From positions 1 through 61,159 of the IMG/VR virus record IMGVR_UViG_3300025652_000068: 61,159 bases of DNA; one strand, written 5' to 3'. Within the stretch, counting starts at the first letter, position 1. Each line of letters begins with the position of its first letter. Shown one piece after another: positions 1-61,159 of this stretch. The stretch comes from a virus (taxonomy: Duplodnaviria > Caudoviricetes). The position numbers and the translations under genes are program-made. The notes below the pieces were generated by a model, which saw nothing but the letters and a program-made list of their open reading frames with translations, did no database searches and had not been told where the DNA came from.

Positions 1-148
1 CCAAGAATTGGCAAAGCCTTCTCCTGTTGGAACATCTGTATCTTGTGTGTGTGTCCAAGTACCATTATCACTTAAATCAACTTTCATTCTATCAATAGTA
101 TGATATCCACCACCTGTGATTCCTGTTGTGCTTGTACCTCTTTGAGCT
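1..148. repeat. Terminal overlap, copy 1 (matches 61012-61159 except positions 21-22)
   Basis: Direct comparison: identical apart from CT (21-22) vs GA (61032-61033); indicates a circular or circularly permuted assembly. Confidence 0.95.
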
Positions 149-363
149 ACTGCCATATCACCATTAATAATAAGTGGTTTTACATTTGGTCTAGTAACTA
201 TTGTGCCATTGTCTGTTGTAGAAACTTGTCCTACAGTATTAATATTTCCATTAGCATCTATAGTTACTTTAGTTGTACCATTAGATTGTATATCTACCGC
301 ACCACTTGTATCTGATATTAACTTTAAACCATCAGTTGTATCTGCATTAATTTTACATGTCAT
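1..363 (-). CDS. N-terminal part of tail-associated putative adhesin paralog 1 (continues across the junction into 60142-61011)
   Basis: ATG at 363 overlaps the stop of 360..2426 (ATGA); hand translation MTCKINADTTDGLKL...RPNVKPLIINGDMAVAQRG...DRMKVDLSDNGTW runs into the 60142..61098 ORF. Confidence 0.85.
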   Translation of the reverse strand, partial: MTCKINADTTDGLKLISDTSGAVDIQSNGTTKVTIDANGNINTVGQVSTTDNGTIVTRPNVKPLIINGDMAVAQRGTSTTGITGGGYHTIDRMKVDLSDNGTWTHTQDTDVPTGEGFANSW

Positions 364-2426
364 AAGATTACCCATCTTTGTCCACTAGGGACGGTTACTG
401 TTATTCCACTTGCTATGGTTATTGGACCCACACTTAAAGCATTTTTACCTGCTGTGATTGAATAGTTAGCCGTAATATCGTCAGCGTTCTCATATATCGC
501 ACCACCACTAAAAGCAGTTGCGTTCATTTCCATTACATCGGCACCACCAATTCTAAAGTCTATCTGATCATCTGTATCAGCAGTAATTGAGGTATCGGCA
601 TCAGCATCAAGTATAAGCTCTTTGCCGTTTAAATCCATACCATTATTGGGCAGTAATTTACCACCATCTGAACCATCAACAGTTAAGAATGTAGTGTCTG
701 CACCGCCATCAGTTCCTTTCAATATTATATCAGTATCATTACCTTGAGCGTCAATCGTAATATTTCCAGCTGATGTTGCTAAAGTAGAGGCCGCATCACC
801 AGTGCTAATATCATCCAATGCTGTAGCAGTTTCCGCTGCAAATGATAATGTACCACTACCATCTGTTTTTAAAACATGATTCGCCGATCCGTCTGCAGTT
901 GGCATATTAAATGCTGTACCACCAGAAGTCATAATTATTTTACTACCATCTGACGCTATACTTTCGTTTGCATCATGTAATTGTAAAGTAGGCGTTCCAC
1001 CAGCATCCTCTAACAGAAGACCAGTATCGTGCACATGAGTTAAACTAATCTCATCATTCGCACCAAACGACAGAATCGCACCATCGTGTTGTAATTCTAA
1101 ATCTTGTGTTAAAGTTACGTCGCCATCCGAACCAATTGATATGGCATCAGTGTCACTGGTATGCCCTATGTTTGTGCCATTTATAATAATATTATCAACT
1201 GTTAATGTTGTTAAAGTTCCTAACGAGGTAATATTTGTTTGAGCTGCTGTAGTTAAAGTTACATCAGCTATATAAGTTTTTATTCTTGAAGCTTCACATT
1301 TTCTATTAGTGCCACCAGCACCATCATCAACAATAATTAAATCAGCATCTGCTAATCCTGCACCTATATCTGATGCTCCATCGATATCTAAATCTGCTAA
1401 AGCAAGAGAGCCATCTGGAAAAACAGGAGCTTGAGAAAAAGTAACTACTCCATCTGAAGCTATCGCTATCGAATCAGTATCACTGGTATGGCCAATATTA
1501 GTGCCATTGATAATAATGTTATCGACAGTAAGTGTAGTGAGTGTACCTAGTGATGTTATATTGGTTTGTGCCGCTGTGGTTAAAGTAACATCAGCTATGT
1601 AGGTTTTAACCCTAGTCATAGCAGATTTTCTATTGGTGCCACCAGCACCATCGTCTACAATGATTAAATCTGCGTCTGCTAATCCTGCACCTATATCAGA
1701 ACCACCATCAATATCTAAAGAAGCAATTCCAACCTTGTTAGCAGTAGATATAGTATCTAATTTAGTGTCAGCAATTGCAGCACCTGAGGCTACACTTGCA
1801 TTTACGACAGCGTTCGCAGCTAATTGATCTGCTCCTACAGCGTCATCTGCAATTTTAGCTTGAGTTACATTGTCATCGACTATAGATGCAGTTACCACTG
1901 CACTAGCTGCTAATTGGTCAGCACCAACAGCGTCATCGGCTATCATGGACTGTTCTACTGCATCACTTTGTATGGTCATAGCTCCACTAGACGCTAAACC
2001 AATGTCTCCGCTTACCGCTACTTCTTCGTAACTGGTGCCATCACCTACCAATATTTTACCAGACGTTACATCTGGCATAATTAATTTTGCAGGTAAAGTT
2101 ATATTATTACTTGCATCTAAAACTAAAGATTTACTTGCAGGCATCGTACAAAAAACAAACTTTGTACCTGCTGAGAAGTTAACAGCACTATCGCTGTTTG
2201 AACTAGATATTATTGTTGTCCTGGCTAACGTTGAGCTATCACCTGATAAAGTTCCAAGACCCACTTCAAACTCAGAACCTAATTGAATACAGTAGTAAGT
2301 AGTGTTGCTATTACCAATACCTGCTGCAAAAGTTTCAAAACCTTGTACCGCACCACCTAAAGCAACTGTGCCAGTACCAGTGGTAGTAGTGCTTTCTTTT
2401 ACACGGTCATTGAGAACTAAAGCCAT
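360..2426 (-). CDS. Long tail fibre protein with internal repeats
   Basis: G/T/D/A-rich 688 aa; ~108-aa internal duplication (LDIDG.SDIGAGLADADLIIVDDGAGGTNRK...GHTSDTD) and IADDAVGADQLAA repeats; tail region. Confidence 0.75.
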   Translation of the reverse strand: MALVLNDRVKESTTTTGTGTVALGGAVQGFETFAAGIGNSNTTYYCIQLGSEFEVGLGTLSGDSSTLARTTIISSSNSDSAVNFSAGTKFVFCTMPASKSLVLDASNNITLPAKLIMPDVTSGKILVGDGTSYEEVAVSGDIGLASSGAMTIQSDAVEQSMIADDAVGADQLAASAVVTASIVDDNVTQAKIADDAVGADQLAANAVVNASVASGAAIADTKLDTISTANKVGIASLDIDGGSDIGAGLADADLIIVDDGAGGTNRKSAMTRVKTYIADVTLTTAAQTNITSLGTLTTLTVDNIIINGTNIGHTSDTDSIAIASDGVVTFSQAPVFPDGSLALADLDIDGASDIGAGLADADLIIVDDGAGGTNRKCEASRIKTYIADVTLTTAAQTNITSLGTLTTLTVDNIIINGTNIGHTSDTDAISIGSDGDVTLTQDLELQHDGAILSFGANDEISLTHVHDTGLLLEDAGGTPTLQLHDANESIASDGSKIIMTSGGTAFNMPTADGSANHVLKTDGSGTLSFAAETATALDDISTGDAASTLATSAGNITIDAQGNDTDIILKGTDGGADTTFLTVDGSDGGKLLPNNGMDLNGKELILDADADTSITADTDDQIDFRIGGADVMEMNATAFSGGAIYENADDITANYSITAGKNALSVGPITIASGITVTVPSGQRWVIL

Positions 2427-2435
2427 GTGTTACTC

Positions 2436-2873
2436 CTATGCTATTCGTATAATTGCTGCAGAGGATGAAAAAGCTGGAAACTGAATAGTAAATGTTCCCG
2501 AGGTAGCTGTCTTATCGCCACCAAAATTTAAGACACATACTGCTGGATCACCTGATACAGTATCATTATAAATCAATGCCCCTCTTGCAGTTAACGTTAC
2601 TCCTGTAAATGATAAATCGGCAAAATCAACTAGTGCTGTGTCAGAAGATATTGAAGTACCGCCATTAGTTAACGCACTTCCACCTGAAGCATATTGACCT
2701 GTATTTGATACTTGGTTATCAGACGTAAACGATGTAGTTGATTTACCTAAAGTAGCATCACTAGTGTAAAGCGACAGTTTAAAGCTATTGCCACCACTTG
2801 CTTTAAAGTTATGTGTGCCTTCTAATAATTCTTTTTTAAATGAATTACATATTGCATTGGTTGTTATTGCCAT
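2436..2873 (-). CDS. Tail-associated structural protein
   Basis: 145 aa beta-rich composition, between adaptor-like gene and fibre, coupled to upstream gene. Confidence 0.55.
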   Translation of the reverse strand: MAITTNAICNSFKKELLEGTHNFKASGGNSFKLSLYTSDATLGKSTTSFTSDNQVSNTGQYASGGSALTNGGTSISSDTALVDFADLSFTGVTLTARGALIYNDTVSGDPAVCVLNFGGDKTATSGTFTIQFPAFSSSAAIIRIA

Positions 2874-3541
2874 TATCCTGCTCCTTTAACATTTGGTGAA
2901 ATTGATGGAACGGGTATTCTTGGTTCACCATCTGTATATTGCCCACGTTTTTTGTGTCCCATCTGTTGCATAGCAAACTGCTGTACCTCTTCATTGTACT
3001 TCCCTTTGTATAAGTTGTACATATCAGCAGGGCCTTTTAAGTAGCTAAAACACTCAGTTAGCACACCATGTAATAGCATTGATTCTTGATTAATTGACAA
3101 AAAAGTCGTGGTTGAGCTATTAAAATGTGGTGGATCTATGACATAGTTGATCTGTACAGTCAAAGCACTTGCGGGTACAGGAGCGATAACAATAGCACTG
3201 TCATCCCAGTTTGCATAATACTTTGGTACACCTGTAGCATCTGTTGGGTTAAACTCTGAGATAAAACTAGTATCTCGTTTTTCTAAAAATATACGATCGC
3301 TACCACTTGTTACTTGAACTGACCTTAAATACATCATCTCCTCTGGCATACTGAGATATCTTTGTGATGCCACACATGAAGATGTTTTGTAAGCTCTTAA
3401 ATCATCATAATCAACTTTACCAGCAATATCTAATTCTGTATTACGAATAAATTGATCAATTAAAGTATCCGACAATACATTAGAATCTACTTCGGTATAG
3501 TTTCTTACTTGTGTTAAAAAATTTGCGTGTGTAATACTCAT
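2873..3541 (-). CDS. Head-tail adaptor / tail tubular-like protein
   Basis: 222 aa with G.PKYY and LL.G.L.E motifs typical of podovirus adaptors; synteny. Confidence 0.55.
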   Translation of the reverse strand: MSITHANFLTQVRNYTEVDSNVLSDTLIDQFIRNTELDIAGKVDYDDLRAYKTSSCVASQRYLSMPEEMMYLRSVQVTSGSDRIFLEKRDTSFISEFNPTDATGVPKYYANWDDSAIVIAPVPASALTVQINYVIDPPHFNSSTTTFLSINQESMLLHGVLTECFSYLKGPADMYNLYKGKYNEEVQQFAMQQMGHKKRGQYTDGEPRIPVPSISPNVKGAG

Positions 3542-3885
3542 GATATAGTTATGGTTACCTCTCCAGTGCTAGCTGTCATTTCAAACGATTCTAATGATGT
3601 ACCTAGTATATTATTACTTGCGTTAGGTTGCATACTTGAACTATTAAAACCATTGTTAACATATAAAACAAAAGCATCATTATCTTCTTTAGGTCTTGGT
3701 CTTGGGTTCTGTAAAGCAACAGCATCTGATTGATGATGTTTTCTTCTTATCTGAGGATGTTTTGCTTCATACTCAGATTTATGCACAAATGCACCATTCC
3801 ATTCTTTGACCATTTCTTTGTAAGGAAACGCCATACCTGATCTATCAGATATTGCTTTTGCATATTTTCCTTTTGCGTATGGCAT
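3538..3885 (-). CDS. Phage virion/neck protein, unknown function
   Basis: 115 aa, ISDRSG..F and E.KHPQ motifs; coupled with downstream gene. Confidence 0.5.
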   Translation of the reverse strand: MPYAKGKYAKAISDRSGMAFPYKEMVKEWNGAFVHKSEYEAKHPQIRRKHHQSDAVALQNPRPRPKEDNDAFVLYVNNGFNSSSMQPNASNNILGTSLESFEMTASTGEVTITIS

Positions 3886-3893
3886 AATTACCT

Positions 3894-4268
3894 CTAGTAC
3901 AATTTAGTTGGTTTATTTCTACCTAATTTTGTTTTTACTTGAACAAACTTTCCTTTTTTAAACTTTGATGTTTCTTCCGCTTTTAGTTTTTTTTGTATGT
4001 AGCTACCCTTTTCTTTTTTACCACTTTTATTTCTTTTGTCTAATGCTTTAACAGTTTTTTTAACATCTTTATCCTTCACTAATTTTTTTAAATCTGTTTC
4101 ATTTTTAAGAAGCTTATTAGTCATATTTGCTTTATCTGTTTCAGAACCTTTATCAAAATTTTTTTTAATATAGCTGTTCTGTTGACTTTTTTTATGTATT
4201 TCAAGTATTTTTTTTATACCTCGTTTCCCAAAACGCAATCCAAATTTAGCTAAATTTACTACACTCAT
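3894..4268 (-). CDS. Lys-rich putative internal virion protein
   Basis: C-terminus FKKGKFVQVKTKLGRNKPTKLY is shared with ORF 15810..16061. Confidence 0.55.
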   Translation of the reverse strand: MSVVNLAKFGLRFGKRGIKKILEIHKKSQQNSYIKKNFDKGSETDKANMTNKLLKNETDLKKLVKDKDVKKTVKALDKRNKSGKKEKGSYIQKKLKAEETSKFKKGKFVQVKTKLGRNKPTKLY

Positions 4269-4270
4269 TA

Positions 4271-4960
4271 CTAACTCCCTGATGGATAATAACTTTGTGG
4301 TGCTATATACACCGAAGTTCTTTGTCCATCTTCATCTAGTGCACGTTTAAGTTCATCTTCGTAAATCATTTTATTTTGCTGAACTATTGAAGGATTTATT
4401 TTCATCGATAAATAGTAAGCAAGTCCCGCTACCATGCAAGGTATAAACCTAAATGCTATATCTGCCTGATTTGTATAAGCACCAGCATCTTCAATACGCT
4501 CCATAAAATAATATTTTAAATGAGTATAAGTACTAGCATTAGGTGTTTGATACAAAGTAATTGTGGGTATTGTTTGGCGATCTACATAATATTCAGAGGG
4601 TTGGCCTGTAGCGCCCTTATTATTTTTTGACGCATAATCACTTCTTGATATTTTAGTCAAAGATATATCACTAGTTGAACTAGTGGTTCCACTTGAACTA
4701 CTAATATATGCTTCAAGGATATCACTGGTGTTTGAGGGTGCAGTATAAGTTGCTGTGCCTGAAGTTAACTCTTGCGTTTGCAACGCCACTTTCCACAAGT
4801 GCACGCCACGATTGCCCCACTCAGAAAACAAAATATTAAGGCTACGACGAGCAGACTTGAGATCACGGCCACTATTAGTCCTGACAGCACAACGTTCGTA
4901 AGCTTCTTCAATGATGTCATCGATATCAAGATCGAATGTAGTTGTGCCTGAGGTTGCCAT
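4271..4960 (-). CDS. Tail tubular protein A / head-tail adaptor
   Basis: 229 aa, IIEEAYERC...ARRSLN...W.NRG...G.PS.YY pattern; position after head genes. Confidence 0.65.
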   Translation of the reverse strand: MATSGTTTFDLDIDDIIEEAYERCAVRTNSGRDLKSARRSLNILFSEWGNRGVHLWKVALQTQELTSGTATYTAPSNTSDILEAYISSSSGTTSSTSDISLTKISRSDYASKNNKGATGQPSEYYVDRQTIPTITLYQTPNASTYTHLKYYFMERIEDAGAYTNQADIAFRFIPCMVAGLAYYLSMKINPSIVQQNKMIYEDELKRALDEDGQRTSVYIAPQSYYPSGS

Positions 4961-4968
4961 CTAGCCTC

Positions 4969-5715
4969 CTAGTATATACCTTTAAAATTGTTGCCTCTAA
5001 TTGCAGCACCGCCACCACGCAATTTTTTACTTTTAATGGCTTTATCTCTTGAACCCATATATTCTGCTGTACTTGATTCAATACGACCATCACCATCATA
5101 ATCTTTGTTTGCCATTTTACCCGTATTAGCTTTCATGATACCGCCAGCTTTACGCTGACCAAATCTTTGACCACCAGCATTAGTTGGTTTCTTTTTCCTT
5201 GCACCAGCACCAGCACCAGCACCAGCACCAGCACCAGCTTTTTTAAGGGCCTCTTGTCTGTTTAAAGCACTTACTTTTTTACCATCAACAGTGTATGTTT
5301 TTAAAGGCGGGTTTTTACCTTCAGGTCTGCCTTTAATTGAACTAGCCGCACTAATTGACTTATCTTCAACTCTACTAGCCGATGGACCTTTCATTTCATG
5401 TTTTTTAGCGGCTTTGTATTTTTTACCTTTAAAAGTAAATATTGTGCCTGGACCTTTTGCTAGAGCAACAGAAAATGCTTTACCGAAACCACTTAATGCT
5501 TTTGCTTTACCTGCTGGTCCTGCATCACCTGCTTTACCACCAATTCTTGGGTCTATTGTAGTTCTGCTTCTAGCACCACCTGCAAGATTATATTGTGGAC
5601 CTTTAATTCCTTTTTTACCTGCTGGTCCAGCATCACCTTTAGTTCCACCTATACGAGGATCTATTGTTGTTCGTTTTAATTTACCGCTTCCTTTATTACT
5701 TGGTCCTACTGCCAT
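4969..5715 (-). CDS. Basic Gly/Lys-rich putative internal virion protein
   Basis: Strong SD (AGGAGG); duplicated RTTIDPRIGG..GDAGPAGK; GA repeat; C-terminal RGGGAAIRG..FKGIY. Confidence 0.6.
   Translation of the reverse strand: MAVGPSNKGSGKLKRTTIDPRIGGTKGDAGPAGKKGIKGPQYNLAGGARSRTTIDPRIGGKAGDAGPAGKAKALSGFGKAFSVALAKGPGTIFTFKGKKYKAAKKHEMKGPSASRVEDKSISAASSIKGRPEGKNPPLKTYTVDGKKVSALNRQEALKKAGAGAGAGAGAGARKKKPTNAGGQRFGQRKAGGIMKANTGKMANKDYDGDGRIESSTAEYMGSRDKAIKSKKLRGGGAAIRGNNFKGIY
5201..5236. repeat. (GCACCA)6 in-frame hexamer tandem repeat encoding a Gly-Ala run
   Basis: Read directly. Confidence 0.9.
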
Positions 5716-5724
5716 GATCGCCTC

Positions 5725-5997
5725 CTAAAATTGTATTAATCCACCATAGTATTTTTTATCTATGGTTCTTACATTAACTGGTTTTGGGCCAGTATTACCC
5801 GCCTGCCTTTTTCGTTTTACCGCAGAACGTTTCTGCGATTTACTCATCCTTGCTGCTTTAGCAGCTGGAACGCATTTTGGGTATTTACGTTTTGAGGTCT
5901 TTGCATTTTTACGACCACATGGTTGATATTTGCCGTCCTTTTTAGGAGCACCGATATCTACCCAATTTTCGTTAGCCCAATCTTTTAAAGCACCCAT
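5725..5997 (-). CDS. Small basic virion-associated protein
   Basis: 90 aa, K/R-rich, C..R....YPKC motif, ends KYYGGLIQF. Confidence 0.55.
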   Translation of the reverse strand: MGALKDWANENWVDIGAPKKDGKYQPCGRKNAKTSKRKYPKCVPAAKAARMSKSQKRSAVKRKRQAGNTGPKPVNVRTIDKKYYGGLIQF

Positions 5998-6173
5998 TAC
6001 TTAATCAAATCTCCGTAGTAGTCAGATACAAAAGAACCATTTTTAGCGCTTTTGATTTGACCTTTACAGACTTTGCTTGCGTACATATTAGCGTATGCTG
6101 ATGGGTAAACATCAAATTTACGCTTTGCTGCTGCTTTACCTTTTGGACAAATTTTTCTTCCTTTCTTAGCCAT
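5997..6173 (-). CDS. Small basic protein (58 aa, not in ORF track)
   Basis: Hand translation MAKKGRKICPKGKAAAKRKFDVYPSAYANMYASKVCKGQIKSAKNGSFVSDYYGDLIK; TAATG overlap with next gene. Confidence 0.7.
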   Translation of the reverse strand: MAKKGRKICPKGKAAAKRKFDVYPSAYANMYASKVCKGQIKSAKNGSFVSDYYGDLIK

Positions 6174-6180
6174 AATATGA

Positions 6181-6209
6181 GTTTATCAGTTTTAATTCTA
6201 GCTATCTAG
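6181..6209 (-). promoter_or_regulatory. Putative sigma70 promoter (probably leaderless) for 5997..6173
   Basis: TAGATA-17bp-TAAACT with TG extension, 7 nt before the ATG. Confidence 0.45.
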
Positions 6210-6303
6210 ACCTTGCTTGTTTCTTCTTTTTCTTCTTCTTTTTTTTCTTTTTCATAGGTGGTTTAGATATTTGTTGTGACATTTGAGATCTTGTTATTGA
6301 CAT
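6202..6303 (-). CDS. 33-aa poly-lysine peptide (not in ORF track)
   Basis: MSITRSQMSQQISKPPMKKKKKKKKKKKQARSR; the Lys run uses mixed AAA/AAG codons. Confidence 0.55.
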   Translation of the reverse strand: MSITRSQMSQQISKPPMKKKKKKKKKKKQARSR

Positions 6304-6755
6304 CTACTATACCTCACTTTACCGTTTTCATCTTTTTCAGCTAATAAATATTCACTTCTATTTCTTTCACCTACATATGAAGCATGCACCCAACCAGAAT
6401 TAATCTCATCAGGATTGTGAAATTCAAGAATAACTTGATCAAAAGATAAATTTTCGTTAATAAAATCTGCTAATTCTTTATTTGACACACCAGGTATTTC
6501 AAAGTCTGCAGCTTCACCTTTGCAATGTTGTGATCGAGAAGAAGAACCAATTTGCATACTTACTTGAGGGGAACGATAGCCAGAACTTATCATGACTGGC
6601 TTTTGAAAATAATCTCTTACAGGTTGTAAAATATTATCGCAAAGTTTTTGTAAGCTATCAATGTGTTCCTTGTCGGGATTGTTATCAAAACCACATCGTT
6701 CAGCTGTTTGCGATTTAGTTAATTCTGCAAGAGAAAAATTATCAGTCAGCTTCAT
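6294..6755 (-). CDS. Peptidase M15 family endolysin (Zn peptidase)
   Basis: SSGYRS, SQH..G.AAD and WVH motifs. Confidence 0.85.
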   Translation of the reverse strand: MKLTDNFSLAELTKSQTAERCGFDNNPDKEHIDSLQKLCDNILQPVRDYFQKPVMISSGYRSPQVSMQIGSSSRSQHCKGEAADFEIPGVSNKELADFINENLSFDQVILEFHNPDEINSGWVHASYVGERNRSEYLLAEKDENGKVRYSRCQ

Positions 6756-6868
6756 ACAAAAATAAATAAAATTATTAAAATAATTATAATTATATCTCTT
6801 ATCTTACAACTTCCACAAGTCCAACTGTCTTTATATTTTGTCCACAGTTTATCTACATATTTAAACAT
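6752..6868 (-). CDS. 38-aa single-TM membrane protein (holin/antiholin candidate, not in ORF track)
   Basis: MFKYVDKLWTKYKDSWTCGSCKIRDIIIIILIILFIFV; ATGA overlap with endolysin. Confidence 0.5.
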   Translation of the reverse strand: MFKYVDKLWTKYKDSWTCGSCKIRDIIIIILIILFIFV

Positions 6869-6873
6869 TTTTG

Positions 6874-7197
6874 TTAACATTTCCATCTTCTCCTCGCTTG
6901 GCATATGCGCTTGTTAGGTGTTTTACGACAGTTTACATTGTGCATTTTTGCTTGACCAGCACTTCTTGCGCAAAATGATTTTCTTCGTTTTGCCGCTTTA
7001 CTACCTTTCTTTACATCACCTGTAACAGCAGTTTTTAATTTACTGCCAGGATTCATACGACGGTACGCTTTGACACCAGCTTGTGTCATTCCGGCACCTG
7101 ATTTAGTAGATCTATAATTTCTTTTATTACGAGCAGGCATGCCTCCCTTAGAGAAGCCTACCAACTCATTTGTATACTGTTCTACACTAATATCCAT
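6874..7197 (-). CDS. Basic virion-associated protein
   Basis: R/K-rich, RRKSFCARS and terminal RRWKC; FSKGG motif near N-terminus. Confidence 0.6.
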   Translation of the reverse strand: MDISVEQYTNELVGFSKGGMPARNKRNYRSTKSGAGMTQAGVKAYRRMNPGSKLKTAVTGDVKKGSKAAKRRKSFCARSAGQAKMHNVNCRKTPNKRICQARRRWKC

Positions 7198-7199
7198 TT

Positions 7200-7622
7200 T
7201 TAATCGTAGTTTTTAATAAATTCTGCAATGACTGTGTAAGTATTACCTGAATCAGCTGCACCCGGTACAACAAAGTTAACATCACTTTGGTTTGAGTTAG
7301 ATGAAGTGTTAGCAGGAATACCACCAAATTCTCTTAAATCCCAATAACCTGAATCAACTAATGTGACAATAGGAATATCGCCATCTGAATCTTCAAAGTC
7401 TAATCTAGCAAAAGAATCACCACCATCACCATTGGCACAAGACCACCATATTCTTTGTGGGCTTACTGTTGTGACGGATTGTCCATTTTTGTTATCTGCT
7501 AATGCAGAGACATCTGCAAAGACTGTGGTACCACCTGTACCATCTGATTGATTGACTATCTTGATAACTACTCTCTTATCGTTTTGTTGTAAGATTGTAG
7601 GTCCTGTTACTGTATCTGCCAT
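7200..7622 (-). CDS. Virion structural protein (probable start MADTV at 7622)
   Basis: SD GGAGG upstream of 7622; beta-rich; downstream of capsid genes. Confidence 0.6.
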   Translation of the reverse strand: MADTVTGPTILQQNDKRVVIKIVNQSDGTGGTTVFADVSALADNKNGQSVTTVSPQRIWWSCANGDGGDSFARLDFEDSDGDIPIVTLVDSGYWDLREFGGIPANTSSNSNQSDVNFVVPGAADSGNTYTVIAEFIKNYD

Positions 7623-7651
7623 GTTTCCCTCCTTAATTAAGAAACTAAAAT

Positions 7652-7671
7652 AGTGCCTCCGAAGAGGCACT
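7652..7671 (-). terminator. Hairpin/intrinsic terminator
   Basis: AGTGCCTC-CGAA-GAGGCACT followed by a short U-rich tract on the minus strand. Confidence 0.55.
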
Positions 7672-7680
7672 TAAATCATA

Positions 7681-8304
7681 TTACGCTGCGTAACCTTTAA
7701 GTTCAATTAATAATTTACCAGCGGTGTAGTCTGCATCTGTTGCAGCACCAGTTGTTAAATATAAAAACTCATCAGCGGCAGGCACGGCTGTAAAGTATAC
7801 TTTACTGCCCAGTGTTGCATCACCAGCGTTAACTAATAATGTTTCAGTTAAGTCGCCAATGGCTCCGTCTTCAACCCCTGTGCCTTCTGTCGCAGAATGT
7901 ACATTGATATCAGGATCACCGCCCGCAGGTGCTTCAAAACATTCCATACTACCTGTTAGAATAGTACCGTTTGTTGCCGCAACAATTTGACCAATGTGAC
8001 ACACTAAAGATGTGCCATTAACACCAATGATGTCGCCAGAACCTGTTGATCTTAAACCTGTAAGGTCAATTAAAATTTGTGTTGTAATAATACCACCTTC
8101 TCTAATAACAGAACTTCTGTAAACAGTTCCAGTACCTGTGGTAATACCTGTACCAGCTTCTACTGACATTGTATTTGCATCTAATGATGCTACACCAGTT
8201 GAGCTAATACTTGCTTGTGTTGTCCCATCATCCTTAGCACTAATGACTGTAAAGCCACCGACTGATCTGACTGGACCACTAAATGTTGAATTACTCATAT
8301 ACAT
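7681..8304 (-). CDS. Minor capsid/decoration-like protein
   Basis: Immediately after MCP; N-terminal STFSGPVRS; G/T-rich. Confidence 0.55.
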   Translation of the reverse strand: MYMSNSTFSGPVRSVGGFTVISAKDDGTTQASISSTGVASLDANTMSVEAGTGITTGTGTVYRSSVIREGGIITTQILIDLTGLRSTGSGDIIGVNGTSLVCHIGQIVAATNGTILTGSMECFEAPAGGDPDINVHSATEGTGVEDGAIGDLTETLLVNAGDATLGSKVYFTAVPAADEFLYLTTGAATDADYTAGKLLIELKGYAA

Positions 8305-8316
8305 CTCCTAAATTAA

Positions 8317-8375
8317 TGAATACAGTTCATAGGTAAATCGACTATACACGTCTGTATTCAGTTTATTTGTATAGT
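8317..8375 (-). ncRNA. Candidate cis-regulatory H-type pseudoknot in the 5' leader
   Basis: Two perfect interleaved stems: 8368-8375/8341-8348 (8 bp) and 8352-8360/8317-8325 (9 bp); TATAAT at 8382-8387. Confidence 0.5.
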
Positions 8376-8390
8376 AGCTTAATTATACCC

Positions 8391-8418
8391 AAAAAAAAGG
8401 GGACTCGAAAGTCCCCTT
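8391..8418 (-). terminator. Rho-independent terminator after MCP
   Basis: AAGGGGACT-TTCG-AGTCCCC followed by U8 on the minus strand. Confidence 0.85.
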
Positions 8419-8440
8419 AATCTTTCCTCCAAATTACTAC

Positions 8441-9352
8441 TTACGCAGCACCAGGAGAACCGAATATTCCTCTAGGATCAGAGAACCCAAATGAATATCT
8501 TTCTCTTGCTTTAAATCTTACATTACCTGTATCGAAGTCACCTTCCATAGCAGTTTTGATTGGTGCTCTAACAAACTGTTTAAGTCCATTAGGTGCATCA
8601 GTCATAATGAAGAAAGCATCAGTATCAGTTAAGTAATGATTAACTCTGTAGCCTTGTGGGATCATGCCCATTGAAGCCATAGCATTAATATCGTTATCTG
8701 ATGTACCGACACGCTGAGGTGTTTTCAATATTCTTTCCGCTGTGAACTGAAGTTCTTTTGGAATGATTAATTTAGCACCTTGTAAAGCAACTTTTAGACC
8801 TCTTTCATCAACAAATGCAGCAATATCGATAAGAGATTGCTCAATAGATGTTTCTGATAGGTCAGCAGCTGTTGACAACTCGTTAGCAAATGTACCGCCG
8901 TTTGTTAGAGGGTGTACAGCTGAACATAGTTCAACTCCGTCACCACCTGTGAAACTTGAGTTAAAAGCATTGTTAAGCACGTTAGCAGCTTTCACTTGTT
9001 TAGTGTTAGCCATTGAACGAGCCAATGCTCTTGTGTAACGACCTGCTAATCTGTCGTATAAATTATCCTCAATTGCTTCTTCTGTAATAGCAAAAGCCAT
9101 TGCGATAGTTTCGTGTGTGTACCTCGATGTATAACCTTCTTGTGCGGTATCAAATGATACACCTTCACCTTCAGATTTTACAGGAGCCGAACCGAAACCG
9201 GATAGGATCACTTCTTCTTCAAAAGCTCTATCAGAACTTTCCGAATCAAAGATCTCACTATGTTCGTTTTCGTATCGGTTATACTCTAGTCCAAAAAGAG
9301 CGTTAAGCCCAGGCTCTAACTCTTTGACTAGTTGGGATCTTGAAATAGCCAT
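8441..9352 (-). CDS. Major capsid protein
   Basis: MAISRSQLVKELEPGLNALFGLEY...KARERYSFG.SDPRG family signature; follows scaffold; strong terminator. Confidence 0.85.
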   Translation of the reverse strand: MAISRSQLVKELEPGLNALFGLEYNRYENEHSEIFDSESSDRAFEEEVILSGFGSAPVKSEGEGVSFDTAQEGYTSRYTHETIAMAFAITEEAIEDNLYDRLAGRYTRALARSMANTKQVKAANVLNNAFNSSFTGGDGVELCSAVHPLTNGGTFANELSTAADLSETSIEQSLIDIAAFVDERGLKVALQGAKLIIPKELQFTAERILKTPQRVGTSDNDINAMASMGMIPQGYRVNHYLTDTDAFFIMTDAPNGLKQFVRAPIKTAMEGDFDTGNVRFKARERYSFGFSDPRGIFGSPGAA

Positions 9353-9362
9353 AGTTAACCTC

Positions 9363-9947
9363 CTAAGCTAGACCGGCACCTTTTTGGCCGAATATGTGGT
9401 TTTGAATGATTACGCGCACATTGGTTGCATCAGCACCGACATCGCTATTTTCAGGATCTCTTGAAACATCGATCGCTTTAATAGGTAAGCCGGCAGTTGT
9501 TGCGCCAGTAGTTACATCTAATTCAGCACCGGATATACCAGTTGTTGTGCTTCCAGCTGATGTGTAAACGATATCAAAGTTACCGAATAAGTCAGCTATA
9601 GGGAAAGCAGCATCTGCTTGAATTTCGAAAATAACCATTGGGTCATCAATTATAAACGCTTCTATATCAGAAGCATTTGTGCTCGCAGGATAAAAGTTGG
9701 AAAAAGTTTCTTTTCCAGTGGATGGGTCTGTGTAGCGACATCCGTTAAAAACACCTACGATTGGAACTGTACCGCCATCGGCATGTACTTCAACAGTTCC
9801 GCCAGTGACTTGCATTACCATATCACCTTTGAAAATTGCTGTTCCATAGTTCGCAGCTATTCTATAACGAGTTTGTCCTCCAGTGTAGGGTGTTCCACCT
9901 ACTCTGCCTACCGGACGCATTCCAAATGCAGAATCTTGGTTTGCCAT
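9363..9947 (-). CDS. Capsid decoration/cement-like protein
   Basis: 194 aa immediately upstream of MCP; MAN.D.AFG.RP and GVF.GC motifs. Confidence 0.55.
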   Translation of the reverse strand: MANQDSAFGMRPVGRVGGTPYTGGQTRYRIAANYGTAIFKGDMVMQVTGGTVEVHADGGTVPIVGVFNGCRYTDPSTGKETFSNFYPASTNASDIEAFIIDDPMVIFEIQADAAFPIADLFGNFDIVYTSAGSTTTGISGAELDVTTGATTAGLPIKAIDVSRDPENSDVGADATNVRVIIQNHIFGQKGAGLA

Positions 9948-9998
9948 AATTAAACTCCATAAAATAGTTAAACAAATGTGGTTACAAAAGCTAAAAAA

Positions 9999-10472
9999 TT
10001 AAGACTTTCTGTTACCACCAAAAGTTACACGAGATTGTCTGTCAATATTAACAGGCATCTCTGGTCGTTGTTCCTTTAGAATGTCGTTATCAACTGCTTT
10101 AACTTGGTCAGCAGTAATTCCTTGAAAATACTGCTTGCGTTGCTCGACAATTTCTTCTGGTATCCTTGCCAACACAAGGCCTCCAACCCCGATTAACCCC
10201 TGATGTTTGCCTTCATGGATTACTGGATAGTCATGGTTACCGATTTCATTCTCAACTTCTTCAGCTCGAACAAATTCCCAACCTTCTCTGAGTTTTTTAG
10301 AAACATTACCTGAATCCATAAAACCCACACTTTCTACCCTAATCCACCTATGACAATAACCTTGCGGTGCAGGTGGTGCATCTAGACTTGATGGTGGCGC
10401 CCAAGGTTTATTACGAATATCCTTTTTCTCTTGGCTCGCGCGTGAGGTTTTCTTTACTGTACTTTTAGTCAT
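9999..10472 (-). CDS. Head-module protein, unknown function
   Basis: WAPPSSL, RWIR and KLREGWEFV motifs; between scaffold and capsid genes. Confidence 0.55.
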   Translation of the reverse strand: MTKSTVKKTSRASQEKKDIRNKPWAPPSSLDAPPAPQGYCHRWIRVESVGFMDSGNVSKKLREGWEFVRAEEVENEIGNHDYPVIHEGKHQGLIGVGGLVLARIPEEIVEQRKQYFQGITADQVKAVDNDILKEQRPEMPVNIDRQSRVTFGGNRKS

Positions 10473-10475
10473 AAT

Positions 10476-11372
10476 CTACTCCTTCACGAATTTCGCGTAT
10501 TCTTCTAGTGGCACCCCTAATTTTTTAGCTATCGCTACTTGTGAACGGGTGAGTTTCACGGTTCTGCGTCCTTGCTGTTTACGCCCCGCCGAGGCAACAG
10601 TTTGAACGGGTTTTTTATCTTCGACAAATTTATGAGGGAAATATTCTCTCATAGTCTTATCTATTTCATCATAGTATTCATCAGAGGTTGGGTCAACACC
10701 CTGTTGAACAAGTTCTTTATGTTTTTCAACAGCAGCACCCGTCATAACAGTATCATTGTTAAACCAAGTATTTTTACTAATCCAATTTTCTGCTTTTGGA
10801 TCTACTGCTGGAGCTTGAGGAACAGCTTCTTCCGCCTCAAGCTCTTTTACTTCTTGCTCTCTTTGAGCTAACTTAACTCTAGCTTTTTCTTTTTCAATTG
10901 CTAGTCTTGTCAACTCATCATTAGCCTCAACCATTTTATCAACGTCGCCATCAGCTGTTGCAGTCGCTAGTTTAGCTTTCACTTGTTCTCTTTGAGAATC
11001 AACTCTTGCATCAAACTCTTTTAAATGATTATCCTCAACAGAGTTTAAAGTGGATTTAGTTGAATTATATTTGTCTTGTAAACCTTTAGCATAATCAAGA
11101 GCAGCTTTTTCTCTTCTTTCTGCTTCTCTCATTTTACGAGTTAGTTTATCAATTCTTTTTTGCGTTTTTTCTGATACATCTTGTAAATTATCTTCACTTT
11201 TAGGCTCTTCGATAATTTCAGCTTTATCGTTATTAATTGGATCTGTGTAACCTAAATCAACCTCAGGGGTTGCGGTAGATTCTTCAGTTGTAGAAGGTTG
11301 TTCCACATCAATAGAACTTTCTTCAATACCATCAGTATCTAATTCAACATCTTGTACTTGTGCTTCTGACAT
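10476..11372 (-). CDS. Capsid scaffolding protein
   Basis: Acidic N-terminus, long coiled coil, C-terminal VAIAKKLGVPLEEYAK helix; upstream of MCP. Confidence 0.7.
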   Translation of the reverse strand: MSEAQVQDVELDTDGIEESSIDVEQPSTTEESTATPEVDLGYTDPINNDKAEIIEEPKSEDNLQDVSEKTQKRIDKLTRKMREAERREKAALDYAKGLQDKYNSTKSTLNSVEDNHLKEFDARVDSQREQVKAKLATATADGDVDKMVEANDELTRLAIEKEKARVKLAQREQEVKELEAEEAVPQAPAVDPKAENWISKNTWFNNDTVMTGAAVEKHKELVQQGVDPTSDEYYDEIDKTMREYFPHKFVEDKKPVQTVASAGRKQQGRRTVKLTRSQVAIAKKLGVPLEEYAKFVKE

Positions 11373-11381
11373 ATTTTACTC

Positions 11382-11819
11382 CTAAAATAGTGCGAGGATA
11401 TCCTCGGGTTTTTCAATTGTACCTATAATCTCATCATCATTAATAATTCTGTGTTCACCAAAACTAGTTTTAAATCTTGCTCCAGCATATCTACCGATTA
11501 CAACAAACTGGCCTTCTTTACACCAAGGTGTTAAAAATTTTTCTGTGTCTGTGTAGCACATGTTACCCATTTTTACCACATATCCAACTACTGAGGTCAT
11601 TTCAGAAGTTTCTAATGTTTGTTCTGATAATGCGATACCACCTTTAGTTGTTTCAGCCATTTTCCACATTTTAAGTAAAATACGATAACCAACTGGGTCA
11701 GGTAATCGATTCATGTGTTTTATATAGTCTTGTGTTGGTTTTGGAACTTCTTTTTCAGACGGTGAATTGACTTCATCTTTAATGTAGTCAGGTTTTATGA
11801 TGTTTGACTTACTTGTCAT
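11382..11819 (-). CDS. groES: Co-chaperonin GroES
   Basis: P.GYRIL, ETTKGGI mobile loop, RYAG and IINDDEII motifs. Confidence 0.85.
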   Translation of the reverse strand: MTSKSNIIKPDYIKDEVNSPSEKEVPKPTQDYIKHMNRLPDPVGYRILLKMWKMAETTKGGIALSEQTLETSEMTSVVGYVVKMGNMCYTDTEKFLTPWCKEGQFVVIGRYAGARFKTSFGEHRIINDDEIIGTIEKPEDILALF

Positions 11820-12004
11820 GTATTCTCCTCATTTTTTTGCAGGTCTTTTAAATCCTGAAGCAGTGCTTCATATGCACCGATCTTGCCTTTAGCATATTGT
11901 AATTGTTCTAAGTTGTCTACCCCATATACGATATGATCTTTAGTTTCATCAACTCTTTTTCTAATAAAGTGAATCAGACTTTGAATTGTATCTGGATCGT
12001 GCAT
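11816..12004 (-). CDS. Small head-module protein
   Basis: 62 aa, ATGA-coupled to groES. Confidence 0.55.
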   Translation of the reverse strand: MHDPDTIQSLIHFIRKRVDETKDHIVYGVDNLEQLQYAKGKIGAYEALLQDLKDLQKNEENT

Positions 12005-12685
12005 TTATTTTTTCTTCTCTGGTGCGTATAAATTATTAAATGTGTATTCCCAATCCATGTAACTGTCGTGCGCTTCTGCTTTATGTGTCCATTGTGATGG
12101 AATAAAATCTGGTGGACCATTCCCAGTCACCCACATAGCAGGTGAAGTCACGCGTACGCGATTATTAGGTAAGGCTACAAAACAACCTTTCCACGGACCT
12201 TCAGTCAATGCTAGTACATGTGATTGTTTATGTTGTGCTGGATCATCTGCTATTTCACTGTTTGTGTAATCTACAGTAAAATAATATTTAGCAGTATAGA
12301 ATTCGTTTTCAATTCGAGCTAACCAAGGACTTGAACTAGTTCTATCAAAAATTACAATTGAATGATCTCTAGAAGATACATCCCAAGGTTGAGCTATATG
12401 TGTTGGCATGGGTGGTGGTATTTCATCTAGTGGTTCATCTTCGACCAATGCAGTAATTGGCATACGCGCCCACATTGCACCACCATGCGGATTTTCCAAA
12501 CGATTCTCTTCATCTTCACAACCAGTAAAGATAACTTGAAAACTTAAACAACGATCTGGGATACAGTTAACTGCGATAACATAACAGTGTAGAAACTCAC
12601 CGTGATAAGCACGATGGTTATGTGTAAATTCTTTTCTGACCCATGCCTTTAAAACTAAAGGTATGTTCGATATTAAATGTGACAA
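12005..12685 (-). CDS. Hypothetical phage protein
   Basis: 226 aa, GGAMWARMPITAL, QHKQSHV and PNNRVR motifs. Confidence 0.6.
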   Translation of the reverse strand: MSHLISNIPLVLKAWVRKEFTHNHRAYHGEFLHCYVIAVNCIPDRCLSFQVIFTGCEDEENRLENPHGGAMWARMPITALVEDEPLDEIPPPMPTHIAQPWDVSSRDHSIVIFDRTSSSPWLARIENEFYTAKYYFTVDYTNSEIADDPAQHKQSHVLALTEGPWKGCFVALPNNRVRVTSPAMWVTGNGPPDFIPSQWTHKAEAHDSYMDWEYTFNNLYAPEKKK

Positions 12686-12687
12686 AT

Positions 12688-12927
12688 TTAACCCTTTGTT
12701 ATTTTGTATCCCATTTTTCTAGCAGCTGCTCTTAAACCGGCAACTGACATTTTAGCTCCGCCTTTAGCATAACCTTTTGCCATCTTACCACCCATGGCTT
12801 TCATCATTTTAGCTCCGCCTTTGGCATAACCTTTAGCCATTTTACCGCCTCTAGCTTTTAATGGTTTTGCTGGTTTTGCTGGTTTTGCTGGTGTTAATCC
12901 TTTTTTCACTTTTGGTCCTACTGCCAT
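12688..12927 (-). CDS. Small basic protein with xxGG repeats
   Basis: GGKMAKGYAKGGAKM occurs twice; MAVGP start; strong SD. Confidence 0.65.
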   Translation of the reverse strand: MAVGPKVKKGLTPAKPAKPAKPLKARGGKMAKGYAKGGAKMMKAMGGKMAKGYAKGGAKMSVAGLRAAARKMGYKITKG

Positions 12928-12936
12928 GCCTGCCTC

Positions 12937-13314
12937 CTAACGTTTAAATTTACCGATTGATTTTAAACCAAAACTGGCACCAATGGAAGCCATTATAGAC
13001 CATTGTAACCATTCTGGAAATGTAGCTAAAAACTCTATGCCCCTAGCAACATAGGGTTGAAAATAAGGTATAAAGCTAAAAATTATTATAGCAATAAAAC
13101 AAATAGTCCAAGCTTCATCCTTCCACGAATCATCACTTGCCTTTGCCATAGCGGTTTCCCATTCGACCTTACCTTCCGCCACCTTTTTTTGCACTGCAAC
13201 TTTAGCATCAATCTCTGCGATTTTTAAATTACTTTTAGCAACCGATTCTTTACTCTTGTGTTCAAAATAGCCCCCTACAGCCTTCGATAATCCAGATACA
13301 ATTAAACCTACCAT
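12937..13314 (-). CDS. Putative holin
   Basis: Hydrophobic segments, SWKDE.W motif, basic C-terminus after ASFG. Confidence 0.55.
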   Translation of the reverse strand: MVGLIVSGLSKAVGGYFEHKSKESVAKSNLKIAEIDAKVAVQKKVAEGKVEWETAMAKASDDSWKDEAWTICFIAIIIFSFIPYFQPYVARGIEFLATFPEWLQWSIMASIGASFGLKSIGKFKR

Positions 13315-13472
13315 TATTTGACTCCTATAAATTTTTGACCTTTGACTTGAATAGCACTAACTCCTTTGTAAGGACTTTTTGCACCTACATCACGAAATGG
13401 ACAACCACCGTTTTTTAAACCTTGTGGGTTTGGTCCTCGTTTAGGTGGTACTGTTTTACTTAGTTTTTTCAT
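13314..13472 (-). CDS. 52-aa basic protein (not in ORF track)
   Basis: MKKLSKTVPPKRGPNPQGLKNGGCPFRDVGAKSPYKGVSAIQVKGQKFIGVK; TAATG coupling to holin. Confidence 0.65.
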   Translation of the reverse strand: MKKLSKTVPPKRGPNPQGLKNGGCPFRDVGAKSPYKGVSAIQVKGQKFIGVK

Positions 13473-15807
13473 CTTTACCAGTGTCCTGTTTCAATTTATC
13501 ACGCATGATATCTAATTTATCATCTGCGACTCGTATTCTTTCTTTACCAGCATCTTCACTGTCTTCACGTTCCATTTTATCTAAATCAATTCGTTGGTCA
13601 AACTCATCTGCTTTTCTCTGTTCTTGCACTAAGAATTCTTCACCCTTACGTTGCATGTCAGCAGCACGCATATCTAACTCTTGTTGCTTCAATCTAACCA
13701 ATGGATCATCAGCAGGCTGCTCTTGTTCAACTAATTCTTCTGTCAATACTTGTATTCTTTCTGCATGCACGCCATCAAAAATCTGCCTAAACCCTTCTGG
13801 ATCAGTTTGTTGTAGTTGCATTACATCAGGTTGTTCTTTTTGAATTAAAATTAAAGATTGAGCCTTAGCTTTGAAAGATATGTGTTCACTAATGTGTGCT
13901 TGTAATAAAGCATACACTTGTGGGTTCATTTGTACCATTCTGGTTTTCATAAACGCCATGTGAGCAAAAATATGCGCATCATGGTTTTGAAACTCAAATA
14001 CTTTAAGAGGTTTCATAGCTAAAGCGTCTGCATTTTCTAATGCAGGGTCTTTTGGTTGCGGTTCTTCTTGTTTTTTAAGCAAAGTGTTAATGTCTTTTGT
14101 ACCTAATGCTGCATAAACACGACGATATGCTTCATGTATATTGTGCATTTGCGGATTTGACTGAGCAATTTGCAATTGTGTCTGTGCTAAAGTCACTCTT
14201 TGCGACATTGAGAAGATATTTGGATCTGCAACCGGTATTACATCAACTTCTGGACTAAAATCAGCCTGTTTTACCATTCGATCACCACCATAAACCGCAT
14301 ATGGGTACACTGGAGGCAGATATGAAGCAAAAACATTGTTCAAAAGTCTAAATTCTTGTCGCATTGCGTAGTAACAACGCTTATGTATGGCACTCATGAC
14401 CCTTGAACCACGTTCTAAAAGAGCAACAGTCGTACCAACTGCTCTATTTTTACCATCTTCACCCACTTGCATGTCTGCAATTGCTGCAAAACGCTGTCCA
14501 GCTTGTACTACAAAGCCTAAAAGTTGAAATAAAGTTTGACTTGGCTCTTTAAATGGTAATTGCATGAAAGAATCTTGTATTCTTCCACCAACAATATCAA
14601 CATCTCTGAACTCACCTGGTTGAAAGGGCTGATCATCATCACGAATACGCATACCACGAGTTTTAAAACCAGCTGGTAGGTTAGCTAATGTACCTGCATC
14701 TAGTAATTGTCTTAACGATGCAGTAGCGGTCTTGCTCAAACCACCAATCATGTGTATTAAACCAAAACCATAGAAACCTAAACCAGGTAAAAATTTGTAA
14801 TGCACAAAAAATTCTTTGCGTTTAAGTAATGGATCATCAGGTTCAAAGTTACGATAGATAGATAATATTTCTCTTGAACCTTCGTCTAAAGTTACAATGT
14901 AAGGTATCTTTATATTTTTTTCATCGCTCTTGTTTTCAGGATCTACTAAATCTAAATCAACATGCATTTCTAAAACATTAAATTGGTAATCACCGTCGGC
15001 ATCACCTGAACGATTTTGACCACTTAACTCATTGTATTTATCTTGCACTTCACTATCTTCCATGCGACTAGGTAGAATATCTACATCACGATAAAATCCT
15101 ATTTGTTGTTTTTTTAAAATATCGTTTTCGCTCATACGAACTAGATGTGTAATACGCTCACAGTCTTTTAGGTCTGTAGCATAGTAAGGCACGACTAAAT
15201 CTTCCGCAGGTACAAATTTTGATATTGCTCGTTGTAATACATCATCAAAATAAACTTTTTTAAATGCAGATCCAGCAAGTGGTAAATAAAATAATAATTG
15301 ATCAAAATCAGGAGTGTATTCTTCCATCTCCTCAGTAATCATATAGTTCATAAATTCTTCAACACGTTGTGCTTGTGCTTCTTTTTCTGGTGTCAAAGCA
15401 CCAACGACTTTTGAACTAACCGGTCCATCAGAAGGTAACAATTCTTTGTAAGCTTGCGCTTGAAATTGAGTCACTGATTCAGCAAGCATTGGATGAGTCA
15501 CTGAACTAGCGCCTTGAAAAGGACCGCTTTCATTATTGTATTTAAAACCTAGTAAATCTAAACCAGAAGTGTACGACTTTTCCCAATCACTTCTTGATTC
15601 TTTGTCTTTTTTGTAATCGGCGAGTAATTCATTAGCCATACCAGCTAGTATTCTTTCATCCATACCTTCAGCAAGATTGACATAAAAATCCTGAGCCTCT
15701 TCTTGCACTTGCTCTGGTTCAACAGCTTCATCTGTAATTTCTACATCAACAGGTTCAACTGCATCTACTTCTTCTTGCGTTACTTGAATATTGTCTTCAA
15801 CAGCCAT
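13456..15807 (-). CDS. Portal protein
   Basis: 783 aa between TerL and scaffold/MCP; G.AFKKVY, GFYGFG and LLDAGTL.NL motifs, C-terminal coiled coil. Confidence 0.85.
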   Translation of the reverse strand: MAVEDNIQVTQEEVDAVEPVDVEITDEAVEPEQVQEEAQDFYVNLAEGMDERILAGMANELLADYKKDKESRSDWEKSYTSGLDLLGFKYNNESGPFQGASSVTHPMLAESVTQFQAQAYKELLPSDGPVSSKVVGALTPEKEAQAQRVEEFMNYMITEEMEEYTPDFDQLLFYLPLAGSAFKKVYFDDVLQRAISKFVPAEDLVVPYYATDLKDCERITHLVRMSENDILKKQQIGFYRDVDILPSRMEDSEVQDKYNELSGQNRSGDADGDYQFNVLEMHVDLDLVDPENKSDEKNIKIPYIVTLDEGSREILSIYRNFEPDDPLLKRKEFFVHYKFLPGLGFYGFGLIHMIGGLSKTATASLRQLLDAGTLANLPAGFKTRGMRIRDDDQPFQPGEFRDVDIVGGRIQDSFMQLPFKEPSQTLFQLLGFVVQAGQRFAAIADMQVGEDGKNRAVGTTVALLERGSRVMSAIHKRCYYAMRQEFRLLNNVFASYLPPVYPYAVYGGDRMVKQADFSPEVDVIPVADPNIFSMSQRVTLAQTQLQIAQSNPQMHNIHEAYRRVYAALGTKDINTLLKKQEEPQPKDPALENADALAMKPLKVFEFQNHDAHIFAHMAFMKTRMVQMNPQVYALLQAHISEHISFKAKAQSLILIQKEQPDVMQLQQTDPEGFRQIFDGVHAERIQVLTEELVEQEQPADDPLVRLKQQELDMRAADMQRKGEEFLVQEQRKADEFDQRIDLDKMEREDSEDAGKERIRVADDKLDIMRDKLKQDTGKDEKTK

Positions 15808-15809
15808 GA

Positions 15810-16061
15810 TTAAGTCACCTTTGTTTTTTTGTTTTTTCCTAGTTTACATTTAACTTGCACATATTTCCCAGTTTTTGCACTCATAGGAATAGCAGTAGGG
15901 ATAGCACCTACTTTTTTTAACGGGTTAAACCTTGCTGTGCTGTTAGCAAGTAACCTTTGTAGCGATTTGTTTTTAGCAGCTATTTGCCTAATACCAGCAG
16001 TGGCTTTCTTCTGCTTTCTTTCGCTGTATAATTCTTTTAATCTTGGGTCTATTTTTGTCAT
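15810..16061 (-). CDS. Small basic putative internal virion protein
   Basis: Ends AKTGKYVQVKCKLGKNKKTKVT, homologous to the end of 3894..4268. Confidence 0.55.
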   Translation of the reverse strand: MTKIDPRLKELYSERKQKKATAGIRQIAAKNKSLQRLLANSTARFNPLKKVGAIPTAIPMSAKTGKYVQVKCKLGKNKKTKVT

Positions 16062-16070
16062 ATTAAAATT

Positions 16071-18359
16071 CTACCACTTAAATATATCAACTACCAGACC
16101 ACCTGTTTTCTTATATAACTTAAAGGGTTTACTCTTCATTTCAGGGGTTATTTTTAAGCCAAATACTGGGTAATATAGTTCTGGATCATCAGCGTCCATT
16201 TCAACTATTCTCCCGCTTTTTTGTCTAGTAAATCTTTCCGCTTCAAGTCTAGTCTTAAATGCAGCAAGATGCTCCGTATTAGCATAAGTAAAAGTTTCTT
16301 CGCCAGCGTCAAAACCACCATCCTGTATTACTTTAAATCGTTTTTTTGGATCTGATTTAGCCACTTGAATAGTTTTAGCTTCAGATTTATATTGTTTTGC
16401 TAAGTCTTTTAAAATTTTAGGATAAGTTGCTGTTTGGTTTGGGTTAGTTTTTTTACCTTGGAGTTCATAATTTTTGTAACCGGCTGTACCTCTAGCATTA
16501 CCATAGTTTAATAGACTACCCAATTGTCTGTCTGGTCTTTTTTTCAAAGAAACCATTTCAGCTGGATTGATAGCTACGTAGTCAACATCATTTCGTGCAG
16601 CTTGTTTGACTAAATATTTTAATCCGTGCGCGCCATAACCTCTTTCAGTATCCAACATAGGTTGGAAATGTACAGAAGATTCGTTGTATTTTCTTTTTAA
16701 ATCTTCTACGCTCATATTACCCGTTTTAGGATCTTTTTGCATTGCACTTATTTCATCAAACTCTTTAGATAATTTTGCATATTCTTTTGATGCCGCTGTA
16801 TCAAATCTACCGGTAAGCGCTGTTTGATTTGCTATTAAATCTTCCATTTCATAATATTTTTCTACACGTCTGTCTTTAAAAAGTGATTGTAAAAAATCAG
16901 CGTTAGTTGGATTTATTCTTGGCTTATCGTATTTTGGATCTACTACATCTCTATTGCTTTTTAATATTTTATTAGCTGACTGTTGTACATCTGCTTGCAG
17001 CTCATCCAATACATAAACTTTTTCATTAGAGTTGCCCTGTAAGGATCGTTTACCATAACGAATGTGATACAACTGATTATCTGCAATATTGTCATAGTGT
17101 TTATTTCTAGGTTTTTGAAATTGAGATCCAAACAAACTTTCACCGGTAGGTCCACCTTTAGGGTTTTTAAAATAAATTAAATCTTCAAAATATTCTTCTG
17201 GACCATAAAGACGATAATTTGCCTCTTGGCTGTATCTGACCGAATTACCCATACCTATTTCTTTTTGTAGCACACCAACAAAATTGTCAAATTTATTCAT
17301 TAAAGGCCCAAGGGTACTATCAAACGGTATACCCAAATCATCAAACCTTTCTTTTTTAACACTTAACCCACTAATGGCTCCTCTCATTGTGTTTAAAAAT
17401 TCACTATCAAGTTCTTTACCTGGAGTAGAACTAGCACCAAAATTCCTAGCTTTAAAATCAGTACCTTTGGAGTAGTAGTATCCAACTAAGTCATCAAGGT
17501 CTTCTTGTAGCCTCACTGCATCTGCATTGATGGGTACATTAGGATTCTTTTGCCTAGCTATATCATTTTTATTAGCTAGGTCATCGACTTGTTTTTTTAC
17601 TCTTGCTATTACATCATCAAACTCATCAAAAAAATCTTCGGCTGCTGGTTTAAAATCTTGACTATAGCCCATGCGAATATGTGCGGTGTTGTGTGCTGGA
17701 GATTTAGCTACCATCTCTAATAATGTTTTTGCCGATACCGGTACCTTTTCATCTTGTGCCAGTTTAAGGTAACCACCTATTAAATTATTTTTCTCATCAA
17801 AGTAAGCTATGTTGGTATCCGCTAACTCATCTCGCGTTACATTTAATTTTACGTCACCTATCTTACCGACTTGTCCTTTTTTAAAATAATCTGCCCACGC
17901 TTGAGCTGGTGCTTGATAACCTTTTTTTCTACCCATGTTTGGAAAAGTTGCAATGGCATCAAACAAAGCAGAGCCGTGCACACTGACATCTGTATCAGGA
18001 GCCGTGTTGCGTCCTGCTAACGTTAAAGGATTATCTGCCACTCTTTGTTTAATATCATCGACAACATTGACATCGTAATCCATTTGTTCACGAGCCTCTT
18101 TTTGCCTTTTCTGTAACGCCGTTAACGTTTCATCTTCTGGAATAATTCTAGCGTTGGATAATTCATTTCCTTTGGTTGCGGGCAGATCAGAAATCTCATT
18201 TTTTGGTTTCATTAAACCTTTAATGCCTGAATAGATTTTTTTACCTGCACGACCAATAGGGGTTTTTGCTGCGATGCCGGTAATGATACCCGCACCGATA
18301 CCAAGTGCACCTAGATTTTCACGATTCTGTTCTTGAATTGTTTTCTCTTGCTCTGCCAT
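16071..18359 (-). CDS. Large uncharacterised protein, probably virion-packaged
   Basis: 762 aa; N-terminal hydrophobic Gly-rich helix; VLDELQADV motif; terminal KTGGLV. Confidence 0.55.
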   Translation of the reverse strand: MAEQEKTIQEQNRENLGALGIGAGIITGIAAKTPIGRAGKKIYSGIKGLMKPKNEISDLPATKGNELSNARIIPEDETLTALQKRQKEAREQMDYDVNVVDDIKQRVADNPLTLAGRNTAPDTDVSVHGSALFDAIATFPNMGRKKGYQAPAQAWADYFKKGQVGKIGDVKLNVTRDELADTNIAYFDEKNNLIGGYLKLAQDEKVPVSAKTLLEMVAKSPAHNTAHIRMGYSQDFKPAAEDFFDEFDDVIARVKKQVDDLANKNDIARQKNPNVPINADAVRLQEDLDDLVGYYYSKGTDFKARNFGASSTPGKELDSEFLNTMRGAISGLSVKKERFDDLGIPFDSTLGPLMNKFDNFVGVLQKEIGMGNSVRYSQEANYRLYGPEEYFEDLIYFKNPKGGPTGESLFGSQFQKPRNKHYDNIADNQLYHIRYGKRSLQGNSNEKVYVLDELQADVQQSANKILKSNRDVVDPKYDKPRINPTNADFLQSLFKDRRVEKYYEMEDLIANQTALTGRFDTAASKEYAKLSKEFDEISAMQKDPKTGNMSVEDLKRKYNESSVHFQPMLDTERGYGAHGLKYLVKQAARNDVDYVAINPAEMVSLKKRPDRQLGSLLNYGNARGTAGYKNYELQGKKTNPNQTATYPKILKDLAKQYKSEAKTIQVAKSDPKKRFKVIQDGGFDAGEETFTYANTEHLAAFKTRLEAERFTRQKSGRIVEMDADDPELYYPVFGLKITPEMKSKPFKLYKKTGGLVVDIFKW

Positions 18360-18364
18360 ACGCT

Positions 18365-19840
18365 CTAGTAGTAGTTATAGGTTTTCTCAGGACGATCTTC
18401 ATCATCTTTATAATCTGAGTATAACTCAACAAAGTTTCCTTGTCTGTATCGTAGTATTGCCTGAGTCGTGGAATCAACATAGTCATCATTGGCGCCATGC
18501 GGAAAGGCGGCACATTCGTCAATCACATCTTCTGCAAATTTTTCACCATACGGATACCACACGGCTCCACTTTCAAAGACGGGTGCACAACTGTTAACTC
18601 TCGTATGTTTGTCATTTCCTCTGGTAGGCGTGAATGGTACCACTGGAATACCCATTCTTCTAAACTCCTGGGTCAGTGGTTCGCCAGACGCTTTTTGTTC
18701 GACAATAATGGTTTCAGGTTCCCAATACTTTTGTGCATCGAGAGCCACGGCTTTAAGTTCTGGAAAGTCATACTTACCGCGAATGGCATCGAGTAAAATA
18801 ATATTCGGTGCCCCACCTTCTTCTGGAAAAAATACTCCCCAAGTGGTAATTGCAGAATAGTCAGCGGTTTCTTTTTTCGAGAACGCCGTATCATAACTTT
18901 GAATAACATGTTGTAACATAGGTAAAGTATCTTGTTCCCACGGCTGCCACCAGTCGCGTTTGATAATAGCGCCTTCTTCTGAGGTTGGTTCTTGCATGTA
19001 TTGTGCTGACCAGTTTCTAATTGGAATAGATGCTTTGATTTTTTCTAGCTCTTCTAGCTCCCAATATTCTGGCCACACTGGGTTCCCTGAGTCGAGGATC
19101 GCTGGAAACGAAACTTGTTTCCATGAATCTGCTTTGGGTTCGGTTTGAGCCTTCAAGAGCCTTCCCGTTAAATCGTCCTCGGCCCATCGGGTCATAACAA
19201 CTAGGATCGAGCCTCCTGGTTGTAAACGTTGTCTGGGTCCTGAAGTGTACCAGTCGTACGCACGTTCCATGGCAGTGTCCGACATAGAATCTTGCTCCGT
19301 GTGGGGGTCATCAATAATCAATAAATCCGCACCACGGCCCGTGATGGACGAACCAACTCCAGCAGCATAGTATTCACCACCTTGATTAGTTTCCCATCTA
19401 CCTTTGGCTTTGGAGTCCTCACGCAGTTTCACATCACCAAAGATTTGTTTGTACTCTGGTGAGTCAATAATGTTACGAACCTTAGCTCCGAACCTTGCGG
19501 CAAGTTCTGTATTGTGAGAAACCTGCATAATTTTTAATTTTGGATACTTACCAATAATCCAAGCAGGGTAGTAAACAGATGCAAATTCAGATTTAGTATG
19601 TCTAGGTGGCATATTAATTAAGAGCCTCCCTTTTCTTTGGTCTGCGATATCAGTAAATTCTTTAGCTATAATCTGATGATGGCCCCACTGGCTTGGATCT
19701 TTTGATTTTCTACAAATAAAATCGGGCCAGACTTCTTGAACAAAAGCTAAAAAATTATCCTGACAAAGCTTTACATGCTGTATCCAAAGCTTTTCTACTT
19801 CGAGCCTCATTTGTTCTGTGGTCATTAGGTCTGTCTGCAT
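18365..19840 (-). CDS. terL: Terminase large subunit
   Basis: MPPRHTKS Walker A, LLIIDDP Walker B, YDTA and DDYVD nuclease motifs. Confidence 0.92.
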   Translation of the reverse strand: MQTDLMTTEQMRLEVEKLWIQHVKLCQDNFLAFVQEVWPDFICRKSKDPSQWGHHQIIAKEFTDIADQRKGRLLINMPPRHTKSEFASVYYPAWIIGKYPKLKIMQVSHNTELAARFGAKVRNIIDSPEYKQIFGDVKLREDSKAKGRWETNQGGEYYAAGVGSSITGRGADLLIIDDPHTEQDSMSDTAMERAYDWYTSGPRQRLQPGGSILVVMTRWAEDDLTGRLLKAQTEPKADSWKQVSFPAILDSGNPVWPEYWELEELEKIKASIPIRNWSAQYMQEPTSEEGAIIKRDWWQPWEQDTLPMLQHVIQSYDTAFSKKETADYSAITTWGVFFPEEGGAPNIILLDAIRGKYDFPELKAVALDAQKYWEPETIIVEQKASGEPLTQEFRRMGIPVVPFTPTRGNDKHTRVNSCAPVFESGAVWYPYGEKFAEDVIDECAAFPHGANDDYVDSTTQAILRYRQGNFVELYSDYKDDEDRPEKTYNYY

Positions 19841-19998
19841 AAGCTAATTATAACCATATCTAGACTTTTTGCTAGTATGTGCATCTATGAAATAGGATAT
19901 ATAAGAGGTTTTTGCTGTAAGCTGGGGCTTGTGCGTGGCGTGTGATAAAGAGCATCAAAGCATATTGCATCTTGGATTGAGCCTTGTAAATCATAGGC

Positions 19999-20026
19999 AA
20001 AAAAAATGCGACTTCCTTGTCGCATT
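19999..20026 (-). terminator. Intrinsic terminator after 20054..20296
   Basis: AATGCGAC-loop-GTCGCATT followed by a U-run on the minus strand. Confidence 0.75.
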
Positions 20027-20053
20027 AAACTTCTAGCAAGTTTTAAGACTAGT

Positions 20054-20296
20054 CTATTCTCTATCTCCTACTATTTTTTTCATTAATGGTGAGACACCTA
20101 CAGCAATATCATTCAACATGTCTTGCGATTGAGCTGTGCCTTGATATTTTAATAGGCTATCCATAATTACTTTTTCAAGTAATGCAGAAAATACAACATA
20201 GTTAACTTTATTATCTTCCATGAATTCTGCTACTTGCGATTCGTTAACTTCTGCTACTTGATTATTAACAAATTGTACTAAGTCAAAGTTAGGCAT
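20054..20296 (-). CDS. Hypothetical early protein
   Basis: 80 aa, SD AGGAG, TAATG coupling. Confidence 0.65.
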   Translation of the reverse strand: MPNFDLVQFVNNQVAEVNESQVAEFMEDNKVNYVVFSALLEKVIMDSLLKYQGTAQSQDMLNDIAVGVSPLMKKIVGDRE

Positions 20297-20673
20297 TATT
20301 CTTCTCCTTTAATAGTTAGCTCATTATAAGATGTAATAGTAGTATTACCTATTAACAATTCGTCTATTGTACTGTTAGCAATAACACCCATGCTTTTTAT
20401 AGTCTCAATTACATTTTTGTAATCAACAGTATTTCTGCATTTAGGTGTAAGGTAGAAATTAATTGCAACATCATCAACATTGATTGCAATCGTATTGCCT
20501 TTTGATTTTTCAATAATAGCTAAAACATTTTTTCTACTATCTTTATATAATGCTTTATCACTATCATGTTGAGTTTTAAAATCTATGAAAGATTGCAAAT
20601 ATTCTCTTTCATGTTTTTTAAGTAATGCAGTTTTAGTAACTACAAATTTTTGGTTAAGATTTTGTAAATTCAT
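20296..20673 (-). CDS. Hypothetical early protein
   Basis: 125 aa, SD AGGAG, own promoter. Confidence 0.65.
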   Translation of the reverse strand: MNLQNLNQKFVVTKTALLKKHEREYLQSFIDFKTQHDSDKALYKDSRKNVLAIIEKSKGNTIAINVDDVAINFYLTPKCRNTVDYKNVIETIKSMGVIANSTIDELLIGNTTITSYNELTIKGEE

Positions 20674-20715
20674 ATTTTTACTCCTATTGGTTATTAATAA
20701 AAAACTTACTCTTAT

Positions 20716-20743
20716 ATATTACTCCTATTATCTCCCATGTCTA
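20716..20743 (-). promoter_or_regulatory. Putative sigma70 promoter
   Basis: TAGACA-16bp-TAATAT, containing TGGGAGA. Confidence 0.5.
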
Positions 20744-20979
20744 CCTATATATAGCAAATAAGTGAAATTAATTTTATGCAGATGTAGCAGGAATTTCTCT
20801 GCAGGAAGCTTCCGTATGTATATATAAGATCCCCCAACCCCCGACCACGCAACGGCGGGACGGGGAACAGAGTATGGAAAGACGAGCTATGGACGAAGCT
20901 GGTGTGTGCCCCGGTAACCTTCGGCTTTATATATAAAGATCAGAAATCGAGAGCACGCCACGGCGGGACGGCGGGGGCT

Positions 20980-21084
20980 TCAAAAGAAATGTGCAGCGGT
21001 GAAGATCAGACCAAGCAAGAAGAGTCCTGGCATCCAGAACGCCAGGACCAGGAAGACGCAAGCGAGAAACATGAGTATGCCCAT
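20980..21084 (-). CDS. 34-aa hydrophobic membrane peptide (not in ORF track)
   Basis: MGILMFLACVFLVLAFWMPGLFLLGLIFTAAHFF; TGATG-coupled to upstream ORF. Confidence 0.55.
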   Translation of the reverse strand: MGILMFLACVFLVLAFWMPGLFLLGLIFTAAHFF

Positions 21085-21242
21085 CACACATCGGCGTCGG
21101 GACGAGCTTCGGTATCAGCCTCACCCTTAGCATCAGACTCTGGCACCGGATCTTGGTGCTCCGGTATCTCTATGACCACGAAACCATCACGCTCAGTCAC
21201 AACGGCGTTGGGATTCAATTGTAGCAGTGTATCAATTAACAT
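21084..21242 (-). CDS. 52-aa acidic protein (not in ORF track)
   Basis: MLIDTLLQLNPNAVVTERDGFVVIEIPEHQDPVPESDAKGEADTEARPDADV; SD GGAGGT. Confidence 0.6.
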   Translation of the reverse strand: MLIDTLLQLNPNAVVTERDGFVVIEIPEHQDPVPESDAKGEADTEARPDADV

Positions 21243-21361
21243 TTGTACCTCCCTTCACGGTTCTTGAGATCTTTTTTATCTTGCCAATCTAGAATGATCA
21301 GCAACACGAGGGCCACGGCCATGGCACCGAAGGCAAACCCTATAATAAATGTTGTAAGCAT
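21236..21361 (-). CDS. 41-aa single-TM protein (not in ORF track)
   Basis: MLTTFIIGFAFGAMAVALVLLIILDWQDKKDLKNREGRYKC; SD AGGAGA; promoter upstream. Confidence 0.6.
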   Translation of the reverse strand: MLTTFIIGFAFGAMAVALVLLIILDWQDKKDLKNREGRYKC

Positions 21362-21392
21362 CTGTTTCTCCTTTGTTGTTGTTTAGATCATC

Positions 21393-21421
21393 AGTGTCCC
21401 ATGTATCCCCATACATGTCAA
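21393..21421 (-). promoter_or_regulatory. Putative sigma70 promoter
   Basis: TTGACA-17bp-GACACT; spacer contains TGGGA and the ATGTAT-CCCC-ATACAT inverted repeat. Confidence 0.55.
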
Positions 21422-21524
21422 CATTATTACAACCATGAGCAACTTTCTCAGGACCTGGTGATGCTATCCTTTATATATAAAGACAAACTGGATCGCTTCC
21501 CAAAACGGGACGGCGGGAGCAGAC

Positions 21525-21559
21525 AAAAAAAACCCCCGAGCCGAAGCTCAGGGGAAAAA
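21525..21559 (-). terminator. Intrinsic terminator after 21656..22255
   Basis: CCCCTGAG-loop-CTCGGGGG followed by U8 on the minus strand. Confidence 0.75.
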
Positions 21560-21655
21560 GTGAGGTTGTATTAACTTAACCGATAATCAACCCCTTCGAG
21601 ACGGGAGACGGGGGTGTTGTCTCCCAATGAAGTCCTTTTCAGTCCTAAGTTACCT

Positions 21656-22255
21656 TTAACATATCTCAAAGCCCCCTGACTGTCTACAAAAATCTGCAAA
21701 GTCTTGAACATTCTCAACACTAAACGGATAACTGTCGTCCCACGACTTTTGGCTATAAAGATTCTCCCACTCTTTATTTTGTATTTCTGGATAATTAGTT
21801 GGAGCTATATCTTTGTTACCAGTCAGCTTGATTACACTTTCACGCAAAGCACTCATTTTTTCTTCAATGCCTTTGTTGAACTCTTCAGCTTCTGCCATAG
21901 ACTTTTCAACTATCATCTGATATTCAGCAGTGTGTCCTTGCTTGATTAAAGCTTCTAAAGTGTTGGCAATTCTAATAGCTGTATCTTCATCAACTTGATG
22001 ACCACTATTCTCATGCCAACGACCGTACTCATCTTCAGAAATCTGATCAGTATTCTCATACACATATTGAGCTAGTCTTCGCCACCACCAAACATTATTG
22101 CGAAAGTACACACCTTTGTTGGCATCTTCATATTTCTCAGATTGCTCAAAGTATGCTTTTTTTTCCTCGCCTGATGGATTAGTGTCCCAATCAATCTCAG
22201 GCTTTACGCTATCTTCTCGTATTGTTGGATTCAATCCATATACATCAAAACCCAT
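21656..22255 (-). CDS. Hypothetical early protein (probable start MGFDVYG)
   Basis: SD AGAGGA; YFRNNVWWW and F..FC..SGGF motifs; own promoter and terminator. Confidence 0.65.
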   Translation of the reverse strand: MGFDVYGLNPTIREDSVKPEIDWDTNPSGEEKKAYFEQSEKYEDANKGVYFRNNVWWWRRLAQYVYENTDQISEDEYGRWHENSGHQVDEDTAIRIANTLEALIKQGHTAEYQMIVEKSMAEAEEFNKGIEEKMSALRESVIKLTGNKDIAPTNYPEIQNKEWENLYSQKSWDDSYPFSVENVQDFADFCRQSGGFEIC

Positions 22256-22292
22256 AATCATATCCTCTCTTTTTTGTTTACTTACATCTCCC

Positions 22293-22320
22293 ATGATATC
22301 AAAGATAACAAGAATGTAAA
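22293..22320 (-). promoter_or_regulatory. Putative sigma70 promoter
   Basis: TTTACA-16bp-TATCAT, followed by GGGAGA. Confidence 0.5.
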
Positions 22321-22561
22321 GACATTATCTGTAAACAAATTACCTTTATGCTTGAAGCATCTGAAGGAGGCCCGGAAAAAACCGGGGTATCCTATCCTTA
22401 TATATAACAGACCAAGATCCGTCGGGACGGCGGGACGGCGGGGCGTGAGCCACAGGCTTCTCCAGCACGGAGGCGTCCTGGTTCACGGATCCTGGATGCC
22501 AGGGCTTTTATATATAAAGAGCAACGGGACGGGACGGGGCAACGGGACGGCGGGACGAGCT

Positions 22562-22969
22562 TCAGGAAGGAGGCGTCGGATCCTGGGGATGGGATGCCTG
22601 GATCAATATATTATATAAGTTATCGACGGCAGGACGGGACGGCGCGGGACGGGACAGCGATACTGCGACGCCTGGCTCACGGATCTCGAGAAGTTCCAGC
22701 TCGGTCTGCGAGGCATGCACATTAAGAATACGGACGATACCACCCGCCTGCTGATGATTTAAATGCCAGTTAACCTGAAACTTAGACAGCCCACAATTCT
22801 TAGCATTTGTTGCTTTCAATTCTAGCCAAAACGAACGGCCTTCAATACAGCCATAAACGTCAGGAATTCCGTTGATTGTAGAGGATTCTATACGAGTTAA
22901 ATGCCAGTTCTTACGACCTTTCTGAAGCTGGTTAATTCTTTTCCACAATTTAGCTTCTTTGGTAGCCAT
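22562..22969 (-). CDS. PD-(D/E)XK Holliday junction resolvase / VRR-NUC-like nuclease
   Basis: E..LW, RIES, GIPD, WLELK and Q..W motifs; the C-terminal tail runs into the GC-rich repeats. Confidence 0.75.
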   Translation of the reverse strand: MATKEAKLWKRINQLQKGRKNWHLTRIESSTINGIPDVYGCIEGRSFWLELKATNAKNCGLSKFQVNWHLNHQQAGGIVRILNVHASQTELELLEIREPGVAVSLSRPAPSRPAVDNLYNILIQASHPQDPTPPS

Positions 22970-23015
22970 ACAGGGTGCTATATCTTTATAAGTTAATTTA
23001 TTATACGATTATATC

Positions 23016-23321
23016 ATGGAACAAAAAATGGACAAATACGGAAATTTAACTATATCACTTTTTGATATTTTAGATCAACAAGATGACGCTAAATTTATTT
23101 ATTTTTATTTAGCGTTAGATAGACCAATAAAAAAAATTATTGAAAATGCTTTTTATGTTGCATACACCAAAAAATTATTAGACAGAGATAATCCAGACAT
23201 AATTCACCATGAAGAAAATGGTGTGACACATATTGAAGTCCACCCACAAGACATCATAAAAAATATAGAAATTATTAAAAAAATTTTAGCTACTGATGTG
23301 TTTGAAGATGAAAACGAATAA
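23016..23321 (+). CDS. Hypothetical protein
   Basis: 101 aa, only long ORF in the interval. Confidence 0.55.
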   Translation: MEQKMDKYGNLTISLFDILDQQDDAKFIYFYLALDRPIKKIIENAFYVAYTKKLLDRDNPDIIHHEENGVTHIEVHPQDIIKNIEIIKKILATDVFEDENE

Positions 23322-23565
23322 ACCAAAATATCCACTATATATCGTAATATGGAAAGACCATACTGGTAATGCTTCTTGGCAGAGTGTTGAAGAAATTCAC
23401 AAAGAAAAATACATAATAGCCTACAGTATTGGCTATCTATTATCTGAAGATAAAGAATGTGTAAAATTATGTAATACTTACACCTCTGATGGTGGTTGGG
23501 GTGGATTAGATCTTATTTTAAAATCTTGTATTGTGGAGATGTTCGAATTAGAAATACTTGATTAA
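23296..23565 (+). CDS. Small phage protein, unknown function
   Basis: V.WKDH....W and SIGYLL motifs. Confidence 0.6.
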   Translation: MCLKMKTNKPKYPLYIVIWKDHTGNASWQSVEEIHKEKYIIAYSIGYLLSEDKECVKLCNTYTSDGGWGGLDLILKSCIVEMFELEILD

Positions 23566-24056
23566 TCGTTGCCCTGAACAATTATAGTATTAGCTCCAAT
23601 TTTATCTTCAAGTTCTTTTAGTCTGTTTTCTAATTGTTCTCTACTCATGCCCTCTAAAGTATTGTGAGTTATTTCCTTCTTATCAATGTACTGACCAGCT
23701 AACTGGCCTGATCTGAATTCAGCATTTATAGCGGCGGTATATTGACCTTTCTTTTCACTACCGTCGCGTAACCTATCCAGTATTTTATATCTTCTTAACT
23801 TATCTTTCTCGTATTTAGCCTGTTCCTCGCTTAATCTTCTTTCTAGGAATCTACACACATGTGGATTTATTTCAGGATTTGTAAGTCTACTACCTAAGAC
23901 CATAGCTGAATTTTCACTTTTTGAACTATAGCCTGCTTTAATAACAGCATCTTTCTTGGAGATTATACCCCAGTCAGCAACTAAAGCGTTAACAAACGCT
24001 ACTTGTTTTTCAGTTAAATCATCAAATGTTTTCATTGTTTTTGGTTTACTTGGCAC
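23562..24056 (-). CDS. terS: Terminase small subunit
   Basis: LTEKQ.AFV, A.IKAGYS HTH and AAINAE..G...G.Y.DK motifs; SD AGGAGGTG. Confidence 0.75.
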   Translation of the reverse strand: MPSKPKTMKTFDDLTEKQVAFVNALVADWGIISKKDAVIKAGYSSKSENSAMVLGSRLTNPEINPHVCRFLERRLSEEQAKYEKDKLRRYKILDRLRDGSEKKGQYTAAINAEFRSGQLAGQYIDKKEITHNTLEGMSREQLENRLKELEDKIGANTIIVQGND

Positions 24057-24245
24057 CTATGCACCTCCTTACAAATAATATTTTAAATAAAATTTCCATA
24101 GTCGCCTCCTCTGTTTTCCATAGTTTTTAAGGAATATTCCTAGTAAGCTATTGTCTATAATCCTATTCATACAGTGTTTTCCATACTTTCCTTAATTCCT
24201 AGCTCTATACAAATAATATTTTTTATTTTTTTTGTATAGAAGTGC

Positions 24246-24878
24246 TTAGGTGTAAATTATATCCTTTTGTCTCGTCATCATGTCAGTTAATTGCTCATCG
24301 GTAACATTATAAACAATTGCTTGAGTTATCAATTGTTTTATTAATCCCTTTTTGTCATCAAAATACTCTGTATTCGGCTGTCTGTATTGTGCATATAGGT
24401 TGTGTAGCTTTGTTTCGGAGATCTCCTCTGTCTCTGGTCGTACGCCGATGAGCCGTACGCCGGTAACCGATAGCACCTGGTCCTTGATCCGATGTACCCA
24501 TTCCTTGCTCCTACCAATCTTTATGTACCCTTGTTCATTTTCTAGAAAATATATGGTTGCCGGTGTTCTCTCCACCTCAAACAGATCCTCGTAGCTTTTA
24601 CCTTCTTTCACTAAAACATCACACTCCTTGACCCTGGTTCGTGCTTCTTCAATCGTCATAATAGGCCAGTAACCTATGACCTTTGATTTATGTACTTTAT
24701 TGTATCCGTAATCAAATATAAAACTATGCGTACCTTTCTTTGATGCACTGACCAGTAAATTTTTAGTCAAAGCATCACGCACATAAATATATTTTACTTT
24801 TAAAAAATCAGGTTGCCAATTGTTTAAAAATTCTTCCGTCACTAAAACAGTCAAATCTTTAGTAGTTTTTCGAACCAT
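24246..24878 (-). CDS. Arm-type DNA-binding domain fused to a GIY-YIG (T5orf172-like) domain
   Basis: N-half RD....L.V.....G..SF...IG.WP.MTIEEAR; C-half IYF......IKIG.S....RI...E..LH......EYF. Confidence 0.6.
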   Translation of the reverse strand: MVRKTTKDLTVLVTEEFLNNWQPDFLKVKYIYVRDALTKNLLVSASKKGTHSFIFDYGYNKVHKSKVIGYWPIMTIEEARTRVKECDVLVKEGKSYEDLFEVERTPATIYFLENEQGYIKIGRSKEWVHRIKDQVLSVTGVRLIGVRPETEEISETKLHNLYAQYRQPNTEYFDDKKGLIKQLITQAIVYNVTDEQLTDMMTRQKDIIYT

Positions 24879-24983
24879 AACACATTCTCCTTACTACCAA
24901 GCTACTTGAATACTCTAACAAAATCAACAAGGTGCAAAATTAGCGTACTTTCATTCAGTTAAAAAAAAAAATAATCTCGCACC

Positions 24984-25454
24984 CTATGCCAATACTGATA
25001 AAAAAACAGTGCTGACATATTCCGTTGATGTTAAAAAAACTTCTTCTCTTAACGTGTTGACTCTTTTCCTAGTCATGCGTTGTTTTTCTTTATCAGGCAG
25101 ATTTTTCATGCGATTATAAAGTTTGTCATACTTTAACCACATTAACTGACGCTTGGTAAAACGTACATTTTTTTCTTTTAACGCTTTGACATAAGCTTCT
25201 TTAACTATGTCTGGTTCGAGTTCCGCGCAGATACAAACATTGATAAAGTCATCACACATCGAGATAATCCAGTTATGTGCTCTTAATTTTTTAAGTGAGT
25301 TCTTACGATCCGAATGTTTAACAAAAGTATCTTCAAAAGCATTAAGAATAACACAGCGCCAAAGTTTCGCTTCAGGTGATAATTCGTCCTGTTCTAATAT
25401 GTTACGAGCCAGGTTAATGCCAATGGCTCTTAATAGATCGGTTGATGCTTTCAC
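24984..25454 (-). CDS. Hypothetical protein (possible transcription regulator)
   Basis: PEAKLWRCVI.NA.ED...A..W...DF..VC motif. Confidence 0.55.
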   Translation of the reverse strand: MKASTDLLRAIGINLARNILEQDELSPEAKLWRCVILNAFEDTFVKHSDRKNSLKKLRAHNWIISMCDDFINVCICAELEPDIVKEAYVKALKEKNVRFTKRQLMWLKYDKLYNRMKNLPDKEKQRMTRKRVNTLREEVFLTSTEYVSTVFLSVLA

Positions 25455-25684
25455 TAATGTCCGTATGCCCTAATTAAGTAACCTATAATTTTTTCATATA
25501 CCTTGAGGACACTTTTATCACACTTTATTTCCTTTTGAAAGTTATAATCTCCAACAATACCAGCAATAAACTCGTGTTTATCTTCACAAGACATCTTATC
25601 TACATCCGCTAAAGAAAATCTGGCAAAATCCATATCTAAGATTTCTTCCCAGTTTAAATCTACTTTTTCTAATTTTATACCCAT
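25454..25684 (-). CDS. Hypothetical protein
   Basis: 76 aa, coupled to next gene. Confidence 0.55.
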   Translation of the reverse strand: MGIKLEKVDLNWEEILDMDFARFSLADVDKMSCEDKHEFIAGIVGDYNFQKEIKCDKSVLKVYEKIIGYLIRAYGH

Positions 25685-25708
25685 ACTTTAATTGTATTGG
25701 TAAAATTA

Positions 25709-25978
25709 TCATTGGTCTACCTTCTTACCGCCTTGTAAGACTTTTAATGTTTGTTTTTCTGCTTTTAAAGGTTTTAAAGTTGTACTTGTTTTCACATCTT
25801 TAAAAATCTGTTTTGCATCTGCTTTGAAGTCATAAACATCCGCATGGTCAGACCCAGCGTCATAACCAAATTTATCGCCCATCAAAAGTTTAGCTAAAGT
25901 ATTGACATAAAGTAAATATTCTTTTTGGTTTTTACAAGTTACGCTTAAATATATTAATAGGTATTTTAAATCATTCAT
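25709..25978 (-). CDS. Hypothetical protein (probable start MNDLK)
   Basis: Coupled to the Zn-finger gene; ends LKVLQGGK. Confidence 0.5.
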   Translation of the reverse strand: MNDLKYLLIYLSVTCKNQKEYLLYVNTLAKLLMGDKFGYDAGSDHADVYDFKADAKQIFKDVKTSTTLKPLKAEKQTLKVLQGGKKVDQ

Positions 25979-26156
25979 TTTTATCACCGTAAGATCCTTC
26001 AAAAGTATGTTTCCAACCAACATGACCGGTACCTTCACAATATTTACATATGTTTAATAATTTATCGTTGCCGACAAATCTGTCTTTTTCTGGTGTAAAA
26101 TATCCATTGCCTCTGCACTCAGGACAAAGAACATAAACTTTCTCTGGTGTACTCAT
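25971..26156 (-). CDS. DnaJ-type zinc-finger protein
   Basis: CPECRGNG and CKYCEGTG. Confidence 0.7.
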   Translation of the reverse strand: MSTPEKVYVLCPECRGNGYFTPEKDRFVGNDKLLNICKYCEGTGHVGWKHTFEGSYGDKNE

Positions 26157-26365
26157 AAAACCACCCTATCGTTACTGGCTGCTTTTAATTCTGCAATTTC
26201 TTTTTTCTCCGCCCTCTTTGCTGCAATGGCTTCTGATATTAAAATATCTAGTTGATCACTAGGGGATCTTTTTTCTTTCTTACAATATTTTTTATACTTT
26301 TCGTATACATCTAAGCGTATCGCTACGCTTTTCCATTTAGTTGTATCCATAATAACAATCTCCAC
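26153..26365 (-). CDS. Ribbon-helix-helix-like DNA-binding regulator
   Basis: WKSVAI strand followed by two helices (RSPSDQLDILI). Confidence 0.6.
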   Translation of the reverse strand: MEIVIMDTTKWKSVAIRLDVYEKYKKYCKKEKRSPSDQLDILISEAIAAKRAEKKEIAELKAASNDRVVL

Positions 26366-26420
26366 TATGTTAAATTAATTAATAATTGTTATTCGTCTTC
26401 CGTGATTCTATTTTTTTGTT

Positions 26421-26525
26421 TTAGTAAAAAAAATTATAAAAAACTAAACCTATTACCACCATTGATAGTTTAGGAAAAACAATAAGCATGAGGACAGCGC
26501 CACCTAATAGGTACAATATCCACAT
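26421..26525 (-). CDS. 34-aa hydrophobic membrane peptide (not in ORF track)
   Basis: MWILYLLGGAVLMLIVFPKLSMVVIGLVFYNFFY. Confidence 0.5.
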   Translation of the reverse strand: MWILYLLGGAVLMLIVFPKLSMVVIGLVFYNFFY

Positions 26526-26527
26526 GA

Positions 26528-26725
26528 TTAGCGTTTCTCTAATTCATCATCAATCAAAGATCTAACTATTTCCGTGCTATCGTATTTATCAAAAGAATAT
26601 TCTAAATTTTTTATTAGACACATAGCATCATCTCTTGTTTCTTCAGTCGTTCTTGATAAAATTTTATCAACGTGCTCTATCATGTCTAAAAACAAAACAG
26701 ATTTACTTTTTAAATTAATCTGCAT
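26528..26725 (-). CDS. Hypothetical protein
   Basis: Member of an overlapping small-gene operon. Confidence 0.55.
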   Translation of the reverse strand: MQINLKSKSVLFLDMIEHVDKILSRTTEETRDDAMCLIKNLEYSFDKYDSTEIVRSLIDDELEKR

Positions 26726-26966
26726 TTTCTAACCTATCCCTGATAGCTTTTGTTTCTTTAATTAATTCTTCTATAGACACACTTTGTCGTCTGGCTATAG
26801 TTATAGCAAGATATTCATGATGACTTTTATTTCTTGTCATAGATTCTTTATAAAAAGCATGATACCACTCAAGCATTAATTCCAAGTTAGAAAAATACTT
26901 TAAAAACAAAGGATTTTCTTTAGTGGCTTTTTTAAATTCTTCACCTATATTTATATCATCCATCAT
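26715..26966 (-). CDS. Hypothetical protein
   Basis: Member of an overlapping small-gene operon. Confidence 0.55.
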   Translation of the reverse strand: MMDDINIGEEFKKATKENPLFLKYFSNLELMLEWYHAFYKESMTRNKSHHEYLAITIARRQSVSIEELIKETKAIRDRLENAD

Positions 26967-27150
26967 CTTCTTCCTCTTGTTGTTGTTGATCTAGTAGTTC
27001 TTGATGTGCCCAAATAGCATCTTCATGAAGTTCTAGTTCATCAGAAAGTTCATTTAAAGTTTGTTGACCACTTGCACTCATACGTTCAAGCTCCCAGTAC
27101 AAGTCGTCAACTAGTTTCCAAATCCTTGTCTTTTCTGGCTCAAGCATCAA
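26956..27150 (-). CDS. Hypothetical acidic protein
   Basis: Member of an overlapping small-gene operon. Confidence 0.55.
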   Translation of the reverse strand: MMLEPEKTRIWKLVDDLYWELERMSASGQQTLNELSDELELHEDAIWAHQELLDQQQQEEEDDG

Positions 27151-27346
27151 AGTTTTCCTCGCTTACAAAAAGCTCTAACTTGCCTACATAATTACCGTTT
27201 ATATCTAACAATCTATTTTTAATAGACTTGTCAAATTTTAAATTTGACATTGCTTTGTTTAAAATGCGTTGAACTTCTATATCATTTTCATCAAATGCTT
27301 CGTTCTCAGTAACCATTTTAAGACATAAAAATATTTCTTTTGACAT
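27140..27346 (-). CDS. Hypothetical protein
   Basis: SD GGAGA; first gene after the promoter at 27505-27533. Confidence 0.6.
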   Translation of the reverse strand: MSKEIFLCLKMVTENEAFDENDIEVQRILNKAMSNLKFDKSIKNRLLDINGNYVGKLELFVSEENFDA

Positions 27347-27498
27347 TATAAGTCTCCAATTATTTTAATTAATAAATATAAGGCCTCGTTTTTCGCATTT
27401 TCAGCTTAGGTGAGTCGCGGATCCGTTTATACGCTTTCACTCACTACCTTATATAATTTACTTTAATTAGCGGAATTCAAATCCACGCTCATCAAGTA

Positions 27499-28599
27499 TT
27501 ATCCATTATCTGATGTTTTATGGGAGATGTCAACAGAAATAATTGCGTGTCCTATAAACCACGCTATCTGTGGTACAATGGCGTTACCTAGTCCTTTGAT
27601 TCTTCCAACTCTACCTTTGTCCAGTTCATAGGAAATCCCATCAGGAACTCCACAAAGTTCGGATTGAGCTTGCCACCAGTTTTCTTCGGCAGTGAATTGG
27701 AAAGCATCTTCTGCTTCGCTGTATCCATGTTCTTCCAATCTGCTGCTTGAGGTGTCGGATACTGTTCCTGTCTCATCATCATGGTCGGTAGACTGTCCGA
27801 GTTGCGACTCATTGATGCTGGACTTAGCGTTGAGTCCTTGTAATCCCTCGCTGCTGGTGTTGGATACATCTTCTCCAGATGATGCACTGCATCCTTCAGC
27901 TTCACGCCATACCTCACGCCCTTCTTGTTCTTCCTGGAGAAACTGCCATTGTGGAGTTCGACATTCTTGACCACTCCCCCTTCCAGATCGCAGGCTCTCG
28001 GTGTCGGATACATTCTCATGGTTTCTGGGTCTACTTGCTCTCTGAGATTGCTCGGCTTGGTTCTGCCCTTGCTTTCTGGACTTCTTGGTGGCAAGTGATC
28101 CATTGTGTTCGGAGTAGCCAATAATCCAGAGCCTTTCCCTTTTGTGCCACGCACCAACGGATGAAGCTGGAATAATAAATGTCCTTGTGTCGTAACCTTC
28201 ACTCGCCAAGTCCTCGAGTACGGTGTCAAGACCAAGTTTAATGTGTCCACTAACGTTTTCTCCAACAAACCAAGTGGGCTTGCACTCTTGGACAATTCTA
28301 AAAGTGTCTGGCCAGAGGTGTCTTGGATCTTCTTCGCCTTTTTGTTTGCCTGCGACACTAAAAGGTTGACAGGGGTAGGAACAAGTGATGAGGTCAATGT
28401 CATCAACTCCTGTTGTTTCTTTGATATCTTCATAAGTTAACTCCTTCAAGTCATTAAATATTGGTATGTTTGGAAAATTTTTTTGCAATACTTGTTGCGG
28501 ATATTTGTCTATTTCACAAAAAGCTACCGTGTTAATACCAAGCTCACGAAAAGCTAATGCCCAACCACCAATACCTGAACACATATCAAGATGGTTCAT
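27499..28599 (-). CDS. DNA cytosine-5 methyltransferase, catalytic (alpha-like) polypeptide
   Basis: Motif I (D.CSGIGG), IV (PCQPFS), VI (ENV), VIII (H.RER) and X (GLGNAIVP); no motif IX in this frame. Confidence 0.9.
   Translation of the reverse strand: MNHLDMCSGIGGWALAFRELGINTVAFCEIDKYPQQVLQKNFPNIPIFNDLKELTYEDIKETTGVDDIDLITCSYPCQPFSVAGKQKGEEDPRHLWPDTFRIVQECKPTWFVGENVSGHIKLGLDTVLEDLASEGYDTRTFIIPASSVGAWHKRERLWIIGYSEHNGSLATKKSRKQGQNQAEQSQRASRPRNHENVSDTESLRSGRGSGQECRTPQWQFLQEEQEGREVWREAEGCSASSGEDVSNTSSEGLQGLNAKSSINESQLGQSTDHDDETGTVSDTSSSRLEEHGYSEAEDAFQFTAEENWWQAQSELCGVPDGISYELDKGRVGRIKGLGNAIVPQIAWFIGHAIISVDISHKTSDNG
27505..27533 (-). promoter_or_regulatory. Putative sigma70 promoter
   Basis: TTGACA-17bp-GATAAT; spacer contains TCTCCCAT. 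Confidence 0.6.
27588..28433 (-). CDS. Overlapping +1-frame methyltransferase beta-like polypeptide (putative TRDs plus motif IX)
   Basis: 281-aa nested ORF with four (P/A)TP.[A/T].D repeats and LNPNFVEFLMGFPMNWT (motif IX-like); start codon uncertain. Confidence 0.7.
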   Translation of the reverse strand: MKISKKQQELMTLTSSLVPTPVNLLVSQANKKAKKIQDTSGQTLLELSKSASPLGLLEKTLVDTLNLVLTPYSRTWRVKVTTQGHLLFQLHPLVRGTKGKGSGLLATPNTMDHLPPRSPESKGRTKPSNLREQVDPETMRMYPTPRACDLEGGVVKNVELHNGSFSRKNKKGVRYGVKLKDAVHHLEKMYPTPAARDYKDSTLSPASMSRNSDSLPTMMMRQEQYPTPQAADWKNMDTAKQKMLSNSLPKKTGGKLNPNFVEFLMGFPMNWTKVELEESKD

Positions 28600-30464
28600 A
28601 AAGCTTCTCCAAAATCTTTTCCTAATGCTACATCTACTAAACTAGGAACTTTTAATTTAATGCAGTTTTCCATTTTATCTTTAATAATTTTGACGTCATT
28701 ATCATCTTTAATGCTAAAACATAATTCATCATGTATTTGTAGCATAGGCAGATACCCTTCTTTGTAACAATCAACTACAGCTTGTTTGGTTTGATCAGCA
28801 GCACTACCTTGAATAAGACGATTAAGTGCTTTGTAAGTAAAAGCTCGTTTTATGTTGTCAGCGCCATATTTAGCTGAGGCATTATCAAATCGCTCTGCTG
28901 TGTGTATTCCAAAGTCTTTAGGCTCCCACATATCAAAACGACATTTTCTGCCTAATTTTGTGCGAATTACGCCCTCTGAAGACGCTTTCTTCATACATTT
29001 ATCTGATAAAGCTTTCACAAATGGAGCTTTAGTGTTGTATTTACCGATTAAATTGCTTGCTTCATCAGGATCTACCCCTAACATAGTGCCTAATTTATTC
29101 TTACCCATGCCATACATGAGCCCTAAACCAATAGTTTTAGCTTGTTTACGCTCTATACCAATCAAATCTGCTACTGTTTGATGAAAGTCAGCATCAGCAT
29201 TAGCATACGCTTCAACCAATTCTTGAGATCCTTCGTAACCTTCCCCGATAGATGCAGCATAGTGCACCACGAGTCGTGGTTCTTGTTGCGAATAGTCAAA
29301 GCTACCCCACTGGTGACCCTCTTCTGGTAAAAATAAACCCCTAATCAAAGGACCAAATTCTTTTGATCTAGCTGGCAGTTGCTGTAAGTTCGGATGAGAC
29401 ATGGATAGCCGACCACTTATCGTGCCACCTCGGTCGTTCTTGATCTGTCTAATCTCTGCATGAATACGACCCTTATGTTCAAATTTCATAATTGAGTTTA
29501 AAAAAGTATTATGAAACTTGTTGATCTCTCTTGCCTGGACAATGTACTTACTGATTTCTTCTTTACTGTTTATCAACCAGTTTTGCGTAAAACTTGGTTC
29601 GTCGGTCTTGGTTCGTGGATAGTCAATCCCTAATTTATCAAACGCATGACCAATTTGCCTTGCTGCCCAAATATCAATATCTTTACCCACTAATTTTTTA
29701 ATCTTGTTTAACAATGCTTTTTCTTGCTTCTTAAAATCTGTTTGCAAGATTGCACATTTTTCTGTATCCACACGAATACCTCTGGCTCTCATCTTAATTG
29801 TTATAGGTAATAATTCTTTCTCCAATTGCCAAATTGTTTCTAAGTTCTGGTTGTATAGTTCTGGCTTGAATCTTTGATACAATTGGAAAGTAAGTCGTGC
29901 ATCTTGTTCTGCATAAAACCCTACATGTTCTGCCGGTAACTTCCACATTTCACCTTTAGGATCTACTCCGTGCTGTTGTGCAGCTTCAACCAGTTCTGTT
30001 TCTGCTTTGAGCTCGCCTAAATATTCTTTAGATAAAGCATTTAAACTTTGACTAAAACGATTTTCATCTAACAGCGCACCGATGACCATAGTGTCTACAA
30101 TCTCACCTTTTACTTCTATACCCATAGCTCCTAACCAACCGACATCGTATTGCGCATTATGAAATATTTTAGTAGCAGGTAACGAACACACATCTTTCAT
30201 GTACTTAATAACCTGTTCTTTTATCAAATTACCACCGCCAAAGTGAGCAAAAGGAAAATAGCCTTGCCACCCTTCAACCGCAACAGCGAATCCAATAACC
30301 TCACCGTGGTTCGTGGCCCAACCCGCACCTAGACCTGCATTAATGCCTTCGTCTCTAGTTTCTAAATCTATTGCTATCTCGTCGTATTGTGATAGATCCT
30401 TGTATCCACTTGGTGCAGACCAAATATTCTTCTTAAAACTAAAAGTCATTTGTAAGTTAGACAT
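28596..30464 (-). CDS. polA: DNA polymerase family A with 3'-5' exonuclease (Leu762 type)
   Basis: DLET exo I, HNAQYD, DYSQQE motif A, KTIGLGLMYG motif B, IHDEL motif C. Confidence 0.92.
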   Translation of the reverse strand: MSNLQMTFSFKKNIWSAPSGYKDLSQYDEIAIDLETRDEGINAGLGAGWATNHGEVIGFAVAVEGWQGYFPFAHFGGGNLIKEQVIKYMKDVCSLPATKIFHNAQYDVGWLGAMGIEVKGEIVDTMVIGALLDENRFSQSLNALSKEYLGELKAETELVEAAQQHGVDPKGEMWKLPAEHVGFYAEQDARLTFQLYQRFKPELYNQNLETIWQLEKELLPITIKMRARGIRVDTEKCAILQTDFKKQEKALLNKIKKLVGKDIDIWAARQIGHAFDKLGIDYPRTKTDEPSFTQNWLINSKEEISKYIVQAREINKFHNTFLNSIMKFEHKGRIHAEIRQIKNDRGGTISGRLSMSHPNLQQLPARSKEFGPLIRGLFLPEEGHQWGSFDYSQQEPRLVVHYAASIGEGYEGSQELVEAYANADADFHQTVADLIGIERKQAKTIGLGLMYGMGKNKLGTMLGVDPDEASNLIGKYNTKAPFVKALSDKCMKKASSEGVIRTKLGRKCRFDMWEPKDFGIHTAERFDNASAKYGADNIKRAFTYKALNRLIQGSAADQTKQAVVDCYKEGYLPMLQIHDELCFSIKDDNDVKIIKDKMENCIKLKVPSLVDVALGKDFGEAL

Positions 30465-32073
30465 CCTCTTTCTCCTGTATATAGACAAAATAATCTTCCC
30501 CAATGGGATAATTATATCTGTAATCCGATGATAAAATATGCAAAGTATCTCTTGCCCTCGTAACTCCTGTATAAAAAACTCTCTTCTCATCAGACTGCTC
30601 TTCTATGTTTTTATGAGCATACGATGACGGATAATTTCCTTTTGAACATAACAACACATTGTTTGCTTCGCCTCCTTTAACAGAATGTATTGTGTCTATG
30701 ATGATGTCAGGTTCAGCATCTAAAGATGATTGACCATAACGCTGTAAAATTCTTTTAAAATATAAAACTTGTGGTTCTTTAAAATTTCTTTTTAAAATAT
30801 CAAACCAAGGTAGAAACTGTTCTTCTGGTTTTAAATCAAGACCACAAAAATCTACAAGATCCTCAAAAGATAATTCTGTGTAACTATCAGTTTTCAACCA
30901 AAACTTTTGTGTGCGAAAATCAGCATCTTTTAATTCTCTTATATATTTGTACATATGTTCTGCTTCTTTATTCGTAATAGTTTTTTTATTACTTAACTTA
31001 GTCCAAGTTTTAATTGCGTTCCATTGTCGTTTATCAAAAGACTTATTGCCTTTGTTATCGGAGTAATATAAACCTGAATTTTTAGCAAAACCTCTTAACT
31101 CATTCACCACTGTGTTAACTCTTCCAAGTATGTACCATGTGCCTGGTATTTCTCCAATTGGTATCTCATTAAAGTTTAAATATCTTTTTACAATCCCGTC
31201 TTTATCTTCGTGATCGTATTCTTTTTCAACGCTATCTAGTATACCATTTCTAATAACTTGTGAAAAATCATGTATTTCTTTACCAAACCTTCTAGTCTTT
31301 CTTAAAATAACTTTTCGACCTGGAAAATATGTTGTAAAGTATTTTGGATCTGCCCCGTTCCAACGATAGATACCTTGATCATCATCACCAGCTAAATAAA
31401 TACGATCTACATTATCAACTATTTTATAAATGACTGACCACTGCAATGGTGTAAAGTCTTGTGCTTCATCTAATATTAATACTTTTAATGGTGGAAAGTT
31501 GACTTCATCAATCGCCCTCATAATCATGTCAGTAAAATCTATAAAAGAATTTTTCTTGTAATGTTCATATGTTGCAATTTTTCTAAAATAAACATCTAAC
31601 GAATCTTTTTGATAAGACTCTAACTTCCAAACTAATTCTGGGTCAAGCATCATGTTGCGTGCTTTATCGTACACACCTAGTGACCAATCTTTATACATGT
31701 AGTTGTCATCAGCTAATCTTTCATCAGAACTTTTTATAATGTTAGCGTTCAAAGCATAATCCAACATACAGTTTTTAGGATCAAACACTTCTTCATCAAA
31801 ATATTGACGACAATACTTATGTAATGTTTTAAACCTAGCAAAATCTTCTACATTAAAATTTGGAAAAGCCTTGATCGCTCTTTCTACTGCTGTGTTTACA
31901 GCTTTGTTCGTAAAAGATATAAAAGCTATGTCACTGGGGTGAACACCTTTATTAAGATAACCCTTTAATACTCTCTCTATTAAAGTATAAGTTTTACCAG
32001 TCCCTGGAGGGCCAAAGATCTTAATAGTTTTTCTATGTAGATTTTTTGTTTTCTGGCTTTCTAAATTTGTCAT
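30457..32073 (-). CDS. UvrD/Rep-like SF1 helicase
   Basis: GPPGTGKT, DEAQD, GDDDQ, TIHSVKGGE and YTGVTRA motifs. Confidence 0.9.
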   Translation of the reverse strand: MTNLESQKTKNLHRKTIKIFGPPGTGKTYTLIERVLKGYLNKGVHPSDIAFISFTNKAVNTAVERAIKAFPNFNVEDFARFKTLHKYCRQYFDEEVFDPKNCMLDYALNANIIKSSDERLADDNYMYKDWSLGVYDKARNMMLDPELVWKLESYQKDSLDVYFRKIATYEHYKKNSFIDFTDMIMRAIDEVNFPPLKVLILDEAQDFTPLQWSVIYKIVDNVDRIYLAGDDDQGIYRWNGADPKYFTTYFPGRKVILRKTRRFGKEIHDFSQVIRNGILDSVEKEYDHEDKDGIVKRYLNFNEIPIGEIPGTWYILGRVNTVVNELRGFAKNSGLYYSDNKGNKSFDKRQWNAIKTWTKLSNKKTITNKEAEHMYKYIRELKDADFRTQKFWLKTDSYTELSFEDLVDFCGLDLKPEEQFLPWFDILKRNFKEPQVLYFKRILQRYGQSSLDAEPDIIIDTIHSVKGGEANNVLLCSKGNYPSSYAHKNIEEQSDEKRVFYTGVTRARDTLHILSSDYRYNYPIGEDYFVYIQEKEDV

Positions 32074-33625
32074 GATATTCTTCGTCCATTTCACTAATAG
32101 TGTCTTTAATCATTGGTTTTGCTTTTCTGTAACTTACAAACTCAGGCATCTCTACCGACCATATATTTCTTTTATCTGACTTAGGTACATCAGTATGTCC
32201 AGTTAAATAATCAGAATGAGAACAACCTAACATCTTTAATGCTTGTGATGCACTCTTGAATAGACCATTGTTCTTTTTAGCTAAAAACTTTTCTAATGTT
32301 TCTTTTTTGAAATAGCACATATTAGTTTTAGAATCTATAACAACATAGTTATCCTTTAACTTATCGAATTTATCTTGCTCTATATGTGCCTCAAAGAAAT
32401 CTTTGAGTAAACCATATTTCTTTTCTTCTACAGTATCTTGATACAGATGTCTTTTATCTTCTACTGCGCTTTCTACTAATCTTTGCATTAATAAGTCAAA
32501 TGGGTTTGGACCTTTTCTTGATGGCTTGAGTTCCATCCAATATATTTGTTCATAGGCAAGCCTAACTTTAAATGATTTTTGATCTTTTATATCTTCAGGT
32601 GTAACTGTAATGTCTTTACCTCTAAATTTAAAATTGTATTCCATAGTTTTAATGCCTTTGACAAAAGTAACTTCATCAAAGTCGTCTATTATTTCTGGCA
32701 CTGCTTCACCAATACCTAATCTTCTTTGTTGGCACAGTTCTTTATTACATATTGGTTGTAGTTCTGGATGTTTCGGTGGACATTGGTAATCGTAATTACC
32801 TTTATGTACAGACTTACATAAATTAATAACCTCGTTTTGACCTAAAGGTTTATTAAATATCTGACTGTTTCTTTGTATGCCAATGTCTTGAATCTGTTGT
32901 ACATTTAAAGAAGGGTTCTTCTTACCTTCTAAAACTAAAATGTTAAATAAATAATTATTTCTATTGTTGCCTGCCCAACCTTCTTGAATGAGTTTTTGAG
33001 CACATGGCGGGTAATGTCGCCACTCTGATTCAACATCATATTCCTGTACTTTATAGTTGTAAAAATCTTCAGGGGCTATCTTTTTCTCTTCAGCAAATTT
33101 TAAAAAACGACCAACTAATAGTGCTCTATTATTGTCATCATAAGCGTGTTCCATTGTTGCTTCTTGATCGTTGTAAGGCATGTTAAGCATTTTGTTACAT
33201 GGAAATACTTCTTGTGCTTGAAAATATTCATTGTTTATTTTAGATAAAACTTTTGAAACTTTTTTTGCATCCGCCCATTCTGTAAAAAATACAAAAATAT
33301 GTAATCCACCTGACTTTGACTTTACTGCAATCAAAGGTAGATTAAATTTCTTTATAATGTCTACATATTTTTTAGCTGAAAAAGATGTATAACTGTGAGG
33401 ATCAACATCAATACAGCCCCAAACGCACTTACCATCTAACTCTGGTTTTAAGCCTATGCGGATCTTGCCGTCTAGATGCTCTTGCCATAATTCAGGTGTC
33501 AGTGGTTCGTGGACCGTTTGATAGTCTGTACCTTTCTTACCCCTCTCATCGTCCTTGCCGGTAAGCAAGGACTTGAGGTAACGGGTGTTGTCACCCGCAA
33601 AAAGTGTAAACAATTTTTTGTGCAT
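32033..33625 (-). CDS. Primase (AEP-like) with Cys-containing C-terminal region
   Basis: CIDVD and SKSGGLH motifs; PPC...C...C...C cluster; located between SSB-like gene and helicase. Confidence 0.7.
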   Translation of the reverse strand: MHKKLFTLFAGDNTRYLKSLLTGKDDERGKKGTDYQTVHEPLTPELWQEHLDGKIRIGLKPELDGKCVWGCIDVDPHSYTSFSAKKYVDIIKKFNLPLIAVKSKSGGLHIFVFFTEWADAKKVSKVLSKINNEYFQAQEVFPCNKMLNMPYNDQEATMEHAYDDNNRALLVGRFLKFAEEKKIAPEDFYNYKVQEYDVESEWRHYPPCAQKLIQEGWAGNNRNNYLFNILVLEGKKNPSLNVQQIQDIGIQRNSQIFNKPLGQNEVINLCKSVHKGNYDYQCPPKHPELQPICNKELCQQRRLGIGEAVPEIIDDFDEVTFVKGIKTMEYNFKFRGKDITVTPEDIKDQKSFKVRLAYEQIYWMELKPSRKGPNPFDLLMQRLVESAVEDKRHLYQDTVEEKKYGLLKDFFEAHIEQDKFDKLKDNYVVIDSKTNMCYFKKETLEKFLAKKNNGLFKSASQALKMLGCSHSDYLTGHTDVPKSDKRNIWSVEMPEFVSYRKAKPMIKDTISEMDEEYHDKFRKPENKKST

Positions 33626-33628
33626 GAC

Positions 33629-34450
33629 TTAAAAAACGTCTGTTTCTTTATCTTCAATTAAAGCTACCGCTGTGCCTTCAGGGTTGCTTGAAGTCATGTC
33701 CCAATTTTGAAAATCTTCATATGCTTTTTTACCAGTCATATAAATTTCAACTTCTTTTGGGTTTTTTGAATCAATCACACGATCAAAGTCAACAGAAAAA
33801 TTAAAGTATAGATCACCGGCTTTTGATTTTTCTGCTTTTGAACCTAAATTGTATATTTGACCAAAACTTGCTGGTGTATATGTTCCAGAACCATCTGCTT
33901 TAGGTTGCTTCTGGTTTTTAATACAAGTGTTCCAAAATTTAGATACTTTTTTCTTAGATATTGCCATAGGAATTATAGCTTTTCCTACAAGATTGTAATC
34001 GTTATCTAGTAGCATAATAAAATGATTACCAGTATCTTCAATTACGCGATATTGATCCGATTTTAAAATATCTTTTGTACCTTGTTTTACAGTAAGGTGC
34101 ATAATATTTTCAGTGTGCACAATCGGCGCAGGTAGTTTAGATTCTGCTGGAGCTTCTCTAGTGCTCCATTCATTCCAAGTATTTGCATAATAGACTTGAA
34201 TAGCTTTAACACCATCCTCGCCTTTAAATACTTGACCTGTAGATTCAATATACAAATCGCCAGGTTCTGCGTTTGGAATATACTTTTCAGAACCTTTTTT
34301 AGTTTCGTCACTACTACTTTGTAGTAATTTCATGTAAGGAACTTTAAGATCAGAATTTTTTATTTCTTCTAATCCAGCTCCAGCATCATCTTCAAGATTG
34401 ATGACATTTGTACTTACTTTTGTTTCGTCTTTCTTTGCTATTTTACTCAT
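33629..34450 (-). CDS. Putative single-stranded DNA-binding protein
   Basis: DL.VP..KLLQ..S motif; acidic tail ending in F (ETDVF); replication operon. Confidence 0.6.
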   Translation of the reverse strand: MSKIAKKDETKVSTNVINLEDDAGAGLEEIKNSDLKVPYMKLLQSSSDETKKGSEKYIPNAEPGDLYIESTGQVFKGEDGVKAIQVYYANTWNEWSTREAPAESKLPAPIVHTENIMHLTVKQGTKDILKSDQYRVIEDTGNHFIMLLDNDYNLVGKAIIPMAISKKKVSKFWNTCIKNQKQPKADGSGTYTPASFGQIYNLGSKAEKSKAGDLYFNFSVDFDRVIDSKNPKEVEIYMTGKKAYEDFQNWDMTSSNPEGTAVALIEDKETDVF

Positions 34451-34452
34451 GG

Positions 34453-35034
34453 TTATTTCTCCGATAATATTAATTTAGTTTTCTTACATTGATAAACACC
34501 TAAAAGATCAAGATCCACTGAACGCCCATTACGAAATTCTTCTCGTACATAAGCACTCAATGTTTGTGTATTAACACCTTGCTTTTGTTTACAGTCAAAA
34601 TTTCTAGTTTGTAAATCTTCAACAAGGTTTTGTGCTTCAGTATCCTCGTTAGTATCAAAATCTACAGAAACTGTATTTTTAATCATGTGTCCAGCACCGT
34701 TATCACGAAGCCAATCTAACGCCTCTTCTTGATTAGATGCTTTGATTCTGGCTGTTATAAAATCAGTGACTTTAACACGAGCACCACCGTACTCTTCTGA
34801 ACATTTAAAGTCTTCCATTCCAGCCGCTTCCATTGCCTCAGGTATTGATATCTCAGAAAGTTCTCTTTCAAGTTTTTTCAGTTCCTTTGTTTCTTCTTCC
34901 AATCCTTGTATTTTTTTCTGAGTATCTGATAGCTTGTGACAAAGTTGTCCGATTGTATTAGTTTTTGATGGGTCTACATCTATACTAATATTTACGGAGT
35001 CTTTCTCTAAATCTATAGCCATAGAACTCTCCAT
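34453..35034 (-). CDS. Replication-module protein, unknown function
   Basis: Coiled coil, IPEAM, WLR..G...IK and TL.A.VRE motifs. Confidence 0.6.
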   Translation of the reverse strand: MESSMAIDLEKDSVNISIDVDPSKTNTIGQLCHKLSDTQKKIQGLEEETKELKKLERELSEISIPEAMEAAGMEDFKCSEEYGGARVKVTDFITARIKASNQEEALDWLRDNGAGHMIKNTVSVDFDTNEDTEAQNLVEDLQTRNFDCKQKQGVNTQTLSAYVREEFRNGRSVDLDLLGVYQCKKTKLILSEK

Positions 35035-35051
35035 TTAATTAATGAAATTAC

Positions 35052-35097
35052 AGAATAATAATTGTTACTTGTAATGTCAACTAAAAAATCATATTAT
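35052..35097. promoter_or_regulatory. Overlapping divergent sigma70 promoters (replication operon and SNF2 helicase)
   Basis: Minus: TTGACA(35080-35075)-17-TATTCT; plus: TTGTAA(35069-35074)-17-TATTAT; ATGGGAT adjacent. Confidence 0.6.
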
Positions 35098-35108
35098 ATG
35101 GGATAATT

Positions 35109-36539
35109 ATGGAGATACAAATGCAAAAAAATTATAAGTTCAAAACAAAACCTTACAAATATCAGCTAGAAGCTTTTAATGAAGGTAAAGATCGCTTACA
35201 TTACGCTTATTTTATGGAAATGGGTACTGGTAAAACAAAAGTAACTATCGATAATTTAGCTTACTTATATCATTGTAATAAAATTAATTTTGCTTTAGTG
35301 GTAGCCCCTAATACAGTTTATCAAAATTGGAAAAGAGAATTAGACATACATTGCCCTATAAGTACATCAGTATTTACTTATAAAGTAGATAAAATCAAAA
35401 ACTTTGCGTTTGATAAAAATAAAATGAACATATTTCTTATGAATGTAGAAGCATTTAGTCATAAATCAGGCAAGACTCTTGCTAACATGCTATTAGGATC
35501 TTATGGTTCTAAAGGTTGTATGGTTATTGATGAATCTACCACTATTAAAAATAGAACAGCTATCAGAACAAAAAATATTATTGCCTTAGGTCGTAAAGCA
35601 AAATATAGAAGAATACTTACTGGTTCACCTGTAACCAAAAGTCCATTAGATTTATTTAGCCAAGCAGGCTTTTTAGGTAATGATTTATTAAAATGCTCAG
35701 ACAACTTTTATGTATTTCAATCTACATATTGTATCTTGAGAAAAATTACTAATTCTGTTGGTAGAGCTTTTAATTTAGCTGTGGGTTTTAAAGACTTAGG
35801 AAGATTAGAAAAAATAGTAAAATCTTTTTCGTTTAGGGTCAGAAAAAAAGACTGTTTAGATTTACCAGATAAAGTTTATCAAAAAAGAGTCATACCTTTA
35901 AGTCCAAAACAAAAAAAAATATACGATGACTTAAAAGAAAACGCTAGAATTATTATTGAAGATAAAAAAGTTGAATACAATACTAAAATTACAGAGATTA
36001 TAAAATTATTACAAGTTACTGCTGGTTTTATTAAAACCGAAGAAGGTGACATTGAAGAGTTTGAAAGTGCAAAAATGAAAGAATTACTAAATGTACTTGA
36101 AGAGACCGAAGGTAAAGTTATTATTTGGGCTAACTGGGTACATAGTCTTCAAATGATTATTAAAGAGCTAAAGAAAAAATATGGTGATGAAAGTGTTGTT
36201 GCTATTTATGGTGCTATACCAAGTCAAGAAAGAGAAGACGCCGTAGACAAATTTCAAAAAGATGATAAAACAAGATTTTTTATTAGCAATCCACAAACAG
36301 GTGGTTATGGTTTGACATTAACAGAAGCTAATACTGTTATATATTTTAGCAATAACTATGATCTTGAACAAAGACAACAAAGTGAAGATAGAGCACATCG
36401 TATTGGTCAAGAAAATAAAGTTTTATATATAGATTTAGTAGCAGAAAAAACAGTAGATGAATCTGTAATCAGAGCATTAAATCAAAAAATAAAACTTAGC
36501 GCTGAAACTTTAGGTGAAGATGTTTTAGCTTATATATAG
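35109..36539 (+). CDS. SNF2-family (SF2) helicase
   Basis: MGTGKT, DEST, LTGSP, GYGLTL and QSEDRAHRIGQ motifs. Confidence 0.9.
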   Translation: MEIQMQKNYKFKTKPYKYQLEAFNEGKDRLHYAYFMEMGTGKTKVTIDNLAYLYHCNKINFALVVAPNTVYQNWKRELDIHCPISTSVFTYKVDKIKNFAFDKNKMNIFLMNVEAFSHKSGKTLANMLLGSYGSKGCMVIDESTTIKNRTAIRTKNIIALGRKAKYRRILTGSPVTKSPLDLFSQAGFLGNDLLKCSDNFYVFQSTYCILRKITNSVGRAFNLAVGFKDLGRLEKIVKSFSFRVRKKDCLDLPDKVYQKRVIPLSPKQKKIYDDLKENARIIIEDKKVEYNTKITEIIKLLQVTAGFIKTEEGDIEEFESAKMKELLNVLEETEGKVIIWANWVHSLQMIIKELKKKYGDESVVAIYGAIPSQEREDAVDKFQKDDKTRFFISNPQTGGYGLTLTEANTVIYFSNNYDLEQRQQSEDRAHRIGQENKVLYIDLVAEKTVDESVIRALNQKIKLSAETLGEDVLAYI

Positions 36540-36625
36540 CAAAATTTGGGGGTTACCAATGGGTCAGGTAGTCTTTTAAAACGCCTATATGAGCCTCTCA
36601 GGAGCTCGTTTTTTTAGCAAAATAC

Positions 36626-37357
36626 TTAAAAATTAGTCATTTTGTGGAATTTATCAACTCTTTCTAGCCAGCGCTCTTCATATTCATTTAACTTATTTTT
36701 ATCCATAATAAATTCTTGGAAAAGTAAATCTTTAGTACAAACAAGAATAACTCCTTGTTCAATATCACCATATTGTTTTTTGTGAGCTAAACTATAAGCT
36801 GCAATTTGATAATAATAATCTTCAATCCATTCTTCTCTTTTTGGTTTATTAGATTGTTTAAAATCACCTATGGTAGGTTTATCTTTGTAATTACATACTA
36901 AATCTGTAGAGCCTGCCCAACGATCATCATAGGCTAAATTTATTTCTGTGCCATAAACCTCAGATAAATCGTTTAAGTTTTTAACAATCGTGTGTGCCAT
37001 CATTCTTGGTAAATGACCGTCTTTTCTTAAATTAAAATAACCTACACCATTCATGTATTGTTCTAACACATAGTGCATTTCTGTGCCACGAGTAGCAGCT
37101 TGGTTCGTGATCCGTGCAGCTTCTTCATGTCCTACACGATTCCTCCAGGCTTCTAATGATTTTTTTTTATCTTCAGATTGAGTGCCGGATAAAATTGTGG
37201 TCACACTAGGAACTTTTTTGTCTTGAACATTATAGGTTCGTGGTCCGTCGTTATCGTTACGGGTATAGTTTTTATAATCGTATGGGTAAGTTCTTTTGAA
37301 ACCGGTAACTGTAAAACTATTTTGATTTTTTATTAGTTTCATCTCGCACTCTGTCAT
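36626..37357 (-). CDS. PD-(D/E)XK exonuclease
   Basis: PSVTTIL, RGT.MH, AGSTD, DFKQS and QIAAY motifs. Confidence 0.85.
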   Translation of the reverse strand: MTECEMKLIKNQNSFTVTGFKRTYPYDYKNYTRNDNDGPRTYNVQDKKVPSVTTILSGTQSEDKKKSLEAWRNRVGHEEAARITNQAATRGTEMHYVLEQYMNGVGYFNLRKDGHLPRMMAHTIVKNLNDLSEVYGTEINLAYDDRWAGSTDLVCNYKDKPTIGDFKQSNKPKREEWIEDYYYQIAAYSLAHKKQYGDIEQGVILVCTKDLLFQEFIMDKNKLNEYEERWLERVDKFHKMTNF

Positions 37358-38081
37358 TATATTCTATTACTTCTTTTATTATGCTTAAATCTAAACCATA
37401 ATACAAAGCAGAGTGTGTTATTGCTTTAGCATCTTTAGGTAAGCAGTGTCCATCAAAACCACGTTCTTTTGTTACTTGACTGTGGCTTTGCCCTATTCTA
37501 CGATCTAAAATTATACCCTTTCTTACATGATTAAAATCAATACCAGACACGTTACAAAAATCATATACTTGATTAAAAAATGCAACTTTTGTGGCTAGGT
37601 AAGCGTTTTTAAAATATTTAATTGCTATAAGTTCTCTTGGATCCGCTTCAATAATATGTGGACAGCTAGGAAAAATTTTCTTAAATAAATTCACCCAGAA
37701 AGTTGTTTCTTTGCCTCCTATCATTATGTATTCTTGTTGACGAAGATCTTCTAAAGATTTTTCAGCTCTCAAAAATTCTGGAGAAAAACAAATGTTTTTA
37801 TCAAATCTTGATTGTATATAATTCCAGCCTTCTAAAGATATAGTGCTTTTAATTAGAATAGGTACATCAGGACAATCTTGTAATACTTCTTTAATATGTA
37901 TTATATTACATGCGCCTTCTATACCGCTTGGTGTAGGTACACATACAATAACAGCGTCGACATCTTGACTAATTTTTCTGTCGTAATGTTTTGGATCTAT
38001 TATCTCTGTCTCGTGATAATTTTGTAAAATGGCAGCATAGGCTCTGCCTACGAAACCATAACCAGCAATGGCTATTCTCAT
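37317..38081 (-). CDS. UDP-glucose/GDP-mannose dehydrogenase-like protein (no C-terminal domain)
   Basis: GYGFVG Rossmann motif, CVPTP, IKST, SPEFL, K...N.YLA.K and G.CLPKD catalytic Cys. Confidence 0.8.
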   Translation of the reverse strand: MRIAIAGYGFVGRAYAAILQNYHETEIIDPKHYDRKISQDVDAVIVCVPTPSGIEGACNIIHIKEVLQDCPDVPILIKSTISLEGWNYIQSRFDKNICFSPEFLRAEKSLEDLRQQEYIMIGGKETTFWVNLFKKIFPSCPHIIEADPRELIAIKYFKNAYLATKVAFFNQVYDFCNVSGIDFNHVRKGIILDRRIGQSHSQVTKERGFDGHCLPKDAKAITHSALYYGLDLSIIKEVIEYNDRVRDETNKKSK

Positions 38082-38437
38082 TATTGTCCTAAAGGATTAC
38101 CCTTGTTATTTAAAATATCATAAATTTTAGCCATTTCATTTTCCATCCAACCCGCTAACTTATCTTCCACATCTTTCATTTCAGTATCTAATTTGTCCAT
38201 ACCTGTATAAACTTCTTTAATAGAATCATTATTAAATTGTACTCGTTCTTCTACGGTAACTAGCCTTTCTTGTAATATCGAAGTATCAGTTTCTTTGAAG
38301 TTACTTACCGCTTCTTCGGTATGTTGGACTCTGGTAGCGAGATTGGACACCCAATAGACTGTCGAACCTATCGGGACTATCGCCCCCAAAACTAGACTCA
38401 AAAGTAAACCCGACGAGATCGTAAGCGTTTTGTCCAT
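38081..38437 (-). CDS. Membrane-anchored coiled-coil protein
   Basis: N-terminal TM, heptad repeats, ends NPLG. Confidence 0.55.
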   Translation of the reverse strand: MDKTLTISSGLLLSLVLGAIVPIGSTVYWVSNLATRVQHTEEAVSNFKETDTSILQERLVTVEERVQFNNDSIKEVYTGMDKLDTEMKDVEDKLAGWMENEMAKIYDILNNKGNPLGQ

Positions 38438-39929
38438 AAATCATCTCCTGTTGTATTGACAATGTTTCAGTTATTTTAATCGTATCTTGCAAAACTTGCA
38501 AATAAGCGTTTGGTAATATTATTTGGCCTAATGTTTCTACACTTACAGTATTTTTTTGATTTTTTTGTTTAGATTTTTGTACCACTGTTTTACTCTTTGT
38601 TGTAGAGTTTTGTTTTTCAACGGTGGTTTTTTTAGAGTCATTTTTTTTACTTTTTTTATCGTCTTTAGGTTTATCTTTTTTAACGACTTTACTTTCGTTG
38701 ACTTCTTTAGAACTGGATTCTTGTACGTCTGATTCTGATAGTTCGCTTTTTTCATCATTTCCATCATTTGATGCTGTCTCTTCTGGCTCATTATTATTCT
38801 CCTCATCGCTTATTTCAGCAAGATCTTCTTCCATATTAATTTCTTTTAATTCTTCAGGTTGCTCTAACTCCATTTCTGCATCAACCTCAACCTCAACAAC
38901 CTCAGGCAACTCTATTTCGACTATTTCTTGAATCTCTTCAACTTCATTTATTGGAGCTAAATTTTCAACATTAGATACAGAAATACTTGTAATAGGTGCA
39001 ACGCTAATTTCAATTTGTTGTGGTATTTTAGTTTCAATTGAAGGCACATCAGGGTCAGTAGCCATGTCAATATTTATATCAGGAACTGTCATTTCAATAG
39101 GTGTTATTTCAGCTATAGGTTGATCTAAAATTATATCGTTGGTAATTGACATATCCAAACTAATGCCCTCAATAAGTGTCTCTTCAATAACCACAATAGG
39201 TTCTATTACAGACTCAACAATAGGTTCTATTACAGGCTCAACTATAGGTTCAACTATAGGTTCAATTACGACAAGCTCAACTATAGGTTTAACTACTAAA
39301 GGCTCAACTATTGGCTCAATTACTACAGGAGCTACATATTGTTCTGTAGTTAAAGTTAAACTTAAATTATCAATAATAGGACCGTACCAATTACTAGAGT
39401 TGCCAGTATCATTACCTGTAATCGTTAAATTTAATGACGCATCGTCCGTGTTAAAATCACCTATTACATCTTTAGTAAAAGAATAACTCTCCCATCCATC
39501 TTCGTATGGCACAGCTACGGTTTCTGATAATACCTCTGATGTTGATTCAGTCGACAAGGTAATGGTTGACACCACTGTATCATCAGCTCCAGCATTACAC
39601 CATTGACTGCCACTATTACCACAGCCTATAGAATCAAAATTCATATTAATTTCTTTTATTAAATGATTTTCAGACACGCCTGATATGTCTACATCTTGAC
39701 TAATACTACCGCCTTGATATCTAAACCTCACACTCTTAGATGCAGAATCAGAATAAGTCGCAGGGTCTCTTTTAACCTTATCTTGGTTATTATCTGAAAG
39801 TTCCCAACCACTAGTATCAGTGGTAAAATCTGGGTTATTGAGTAGGTTGCCCGTAGTTGTTTGGTCGGCGTGACTTACTAATATTGATGTGCATGACACC
39901 AGGAGTGCCCACAAGATTATTGTCTTCAT
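38301..39929 (-). CDS. Secreted or lipoprotein-like protein with beta domain, Pro-rich repeats and acidic/basic tail
   Basis: Signal peptide (LVSC lipobox-like), NLL.NPDF...W and GPIID, then VIEPIVEP repeats. Confidence 0.6.
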   Translation of the reverse strand: MKTIILWALLVSCTSILVSHADQTTTGNLLNNPDFTTDTSGWELSDNNQDKVKRDPATYSDSASKSVRFRYQGGSISQDVDISGVSENHLIKEINMNFDSIGCGNSGSQWCNAGADDTVVSTITLSTESTSEVLSETVAVPYEDGWESYSFTKDVIGDFNTDDASLNLTITGNDTGNSSNWYGPIIDNLSLTLTTEQYVAPVVIEPIVEPLVVKPIVELVVIEPIVEPIVEPVIEPIVESVIEPIVVIEETLIEGISLDMSITNDIILDQPIAEITPIEMTVPDINIDMATDPDVPSIETKIPQQIEISVAPITSISVSNVENLAPINEVEEIQEIVEIELPEVVEVEVDAEMELEQPEELKEINMEEDLAEISDEENNNEPEETASNDGNDEKSELSESDVQESSSKEVNESKVVKKDKPKDDKKSKKNDSKKTTVEKQNSTTKSKTVVQKSKQKNQKNTVSVETLGQIILPNAYLQVLQDTIKITETLSIQQEMIYGQNAYDLVGFTFESSFGGDSPDRFDSLLGVQSRYQSPTYRRSGK

Positions 39930-40359
39930 CTAATACTACCATTCCTCTTTCGATGTATAATTTTTTTGCTTCATCTCCTATCTTACCATCTATAGGACAC
40001 GGAGAGTTTGAGTCCCACATGGCCTGCCAGACTCGTGGGTCTTGGCACAAAATACTGGTCGCACTCACACGTAATCCAATCTGCGCAAGAGCCCTTGAAA
40101 GCTTGATGCGCTCACACGTCTTATCAACGACATGAATACCAGCTGATGCGTTAAATAAACCAGTACCAATTGCACCTGATCTTACCACCACACATACGTC
40201 AGAACCACCACCAATTGAAATAGAAGGTGAGATAGCTGTTGCTGGAGGCTGGTCTTTATAATATATATTTGAGTCCGCAGCTTGTAAATTTGTATGCAGA
40301 CTAAATAAAAACATGATCATTAATAAGTGTATGAATATTGTTTCTGTCCAGTCTTTCAT
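39835..40359 (-). CDS. Secreted Cys-containing protein
   Basis: Signal peptide; C...CERIK...LCQD...CP motif. Confidence 0.6.
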   Translation of the reverse strand: MKDWTETIFIHLLMIMFLFSLHTNLQAADSNIYYKDQPPATAISPSISIGGGSDVCVVVRSGAIGTGLFNASAGIHVVDKTCERIKLSRALAQIGLRVSATSILCQDPRVWQAMWDSNSPCPIDGKIGDEAKKLYIERGMVVLDEDNNLVGTPGVMHINISKSRRPNNYGQPTQ

Positions 40360-40583
40360 TTTATTTTCTCTAAAATTGTATCAAGTTTATTAGAGTTTTT
40401 ATTTACTTGATCCTTAATGTATTTAACCTCTACTTCCATTACCTGAACTTTATCTACTTTAGCTTTAATCAATTCTTGTTCTTTTTTTAAATCATTTATT
40501 GTTGCGGTAGATGTGCCCCAGGCTATACCTATTAAAACAAAAGGTGAAATAATGTATATAATGTTTTTAGGTTCAATGTTCAT
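40356..40583 (-). CDS. Small TM plus coiled-coil protein
   Basis: N-terminal hydrophobic helix, heptads. Confidence 0.55.
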   Translation of the reverse strand: MNIEPKNIIYIISPFVLIGIAWGTSTATINDLKKEQELIKAKVDKVQVMEVEVKYIKDQVNKNSNKLDTILEKIK

Positions 40584-43500
40584 TTAAGTCTGCCTGTTTC
40601 GTAATTCGTTTCTTTTAGCTATCATTTCCCCAAGTGGATCGTTTGGAAAGATACTTTGATAATTTAAAGTAGGTATTTCTGGTGGTTTTGCTTGAGTTTG
40701 AGCTTGAGGTACTACTGCCTGTGGCTCGTTACTTCCAATTTGTACTGGATTAGCTTCAGGCGCTTCGGCTATTTGTTCTGGAATGACTTCACCATTTTCT
40801 TTTGCGGCATTAACTTCTTGTTGTTCTAATAAAGTTCTATTAGCGTACGTTCTTTCTACACCGTCTTTAATACCCTGATGTAAACCTGCTAAATTGTTTT
40901 TTTCTTCAATAGGTGCTTTTTCAAAAGCAGTTGTTTTTGGCATAAAACTTTCTTTATACTTTGAATTTATGTCAGACGGTTTTACATTATCAGTGTTTGG
41001 CACAATCATTTTACCGCTGGTTAAGTAATTTATAACCATCTCTTCGGTTACATCAGGCACATACTTTCCTTCAAATGCAGTAGGATCATCGTTTGATATT
41101 TGATTTACTAAACTAATTAAAGCTTGTCGTTTTTTAGGTGTGGTCATACCAAAAGTTATTCCAAAAGGAATATTCATTTTATTTTTGTTAGCTATTGCTG
41201 CTGCTTTTTGAGCGGGTGTCAAGACCTCTAATAAACTATTAGCAACTTTTGGGCTCATAACGGCTCTACCAATAAGTACTCCGCTAAATAAAAGACCCGC
41301 TGCAACAGGTAAACTCATAGCTCCAAAACCACCAGCTAACATACCGCCACCAGTAATAGCAGTTATACCACCTAATTGTAATCTTCTTTGTAAGAAGGTA
41401 CTGATATCACCGTAAGAGGCTTCACCTTTGGCTTGTAAGACTCTCATAACACCATCAAAATCTTTATAATGTGCTCTACCTTTTGCGCCACCTCCAAACA
41501 ATTCAATAAATCTGTCTTTTGCACCAGGTTTACTAAAACCTAACGCATCATCAAAAGCTTGATAATTAAAAACACCAGTTCTAGCAGCTGAAGCATCTTT
41601 TATCATTAAGTTTTCCGCAGCTTCTCCACCCGCTTGATCAAAAGCCTGTCCTACTTTTAAGGCTCTTTTTTGTGTTGGTCCAAAAGCTGAAGTTCCTGGA
41701 ACAGTGGGTAAATGTTTATCTATGAAATCGTTATCATAGACTTTTTTAATCATTTTATCTCTGTTTTCTTCTGTAATTTGATTTATCGTTAGCTTTGATT
41801 TTAAAACACTAAACTTGTCTCTGTTTACTCTTTCAAAAGAATTTATAAAAGCATCAGTGACTGCTCTACCAGTAAACCTTTTAAATAAAGTATCGGACTC
41901 TCCTGCGACTTCTTTAGCCCCTTCTTTTAAACCAGCAGCGGTAAATTTTTGACCCGCTTTTTCCCTAACAGATTTTCCCGCTAAATCTTTAAACCCTGTC
42001 TTAATAAATTTTTGCCCTTGTGCTAATTTATCATCTAAACCTAATAAAAATTTAAACTCTAATACTTCTTCCACAGAACCATTTTTAACAACTCTATTAG
42101 AGATGTCTCCAAACATTTTACTTAAAACTTGAGACTCGTCTCCAATAAGACCAGCGAGAGAATTTAAACTTAAAAGTTCACTATCGTACATTCTTAATGC
42201 AGTTTTTAATCCTGACACGCCTTCTAAATTTCCAATAACATCTGCAAAAAATTTGTTAGCTTTTGCTAAATCTCCACCAAATTCTGTCAACTGTGTTTGA
42301 GTTTTTTCTAAAAACTTTTGAGCAGCAGCATCACCGTCCGCTTGTTTTATCGCTAAAAAATCATCATTTAGTTTTTTATTTTTAGTCATAAATTCTTGTG
42401 AATAGTTTTTGTTTGCTACTCTTCCAAAATCTTCTTCCATGGCTTTTCTTAAAGCAGGTAAATATGCTACTAATTTATTATTTTTACTAAGTTGAGCCGA
42501 CAAACCAATTATTCCATGTAAATCTTCTTGAAAACCTAAGTATTGTCTAGGTGTTAAATACGATTGTTCTTTTTGGTATCTTCCAAGTTCGTCTAATTGA
42601 TTTAATAATCCTACAATAGGATCATCAGAATCAACTTTTTTTACACCCGGCAGGCTCATTGATTGTCTTTTATCTAAAATATCTTTAACTACTTTTTTTA
42701 CACTATTTGTAGGTATTATAGCTGGGTTACCCAGCATGTCGCTTTTTCTAAGTAATTGTTCATAGTTAGCATTTATAGTGTTTCTAAATAACCCGTGATT
42801 TTTTTTAACAGTTGCGTAAATTTCACTTCCAAAGAGATGAGTATGAAATATTGGCCCAAAATCTCTTGTTAAATTTTTAAAAACTTGTTCTGTCATAGCT
42901 GTTGCTTGTATGGCACGTTGTTTAGCAATAGAAGAACTTATAATAGGTATTTGCCCTATGACTTTTGGGTAACTGTTTGTTAATTTAGCAAAAGCATCGT
43001 TTTTATTACCTGTTAATTCAACAGCGTTTAAAGGTAGACCTCTTTCATTGGCTTCTTTAGCTGCTGCCTTTGTCTCTGCTCCTCTTAACCCAAAAACAGT
43101 TCGTCCTGTAGCTTTTAACATTTTACCCACAATTGGACTTATGGCAGTGCCTGCTGTATTCCATATTAACGCATTGGTCATTTCTGCTAATACAGCTGTC
43201 TGGCCTCTTTCTAAAGGGCTCATTTTATCAATTTCTCTATCAGATATGTCACCTAAGTCATATAAAACATTTGATGCTAAACCTTTTGTATACTGCTCGT
43301 ATTCGTATACTGCGGCACCACCACCAGCTCCTAATGAACTAGCGCCTATTGCTTTTGCTTCAGTCCTACCACCTTGGCTAATGGCAAACCTTCTTACCTT
43401 GTCTGCGTTTGTTGAAAAAAAATCAGAGGTGTTTTTAAATAATTTTCTTAATGGTTTTAATCTTTTACCAAGAGTTTTTTCAGTAATGTTACTTAAAACC

Positions 43501-43862
43501 CTACCAAATTTAGATTGTGAGACTTTAAAATTATCCGCTTCTTTTGCGTTTTTTGCTGCTGCAATTAACTTATTTCTATCCGTTGTATAAACTGTTGCGG
43601 TTCCTAATAAATCACCTGCAATTACATAACCAAAATTTGATGAACCACTTGGGTTTCTTTTTTGTTCAGCAGCTGTAATAATTTCTTCTTGTGCTGTTTC
43701 TCTTTCTTGAGCAATACCCATAACATTATCATAGCCTTTAAGCTTGCCACTTCTAAAATATGAGTCCAGCACATCAACCTGTTGTTTATTTAATGTATTA
43801 GGGTTTAACTCTTTATTGTCTAATAATTTTTGTATTCTTACTAATTCTTGTTGTTCACTCAT
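40584..43862 (-). CDS. Large internal virion (ejection) protein
   Basis: ~1090 aa helical protein with hydrophobic Gly-rich segments, terminal Y..IFPND motif; last of the internal-protein cluster. Confidence 0.65.
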   Translation of the reverse strand: MSEQQELVRIQKLLDNKELNPNTLNKQQVDVLDSYFRSGKLKGYDNVMGIAQERETAQEEIITAAEQKRNPSGSSNFGYVIAGDLLGTATVYTTDRNKLIAAAKNAKEADNFKVSQSKFGRVLSNITEKTLGKRLKPLRKLFKNTSDFFSTNADKVRRFAISQGGRTEAKAIGASSLGAGGGAAVYEYEQYTKGLASNVLYDLGDISDREIDKMSPLERGQTAVLAEMTNALIWNTAGTAISPIVGKMLKATGRTVFGLRGAETKAAAKEANERGLPLNAVELTGNKNDAFAKLTNSYPKVIGQIPIISSSIAKQRAIQATAMTEQVFKNLTRDFGPIFHTHLFGSEIYATVKKNHGLFRNTINANYEQLLRKSDMLGNPAIIPTNSVKKVVKDILDKRQSMSLPGVKKVDSDDPIVGLLNQLDELGRYQKEQSYLTPRQYLGFQEDLHGIIGLSAQLSKNNKLVAYLPALRKAMEEDFGRVANKNYSQEFMTKNKKLNDDFLAIKQADGDAAAQKFLEKTQTQLTEFGGDLAKANKFFADVIGNLEGVSGLKTALRMYDSELLSLNSLAGLIGDESQVLSKMFGDISNRVVKNGSVEEVLEFKFLLGLDDKLAQGQKFIKTGFKDLAGKSVREKAGQKFTAAGLKEGAKEVAGESDTLFKRFTGRAVTDAFINSFERVNRDKFSVLKSKLTINQITEENRDKMIKKVYDNDFIDKHLPTVPGTSAFGPTQKRALKVGQAFDQAGGEAAENLMIKDASAARTGVFNYQAFDDALGFSKPGAKDRFIELFGGGAKGRAHYKDFDGVMRVLQAKGEASYGDISTFLQRRLQLGGITAITGGGMLAGGFGAMSLPVAAGLLFSGVLIGRAVMSPKVANSLLEVLTPAQKAAAIANKNKMNIPFGITFGMTTPKKRQALISLVNQISNDDPTAFEGKYVPDVTEEMVINYLTSGKMIVPNTDNVKPSDINSKYKESFMPKTTAFEKAPIEEKNNLAGLHQGIKDGVERTYANRTLLEQQEVNAAKENGEVIPEQIAEAPEANPVQIGSNEPQAVVPQAQTQAKPPEIPTLNYQSIFPNDPLGEMIAKRNELRNRQT

Positions 43863-43863
43863 A

Positions 43864-46446
43864 CTATAACCCTGTAATTGATTTAAGAACATCTAACGAT
43901 ATATTTGGATCATTGGTTTTTTCTTGTTTTTGCAACTCTTTTATTTTAAGTTTATATTTTATGATTGATCTAGCTTTTGGATATCTTGCTACAAATTTTG
44001 CAATTTGGTCACCAGTGCCGTTTTCTAGTAAAACATCCATTGCATTGTTAAATTTCTGATTTAATTCAAGCCCTAATTGTTTATATTTTCTTTCAATTAT
44101 AGTTGGATCTTCCAAAAATTTTGAAATTTCAGTTAGTTTACCCGCTTCTTCAATATCTTTTTGTGTTAATCTATCTTCGGCTTTGTTGGCATTAGCAATA
44201 ATATATTTCATTTTAACTTGAATTATTTCATATCTAGAGAGAGCATCTTTTACTCTAGCTATTTTCTCATCATAATCTGTGTCGTTTTTATTTCCTCCAT
44301 AAACTGAGGCGTATAAATTAGCAATAAATGAACCACCTTTTGCTTGTCTGGCTTTATTCATCTCCGCACGATAATCCTCTAAAATATTATCTTTGTCTTC
44401 AGGATCTGCATTTGCAATAAGAAGTTCCTCGATATCTGCTCCATAATAAATATCGTTATTCATTAATTTTTGTAAATTTTGTACGTAAGAAGTGCCTTTT
44501 CCTTTCCTTTCTTTTTCAGTAAGATCTACCCCCAACATGCTTTTAATAGCTAGTTCAATACCAACACCACCGCTTATACCTTTTGCTATAGCTGTTTGAG
44601 GTCCACTTTTTAAATTTTGATTTAACGCAAAAAAATCTTGAGTCAATTCAATACCTGCATATGCGTAATCCATTTTGGTTTGCGCTTTTGTTCTAGCAGT
44701 TTTATCAATATCAAATTCTTCGTAGGAAATATCTTTGCCAAATAAATTATTAAATGGAACAAATTGACCTTTATGCTCTACAAATAAAATGCCAGTGCCT
44801 TTTTGTCTTTTACCGACAAAGTTTTGCACCCCTCTGTAAAAACTATCATTTCTAACTTGAACATTTAAAGTTTTATCAAGTAAACTTAAATCAACACCAG
44901 TTTCTTTTTCTGTTTTATTTAATAACATTTTATAATATGCTTCATCTAAAGCAAATTCCGCATCATACATTGTTTGGTATGCTTCTAATGTGCTTTTGTT
45001 TTTGTTTTGTAAGTTTCCAATTTGTGCATTTAAAATTTCTTTATCTTCTTCTAATAAATATTTATCCATGTCTTGCTCATATTCCATGTACTTTAATGCT
45101 AAGCCTTCATTTAATGCTTTTTCGCTTTCTAAAATTTCCATGGCTGAGTCTACAGCTGTGCCTCCGGCTCTTCCTAATATATCTAAAAATCCAGACAGCC
45201 CTTGTTCATAAGATCTTCCGGACAACATATCTAAGCCCATTTTTAAAATAATATAATCTAATTGTTTTTGATTACCATCGTAGCCTGACATCTCTTTAAA
45301 TTCATTTCTAAATTCTTCAAATGTTTTAATTTCTGTTTCATCAAGTCTTTCTTTCATCTGTGCTATTTTTTCTTCTGTAGCATCAAAATTTTCATCGATT
45401 GTACTTTTTATAGCATGAAAATTACTTGGAGGCATTTTTTTCATAGTATCTCTTACAGACGCTAAACTTAGACTGTTGCTATACAAAGCATTATCTATTT
45501 CAGTTTTAACTATTTCACGATCATTTTCAGGTGCTATATATTCCGTTGCTGGAGAATCATCTTTATCATCAGTAAGTTTTGCTAAACTCATATTCATAGA
45601 TTCAGCATCAGTGCCTGTTGGTCCCGCATCACCAGCAGTACCTTTTTTAAAGTCGCTCATATCCACATCGGGTATTAGATCTTGATTTACAACATTAGAT
45701 TTTACTTGTTGATCTAACGGTATCGTATCAACATTTCTATCTGCATCAATTGCAGCTTTTAAAATATCATCATCAGATTTTGGTGTTTGTGTTTTAACAG
45801 TAGCATCATCTTTTTTAACACCTTGATCGCGTAATGTAGTGTCTGGATCAAGTGTAGCTGCTAGTGTTTCACCTCCTATTATAGATGAACCTATACCAAC
45901 GACTTTAGGCACTATAGCTTTGCTCGGTCTAGTAACTTTTCCAACCATATCACCACTTTTATTAATAAAATTACCAACTCCTACAGGCAAAAATTTTGCT
46001 TTAGATGATTTTTTTAAAAAAGATGGTAAAGCTAAACTTTCTAATCCTAAATAACCTGTATTAGCTAAGGCTCTGCCAACTTGATTTTTTTCAAGCGCTT
46101 CAGGTATTTCGGCTACCTTATCAGGAGCAGTCATTCCAATAAACCCTAAGCCTAAAATATTTGCAGTAGGACTGTCGTAAGCTTCAACAACTGGAGCAAA
46201 ATCTTTTTTAAAAGATTTTCTTCCTGTGATTGCACGATAAACTTGATTAGCCGCGGGAGCTAATTTACCTAAAATACCCACTCCTGCTTTAACTTGTGCT
46301 GTACCTGGAATAAAATAAGAACCAGTTCCTACACCTCTTTTAAAAGCTGCTTGTCCTTCTGGATCTCTTAAACCAGCTAATCTTTCTTGTTCAATCGTTT
46401 GTTGAATAACTGACTTTCTTCCCATATCTGGAAAACCTTGTGCCAT
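43864..46446 (-). CDS. Internal virion (ejection) protein
   Basis: 860 aa helical protein, between the pilot-like and large ejection proteins. Confidence 0.6.
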   Translation of the reverse strand: MAQGFPDMGRKSVIQQTIEQERLAGLRDPEGQAAFKRGVGTGSYFIPGTAQVKAGVGILGKLAPAANQVYRAITGRKSFKKDFAPVVEAYDSPTANILGLGFIGMTAPDKVAEIPEALEKNQVGRALANTGYLGLESLALPSFLKKSSKAKFLPVGVGNFINKSGDMVGKVTRPSKAIVPKVVGIGSSIIGGETLAATLDPDTTLRDQGVKKDDATVKTQTPKSDDDILKAAIDADRNVDTIPLDQQVKSNVVNQDLIPDVDMSDFKKGTAGDAGPTGTDAESMNMSLAKLTDDKDDSPATEYIAPENDREIVKTEIDNALYSNSLSLASVRDTMKKMPPSNFHAIKSTIDENFDATEEKIAQMKERLDETEIKTFEEFRNEFKEMSGYDGNQKQLDYIILKMGLDMLSGRSYEQGLSGFLDILGRAGGTAVDSAMEILESEKALNEGLALKYMEYEQDMDKYLLEEDKEILNAQIGNLQNKNKSTLEAYQTMYDAEFALDEAYYKMLLNKTEKETGVDLSLLDKTLNVQVRNDSFYRGVQNFVGKRQKGTGILFVEHKGQFVPFNNLFGKDISYEEFDIDKTARTKAQTKMDYAYAGIELTQDFFALNQNLKSGPQTAIAKGISGGVGIELAIKSMLGVDLTEKERKGKGTSYVQNLQKLMNNDIYYGADIEELLIANADPEDKDNILEDYRAEMNKARQAKGGSFIANLYASVYGGNKNDTDYDEKIARVKDALSRYEIIQVKMKYIIANANKAEDRLTQKDIEEAGKLTEISKFLEDPTIIERKYKQLGLELNQKFNNAMDVLLENGTGDQIAKFVARYPKARSIIKYKLKIKELQKQEKTNDPNISLDVLKSITGL

Positions 46447-47504
46447 TACGCGCCTCCTATACCTGTGCCACCAAATATACTGTAAGCTTTACCAGCTGCA
46501 GTAGCTAAACCTGTTGCTTGAGCTAACGGATTAGTTCCAGGAGCCGTGGATGATGTTACCTGACTCGCTGCAGTTGGCAGCGCTGTCATAATACCTTTTT
46601 GGAATTCTAAACGTTGATACGGCTCATAAGCTCGTGCTATATCAGTTTGACGTTGTGCTGATAGTGCTTGTTGTGCCAAGTTTCTTTGTGATTGACCCAC
46701 AGCCATCTGTGTTTGTAAATCTTGTGCTTGCATAGCTTGTTGTTGGGCGCCAAAAGCACCTAATTGTGAGGCTACATTCATGTCAGTCTGCACACCTAAG
46801 CCTTGTTGCTGTTGTGCCGCTTGTAAAGCTTGACCATAGTTCTGTGCTTGAGCTTGACCAACAGCTCGTTGTGTCGCACCCATAAGTTCCGCTTGTTGCA
46901 CACCTTCACGACCACCACCAAACGCGCCTGATTGTACAGCTTGTGCTCCTATCTGATTACCTTGCATAGCTGATTGTCTATTAATTTCATCAATAACAAA
47001 CTGGTTATAAGGGTTTAAAAAAGCATTAACATCGGGTAATGCAGCAGCTTTGGTTTGTGCACCTAACGCGGAAGCAATGCCTTGGTTAACTGCCGCTGTG
47101 CCTGTACCAGTGCCTGTTGCCGCAGTTTGATAAGCTTGTTGTTCAAGAGCCGAGGGTCCTGCAACTTGATATTCAGGAATATTAATCGGTCTATTGGTAA
47201 CTTCAGCAGCTGTATCATATAACGCCAACTTACGCGCTTCAATTTCAGGTGCTTCTCTGCTAAAGGTTGTTTGTGTTTCAGCAGGTGTTGATCCACCGCC
47301 ACCGCCACCAAAGTATTGAATTAAATTTGTTTCATCGTTTACGGTACCACAACCACCATGAGCAATAAGTAACTTTCTTTCGTACTCATTAACATGAGCT
47401 AAATGCACATCACCGTTTTTACCGTGCTTTGCAATATCAAAATAAAGTTCTTCAAATAACTCTATTTTTTCTTTTATAGTAAGTTTTTTAATGTCTGCTC
47501 TCAT
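46446..47504 (-). CDS. DNA pilot-like ejection protein with N-terminal GD..LAH domain
   Basis: Q/A-rich body with NPY..VID and GAFGG.R motifs; start MRADIK is ATGA-coupled. Confidence 0.65.
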   Translation of the reverse strand: MRADIKKLTIKEKIELFEELYFDIAKHGKNGDVHLAHVNEYERKLLIAHGGCGTVNDETNLIQYFGGGGGGSTPAETQTTFSREAPEIEARKLALYDTAAEVTNRPINIPEYQVAGPSALEQQAYQTAATGTGTGTAAVNQGIASALGAQTKAAALPDVNAFLNPYNQFVIDEINRQSAMQGNQIGAQAVQSGAFGGGREGVQQAELMGATQRAVGQAQAQNYGQALQAAQQQQGLGVQTDMNVASQLGAFGAQQQAMQAQDLQTQMAVGQSQRNLAQQALSAQRQTDIARAYEPYQRLEFQKGIMTALPTAASQVTSSTAPGTNPLAQATGLATAAGKAYSIFGGTGIGGA

Positions 47505-47914
47505 AAGTCTTTCTCTATTTGTACATGTGTTTTCACATATCCCTTTGGTTTCATAATTTTTTCCCATCCTGGTCTTGCAAATAACTCCATTTTTTTACAA
47601 CCTTGTTCTTTAGCCCATGCTTCTAAATCTTTTACATGGTGATGCCACCTTTTCATTTGTTTGCCAGTCACGATTCGTGCATCACAAACTCTATAATTAG
47701 GGTAGCTTCTTAATTCAGTTACAACGGTTGCAAGAACTTCATCGGTTTCGTCAATAACCAACCAGAGTTGCATGGCTCCTTGTTTGCACATGTCTTTGAT
47801 GTCATTTACATCAAATGCTCCGTTTGTCTCACAAGCCAATTGGACTAAATCTTTTGCTAAAGGCCAAACTTTTTCTACTTCAAACTTTGTAAACTTAATA
47901 AATTTTGTTTGCAT
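47501..47914 (-). CDS. GNAT-like protein (virion assembly-associated)
   Basis: QLW, LEAWAK..GC and RPGW.K....GY pattern; next to pilot gene. Confidence 0.55.
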   Translation of the reverse strand: MQTKFIKFTKFEVEKVWPLAKDLVQLACETNGAFDVNDIKDMCKQGAMQLWLVIDETDEVLATVVTELRSYPNYRVCDARIVTGKQMKRWHHHVKDLEAWAKEQGCKKMELFARPGWEKIMKPKGYVKTHVQIEKDL

Positions 47915-48871
47915 TTACGAGCTTACCAGATCGTATATCCTCTTTAGTTGATCTTGTTGATTGTAAAAAAATGCAGCTCCCTTTTTACGCATATCTTTAA
48001 AGTCCTCAGGATTTGCACCTGCCATGATGCCCGCTCCTAGAATGGCATCTGCACGAGACACAAACTCACCGTCGGCAAGTTGTGCTAACATGGTATCTTC
48101 ATCTTTGTCACCAACACCAGATCCGTCTTCGACATATCCAGTTGCTCTGACATAATTATTTACATCATTTTCATCTCTTTCTATTTTACTAGGTAGATAG
48201 TTTACTCCACCTGTAGCATATTGTGCTATACCTTCAACAAAAGCCCCTTCTTTTGCAGTAAACATATTTTGTGTATTTACAAAAGTAGGAGTGCTATTCA
48301 TAAAACTTGGTGTAGTAGGTGTGTCATTAGAATAGTCATAAATTTGTCGTAAGCCACTTAAATTAGCATATTGCTTATCGTATATTTTTTTTCTCTCTTC
48401 TGGAGTTAGATTATAAGGATCTGTTGTATTTACTTGAGGTCCAGGTTTATTCATATCTGCAAGAACTTTTTGTGAACCAAAAGCAACCCCAGCACCAAAC
48501 TGTTTGCTTGGATCCGACAAATAATTACCAGCTTTAGACATCAATGATGTTGTAAAACTAGGATTTGCTGCTGCATTCACATAATTTGCTGCGCCGTATA
48601 CACCTTGACCAGCTGCAATGGGTGCTCCTGTAGGAACACTTGTTGATACACCTTTAGCTAAGAGGTCAGTTCCTCCTGATTTAATAGTTTCTGTTAAAAC
48701 TGCATCGGAAGATGCTTTACTTAAACCAGCACCTAAAGCACCTGTCGCATATGCACCGATACCTGATAAAAACCCTGATTTTAATGAATCACCAGTTGAT
48801 GCACCGGACAATTTAGCTAATGCAAAAGTTATACCACCGGCCATTAGGGCTGTTGCTAACATTGGGGCCAT
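47915..48871 (-). CDS. Internal virion protein
   Basis: Hydrophobic Gly/Ala-rich N-terminus; YATGG...D.MLAQLADGEFV..ADA domain. Confidence 0.6.
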   Translation of the reverse strand: MAPMLATALMAGGITFALAKLSGASTGDSLKSGFLSGIGAYATGALGAGLSKASSDAVLTETIKSGGTDLLAKGVSTSVPTGAPIAAGQGVYGAANYVNAAANPSFTTSLMSKAGNYLSDPSKQFGAGVAFGSQKVLADMNKPGPQVNTTDPYNLTPEERKKIYDKQYANLSGLRQIYDYSNDTPTTPSFMNSTPTFVNTQNMFTAKEGAFVEGIAQYATGGVNYLPSKIERDENDVNNYVRATGYVEDGSGVGDKDEDTMLAQLADGEFVSRADAILGAGIMAGANPEDFKDMRKKGAAFFYNQQDQLKRIYDLVSS

Positions 48872-48900
48872 TAAAATAATCTCCTAATCTTATTAAGATA

Positions 48901-48929
48901 AGTTTACCCTTATTCTTCAGTGCTATCAA
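48901..48929 (-). promoter_or_regulatory. Putative sigma70 promoter for the internal-protein operon
   Basis: TTGATA-17bp-TAAACT, SD AGGAG downstream. Confidence 0.5.
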
Positions 48930-49722
48930 CACTACTAGGCTTCATTTCGTCCCACAAACGACCTGTATATTGGAACTCACCCACATGCGTTATATAGTCC
49001 ATTATATAGCAATAGCATTTACCGCCTATATCACGCCACAGCTTACAAAAAGCAAAGTCTTCACCAAGAAAACGTTTGTTTTCTTTGTCATAATAAGTGT
49101 CAAAGAAGTTATACAGATAAGGTTTTTTCTGTAATCTGCCATCAATTAGACTCTCTTGATGTATCTCCATATCTGGATAAGATTCAATTAAAGTATCAAA
49201 CACTTCTCGTTTGATAAGCATACATCCAGTAGGTGCATGAGTAACTTCAATCACACCTTCACCCTCTACCTCTATCGCTTCACTATCTTCTAATCGCAGA
49301 GGGTAAGTATTACAATTGACATGTGCTTCGTGAGCCGTGGTCACATCACCGTGTAGTATCTTCTGAATGAGTCGGTCGAACTTAATATCTTTTAAAGGGT
49401 AGGGTACAGAAATGACGTCCTTGTCAGCCTCAAGCATACTCCATATGCTGTCCGAGGAAAACGCTATATCTGAATCAATAAAAAGCATGTGTGACATTTC
49501 GCTTTTTAAAAAAGAGGCAGTACATAAATTTCTGCCCTGTGTTACCAGTGATGATTTTATCATTTCAAACATGACTTTGATACCTTTTTCCATACAGGCT
49601 TTTTGAAACTCTAGTAAGCTTTGCGTGTAATGAATAGATACATCTGAGTGCACTGGTGTAGCTACATAGATACCTAGTTCTCTCTTTTTGTTTAACCATA
49701 AAGGTTTACTTGGATCTGGCAT
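48910..49722 (-). CDS. Glycosyltransferase (GT-A fold)
   Basis: ATP, RN, FIDSDI (DxD), TG.MLIKR.VF and GED..FC motifs. Confidence 0.75.
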   Translation of the reverse strand: MPDPSKPLWLNKKRELGIYVATPVHSDVSIHYTQSLLEFQKACMEKGIKVMFEMIKSSLVTQGRNLCTASFLKSEMSHMLFIDSDIAFSSDSIWSMLEADKDVISVPYPLKDIKFDRLIQKILHGDVTTAHEAHVNCNTYPLRLEDSEAIEVEGEGVIEVTHAPTGCMLIKREVFDTLIESYPDMEIHQESLIDGRLQKKPYLYNFFDTYYDKENKRFLGEDFAFCKLWRDIGGKCYCYIMDYITHVGEFQYTGRLWDEMKPSSVDSTEE

Positions 49723-50641
49723 TTAAAGCTCCTTCTAAAAATCTAGTCCACTCAATAGATTTTTTTGTCCAATTATAAAATCGTTTTGTGTAATCTTGTT
49801 GTAGTAAAAGATGCTCATGTATATAGTCATAGTGTAAATGACCCATACCTGTTTTTATAGCATAAGCAAAATTTTCTGCTAACTTTTTGTAATTATCAGT
49901 GTAGTTAACATAGATTGGAAATTCAGCACAAGTCTCATATAAAGCGCCATAGTTGGTAGTTACACAATATAGACCAGCAGCCATAGCTTCGAGAGCCGAG
50001 ATACATGAGGTCTCTTCCCAGATACAAGGGTAAGCAAACATGTGGTAATCTTTCATCTTATTTAAAATAAAAGTATTAGGCTGATAGCCAATATAGTTAA
50101 CGTTAGGTAATGTTCTTGCTTGATCAAATAGTCTTTCCCAGTCTGCATTATTACTTTTAGCAAATTCTTCACCATACACCTCACAGCTGCTGTAAACATC
50201 TAATATTATATTCTCATCTTGCAAGTATTGCATGGCTAATAACAATACATTTAAACCACGCCAAGGTGTTGGCTGAAAGACTAATCTAAGTGTATCACCT
50301 TGTTTGTACGGTTTTCTTTCTGGAAAACTAGTAACGCCATTTTTAATCACATGACATTTTTCAGTTGGTATATCATACATCATACGAAACTTCTCATAGT
50401 TCCAATGTGAATTAAAGACATACCAATCGTATAAACGATGATTACTTTTATCTGCAAAAAAGGGTTTGATGTTAGGTTGGTCGTAGCTGTTTTTTTGCCA
50501 TAAGATGTTAATCTTGCTTTCATCTATAGGTACTTTGCCTGGTATAGAAGTGCAGATTTGAAAGTGACTAAGTAGATACTCGTCTACTCTTGCCGTTAAA
50601 AACTCATGCTGTAATTCTGTGCCGCCTCTTGGCTCACTCAT
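49706..50641 (-). CDS. Glycosyltransferase (GT-B, GT4-like)
   Basis: GGTE, NG, RGL and ETSCISALEAMAAG (ExxxxxxxE) motifs. Confidence 0.8.
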   Translation of the reverse strand: MSEPRGGTELQHEFLTARVDEYLLSHFQICTSIPGKVPIDESKINILWQKNSYDQPNIKPFFADKSNHRLYDWYVFNSHWNYEKFRMMYDIPTEKCHVIKNGVTSFPERKPYKQGDTLRLVFQPTPWRGLNVLLLAMQYLQDENIILDVYSSCEVYGEEFAKSNNADWERLFDQARTLPNVNYIGYQPNTFILNKMKDYHMFAYPCIWEETSCISALEAMAAGLYCVTTNYGALYETCAEFPIYVNYTDNYKKLAENFAYAIKTGMGHLHYDYIHEHLLLQQDYTKRFYNWTKKSIEWTRFLEGALNARSK

Positions 50642-50825
50642 TCGTCTCCCCAAAGAGATCAAGTTTAGGAACAATAATAGTCACATCACGTTGGATATCT
50701 TCTTCTTTGGTAGAAGTACCAGCATCTGCTACATCAGCTTGTGCTACTTCTTCAGACTCGTACTCGACACCCGTCTTTTTATTAGATATCTTTGTTTGTG
50801 CTTCGCAATCAATAGTAATCGTCAT
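50634..50825 (-). CDS. Small hypothetical protein
   Basis: 63 aa within the late operon. Confidence 0.55.
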   Translation of the reverse strand: MTITIDCEAQTKISNKKTGVEYESEEVAQADVADAGTSTKEEDIQRDVTIIVPKLDLFGETNE

Positions 50826-50834
50826 GACTGTATT

Positions 50835-51176
50835 CTAACCATTTTCTTGCGATCTGTCTAATTGAGCGTATGAGATGACACCTGATATCTTAGCTGCTGT
50901 TTCTGCGGTCATTTTAAGAATATCACCTTCTTCTAATACAAGTGTGTTCGTTATAATATCAGCAGTGCTAACGGCAGCAATGTCTTGGTTGCCAAAGGTG
51001 TGTGTGGCTGACGCAGAGGTATCGGTCAGCTTTGTGGTCAAAGTGACTGCACTACTGTGTATATTGACGGCTTGTATTTGTTTAATTAACAATCTTGCAT
51101 CACTAGGGGCAGTTAATACAGAAGTTTCATCGGTATTGGCTAAAGTAAATCCTTGATTTTTGTATTGTATTGTCAT
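50835..51176 (-). CDS. Tail structural protein
   Basis: LVLEEGDIL motif; downstream of the nozzle gene. Confidence 0.55.
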   Translation of the reverse strand: MTIQYKNQGFTLANTDETSVLTAPSDARLLIKQIQAVNIHSSAVTLTTKLTDTSASATHTFGNQDIAAVSTADIITNTLVLEEGDILKMTAETAAKISGVISYAQLDRSQENG

Positions 51177-51337
51177 GAGATAAACCAGTTAAAAGTATCT
51201 TGTTCGTTTTTAAAATCTGTTTGAAACGAAAAATTAAGTTGATTCTTTAATGTATTTAAAGCTTCTAATATCTGTCTTTGATTAGATTGGTCGTAATCAG
51301 CTTTAGGTTCTGGAATAGTAACAATTATTTTAGCCAT
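51173..51337 (-). CDS. 54-aa tail-associated protein (not in ORF track)
   Basis: MAKIIVTIPEPKADYDQSNQRQILEAL...FNWFIS; coupled at both ends. Confidence 0.65.
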   Translation of the reverse strand: MAKIIVTIPEPKADYDQSNQRQILEALNTLKNQLNFSFQTDFKNEQDTFNWFIS

Positions 51338-53505
51338 TATCTTCTCCCGTCTGGTTGCACATCTGCTCTGAACGAACCAAATCGCCAGTTCTCATCTGTA
51401 GCAGTGTTTTCTATTTTTAATGATGCAAAACGACCTCTTGCTCTGGTGTCTATTTTTTTAGTTGATGAGGTTACCGTAAACGGCCCTAGTAATGAACTAG
51501 CTTCTGTTTCAGCAGGAAAGTCTTTAAGTTGTATAGTGACTGTTGCATTACCGCTTAGTATTTTAAAATCTGGTAAGAAACGTCTAATTTTAATAAAGTT
51601 TTCTCCTTGTCCACCTTGATCATCCAAAGTAAAATCACCTGATTCAATGAAGGCATCAATACTTGCAGTAGCATTACCGTTTTGGTCTGATTCATTCACA
51701 CCTTTTTCATGTTCATACAAAGTAGTAGCCCCTAATGCTGAAGTTGCCCCTTGTATCGTTGGGAAAGTAGGAGTGCCAGTAGAAGCAAATTCTGATGCTA
51801 TAGGACTGTCAAATAAATATTGGTCAATGTAAGTGGTTCGTGCTAAGGAACTGGTAGTCCATGCTCCTTCTCGATAATTTAAAGTTACACATCGATCAAT
51901 GCTAGTAGACCCCGCTTTAGCATAAAACCAGTTTATCTCAGTAAATAGAGAATTGTAATTCGCATAAACTAATTCACCAGCGTCATAGTTTAAACCTAAA
52001 TCATCACTATCTACATTAGTAAATACAAAGTCTTCCACTGAACAAGGTAATCGTTTGACCGTACCATCAAACACAAAGAAACCACCAGACTCACCCATCC
52101 AGTATACCGCACCGTCTACATACACTGCTCCGTGCTGTCCAATCAAACCACAGTTAGATCCAACTTGTTGTATGTTGAAAGTAAAAGGTGGGCCTACAAA
52201 CTGCATTGTATAAGCAGAAGTATCGGTTAATATAAAAATATAATCTTTTGCTCGTAAAGCTCCAACAATTTTGTTACCAGAGTCTAATCTAAATGTTCCT
52301 GCTGTATTAGTAGATACTGGAGCGTAGTCTGTTCGATCTTCTTGGTCACTAAAACGAATAAACATTTTATCTTGCGTTGTATTGTTACCTATTGTTGTTT
52401 CTGTACCTAAATGTATTAAATGTCTGTCTCGACCAGAGACTAATGACATAACACTTTTAGTTGGGTTTGTAGCTGAGGCTGTTCCTCGTGTACTTGTACC
52501 ACTGGTTGGATTCCATTCAAAAGTCTTACCGTCTTTGAGGGTTGCTATTAGAATTGTACCAAAATTATCTAAAGCCCAGTTAGCAGGGGTTAAAGTTACG
52601 TCAGTAGTTGCTGCTGCATTACCCCATGCAACAAAGTTAGTAGCATCAGTCACCACTGCTGCGTCATCATGTGCTGCTCTGGTTGAACCTAAAGCTGCTC
52701 TAGTAATACCTGTTAAATCATTACTAGAAATGCCTGTGTAAGTAATTAATTCTGAACCCACCAATATGTGTCCAGAGCTACTAAATCCAGAAGTAGAAGT
52801 TAATGTTACTGCTGTACCCGAACCACCTGTACCTGCGGTATTATCACCTAACGCACCATCCAAATCATTTTTAGTTAAAGATATAGTTTCACCACCCCAT
52901 TGAGCTACCCCATAACCATAAGCAGGTGTTGCTACTGCTGGTCCAGGTTTTATGTATGGGTTTACATTACAACCTGTTGCACCTGTCACACCAGCACCAG
53001 ATTCTACCTTACCCATAGTTACGGTAAATGTATCGGTTGCTCTGGTAACAATTTGAAACGTATTAGTGGTAAAATCAGCAGCAACGAAACCAGTGCCACT
53101 ACCAGGAATAGTCATATTGCTAAAAGTAAATAGATCACCTGCAGCTAAACCATGTCCTGCTTTGTTTACTGTAAGTGTTGCTGAACCATTAGTTGTTGTG
53201 TAAGTACAAGATGTAATTGCTGTATCTAATGGCGTAATATCATAGTAAGCACCACCAAAATAAATAATAATACATTTGTTTGTCGCAATGGCTAAATATT
53301 TGTTACCGTCTAGATCAGCCCAATTGTGTAAATCTCTTGCTACTCCTGGTATTGTATTAGAGGTAAGTTTTTGCCAACCACCTATTTTTTCTGGTTCGCC
53401 ATATCTAAAACGTACAAAGTCACCATCCGTCCATGTGTATTCGGCAGCTGATTGTGTCATCTGTTTATTAAACCCTGGTTTAAATGGCACTTTAACTAAC
53501 GGCAT
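51337..53505 (-). CDS. Tail nozzle / tail tubular B-like protein
   Basis: 722 aa beta-propeller-like; RFSDQE, CGLIG and WMG..GFF.FDG motifs; ends QPDGRR. Confidence 0.7.
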   Translation of the reverse strand: MPLVKVPFKPGFNKQMTQSAAEYTWTDGDFVRFRYGEPEKIGGWQKLTSNTIPGVARDLHNWADLDGNKYLAIATNKCIIIYFGGAYYDITPLDTAITSCTYTTTNGSATLTVNKAGHGLAAGDLFTFSNMTIPGSGTGFVAADFTTNTFQIVTRATDTFTVTMGKVESGAGVTGATGCNVNPYIKPGPAVATPAYGYGVAQWGGETISLTKNDLDGALGDNTAGTGGSGTAVTLTSTSGFSSSGHILVGSELITYTGISSNDLTGITRAALGSTRAAHDDAAVVTDATNFVAWGNAAATTDVTLTPANWALDNFGTILIATLKDGKTFEWNPTSGTSTRGTASATNPTKSVMSLVSGRDRHLIHLGTETTIGNNTTQDKMFIRFSDQEDRTDYAPVSTNTAGTFRLDSGNKIVGALRAKDYIFILTDTSAYTMQFVGPPFTFNIQQVGSNCGLIGQHGAVYVDGAVYWMGESGGFFVFDGTVKRLPCSVEDFVFTNVDSDDLGLNYDAGELVYANYNSLFTEINWFYAKAGSTSIDRCVTLNYREGAWTTSSLARTTYIDQYLFDSPIASEFASTGTPTFPTIQGATSALGATTLYEHEKGVNESDQNGNATASIDAFIESGDFTLDDQGGQGENFIKIRRFLPDFKILSGNATVTIQLKDFPAETEASSLLGPFTVTSSTKKIDTRARGRFASLKIENTATDENWRFGSFRADVQPDGRR

Positions 53506-53936
53506 TATCGGTATCCTCTTATAATTTTTCTTGATGGAACAATTTTATTATTTACTAAACTTGATGTAATTTCATTTATTCGTCTGCCCATAAACATAAT
53601 TGTATAGACTGGTTGTTCTGCTTTAATCATATGATATTTGTCGTGACTTAATCGATTAAACCATTTTTTATCATTTACTTGTATAAGGCTTTTAGCTGAG
53701 TCAAATACAGTTTCTTGATATTTACCCCACAATAAAAAAGATATAAAAGAACCCTCATGATTATGTGCTACTTGTTTTACTGGATATATTTTAGATATTA
53801 AAATTGTAAAAAAAGGAGTCCATACACCCCATCTTTTTAAAACTTTATTACCTGTTCTGGTTATTACATGAGTAGAACCAATACCAGAGTCTTTATAAAT
53901 CTTTTGCAAGAACTTTATCATATCCACCACTTCCAT
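53505..53936 (-). CDS. Cupin-like protein
   Basis: HNH..F.S.LL.G.Y.E motif and a later His; start codon uncertain. Confidence 0.5.
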   Translation of the reverse strand: MEVVDMIKFLQKIYKDSGIGSTHVITRTGNKVLKRWGVWTPFFTILISKIYPVKQVAHNHEGSFISFLLWGKYQETVFDSAKSLIQVNDKKWFNRLSHDKYHMIKAEQPVYTIMFMGRRINEITSSLVNNKIVPSRKIIRGYR

Positions 53937-54708
53937 CTGATTTAGGTACCATTACATATTCTTTTATATTTTCTTTATTAACTTCTTGCGCCACACGATT
54001 ACCATTATTATCAAACTTTGGTACGACAATTTCAGTATCCGCTAAATTAGATAATTCATCAGCAAAGTCAGCAGTATATTCAGTATACAAACTATCACCA
54101 ACGCCATACACCATAACTCTGTCTAAATGTGCGAATAACTCAACCGATTGTAATTCACCTGCTGCATTGAATTGGAACTTGTAAGAATCATCGGCATGTA
54201 GTTTTTTACTTTCTGATATAGGCATCACAATATCTGATTTTAAAGATTTAGCCCATGCAAATATATCTGCATTTGTACCTTGTGCATAGATAGCTTGAGT
54301 TTTTTGTAAATTAAAATCAGCATCACACATATCAGAGATTCGATATACCGACACACCAGAACCCAAAGATACTACAGGTATTGCTTGATCTGGTTTGTAA
54401 AATATTTCTATAGTCTTAGTTTTAGTATCCAAATTATAAATATATCTCATAAAGTCTTTATCAATTAAAAGACTATTTTGCATCTTACTACTATCTTTGT
54501 AATCTTGTTCTACTGAGCATTGATGGAATGTAATAACATTAGCGTTCATATCGACACCCCAAATATTTACAGGATAAGGAAAAGTTTCAGAAGTAAACAC
54601 ATCGGTAACTTCTTTTTTAATCGCTACAGTTTCTGAATCTTCACTACCAGCCCAATAGACTCTATTGGTAACTGCTTTATTGTTGATAAATGCTCTAAAT
54701 AAAATCAT
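53893..54708 (-). CDS. Hypothetical protein (variable tail-adjacent gene)
   Basis: 271-aa ORF coupled to the Gly-rich gene. Confidence 0.6.
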   Translation of the reverse strand: MILFRAFINNKAVTNRVYWAGSEDSETVAIKKEVTDVFTSETFPYPVNIWGVDMNANVITFHQCSVEQDYKDSSKMQNSLLIDKDFMRYIYNLDTKTKTIEIFYKPDQAIPVVSLGSGVSVYRISDMCDADFNLQKTQAIYAQGTNADIFAWAKSLKSDIVMPISESKKLHADDSYKFQFNAAGELQSVELFAHLDRVMVYGVGDSLYTEYTADFADELSNLADTEIVVPKFDNNGNRVAQEVNKENIKEYVMVPKSDGSGGYDKVLAKDL

Positions 54709-55622
54709 TATGAGGTTGCTCCATTTCTTGTACCTGTAGCTGTAAATGTTACAGTATTTCCGTTTAAGTTTACAGCCTTACCAGCTGCCCCACCTGCTCC
54801 ACCAGAATTTTCACCTTGAGATCCAGCTGCTCCTACACCTCCACCGTCTCCTCCAGCACTACCATTAGATGCAGCTGCTCCACCAGATCCTGCCGCACTT
54901 ACAGAACCTGCCGAGCCTGCATTACCTGAAACATTGTTACCACCTTGACTCACAATACTTCCAGCTGCTCCACCAGCACCTCCACCAAAGCCACCTCCGC
55001 CACCACTTCCAGAAGCTGTATCATTTCTTGTGCCACCTTTAACTGCTACGGCTGTTATAACACCTTTACCACCGCCGCCACCGCCGCCACCGCCAGAAAT
55101 AGTTCCGCCAGTATTATCAATAGTAGTGTCAAATTGCATATTAATAGCGTGTCCTGCTGCACCACCTGCGACTCCTGCACCATTGTTTGAAGCACCACCA
55201 GCACCACCGTCGCCACCATCACCGATAATGGTTGAATTATTATCAATTGTAATCACATCACCACTAGTCCATCCTGTGCCTGTATCTAGGGCTGCTGTGC
55301 CAGTTGAGGTTGAAGAAATAGTTGCATTATTGACTAAGGTTACATCACTTAGGCCTGCAACATAGGTGCCGCCTCTGTTATTGTAAATATTGTAATTAGA
55401 AGTATCACCTGAAATGGTTAAAGTAATTGCAACACGATTAGAAGTGCCGTAAAAACTTGACATGGTAATTGCACCTGATGAGGCAATGCCAGAAGTGCTT
55501 GAAGCTGTCGGCACTAAACTACCACCACGATAATATTCAGATAAAGAATGTGGGGTGCTACCACCAAATTCTGCCGCTATTTCGGATATTGCTAAACTAG
55601 AACCGCTACTCTTTATGGTCAT
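54708..55622 (-). CDS. Glycine-rich tail fibre tip protein
   Basis: SLSEYY.G N-terminal motif and poly-Gly repeats. Confidence 0.7.
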   Translation of the reverse strand: MTIKSSGSSLAISEIAAEFGGSTPHSLSEYYRGGSLVPTASSTSGIASSGAITMSSFYGTSNRVAITLTISGDTSNYNIYNNRGGTYVAGLSDVTLVNNATISSTSTGTAALDTGTGWTSGDVITIDNNSTIIGDGGDGGAGGASNNGAGVAGGAAGHAINMQFDTTIDNTGGTISGGGGGGGGGKGVITAVAVKGGTRNDTASGSGGGGGFGGGAGGAAGSIVSQGGNNVSGNAGSAGSVSAAGSGGAAASNGSAGGDGGGVGAAGSQGENSGGAGGAAGKAVNLNGNTVTFTATGTRNGATS

Positions 55623-56841
55623 GTTTGAGTTCCTCTATTTCAGCTTTTAATTCTTTTATTGCTTCAATAAGAACACCAACAAGGTTGCCGTAAGCAACTG
55701 ACATATACTCGCCTTCATCATGTACTACTTCTGGCATTACTTTTTGCATTTCTTGAGCAATTACACCAGTTCCTCTTCTACCATCTCTATCAAAGGTAAC
55801 GCCACGCATATCAGTAACTTTATCTAAAGCATTATCAATAGTTTCTATATTGTCTTTTAGTCTTTCATCAGAAAAAGCTGTTACATCATTGTTAAAGGTT
55901 GCAGCACCTGCTGCTGACATATCAAGGGTTAATGCTGTAATAGTAGAACCACCGTCATTACCTTTAAAAATAATGTCTTTGTCACTGGTAGCTGACTGCA
56001 TTATAAAATCAGTTGAGCTATTAGTAAATCGACCTATTTCTGTGCCAGCATCTTTAAAAATAATATCTGCACCATCTGCATCTAAAATAATATCGCCAGC
56101 AGAATCTAAAAGCATATCAGAACCACTATGTAACGATTGATCTCTATTTTTAAATTGCCATCCTACGGTAGCATCTCCAGAATAAACTAAAGTAAATGCT
56201 GCTCTTTCATTTGCTACTACAAGGTCAGAAGCGGCACCATTTATATTAGAACTGTTACGACCTACAGTTAAATTATTAGTATCAAAAGTATTTTCTGAAT
56301 CTAAAAAAGTTACTTCATCACCTGCGGCAGGTGAGGCAGGTAAGGTGATTGTTCTAGCTCCACCAGAAGTATCAACTAATAGTTGTGCTCCCGCTTGTAC
56401 TGTTTCGGCTGCATTGACAACACGCCAATATCTAGTTTCTTGATCTTTAACAATGTCGGTGCCGTTTGAATGACAAACATAATGATTGCCTTCACATAAT
56501 AAAAAACCTGTTTGACTGGTTACTTTAAAAGTAAGGGTGTAACCTGCATGATCGGTACCATCGATAATGTTAAAAAACTTTTCAATACTTGCAGGCATAT
56601 TAACGGTTCGATTCGCTGCTAGGGTACCTGTAAATTTAATGCTCATGTTTCTTGCATTAGATACTGCTGCATTAGACATTACTAGAGTAACATCGCCAGA
56701 GGCAACGTTAACTTCTTCGTATCCAGCTATCGCTTGTTGAACAACGTTAAAATTATTATTGGTTTTATCACCCCATGTTCCAGGGTTTTCTCCAGTTACT
56801 TGTAGCTCGAATTTTAAATCACTTGAGTACGATGATGCCAT
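55606..56841 (-). CDS. Tail fibre with C-terminal intramolecular chaperone (peptidase S74) domain
   Basis: SDERLKDNI...G.IAQE...LIEAIKEL coiled coil. Confidence 0.85.
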   Translation of the reverse strand: MASSYSSDLKFELQVTGENPGTWGDKTNNNFNVVQQAIAGYEEVNVASGDVTLVMSNAAVSNARNMSIKFTGTLAANRTVNMPASIEKFFNIIDGTDHAGYTLTFKVTSQTGFLLCEGNHYVCHSNGTDIVKDQETRYWRVVNAAETVQAGAQLLVDTSGGARTITLPASPAAGDEVTFLDSENTFDTNNLTVGRNSSNINGAASDLVVANERAAFTLVYSGDATVGWQFKNRDQSLHSGSDMLLDSAGDIILDADGADIIFKDAGTEIGRFTNSSTDFIMQSATSDKDIIFKGNDGGSTITALTLDMSAAGAATFNNDVTAFSDERLKDNIETIDNALDKVTDMRGVTFDRDGRRGTGVIAQEMQKVMPEVVHDEGEYMSVAYGNLVGVLIEAIKELKAEIEELKHDHKE

Positions 56842-56880
56842 AATTACCTACTTTGTATGTTTATATTCATTATAAGGTCG

Positions 56881-57270
56881 TTATGCAACCTTTTCAACCT
56901 CATCCACAACAACCCATGTTTGACCTGTGCCTTTACTTACAGAAGTCCATGTTTGACTAGATCCTGTGCTCACCGCAGAATAACTTTGTCCTGTGCCTGT
57001 GCTGACAGTTGCCCAACCAATACCGTTGGCTAAACCAATACTACTGGTCAATCCAGCTGCGGTTGTAGCTACATTAGCATCAGCAACAGTAACAACGCTG
57101 TTGATAGAAAAAGCCATCGCAGATCCAGTAAGACTAACGTTTGCGTCTGCTACAGTAACTACATCGGTTTGATTTAAGGCTAAAGCAATACCAGAAACTT
57201 CTACTATAGTATTAGGTACACCTTGTGCTCCAAAACAATCTTCAGCAAATGTGGTTGCACCAAAATACAT
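56881..57270 (-). CDS. Tail-associated protein
   Basis: T/S/V-rich with repeated W..VS.G.GQ. Confidence 0.55.
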   Translation of the reverse strand: MYFGATTFAEDCFGAQGVPNTIVEVSGIALALNQTDVVTVADANVSLTGSAMAFSINSVVTVADANVATTAAGLTSSIGLANGIGWATVSTGTGQSYSAVSTGSSQTWTSVSKGTGQTWVVVDEVEKVA

Positions 57271-57280
57271 ATATTATCTC

Positions 57281-57469
57281 CTAATCCGCTTCCGCTATGG
57301 TGTTACCTGCTGCCACCCATTCTTGTATTGCTTGATAGTCTGTATTTGCTGTGTCTTTGGGTACAGATAAAATAGTATTATCTTGCGTAGTTATATTATA
57401 ACTTACAACTTCGTCTGTAATACTACATTTCATTTTCTGTACATTTTGAATATAACTGAAATCTATCAT
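57281..57469 (-). CDS. Small partner protein, paralog 3
   Basis: Ends NTDYQAIQEWVAAGNTIAEAD. Confidence 0.7.
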   Translation of the reverse strand: MIDFSYIQNVQKMKCSITDEVVSYNITTQDNTILSVPKDTANTDYQAIQEWVAAGNTIAEAD

Positions 57470-57478
57470 TTATAACTC

Positions 57479-58663
57479 CTATAATTCTGCTGTTGCAGAA
57501 AATCTACCTGTGTTTAAATACATCATACCTATACCACCAGGTATATTATTTAAAGTACCACCTGACCCTAAGTCTATTTGTACTGCGTGAGGTGTATTAT
57601 ATGATGTGCCTAAACTAGCACTTCCAGCAACAGCTCCATTCCATAAACCAACTGTTCCAGATATAGCATTTGTTGGTGCTGCTCTCATTTCTACAGGCAA
57701 CATAAATCCCCATCTAAATACTTCTGTTGTACTATTATTCCAACCTCTGCCAAACATATATCCTGACCTATCTCCTGTTGTAAAATGATACCTTTGGCAT
57801 CTTGCTAAGTTATCACCAAACGATTCGTTTTGAAATGGTGGTATGGTTGTTGAATCATACTCGCCTACTTCTAGTTGAACTCCTGTTAAATACCAGTCAT
57901 TACTTGTACTGTCTGCTAAGTTTACATTACCAACTACTCTATTCGCATTAACTGTTGTTACCCAAGATGTTGCTAAAGTACCACTTGTAAAATTACTTCC
58001 AGCAGCTAACCACCAATTTATTCTTAATGACTCACCATTATCATTGTCAAATGCTCCTGTAGTATCACCATCAAAAGTTAATACTTTTTTCTCCCACGTG
58101 TTGGCACTTGAGATAGTATATGCTTGACTTATAGTTCTGTTATTATCATTATCATCTAATTCCATAATGTATGTTCCAGTTTTAGCTGACTTTACCCAAA
58201 AAGATATAGTCATTTTTTCTGCATTAGCTGTACCTTTTTTAAATAGCTGTAAGTCTTGTCCCTCTAATTTTTGGACTACAATTAAAACAGCACCTGCTGA
58301 TGGACTTGCTCCTGCTGTTGTACAATCCATTTTTAAAGAATTTGCAAAACCACTTCCAGTTGGTGCGTCTGTTTCTTGTGATACAGTCCAAGTTCCTATA
58401 CCAAATGAATGACTCATTCTGTCCACAGTTAAATACCCACCACCTGAACTATGTCCTGAACTTGAAGTTCCTCTTTGAGCTACTGCCATATCACCATTAT
58501 AAATAATTGGTTTTACATTTGGTCTATTAGTTACATGGTCTAGATTAGATAGCGGTAAGTTACCTGATGCTGCTGGTATGGTTACTGTATTAGTTCCAGC
58601 AACTGCTGGTACGGTAATCGTTACATCACCTGAAGTGCTACCTTTTAATTTAATGCTACTCAT
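57479..58663 (-). CDS. Tail-associated putative adhesin, paralog 3
   Basis: NGDM.VAQRG...GVQLEVG...L.RCQRY core shared with two neighbours. Confidence 0.75.
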   Translation of the reverse strand: MSSIKLKGSTSGDVTITVPAVAGTNTVTIPAASGNLPLSNLDHVTNRPNVKPIIYNGDMAVAQRGTSSSGHSSGGGYLTVDRMSHSFGIGTWTVSQETDAPTGSGFANSLKMDCTTAGASPSAGAVLIVVQKLEGQDLQLFKKGTANAEKMTISFWVKSAKTGTYIMELDDNDNNRTISQAYTISSANTWEKKVLTFDGDTTGAFDNDNGESLRINWWLAAGSNFTSGTLATSWVTTVNANRVVGNVNLADSTSNDWYLTGVQLEVGEYDSTTIPPFQNESFGDNLARCQRYHFTTGDRSGYMFGRGWNNSTTEVFRWGFMLPVEMRAAPTNAISGTVGLWNGAVAGSASLGTSYNTPHAVQIDLGSGGTLNNIPGGIGMMYLNTGRFSATAEL

Positions 58664-58836
58664 TAGTCTGCCTCCGCTATGGTGTTACCTTCTGCTACCC
58701 AATCTTGAATTGCTTGGTAGTGTCTGTTCGCTGTATCTATTGGAACTGACCAAGTTTTTCCATCAATAACAACTTCAATAGATATGTTAGTGTCTGTTGC
58801 TATATCTTTATAATATTTTGCTGATGTAATTTCCAT
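58663..58836 (-). CDS. Small partner protein, paralog 2 (57 aa, not in ORF track)
   Basis: MEITSAKYYKDIATDTNISIEVVIDGKTWSVPIDTANRHYQAIQDWVAEGNTIAEAD; TAATG coupling at both ends. Confidence 0.8.
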   Translation of the reverse strand: MEITSAKYYKDIATDTNISIEVVIDGKTWSVPIDTANRHYQAIQDWVAEGNTIAEAD

Positions 58837-59942
58837 TATAACTCCGATTCAAATGCTATTTGAGCCGATGCACTTCCTGTTGCTATAACTCCACCATGAC
58901 CTTGTGTGCCTGACACATTTGTTGTAAAGTCTAATCCTGCACAAGTTGTACTTGCTCTTACTAATGCAAAGTCATCACAAGCATCAGCAGTATTGTTTGC
59001 AAGTATATTATAAAAATTACTTCCTACTTCTTTATCTACTGATGGTGCTGACCTCATGGTTACAGGGAAAGGTATATTCGTAGCAAATAAATTAGCATTG
59101 TAATATCCACCTGCTGCAAAGTTTTTACTGTTCTCATTGACTAACATAAAATAATACCTCTGACATCTTGCCAAGTTATCACCAAACGATTCATGTTGGA
59201 AGGGAGCTATGCTGTTAGCATCAAACTCGCCTACTTCTAACTGTATGCCTGTAATAGACCAGTCATTATCTGTACTGTCGGCTAGGTTTACATTGCCTAC
59301 TGCTCTGTTTGCATTAGTTGTTGATGCCCATGCAGTTTGTAAACTGCCTGATGAAAAATCACTACCACTACCTAGCCACCACAATAATCTTAACGAATCA
59401 CCATTGTCATTGTCAAAAGCACCTGTGGTATCTCCAGCAAATGATAATACTTTCTTTTCCCATGTGTTTGCACTTGAGATTGTATACGCTTGATTTATAT
59501 TTCTGGTATTATCATTATCATCTAGTTCCATAATGTATGTTCCAGTCTTGTTAGACTTAACCCAAAAAGATACAGTCATTTTTTCTGCATAACTTGTACC
59601 TTTTTTAAATAGTTGCACATCTTGTCCTTCTAATCTTGTATTAAAAATAGCATAATCACCTGCTGCTGGACTTGCATCTGCGGTAGTACAATCTAATCTG
59701 TACGAATTTGTTAAACCAGTATTGTCAGGTGCAGAAGCAGTTTGAGCTATTGTCCATGTACCTAATGTACCTATACTAAGTGACATTCTATCAACTGTAG
59801 TGTAGCCACCAGTAGTACTACCTGTAACACTTGTAGCCCTTTGAGCAACTTGCATATCACCATTAATGATAAGTGGTTTAGCACTTCTTCTATCTAAGAC
59901 TGCTGTGTTATCTGCTACTGTGCCATGTAATGTTAATGCCAT
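58836..59942 (-). CDS. Tail-associated putative adhesin, paralog 2
   Basis: Same core as neighbours, distinct N- and C-termini. Confidence 0.75.
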   Translation of the reverse strand: MALTLHGTVADNTAVLDRRSAKPLIINGDMQVAQRATSVTGSTTGGYTTVDRMSLSIGTLGTWTIAQTASAPDNTGLTNSYRLDCTTADASPAAGDYAIFNTRLEGQDVQLFKKGTSYAEKMTVSFWVKSNKTGTYIMELDDNDNTRNINQAYTISSANTWEKKVLSFAGDTTGAFDNDNGDSLRLLWWLGSGSDFSSGSLQTAWASTTNANRAVGNVNLADSTDNDWSITGIQLEVGEFDANSIAPFQHESFGDNLARCQRYYFMLVNENSKNFAAGGYYNANLFATNIPFPVTMRSAPSVDKEVGSNFYNILANNTADACDDFALVRASTTCAGLDFTTNVSGTQGHGGVIATGSASAQIAFESEL

Positions 59943-60133
59943 TAGTCTGCCTCCGCTATAGTGTTACCGTCTATTGCCGCCCACTCTTGGATTGCTTGAT
60001 AGTCTGTGTTGCCTTCTGCTATCGGAACAAAATACACATCATTATCATCATCAATAACTTTGTAAGTACTGATTTCTCCACATAAACTTACTTTTTTTAC
60101 TGTACTTATTATTTCTTTAGTTAATTGTTTCAT
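59942..60133 (-). CDS. Small partner protein, paralog 1
   Basis: Ends NTDYQAIQEWAAIDGNTIAEAD. Confidence 0.7.
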   Translation of the reverse strand: MKQLTKEIISTVKKVSLCGEISTYKVIDDDNDVYFVPIAEGNTDYQAIQEWAAIDGNTIAEAD

Positions 60134-60141
60134 AAAATATC

Positions 60142-61159
60142 CTATAACTCTGATGTTGCTGAAAATTGAAATTGTAATTGAGCACCATCATTTCCCATAG
60201 CGGCTGAATTTTCAAAATGAGCAGAATCTGTTGAAGCAAGACCAGCAGACATAGCTATTAATCCGCCTGTGTCGCCATTTCGACCGCTACCTGTTGTGCC
60301 ACCTGTTTGATTATGTATCACAATAGTTGGTGGTGCTCTAAAACTAACAGGGAATTGATGTCCTGTTGATGTTCTGCCTATTCCTGTACCTGTTGCACAC
60401 GTTACAATTATCCCTACTGCTGTCGCAGAGCCAATAGCTGTGCCTTGTGAAAATGTACTTTGACAATAACGCTTACATCTTTGTAAGTTATCACTATACG
60501 ATTCGTGTTGAAATGCTGGTATAGTGGTTGAATCATACTCGCCTACTTCCATTTGTAATCCTGTAAAATAAACATTGTTACTTGTACTACTTCCACTATT
60601 TACTTGCCCTACTGCTCTGTTTGCATTGGTTGAACTCGCCCAAGATGTATTTAATGTACCACCTGAAAAATCACTACCAGCACCTAACCATAAATTTATA
60701 GCAAAACTACTGCCATTATCATTATTTAAAGTACCTGATGTATCTCCAGCAAAACTTAATACTTTCCTTTCCCAAGTGTTAGAGCTACTGACTGTATAAG
60801 ATTGTGATATTTGCCTTGAGTTATCAGTATCAAATAATTCAGCAATATATGTTCCTGTTACTGTTGCTTTTATCCAAAAAGATATGGTTACTTTTTCAGC
60901 ATTAGATGTTCCTTTTTTAAGCAACTGTAAATCTTGTCCTTCAAAAAGATATCTTGCTAAATGAAAAGTTCCTGACGCAACAGAAGTATCTGCTGTTGTG
61001 CAATCTAATTTCCAAGAATTGGCAAAGCCTTGACCTGTTGGAACATCTGTATCTTGTGTGTGTGTCCAAGTACCATTATCACTTAAATCAACTTTCATTC
61101 TATCAATAGTATGATATCCACCACCTGTGATTCCTGTTGTGCTTGTACCTCTTTGAGCT
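60142..61159 (-). CDS. Tail-associated putative adhesin, paralog 1 (C-terminal part; starts at 363)
   Basis: Frame is open to the window end and joins 1..363 through the terminal overlap. Confidence 0.8.
   Translation of the reverse strand, partial: AQRGTSTTGITGGGYHTIDRMKVDLSDNGTWTHTQDTDVPTGQGFANSWKLDCTTADTSVASGTFHLARYLFEGQDLQLLKKGTSNAEKVTISFWIKATVTGTYIAELFDTDNSRQISQSYTVSSSNTWERKVLSFAGDTSGTLNNDNGSSFAINLWLGAGSDFSGGTLNTSWASSTNANRAVGQVNSGSSTSNNVYFTGLQMEVGEYDSTTIPAFQHESYSDNLQRCKRYCQSTFSQGTAIGSATAVGIIVTCATGTGIGRTSTGHQFPVSFRAPPTIVIHNQTGGTTGSGRNGDTGGLIAMSAGLASTDSAHFENSAAMGNDGAQLQFQFSATSEL
61012..61159. repeat. Terminal overlap, copy 2
   Basis: Matches 1-148 at 146 of 148 positions. Confidence 0.95.

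What the first reader, a model, noticed from the sequence alone, without database searches (positions are those of the whole stretch)
19890..22660. Polarised array of bipartite sites (TATA palindrome plus CGGGACGG arm) between self-contained early gene cassettes
Seen: the perfect 14-bp palindrome CTTTATATATAAAG at 20925 and 21469, with variants at ~20819, 22397, 22505, ~22606 and a weak one at ~19897. Each of the six clear copies is followed on the same side by GC-rich (A)CGGCGGGACGG / CGGGAC tracts, always G-rich on +. Adjacent copies are ~101-110 bp apart, and some share flanks (CTATCCT, GGCTTT, GGAGGCGTC..CGGATCCTGG). The sites fall at the boundaries of promoter-gene(s) units: [22320 promoter, 21656 gene, terminator], [21421 promoter, three microproteins], [20743 promoter, two genes, terminator]. 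Such GC-rich, strand-biased DNA stands out in an AT-rich genome. Inference: a dedicated cis-acting system. Options are terminase loading/cutting sites or the genome end (it lies between terS and terL), directional signals for staged DNA entry, a replication origin (melting palindrome plus iterons), or core-plus-arm recombination sites that exchange early cassettes. I know of no description of this element.
Basis: partly seen in the sequence, partly recalled or inferred. Interest (0 to 1): 0.85.

Follow-up and report, generated by a model that had tools for sequence, protein, structure and literature searches.

The report
Polar repeat modules between phage gene cassettes
A marine-type phage carries, in every gap between the small accessory gene cassettes that sit between its two DNA-packaging genes, a one-way ~100-base module (short C-rich repeats, a TATA stretch, a GC-rich palindrome); relatives carry the same module with different repeats, so it is a real, conserved control or docking element whose job is still unproven.

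Summary
CGGGACGG occurs 10 times in 61 kb, all on the + strand, all in 20856-22652 (0.12 expected). The TATA-plus-arm pair occurs 5 times forward and never reverse.

The window is a complete HTVC023P-type pelagiphage. The sites fill the variable region between a small nuclease gene next to terS and terL.

Read in gene sense, each ~100-bp unit is TGAAGC, then CCCGCCGTCCCG, ~26 nt, TTATATATA(A), ~12 nt, then a GC-rich palindrome.

Relatives carry polar arrays in the same interval with other boxes: 26 of 35 loci, against 0 of 31 and 1 of 29 control stretches. A second clade also has them.

Cassettes between units are gained, lost and permuted.

The units form no RNA structure. The phage has no integrase, resolvase or Y1 transposase. 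Contigs show no genome end there.

Best reading (0.36): DNA-level protein-binding arrays in the upstream control region of each cassette, which also act as recombination joints. Main rival (0.26): multi-copy TerS loading sites, because the TerS DNA-binding domain co-varies with box class.

The closest known kind is the T4 PeSL. I rate this a new variant of a known kind.

The parts
22586..22695 (-). Unit F. The C-box array is seen on the + strand as GGACGGGACGGCGCGGGACGGGAC at about 22626-22655. The degenerate TATA is at 22603-22618. The unit overlaps the 3' tail of the nuclease ORF.
22484..22585 (-). Unit E. C-box array 22524-22557 (five GGGAC on the + strand), TATA 22506-22519, GC palindrome region 22476-22504 (CCAGGATCC at 22487-22495).
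22360..22483 (-). Unit D. C-box array 22420-22444, TATA 22396-22409, GC dyad CCCGG-T6-CCGGG at 22367-22383.
21447..21530 (-). Unit C. C-box 21503-21517, exact palindrome 21469-21482, GC dyad at about 21449-21460. It lies directly after the terminator at 21533-21554.
20903..20982 (-). Unit B. C-box 20960-20977, exact palindrome 20925-20938, GC segment 20908-20921. The TGA stop of the third microprotein lies in the unit's TGAAGC edge.
20795..20902 (-). Unit A. C-box 20852-20866, TATA 20817-20828, palindrome GGAAGCTTCC at about 20803-20812.
19885..19945 (-). Degenerate unit in front of terL: a TATA-like stretch at about 19895-19905 with a C-rich stretch upstream in gene sense.
   Evidence: by eye; clear units at the same position in L052 and L054
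22562..22969 (-). 135-aa PD-(D/E)xK (VRR-NUC-like) nuclease gene. It is the conserved left border of the variable region, and its tail is encoded by unit F.
21656..22294 (-). Cassette 1: a 212-aa gene (homologue of HTVC023P gp23) with a promoter-like site at 22320-22293 and a terminator at 21554-21533.
   Evidence: RNA contigs lie on it
20980..21361 (-). Cassette 2: three microprotein ORFs (21236-21361, 21084-21242, 20980-21072). They are conserved as clusters g6, g3 and g8/g10.
20054..20673 (-). Cassette 3: a 125-aa and an 80-aa gene, with a promoter-like site at 20743-20716 and a terminator at 20026-20005.
   Evidence: RNA contigs lie on it
23562..24056 (-). terS (Terminase_2 family). Its N-terminal ~78 residues vary between lineages and co-vary with box class.
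18365..19840 (-). terL, the conserved right border of the variable region.
24092..24202 (-). A second, separate box array directly upstream of terS: five to six TA(T)GGAA(A/T) boxes in gene sense.

Best explanation
The bipartite sites are parts of a ~100-bp intergenic module. Read in the direction of transcription (the - strand) it consists of an array of 1-5 copies of a C-rich box (CCGTCCCG core), about 26 nt of free sequence, an AT-only TATA element, about 12 nt, and a short GC-rich palindrome.

I read it as a DNA-level protein-binding module. The box array would dock a sequence-specific protein that differs between phage lineages. The TATA element at a fixed distance would be the -10-like or melting element that the bound protein acts on. 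Together they would form a factor-dependent control region upstream of each accessory gene cassette, added to the ordinary sigma-70-type promoter.

The modules are direct repeats in one orientation, so recombination between them deletes, duplicates, inserts and re-orders cassettes. That makes this interval the hyperplastic region of the genome.

Shown: the anatomy, its polarity, its confinement to this interval, its conservation against a free spacer, lineage-specific boxes, cassette shuffling, and the lack of RNA structure. Inferred: that a protein binds, that the effect is on transcription, and who the binder is. TerS's N-terminal domain is the only candidate with any co-variation.
For: (1) The box and the TATA are conserved while the spacer is free. 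In 38 units from 6 genomes the information content is maximal at CCGTCCCG and TATA and near zero between them. Forty-one box clusters were found and 3 were dropped because they lie inside the 52-aa gene.
(2) The box-to-TATA distance is constrained: 24-31 nt in most units where a TATA was found, and 28-32 nt in the GTTCCC lineage (read by eye).
(3) The same architecture occurs with other boxes. The top polar 7-mer has at least 9 forward and at most 1 reverse copies in 26 of 35 distinct intervals, against 0 of 31 downstream and 1 of 29 upstream control stretches (counted by hand from the rows). The script's own threshold of at least 6 gave 30 of 35 against 9 of 31 and 8 of 29. In a second clade (terL 62-68% identical) 29 of 29 loci have at least 5 forward and at most 1 reverse copies.
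(4) Boxes are confined to this interval in the window and, by listed positions, almost wholly in three other genomes, with a few single copies elsewhere.
(5) Arrays also stand in divergent spacers, where no upstream co-directional gene ends. In HTVC027P an array at 12118-12154 abuts a TTGACA-17-TAGGAT promoter-like site. In L051 boxes at 5376 and 5451 lie between opposed ORFs. In L120 boxes lie next to an inverted terS. This argues for a DNA-level, promoter-side role.
(6) In HTVC027P the two genes behind such arrays (gp33, gp34) are the only members of a separate temporal class in an RNA-seq time course (PMC12753301, passages seen).
(7) A second array of the same style, boxes followed by an AT-rich stretch and then the gene, stands upstream of terS in the window and its relatives. 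Box arrays therefore look like a regulatory syntax of this phage group.
(8) Cassette order and content differ between units in 6 close genomes. L052 and L054 have the microprotein cassette before the 212-aa gene, L050 lacks that gene, and L049 and L050 have an extra gene. Homology breaks fall at 22540-22544, 21501-21505 and 20874, inside or beside units, and at promoters.
Against: Three of the six units (F, E, B) are followed by another unit, not by a gene.

The units hold no -35/-10 pair that reaches the scan's threshold.

The distance from the TATA to the ordinary promoter varies from about 60 to 100 nt.

Other promoters of the genome have no such arrays.

Box periods of 5 to 33 bp do not keep helical phase.

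No binder is identified.

The HTVC027P expression link rests on two genes that are also unusual in lying on the other strand.

The co-variation with the TerS DNA-binding domain fits the packaging rival at least as well.
Confidence: 0.36

Rival explanations
1. The units are multi-copy terminase-recognition (pac-type) sites. The box arrays would be bound by the N-terminal helix-turn-helix domain of TerS, and the TATA or GC palindrome would be where DNA is bent or cut. The repeated units would have let accessory cassettes settle between them.
For: The arrays lie between terS and terL and almost nowhere else.

The TerS N-terminal 78 residues vary between lineages while the rest of TerS is conserved.

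The split into TCCCG-type and AT-type boxes explains TerS N-domain identity better than any other of 210 possible partitions of 10 box classes (10.3 points). The comparison values are 2.0 for the TerS C-domain (15 of 210 partitions reach it), 3.9 for the nuclease that lies between terS and the arrays (7 of 210), 0.2 for terL and 0.6 for the 156-aa protein.

A helix-end motif, LT[N/S] against other residues, agrees with box class in 43 of 43 rows, with 4 coincident changes on the TerS tree.

The conserved array upstream of terS does not track TerS type, so if TerS has a lineage-specific target it is the cassette arrays.

Related genomes start at different points or assemble as circles, as expected for headful packaging (PMC9599517).
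Against: Only 2 (well-supported branches) to 4 independent pairs exist, too few for significance.

I set the class of the weak rows (L051, L107, L108, L059, L060) by hand, and the motif columns were left in the tree.

The same TCCCGTT box goes with very different recognition helices in the second clade.

There are 6-9 units spread over 2-4 kb between expressed genes, unlike any pac or cos site I can recall.

One relative (L119) has only 354 bp between the nuclease gene and terL and shows no array.

Contigs show no ends or joints here, but contigs cannot show them.
Confidence: 0.26
2. The units have no binding function of their own. They would be selfish or neutral repeated joints, like T4 PeSLs without the promoter, kept alike within a genome by unequal crossing-over and carried along with the cassettes.
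For: The number of tandem units varies from 2 to 4 at the same place in close relatives. Cassettes are shuffled at the units. No recombinase is needed for homologous exchange.
Against: The 8-12-bp box and the TATA are invariant, while the 26-nt spacer between them is free even between orthologous units. Recombination-driven homogenisation would keep whole units alike. The same architecture is kept with quite different boxes across two deep clades.
Confidence: 0.12
3. The units are replication-origin elements: iterons, an AT-rich melting element and a palindrome. The layout resembles the lambda origin or the clustered octamers of the P4 ori/crr, as I recall them.
For: The order is direct repeats, then an AT-rich element, then a GC palindrome. 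In L097 and HTVC023P the arrays are followed by 45-70 nt of AT-rich DNA.
Against: The replication genes lie 6-13 kb away. In the window the AT-rich element is only about 10 bp. There are many dispersed copies. The GC skew shows no turn here.
Confidence: 0.07
4. The element acts at RNA level. The C-rich, G-poor, unstructured arrays would be Rho loading sites or binding sites of an RNA-binding protein that ends or processes transcripts between cassettes.
For: All box types are pyrimidine-rich and G-poor in gene sense. The window's units fold no better than shuffles, and two fold worse (z from -0.8 to +1.7). Unit F is transcribed as the tail of the nuclease ORF, with no intrinsic terminator after it.
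Against: Several units lie just after strong intrinsic terminators. Arrays also stand in divergent spacers with no upstream transcript. Exact box conservation is not what Rho needs. That the host has Rho is recalled, not tested.
Confidence: 0.07
5. The boxes are polar host-directed signals: Chi-like protection from exonuclease, translocase-orienting octamers, or stop signals for staged DNA entry.
For: The octamer is strictly polar and G-rich on one strand.
Against: It is confined to 1.8 kb rather than spread over the genome. The box differs between phage lineages of one group, including AT-rich boxes, whereas a host enzyme's signal should be shared.
Confidence: 0.03

Closest known systems
PeSL (promoter-early stem-loop) cassettes of T4-type phages (PMC2839356: abstract and section 13 read; PMC4122927: abstract read)
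   Same: Both are short conserved intergenic motifs concentrated in hyperplastic regions beside ORFans. In both, the spacers combine a terminator and a strong sigma-70-like promoter, and insertions, deletions and replacements between close relatives have their breakpoints at the motifs.
   Different: A PeSL is the promoter plus the stem-loop. Here an extra module stands between terminator and promoter: a polar box array, a TATA and a GC palindrome. It has no -35/-10 pair and no RNA structure. It is confined to one interval, and its box differs by lineage. Mini-circles were not seen, but contigs cannot show them.
Halovirus HF2 intergenic repeats that carry promoters (PMC8707807: search listing and start of abstract only)
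   Same: Both are classes of repeated intergenic sequences with AT-rich motifs standing before genes of a virus. In HF2 they were shown to act as promoters.
   Different: HF2 is an archaeal virus with archaeal promoters, and its repeats are 29-58-bp units, not arrays of 5-12-bp boxes. No lineage-specific box is reported in what I saw.
Activator-dependent phage promoters such as T4 middle promoters (recalled, not looked up)
   Same: A phage-specific box upstream replaces a good -35 element and works together with a -10-like element. Genes can have such a promoter in tandem with an ordinary early promoter.
   Different: The boxes here are multi-copy and lie further upstream. No MotA/AsiA-like proteins were found. 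This is untested.
pac and cos recognition regions with repeated TerS sites (P1 pac, SPP1 pac, lambda cosB; recalled)
   Same: Short repeated boxes next to the terminase genes, with an AT-rich or bendable segment between or beside them, and a TerS N-terminal domain that varies with specificity.
   Different: Those are single compact sites of 100-300 bp. Here there are 6-9 units over about 2-3 kb with expressed genes between them, and no cut or end has been mapped.

Membership tests
T4-type PeSL | The motif itself contains a sigma-70-like early promoter. | tested here: not met
   Promoter-like sites (22320, 20743) lie 60-100 nt downstream of the units. No site within a unit reaches the scan's threshold.
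T4-type PeSL | The motif contains a stable stem-loop that terminates transcription. | tested here: not met
   The six units fold with z from -0.8 to +1.7 against shuffles. The terminators at 21554-21533 and 20026-20005 lie outside the units.
T4-type PeSL | It lies in hyperplastic regions next to ORFans, and breakpoints between relatives fall at the motifs. | tested here: met
T4-type PeSL | Excised mini-circles joined at the motif. | not testable with these tools
   Only contigs were available, and there are no joints in the region.
pac/cos TerS recognition site | Repeated boxes adjacent to the terminase genes. | tested here: met
pac/cos TerS recognition site | The boxes co-vary with the TerS DNA-binding domain. 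| tested here: inconclusive
   Best of 210 partitions, and 43 of 43 rows agree, but there are only 2-4 independent pairs. Counter-example: one box goes with different helices.
pac/cos TerS recognition site | Terminase cuts, or genome ends, map to the site. | not testable with these tools
   The runs are kept as contigs, and no pile-ups can be read from them.
pac/cos TerS recognition site | One compact site per genome. | tested here: not met
   There are 6 units plus a degenerate one over 2.8 kb.
Integron attC / site-specific cassette recombination | A dedicated recombinase is encoded by the element. | tested here: not met
   Phage_integrase, Resolvase and Y1_Tnp each give 0 matches at E up to 0.1 in the whole record, and the controls ring. 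Other recombinase families were not searched.
Iteron origin (lambda ori, P4 ori/crr) | Direct repeats next to an AT-rich region and an initiator gene. | tested here: inconclusive
   The repeats and a short AT element are present. The primase, helicase and polymerase genes lie at 28.6-36.5 kb. No initiator was identified.
Chi / translocase-orienting polar octamers | Skewed copies spread along the genome, and a signal shared by phages of one host. | tested here: not met
   All 10 copies lie within 1.8 kb, and the box differs by lineage.
Known RNA families (Rfam 15) | A match at the gathering score. | tested here: not met
   There are only three sub-threshold matches, all on the terminator at 21525-21614.

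The most novel reading that the evidence does not exclude
The box arrays are the lineage-specific address that the TerS DNA-binding domain reads. Each unit would then be both a terminase docking site and the joint at which accessory cassettes are captured, excised and re-inserted. Packaging specificity and gene exchange would be coupled, and the box type would define which co-infecting phages of the ocean's most abundant pelagiphage group can swap cassettes.
Probability: 0.1. Interest if true: 0.85.

Novelty: new variant of a known kind. Interest (0 to 1): 0.55.

Why it matters
[quoted passage not shown] Their early and accessory genes have no known function or regulation.

A conserved cis-module with lineage-specific boxes marks exactly the interval where these phages gain and lose genes. 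It gives three handles. First, it predicts an unknown sequence-specific binder, with TerS as a testable candidate. Second, it defines where cassettes recombine, which helps in reading metagenomic microdiversity and assembly breaks. Third, the existing cultured pairs (HTVC023P and HTVC027P on HTCC1062) and a published RNA-seq time course make the question directly testable.

If the binder is only a routine transcription factor, the element is an ordinary but previously undescribed promoter class.

Tried and rejected
RNA structure or terminator reading of the units: rejected for this lineage. In the GTTCCC lineage some boxes do form the 5' arm of a hairpin followed by a T-run (read by eye).

Rfam: nothing on the units.

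G-quadruplex: only units E and perhaps F have four G-runs, and AT-type lineages cannot form one. Dropped.

Site-specific recombinase: none of the three families searched was found.

Solved-structure sequence searches with terL, terS and the nuclease gave nothing useful. terL had one weak hit at E 7.8e-4, terS only chance hits, and the nuclease none.

It did yield the second clade.

Reads: all runs are kept as contigs. RNA contigs of three runs lie on terL, the 80-aa, 125-aa and 212-aa genes, terS and further genes. None lies on the units or the microproteins, which is no evidence either way. There are no joints, ends or pile-ups in the region.

Whole-genome comparison with G001 showed 67-87% nucleotide identity in the shared parts, too diverged to pin a binder by exclusion.

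The presence/absence matrix could not separate candidates, because the whole block 26000-22543 is co-inherited in the C-box lineage.

Supplements were closed. Table S3 of PMC12753301, with the temporal class of every HTVC027P gene, would bear on the expression argument.

Literature: four searches found no description of these arrays in pelagiphages. I read passages or sections only, not whole papers.

Full report
WHAT THE WINDOW IS. The 61,159-bp window is a whole IMG/VR virus record (CheckV completeness 100, no end repeats). Its terL is 71% identical in DNA to Pelagibacter phage HTVC023P. Nearly all genes lie on the - strand. terS is at 23562-24056 and terL at 18365-19840. Between them, in the direction of transcription, lie:
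- two small + strand ORFs;
- a 135-aa PD-(D/E)xK nuclease (IPDV...WLELK; PHROG matches to VRR-NUC-type fusions);
- three cassettes: a 212-aa gene, three microproteins, and a 125-aa plus an 80-aa gene.
The cassettes have promoter-like and terminator-like sites at their edges. HTVC023P has the same layout, including homologues of the nuclease and the 212-aa gene.

THE OBSERVATION. It is confirmed.
- CGGGACGG: 10 copies against 0.12 expected, all on the + strand, all in 20856-22652.
- TATATATAA: 11 matches against 2.1 expected, and 9 of the 11 are five sites in the region.
- The pair TATA-N-GGGACGG: 5 forward, 0 reverse.
- The 14-mer palindrome at up to 3 mismatches is not enriched on its own (12 against 10.7).
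- Shared flanks and the ~100-110-bp spacing hold.

ANATOMY. Read on the gene strand, 38 units from the window and five close relatives align (41 box clusters found, 3 inside a gene dropped). The consensus is TGAAGC, then CCCGCCGTCCCG(CCGT), about 26 nt of free sequence, TTATATATA(A), about 12 nt, a GC-rich palindrome (CCAGGATCC, GGAACCGGTTCC, GGAAGCTTCC and the like), and about 25 nt more. Information content is maximal at the box and the TATA and near zero in the spacer. The box-to-TATA distance is 24-31 nt in most units. Units stand singly or as 2-4 tandem copies, directly after a stop codon or an intrinsic terminator and 60-100 nt before the ordinary promoter. The first unit overlaps the 3' end of the nuclease ORF in every lineage examined, so the nuclease tail is encoded by the array.

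RELATIVES. Of 591 terL relatives in IMG/VR, the best 80 were fetched.
- The six closest with enough flank (L049, L050, L052-L055; terL 95-98%) carry 7-9 exact box copies (CCGTCCCG), 6-8 box clusters each, all in one orientation upstream of terL.
- L051 (terL 96%) has none, but has about 9 copies of a different polar box, TTTCCCGA, often with an inverted half-box 60-70 nt on.
- Other lineages have (GTTCCC)n, (GTTTCCC)n, (TTCTCG)n, AATCATA(T), ATCTCTAC or TAACCATAATCA.
- HTVC027P has (CAAGCNN)n, and HTVC023P has 25-33-bp repeats.
- In the nuclease-to-terL interval, the top polar 7-mer has at least 9 forward and at most 1 reverse copies in 26 of 35 distinct sequences. Equal-length control stretches give 0 of 31 downstream and 1 of 29 upstream (hand count). 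These rows are not independent lineages.
- A second clade, found through a distant terS, shows arrays in 29 of 29 loci with at least 5 forward and at most 1 reverse copies, and in 21 of 29 with at least 9.
- In three further genomes the boxes lie almost wholly in this interval, with a few single copies elsewhere.
- A TATA...AAAG element 17-32 nt after the array recurs in lineages with other boxes.

CASSETTE SHUFFLING. Maps of six close genomes are:
- window: nuclease | U U U | 212-aa | U | microproteins | U U | 125-aa, 80-aa | terL;
- L049 and L053: the same order with extra small genes;
- L050: lacks the 212-aa gene and has two other genes;
- L052 and L054: a microprotein cassette comes before the 212-aa gene.
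Homology breaks fall inside or beside units (22540-22544, 21501-21505, 20874) and at promoters (22303-22306, 20774, 21358-21367). So the content between sites varies and is even permuted while the sites stay. The phage record has no match to Phage_integrase, Resolvase or Y1_Tnp. Exchange is therefore most simply homologous recombination between direct repeats, as described for T4 PeSLs (PMC2839356, abstract and section 13).

WHAT IT IS NOT. It is not a structured RNA or terminator in this lineage (z from -0.8 to +1.7). It is not a known RNA family. It is not a genome-wide polar signal. It is not shown to be a genome end: a DNA contig bridges 19577-26350, though it may come from the source sample, and related genomes start at different points or assemble as circles.

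TWO LIVE READINGS.

(a) Promoter-side control arrays. Arrays occur in divergent spacers where no transcript arrives from upstream (HTVC027P, L051, L120). In HTVC027P the array abuts a TTGACA-17-TAGGAT site. The two genes behind such arrays are the only members of a separate temporal class (PMC12753301 passages). A second array of TA(T)GGAA(A/T) boxes stands directly upstream of terS in the window (24092-24202) and, as TAGGAA or TGGGAA, in most clade-1 relatives whatever their TerS type. Box arrays before an AT-rich element therefore look like a regulatory habit of this group.

Against (a): half of the window's units are followed by another unit, no -35 element is present, and no binder is known.

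(b) TerS docking arrays. The TerS N-terminal ~78 residues vary while the rest is conserved. The TCCCG-type against AT-type box split is the best of 210 partitions for the TerS N-domain (10.3 identity points). It is much weaker for the TerS C-domain, for the nuclease that lies between terS and the arrays, for terL and for a neighbouring protein. A helix-end motif agrees with box class in 43 of 43 rows, with four coincident changes on the tree.

Against (b): there are only 2-4 independent pairs (not significant), I set some classes by hand, the same box goes with quite different helices in the second clade, the sites are dispersed, and L119 shows no array in its 354-bp interval.

VERDICT. The element is real, conserved, polar and lineage-variable, and it marks the joints of a hyperplastic cassette region. 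I commit to a DNA-level protein-binding control module that doubles as a recombination joint (0.36). TerS docking is the main rival (0.26). The two share the claim that a lineage-specific protein reads the boxes, and TerS could be that protein in either case. I found no description of it in four literature searches. The nearest known kind is the PeSL, from which it differs in having a separate, unstructured, promoter-less box-TATA-palindrome module with lineage-specific boxes.

Noticed in passing
window 24092-24202 (- strand sense): A separate array of five to six TA(T)GGAA(A/T) boxes lies directly upstream of terS and is the only such cluster in the window. TAGGAA or TGGGAA arrays stand at the same place in HTVC023P and most clade-1 relatives regardless of TerS type. 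The second clade has GTACACAGAA there instead.
   Followed up: partly
L097 5753-7840; L103 4403-6909; L116 747, 893; L120 2192, 2338; L122 414, 560: Pairs of GTTC-N7-GTTC cluster in the nuclease-terL interval of some lineages: 22 forward against 11 reverse over all 80 loci. They are not enriched in the window (2 against 1.3 expected). I recall this as the SOS (LexA) box form of Alphaproteobacteria, but did not test that.
   Followed up: partly
window 24246-24878 (-): A 210-aa protein combines an integrase-type Arm DNA-binding domain (E 7e-6, just under the cut-off) with a T5orf172/MUG113 (GIY-YIG-like) domain. It is about 90% conserved in the C-box lineage, about 40% in three others, and absent from the flanks of the rest.
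   Followed up: partly
window 23016-23321 and 23296-23565 (+): Two small ORFs lie on the opposite strand between terS and the nuclease, against the orientation of nearly all other genes. They are conserved in L049-L054, L051, L059 and L060 and match no family.
   Followed up: no
window 21632: Contigs of two RNA runs from different studies both end at exactly 21632, 24 nt after the stop of the 212-aa gene and just before a GGGAGAC...GTCTCCC hairpin, while the DNA contig runs on. This is a weak hint of an RNA 3' end or processing site.
   Followed up: no
window 27499-28599 (-): The phage encodes a C-5 cytosine DNA methylase (Pfam E 4e-45). The GC palindromes of the units (GGATCC, CCWGG, CCGG types) are the kind of site such enzymes or restriction systems read. 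No link was tested.
   Followed up: no
window 20054-20296 (-): The 80-aa cassette protein has a weak, sub-threshold likeness to T4 Dmd, the antidote of RnlA/LsoA toxins (Pfam E 0.005; PHROG E 0.0013).
   Followed up: no
window 22562-22700; all lineages: The C-terminal tail of the nuclease is encoded by the first box array, so it changes with the box (SRPAPSRP, SRFPF, NHI repeats and so on). The conserved part ends at LLE(I/V)REP.
   Followed up: partly
L002 (HTVC027P) 14078-14605; L120 1-261: In HTVC027P and in L120, terS lies on the strand opposite to terL, so the terS block has been inverted at least in these lineages.
   Followed up: no
window 19800-23100 (runs X1-X20): All 15 DNA runs that hold the stretch, and the 5 RNA runs with part of it, are labelled freshwater metagenome in their records. 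The DNA runs may be the source. A relative of a marine SAR11 phage group thus appears in samples so labelled.
   Followed up: no

Follow-up and report, generated by a model that had tools for sequence, protein, structure and literature searches.

A phage C5 methylase gene that probably encodes two subunits, one nested within the reading frame of the other

We propose that a single stretch of phage DNA encodes two proteins, the alpha and beta chains of a heterodimeric C5 methylase of the M.EcoHK31I type, with the whole recognition region placed on beta; we put the probability of this reading at roughly 0.8. Both reading frames are conserved and open, the signal of selection switches from one to the other, and the start signals of beta are kept. 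The window, i.e., the whole stretch of DNA that was analysed, comprises 61,159 nucleotides of a Caudoviricetes virus (IMG/VR record IMGVR_UViG_3300025652_000068), and the gene lies on its minus strand. In the mechanism that we envisage, alpha would be the catalytic large domain, in which motifs I-VIII and a C-terminal motif X are joined by a linker of ~140 residues rich in Ser, Glu and Gln. This linker would be a mere -1-frame reading of the beta code and would need only to be free of stops. Beta would be the missing small (recognition) domain: an N-domain, four modules each beginning with PTP at the target-recognising position, and a motif IX-like C-terminus. The N-domain and motif IX may dock on motifs I, VI-VIII and X of alpha, and the heterodimer that alpha and beta would form in this way could rebuild a complete enzyme, methylating phage DNA.

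The alpha chain and its locus

The features of the alpha frame are as follows.

27499..28599, minus strand: alpha ORF, 366 aa; large (catalytic) domain of a C5 DNA methyltransferase, comprising motifs I-VIII, linker and motif X (ORF list)
28596..28599, minus strand: ATGA, shared by the alpha start codon and the stop codon of the family-A DNA polymerase gene upstream (ORF ends)
28564..28587, minus strand: alpha motif I, DMCSGIGG, residues 5-12 (S8, G9, G11 and G12 invariant in the alignment)
28357..28377, minus strand: alpha motif IV, YPCQPFS, residues 75-81, with catalytic Cys77 (P76, C77 and Q78 invariant)
28126..28146, minus strand: alpha motif VIII, HKRERLW, residues 152-158 (H152, R154 and R156 invariant)
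27685..28107, minus strand: alpha linker, residues 165-305 (from composition and a variability peak at alpha codon position 1, which is beta position 3)
27568..27594, minus strand: alpha motif X, GLGNAIVPQ, residues 336-344 (G338, N339 and P343 invariant)

By its profile matches, alpha is assigned to the C5 DNA methyltransferase catalytic domain (PF00145/TIGR00675). In the Pfam search, profile positions 1-323 of PF00145 matched at E 4e-45, the NCBIfam search gave TIGR00675 at E 5e-37, and among solved structures the alpha profile matched residues 12-169 of M.HhaI (E 2e-32). Motifs I, IV (PCQ), VI (ENV), VIII and X all lie on this one chain, and, as a sequence-only reading of this DNA had claimed, its variable region is of low complexity: residues 165-305 are rich in S, E, Q, G and R and 13% hydrophobic, versus 34% in residues 1-160. 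The linker is free of stops, yet its amino-acid sequence is unconserved between motifs VIII and X. The single-chain C5 layout, in which a target-recognising domain and motif IX separate motif VIII from motif X, is not seen in alpha. The DNA of motif IV doubles as part of the N-terminal region of beta, and motif X begins within the last beta codons and extends beyond the beta stop.

The upstream polymerase is assigned to phrog_17 (E 1e-106, PHROGs scan). The same kind of scan, which was partial and is blind to novel nucleases, named no restriction enzyme among 39 of the 61 larger ORFs of the viral stretch. Because the gene stands directly behind the DNA polymerase gene and no restriction-enzyme gene was recognised, its role is likely to be the shielding of the phage genome from host restriction.

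The nested beta ORF and selection in both frames

The second frame holds the following features.

28441..28446, minus strand: Shine-Dalgarno sequence AAGGAG, 7 nt upstream of the beta ATG (28431-28433); read as Lys-Glu in alpha
28437..28439, minus strand: TAA, a beta-frame stop two codons ahead of the beta ATG
27588..28433, minus strand: beta ORF, 281 aa, +1 frame, entirely within alpha; N-domain, four PTP modules and motif IX-like end (ORF list)
28122..28433, minus strand: beta N-domain, residues 1-104, overlapping alpha motifs IV-VIII (from the alignment; W76 invariant; T81, L86, F88 and L90 at least 90%)
28011..28121, minus strand: beta module 1, residues 105-141, LATPNTMD..., an almost invariant 'C' module (127 proteins have cluster C)
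27867..28010, minus strand: beta module 2, residues 142-189, YPTPRACD..., an 'A' module (cluster A, 133 copies in 125 proteins)
27684..27866, minus strand: beta modules 3 and 4, residues 190-250, YPTPAARD.../YPTPQAAD..., 'B' modules (cluster B, 128 copies in 103 proteins)
27618..27677, minus strand: beta motif IX-like segment, residues 253-272, GGKLNPNFVEFLMGFPMNWT (invariant P, M, G, P)

Both the ORF list and a frame check bear out the earlier claim of a 281-codon +1 ORF that lies wholly inside alpha and has a motif IX-like end. Since a beta-frame TAA stands two codons ahead, the beta ATG is the earliest possible start. A strong Shine-Dalgarno sequence was found in 30 of 38 distinct beta start contexts, versus 4.5% of 4484 background windows; 35 of the 38 contexts have ATG at the beta start, and 32 have a beta-frame stop no more than 4 codons upstream. 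These signals suggest that beta is translated separately, from its own AAGGAG and ATG inside alpha. Beta matches phrog_1008 (E 8e-31) and has 1817 relatives at E<=1e-3, and its profile matches 36319 cluster representatives. Against Pfam and NCBIfam beta had no match, and Pfam searches with beta variants that carry motifs IX and X in one frame returned nothing even at E 10. Three queries (a profile of all of beta, its C-terminal 37 residues, and the motif IX block as a 34-row profile) matched the sequences of solved structures at chance level only. By tblastn, beta matched 10 plasmid records, 0 of them from E. coli. The sequence-only reading had overlooked the conserved N-domain of ~104 residues, and also that the gene belongs to a very large family and is no one-off.

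The open state of both frames is far from what the codes alone would give. When beta was recoded synonymously (n=20000), the alpha frame acquired a mean of 24.5 stops and was never without one, versus 0 observed; synonymous recoding of alpha gave a mean of 14.3 stops in the beta frame, and the third frame of the overlap DNA holds 23 stops. In a set of 64 genes, 0 of 5263 beta codons that precede AA/AG/GA codons ended in T, versus 23.3% of 12190 elsewhere. In 77 of 80 viral loci picked by beta, the alpha open stretch encloses the whole beta open stretch (of the 3 exceptions, 1 is cut by a contig end and in 2 beta passes the alpha stop), and the third frame there is open over a median of 20 codons. 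In 79 of 80 loci from bacterial genomes, whose record titles name at least 10 phyla, the alpha frame stays open throughout the beta match, the lone miss being cut by a contig end. Viral loci picked by alpha patterns only had a +1 frame open over 177-602 codons with a tblastn beta match in 80 of 80 cases, with the +2 frame open over just 4-69 codons; these patterns include a C-terminal one specific to the subfamily, so that the set is not a sample of all C5 methyltransferases. As the loci are mutually related, these counts are not independent events. They speak directly to the proviso that stops in homologs would tell against the nested frame: in these loci it is not broken by them.

Selection, too, appears to change frame along the gene. 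Variability is greatest at alpha codon position 3 in the alpha-only parts (0.56 and 0.64) and at beta position 3 over alpha residues 161-336, so that the frame of constraint passes from alpha to beta after motif VIII and returns at motif X. Between pairs of 75-95% identity, the difference at alpha four-fold sites is 0.34 in the alpha-only parts, 0.15 across the beta N-domain and 0.01-0.02 across the modules, and this ordering was repeated in two other divergence classes. The G+C content is 0.45-0.49 in the overlap, 0.34-0.38 in the rest of the gene and 0.365 in the genome. Judged by these sequence comparisons, the overlap of alpha and beta is beyond chance and its openness is under selection.

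In our estimation it is extremely improbable that only alpha functions, with a nested frame left over from earlier evolution or arising as a by-product of composition. The gene callers did record alpha alone for this genome (the protein collection contains the exact alpha of this record, and the exact beta is absent), and the overlap is richer in G+C than the remainder, which in itself reduces the frequency of stops. However, the third frame of the same DNA is full of stops, and over the modules both codon periodicity and conservation favour beta, the amino-acid identity in the stretch of module 1 being 0.81 in beta versus 0.46 in alpha. Moreover, alpha by itself would be an enzyme devoid of any recognition domain.

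The switch of frame could also be explained by one chain produced through two programmed ribosomal frameshifts, +1 after motif VIII and -1 before motif X. The sequence-only reading had offered this as its alternative, and our results disfavour it to the point that we consider it very improbable. The selection signal does change frame at exactly those places, and rare database proteins are read in this manner (e.g., P0310, P0307 and the alpha frame of L104). Nevertheless, the beta frame over motifs IV-VIII and the alpha frame over the modules, neither of which such a chain would need, are open in essentially all loci; the beta Shine-Dalgarno sequence and ATG are conserved directly behind a stop; and the synonymous sites of alpha are constrained across the beta N-domain. 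The end of motif VIII in alpha and the start of the first module in beta lie on the same bases, which makes it impossible for one chain to contain both. Finally, each chimeric protein either stands alone or is missing essential motifs: PF00145 was found in just 2 of 68 longer beta relatives, both of them frame-switched chimeras without essential motifs, and in 1 of the 120 near-length relatives listed (P0077, with motif I fused to beta).

Putative recognition modules, the predicted complex and motif X

The four repeats that had been claimed for the nested frame are present, beginning at beta residues 106, 142, 190 and 225; the first (LATPNTMD) turned out to be a distinct and nearly invariant module and not a further copy of the others. 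The reported DNA repeat, GGTGTYGGATAC, was confirmed with exact copies at 27751, 27856 and 28000 and 0 matches in any of 100 shuffles; it reads VSDT/VSNT/VSDT in alpha (residues 197, 245 and 280) and YPTP in beta. The C-terminal stretch of the nested frame is LNPNFVEFLMGFPMNWT, and its relatives share there an invariant block, LNP..VE.LMG.P..WT, which the complex model lays on motifs X and I of alpha. We name this end 'motif IX' from resemblance, position and the model, because the profile searches gave no significant match. Its DNA also encodes the alpha stretch immediately preceding motif X.

Co-folding, the check suggested by the sequence-only reading, came out in favour of the pair, with an ipSAE of 0.88 (median of three runs) versus 0.28 for the best of 3 controls. 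Of solved complexes, 116 of 157 pass the benchmark mark for this score, as do 2 of 215 mismatched pairs; these counts are approximate here, our own alignments having been used. The runs share at least 46% of contacts, with a partner pLDDT of at least 52 and a beta pLDDT of 52-57 in the complex; AlphaFold2 on beta alone, with a 27-row alignment, gave a pLDDT of 52 and a pTM of 0.19, too poor for a fold search. The predicted interface is formed by beta residues 52-94, 104-113 and 251-276 and by alpha residues 10-15, 33-41, 120-164 and 304-360, and the motif IX-like segment is predicted to make its tightest contacts with alpha residues 333-344 (motif X) and 10-15 (motif I). The PTP modules are modelled with low confidence and lie largely outside the confident interface. 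The score may reflect likeness to solved single-chain C5 methyltransferases, alpha and beta being in effect two halves of one; what the predicted complex displays is likeness to the single-chain enzyme, not binding of the two chains. Taken together, the comparative evidence and the complex model strongly support the earlier claim of a dual-frame gene, similar to that of M.EcoHK31I, whose nested ORF supplies the motif IX-like segment and the modules.

The position of motif X among relatives points in the same direction. It is found in the beta frame, after motif IX, at L106, L209 and L228 and in proteins P0175, P0204 and P0212, and the alpha partners of such beta proteins end after motif VIII or are without motif X. 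Such hopping of motif X between chains is sensible only if alpha and beta form one enzyme. In M.AquI, two adjacent genes divide the enzyme, with motifs I-VIII on alpha and IX-X on beta. These six relatives, with modules and motifs IX and X on beta, show a division like that of M.AquI, although their beta starts, in the +1 frame, ~100 codons into alpha; the present phage gene, in contrast, keeps motif X on alpha. As a separate observation, fused alpha-beta proteins were considered as a natural single-chain form and rejected; we read them as frameshifted or misassembled copies.

These results also bear on whether beta might be a real overprinted protein that acts outside the methyltransferase, e.g., as an independent DNA-binding or regulatory protein. 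The lack of detectable similarity of beta to curated families or solved structures would fit such a role. In addition, a small prophage methylase that by its description resembles the relatives is toxic to E. coli whether or not its catalytic cysteine is intact, according to the report on it (PMC8936443), which could hint at a second activity. However, beta was never found without alpha among 240 loci, several relatives carry the methyltransferase motif X in the beta frame, alpha has no recognition domain of its own, and the model sets the conserved parts of beta on motifs I, VI-VIII and X of alpha. We regard an independent beta as improbable, and a beta that completes the methylase remains our preferred reading.

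How the modules contribute to recognition is a question on which our judgement is more divided. Beta proteins have 2-9 PTP starts each, and their modules fall into 59 sequence clusters that are combined differently in close relatives, in agreement with the modularity claimed earlier. One explanation is that the modules together build a single composite recognition domain, or serve as structural spacers, with one target and a module number that tunes affinity or geometry; to this we give a little less than an even chance. In its favour, 'C' hardly varies and 'A' is very frequent among beta proteins that otherwise differ, as would be expected of structural parts; some beta proteins have additional PTP modules after the motif IX-like segment, outside the usual place of the recognition domain in multispecific enzymes; and the modules are placed by the model mostly off the confident interface. 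On the other hand, no module is universal ('C' is absent from L003, L007, L012 and phage Tadhana), and relatives whose N-domains are >80% identical differ in module content, which is the pattern of exchangeable units. There are also minimal forms, alpha genes of 251 and 260 aa with single-module beta ORFs, and their one module is of another kind. Alphas of these two lengths have no room for a recognition domain. The other explanation, that each PTP module is an independent recognition module and that number and kind set one or several targets, is one we hold tentatively, as plausible and somewhat below even odds.

Known systems and the reach of the family

M.EcoHK31I (E. coli HK31, YGGCCR) is a natural alpha/beta C5 methyltransferase whose two chains must associate for activity, and its beta is encoded wholly in another frame of the alpha gene, as here; its alpha, though, keeps the recognition domain and its beta has only motif IX, as described in the part of the report that we draw on (PMC2836561). 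In the phage gene, by contrast, the whole recognition region (N-domain and PTP modules) would be on beta, with alpha merely reading through at low complexity. The likeness is one of layout, and here it spans an overlap of 281 codons and a family of thousands in phages and many bacterial phyla.

The arrangement of the modules recalls multispecific enzymes of the SPR/phi3T type, which use several tandem target recognition domains for several recognition sequences (PMC8936443, in the portion consulted). Here, too, several short variable modules lie in tandem between motifs VIII and IX. The SPR/phi3T enzymes are single chains, whereas the present modules are on a separate nested subunit, begin with PTP and in some cases follow motif IX. 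Should the modules determine specificity, they would form a compact, recombining toolkit for restriction evasion and a source of new cytosine-methylase specificities.

A broader proposal would be that a large C5 methyltransferase family of phages and many bacterial phyla consists of two-subunit enzymes, with a specificity subunit hidden in the +1 frame and almost never annotated, and with exchangeable PTP modules that dock in turn on the same core, one target each. We offer this in its entirety as a conjecture, possible and rather doubtful. If it holds, phages could build multispecific anti-restriction methylases by shuffling cassettes of 35-50 residues, every one of which would be stop-free in a second frame as well. 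Few same-strand gene overlaps in DNA genomes would be longer or more widely conserved, and many short 'orphan Dcm' database entries would represent half an enzyme.

Because gene callers forbid long same-strand overlaps, one frame is recorded and half the enzyme would be missing from most annotations; beta relatives bear no family name, despite the size of the family matched by the beta profile. Anyone who clones such a gene may unknowingly express two proteins, and mutations directed at alpha would strike beta too. With its 281 codons and the hopping of motif X, the overlap offers a rare natural system for the co-evolution of two proteins on one DNA.

In the open-access and preprint literature (subscription journals being outside the scope of the search), we found no paper on this family or on a nested second subunit in phage methyltransferases. 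A survey of 48 Paenibacillus larvae phages gives two cytosine methyltransferase genes, with no mention of an overlap in the excerpt available. M.BatI is a small orphan prophage C5 methyltransferase with the target GCDGC whose cloned gene is active in E. coli; according to the available part of its description (PMC8936443), where it is treated as a single protein, its motif I has the unusual form CxGxxG, its gene is 20-30% below the typical size, and its recognition region does not reach the length of one normal region. Compared by description only, these features resemble those of the short alphas, such as the 251-aa alpha of L164 with its nested beta of 164 aa.

Nested reading frames behind the polymerase gene

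We propose, with a probability of roughly 0.8, that one gene of the window makes two proteins, alpha and beta, which assemble into one cytosine methyltransferase. The record is rated 100% complete over its 61,159 bases; almost every gene is encoded on the minus strand, and the gene set includes a replication block (primase, helicase and family-A DNA polymerase) and structural genes (head, portal, terminase and tail-fibre). The features of the locus are as follows.

27499-28599, minus strand: alpha ORF, 366 aa, directly behind the family-A DNA polymerase gene
28596-28599, minus strand: ATGA overlap of the alpha ATG with the DNA polymerase stop codon
27588-28433, minus strand: beta ORF, 281 aa, +1 frame, wholly within alpha

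The ATGA overlap suggests translational coupling of alpha with the polymerase gene. Alpha matches PF00145 (E 4e-45) and also TIGR00675, its profile matches M.HhaI residues 12-169, and it is a C5 DNA methyltransferase. The sequence-only reading had described a main frame with motifs I, IV, VI, VIII and X and a low-complexity region, together with a nested 281-codon ORF. All of this was recovered: the motifs are present in alpha, and residues 165-305, the alpha linker, are rich in Ser, Glu, Gln, Gly and Arg with 13% hydrophobic residues. The four repeats it had listed and the LNPNFVEFLMGFPMNWT end are all in beta, and its placement of a 12-base repeat, read as VSDT/VSNT in alpha and YPTP in beta, was exact, with a match in 0 of 100 shuffles. 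For the window genome the protein collection records the exact alpha sequence; the exact beta sequence is absent from it.

Elsewhere in the window, each of three consecutive paralogous tail-fibre genes (57479-61098) has a match to phrog_4492, and a fourth fibre-like gene occupies 55606-56841. Candidate auxiliary genes encode a ferredoxin-like protein (phrog_3704, 12005-12685), a UDP-glucose dehydrogenase-like protein (phrog_9148, 37317-38081) and a glycosyltransferase (phrog_2170, 49706-50674).

Conservation and constraint of both frames

In 20000 synonymous recodings of beta that followed the codon usage of the window, alpha-frame stops averaged 24.5 and were never zero, against 0 in the real sequence, whose third frame holds 23 stops; synonymous recoding of alpha gave a mean of 14.3 beta-frame stops, where none is observed. 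A T-ending beta codon before a codon starting with AA, AG or GA creates an alpha-frame stop, and across 64 related genes none of 5263 codons in that position ends in T, compared with 23.3% of 12190 elsewhere. The G+C content of the overlap (0.45-0.49, versus 0.34 and 0.38 in the alpha-only ends and 0.365 in the genome) is raised as the compositional cost of two open frames.

The layout is widely conserved, although the loci in each of the three sets compared are interrelated and their counts are not independent events. Among the best 80 of 531 viral relatives, chosen by beta protein at 35-86% identity, the beta-frame open stretch lies wholly inside that of alpha in 77, all four tested alpha motifs occur in 72, and the third frame has a median open length of 20 codons; of the three exceptions, one is truncated by the end of its contig, and the other two have a beta running 397 nt beyond the alpha stop. 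In the best 80 of 524 bacterial-genome loci, chosen by beta alignment, the alpha frame is open over the beta match in 79, the single miss being a contig-end cut; among the groups named in the record titles are Bacillota, Bacteroidota, Pseudomonadota, Planctomycetota, Chlorobiota, Spirochaetota, Actinomycetota, Chloroflexota, Verrucomicrobiota and Saccharibacteria. A third set comprises 80 viral loci picked by alpha patterns only, one of the two patterns being subfamily-specific, so that this is no sample of all C5 methyltransferases: the +1 frame is open for 177-602 codons with a tblastn beta match in 80/80, the +2 frame is open for only 4-69 codons, and a strict motif IX pattern is matched in 73. 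In Paenibacillus larvae phage annotations, both nested ORFs are entered as methyltransferases.

Two minor observations concern copies. One Roseovarius MAG chromosome carries the same alpha/beta gene at five sites (L116, L118-L121); the match statistics do not differ between them, suggesting that the element is multi-copy. At loci L030-L032 (about 2501-3454) the tblastn beta match extends ~240 nt past the beta and alpha stops, and may represent a second, incomplete copy or a damaged downstream gene.

Beta has a start of its own. AAGGAG lies 7 nt upstream of its ATG and a beta-frame TAA two codons upstream; among 38 distinct start contexts, 35 use ATG, 32 have a beta-frame stop within 4 codons upstream, and 30 have a strong Shine-Dalgarno site, compared with 4.5% of 4484 same-gene background windows.

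In a codon alignment of 64 genes guided by alpha, alpha position 3 is the most variable in the alpha-only ends (0.56 and 0.64) and, damped to 0.43, over motifs IV-VIII. Over residues 161-305 (0.47 and 0.60) and 306-336 (0.39), variability peaks at alpha position 1, equivalent to beta position 3, and amino-acid identity in the first module is 0.81 for beta versus 0.46 for alpha. A change at an alpha four-fold degenerate site is always non-synonymous in beta; in pairs of 75-95% identity, such sites differ at 0.34 in the alpha-only part, 0.15 across the beta N-domain and 0.01-0.02 across the module and motif IX stretches, and the order is the same in two other divergence classes. From codon-position variability and four-fold site differences together, beta is therefore constrained as a protein along its entire length, N-domain included, and alpha only outside the linker, which is still kept open. 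A non-functional nested frame is unlikely given this constraint on beta.

Probable assembly of two chains into one enzyme

Variant layouts place motif X on the other chain:

L209, viral locus, 1498-2677: alpha stop just after motif VIII; a single beta frame spans the modules and motifs IX and X
L228, viral locus, 1483-2836: alpha stop just after motif VIII; a single beta frame spans the modules and motifs IX and X
L106, Planctomycetota genome, 1197-2210: motif X fused to beta; alpha without motif X

The beta-related proteins P0175, P0204 and P0212 likewise have motifs IX and X in a single frame. Within the family, motif X thus moves between both chains. Beta as an unrelated protein overprinted on alpha is unlikely, since it is difficult to account for a motif X on either chain if alpha and beta do not form one enzyme. 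M.AquI is a split enzyme divided into motifs I-VIII and IX-X, a split which these variant layouts resemble.

In the subfamily of L142, L146 and L149, beta extends upstream across alpha motif I. In these loci and in P0175, P0190 and P0204, the upstream beta frame over motif I is open with a conserved WxIPK...SAF...SKEDL, and the two ORFs of the subfamily are almost co-extensive (285 versus 305 codons in L149). Beta in L080 and L082 (2335-3835) continues for 397 nt beyond the alpha stop and has extra PTP modules after the motif IX block; the same is seen in the long beta proteins P0263 (645 aa) and P0276 (631 aa).

A double frameshift joining both frames into a single chain had been raised as an alternative. 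PF00145 is carried by 1 of the 120 near-length relatives listed and 2 of the 68 longer ones, and those inspected are frame-switched chimeras without catalytic motifs or motif IX. Apparent single chains are thus rare and defective, which makes this alternative unlikely. The chimeras (P0077, P0307, P0310; L104, 1227-2363; L001, 1291-2219) comprise motif I fused to beta, alpha to motif VI followed by beta, and alpha-beta-alpha; they are probably frameshifted copies or assembly errors. A marine Chosvirus record has a broken alpha N-terminus.

Co-folding, proposed earlier as a check on a two-protein enzyme, gave a median complex score (ipSAE) of 0.88 over three runs, whereas the best of three controls reached 0.28. 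Of solved complexes, 116/157 attained that mark, as did 2/215 mismatched pairs, counts that are only rough with custom alignments such as those used here for alpha and beta. At least 46% of contacts are shared between runs, and the beta pLDDT is at least 52. The confident interface involves beta residues 52-94, 104-113 and 251-276 and alpha residues 10-15, 33-41, 120-164 and 304-360, the tightest contacts joining beta 258-272 to motif X (alpha 333-344) and motif I (alpha 10-15). Since alpha and beta amount to the halves of a fold that is known in single-chain enzymes, the model may have passed on that likeness. In the model, the conserved parts of beta fit the small-domain position; this fit does not demonstrate binding itself.

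Modules of beta and known systems

By alignment, beta consists of four parts: a conserved N-domain of ~104 residues, a first module that hardly varies (WATPNTMDH...), further modules that form a variable set and each open with an aromatic residue and PTP, and an invariant block, LNP..VE.LMG.P..WT; the DNA of this motif IX-like block is read in alpha as the conserved stretch before motif X. The 175 distinct beta proteins have 2-9 PTP starts each, and their modules (median 44 residues) fall into 59 clusters, with no module universal among them. The window's order, in cluster letters, is C-A-B-B; relatives have I-A-B-B, C-A-H, C-D-I-A-B-J or T-B, and close relatives differ in content. Single-module beta ORFs lie inside short alpha genes of Bacillus and Lacticaseibacillus plasmids (251 and 260 aa). 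The PTP modules may be independent target-setting units, which we rate as possible but somewhat less likely than not.

At E<=1e-3 a beta profile matched 36319 cluster representatives, of which 17395 reach <=1e-10 and 2012 reach <=1e-30. No Pfam or NCBIfam model matched beta, its named relatives in the source databases are labelled hypothetical, and our search of the open-access and preprint literature revealed no account of such nested subunits as a family.

In M.EcoHK31I the coding sequence of the beta chain lies inside the alpha gene in a different frame, with motifs I-VIII, X and the recognition domain on alpha and motif IX on beta (PMC2836561). The analogy drawn with it thus stands for the nested-frame principle and fails for the recognition region, the whole of which lies on beta here. 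Multispecific Bacillus phage enzymes carry tandem recognition domains on a single chain, and M.BatI, active when cloned, is described as the product of a small gene with an atypical CxGxxG motif I, its recognition region being shorter than one normal region (PMC8936443). By this published description, M.BatI resembles, and may be, a short member of the alpha/beta family.
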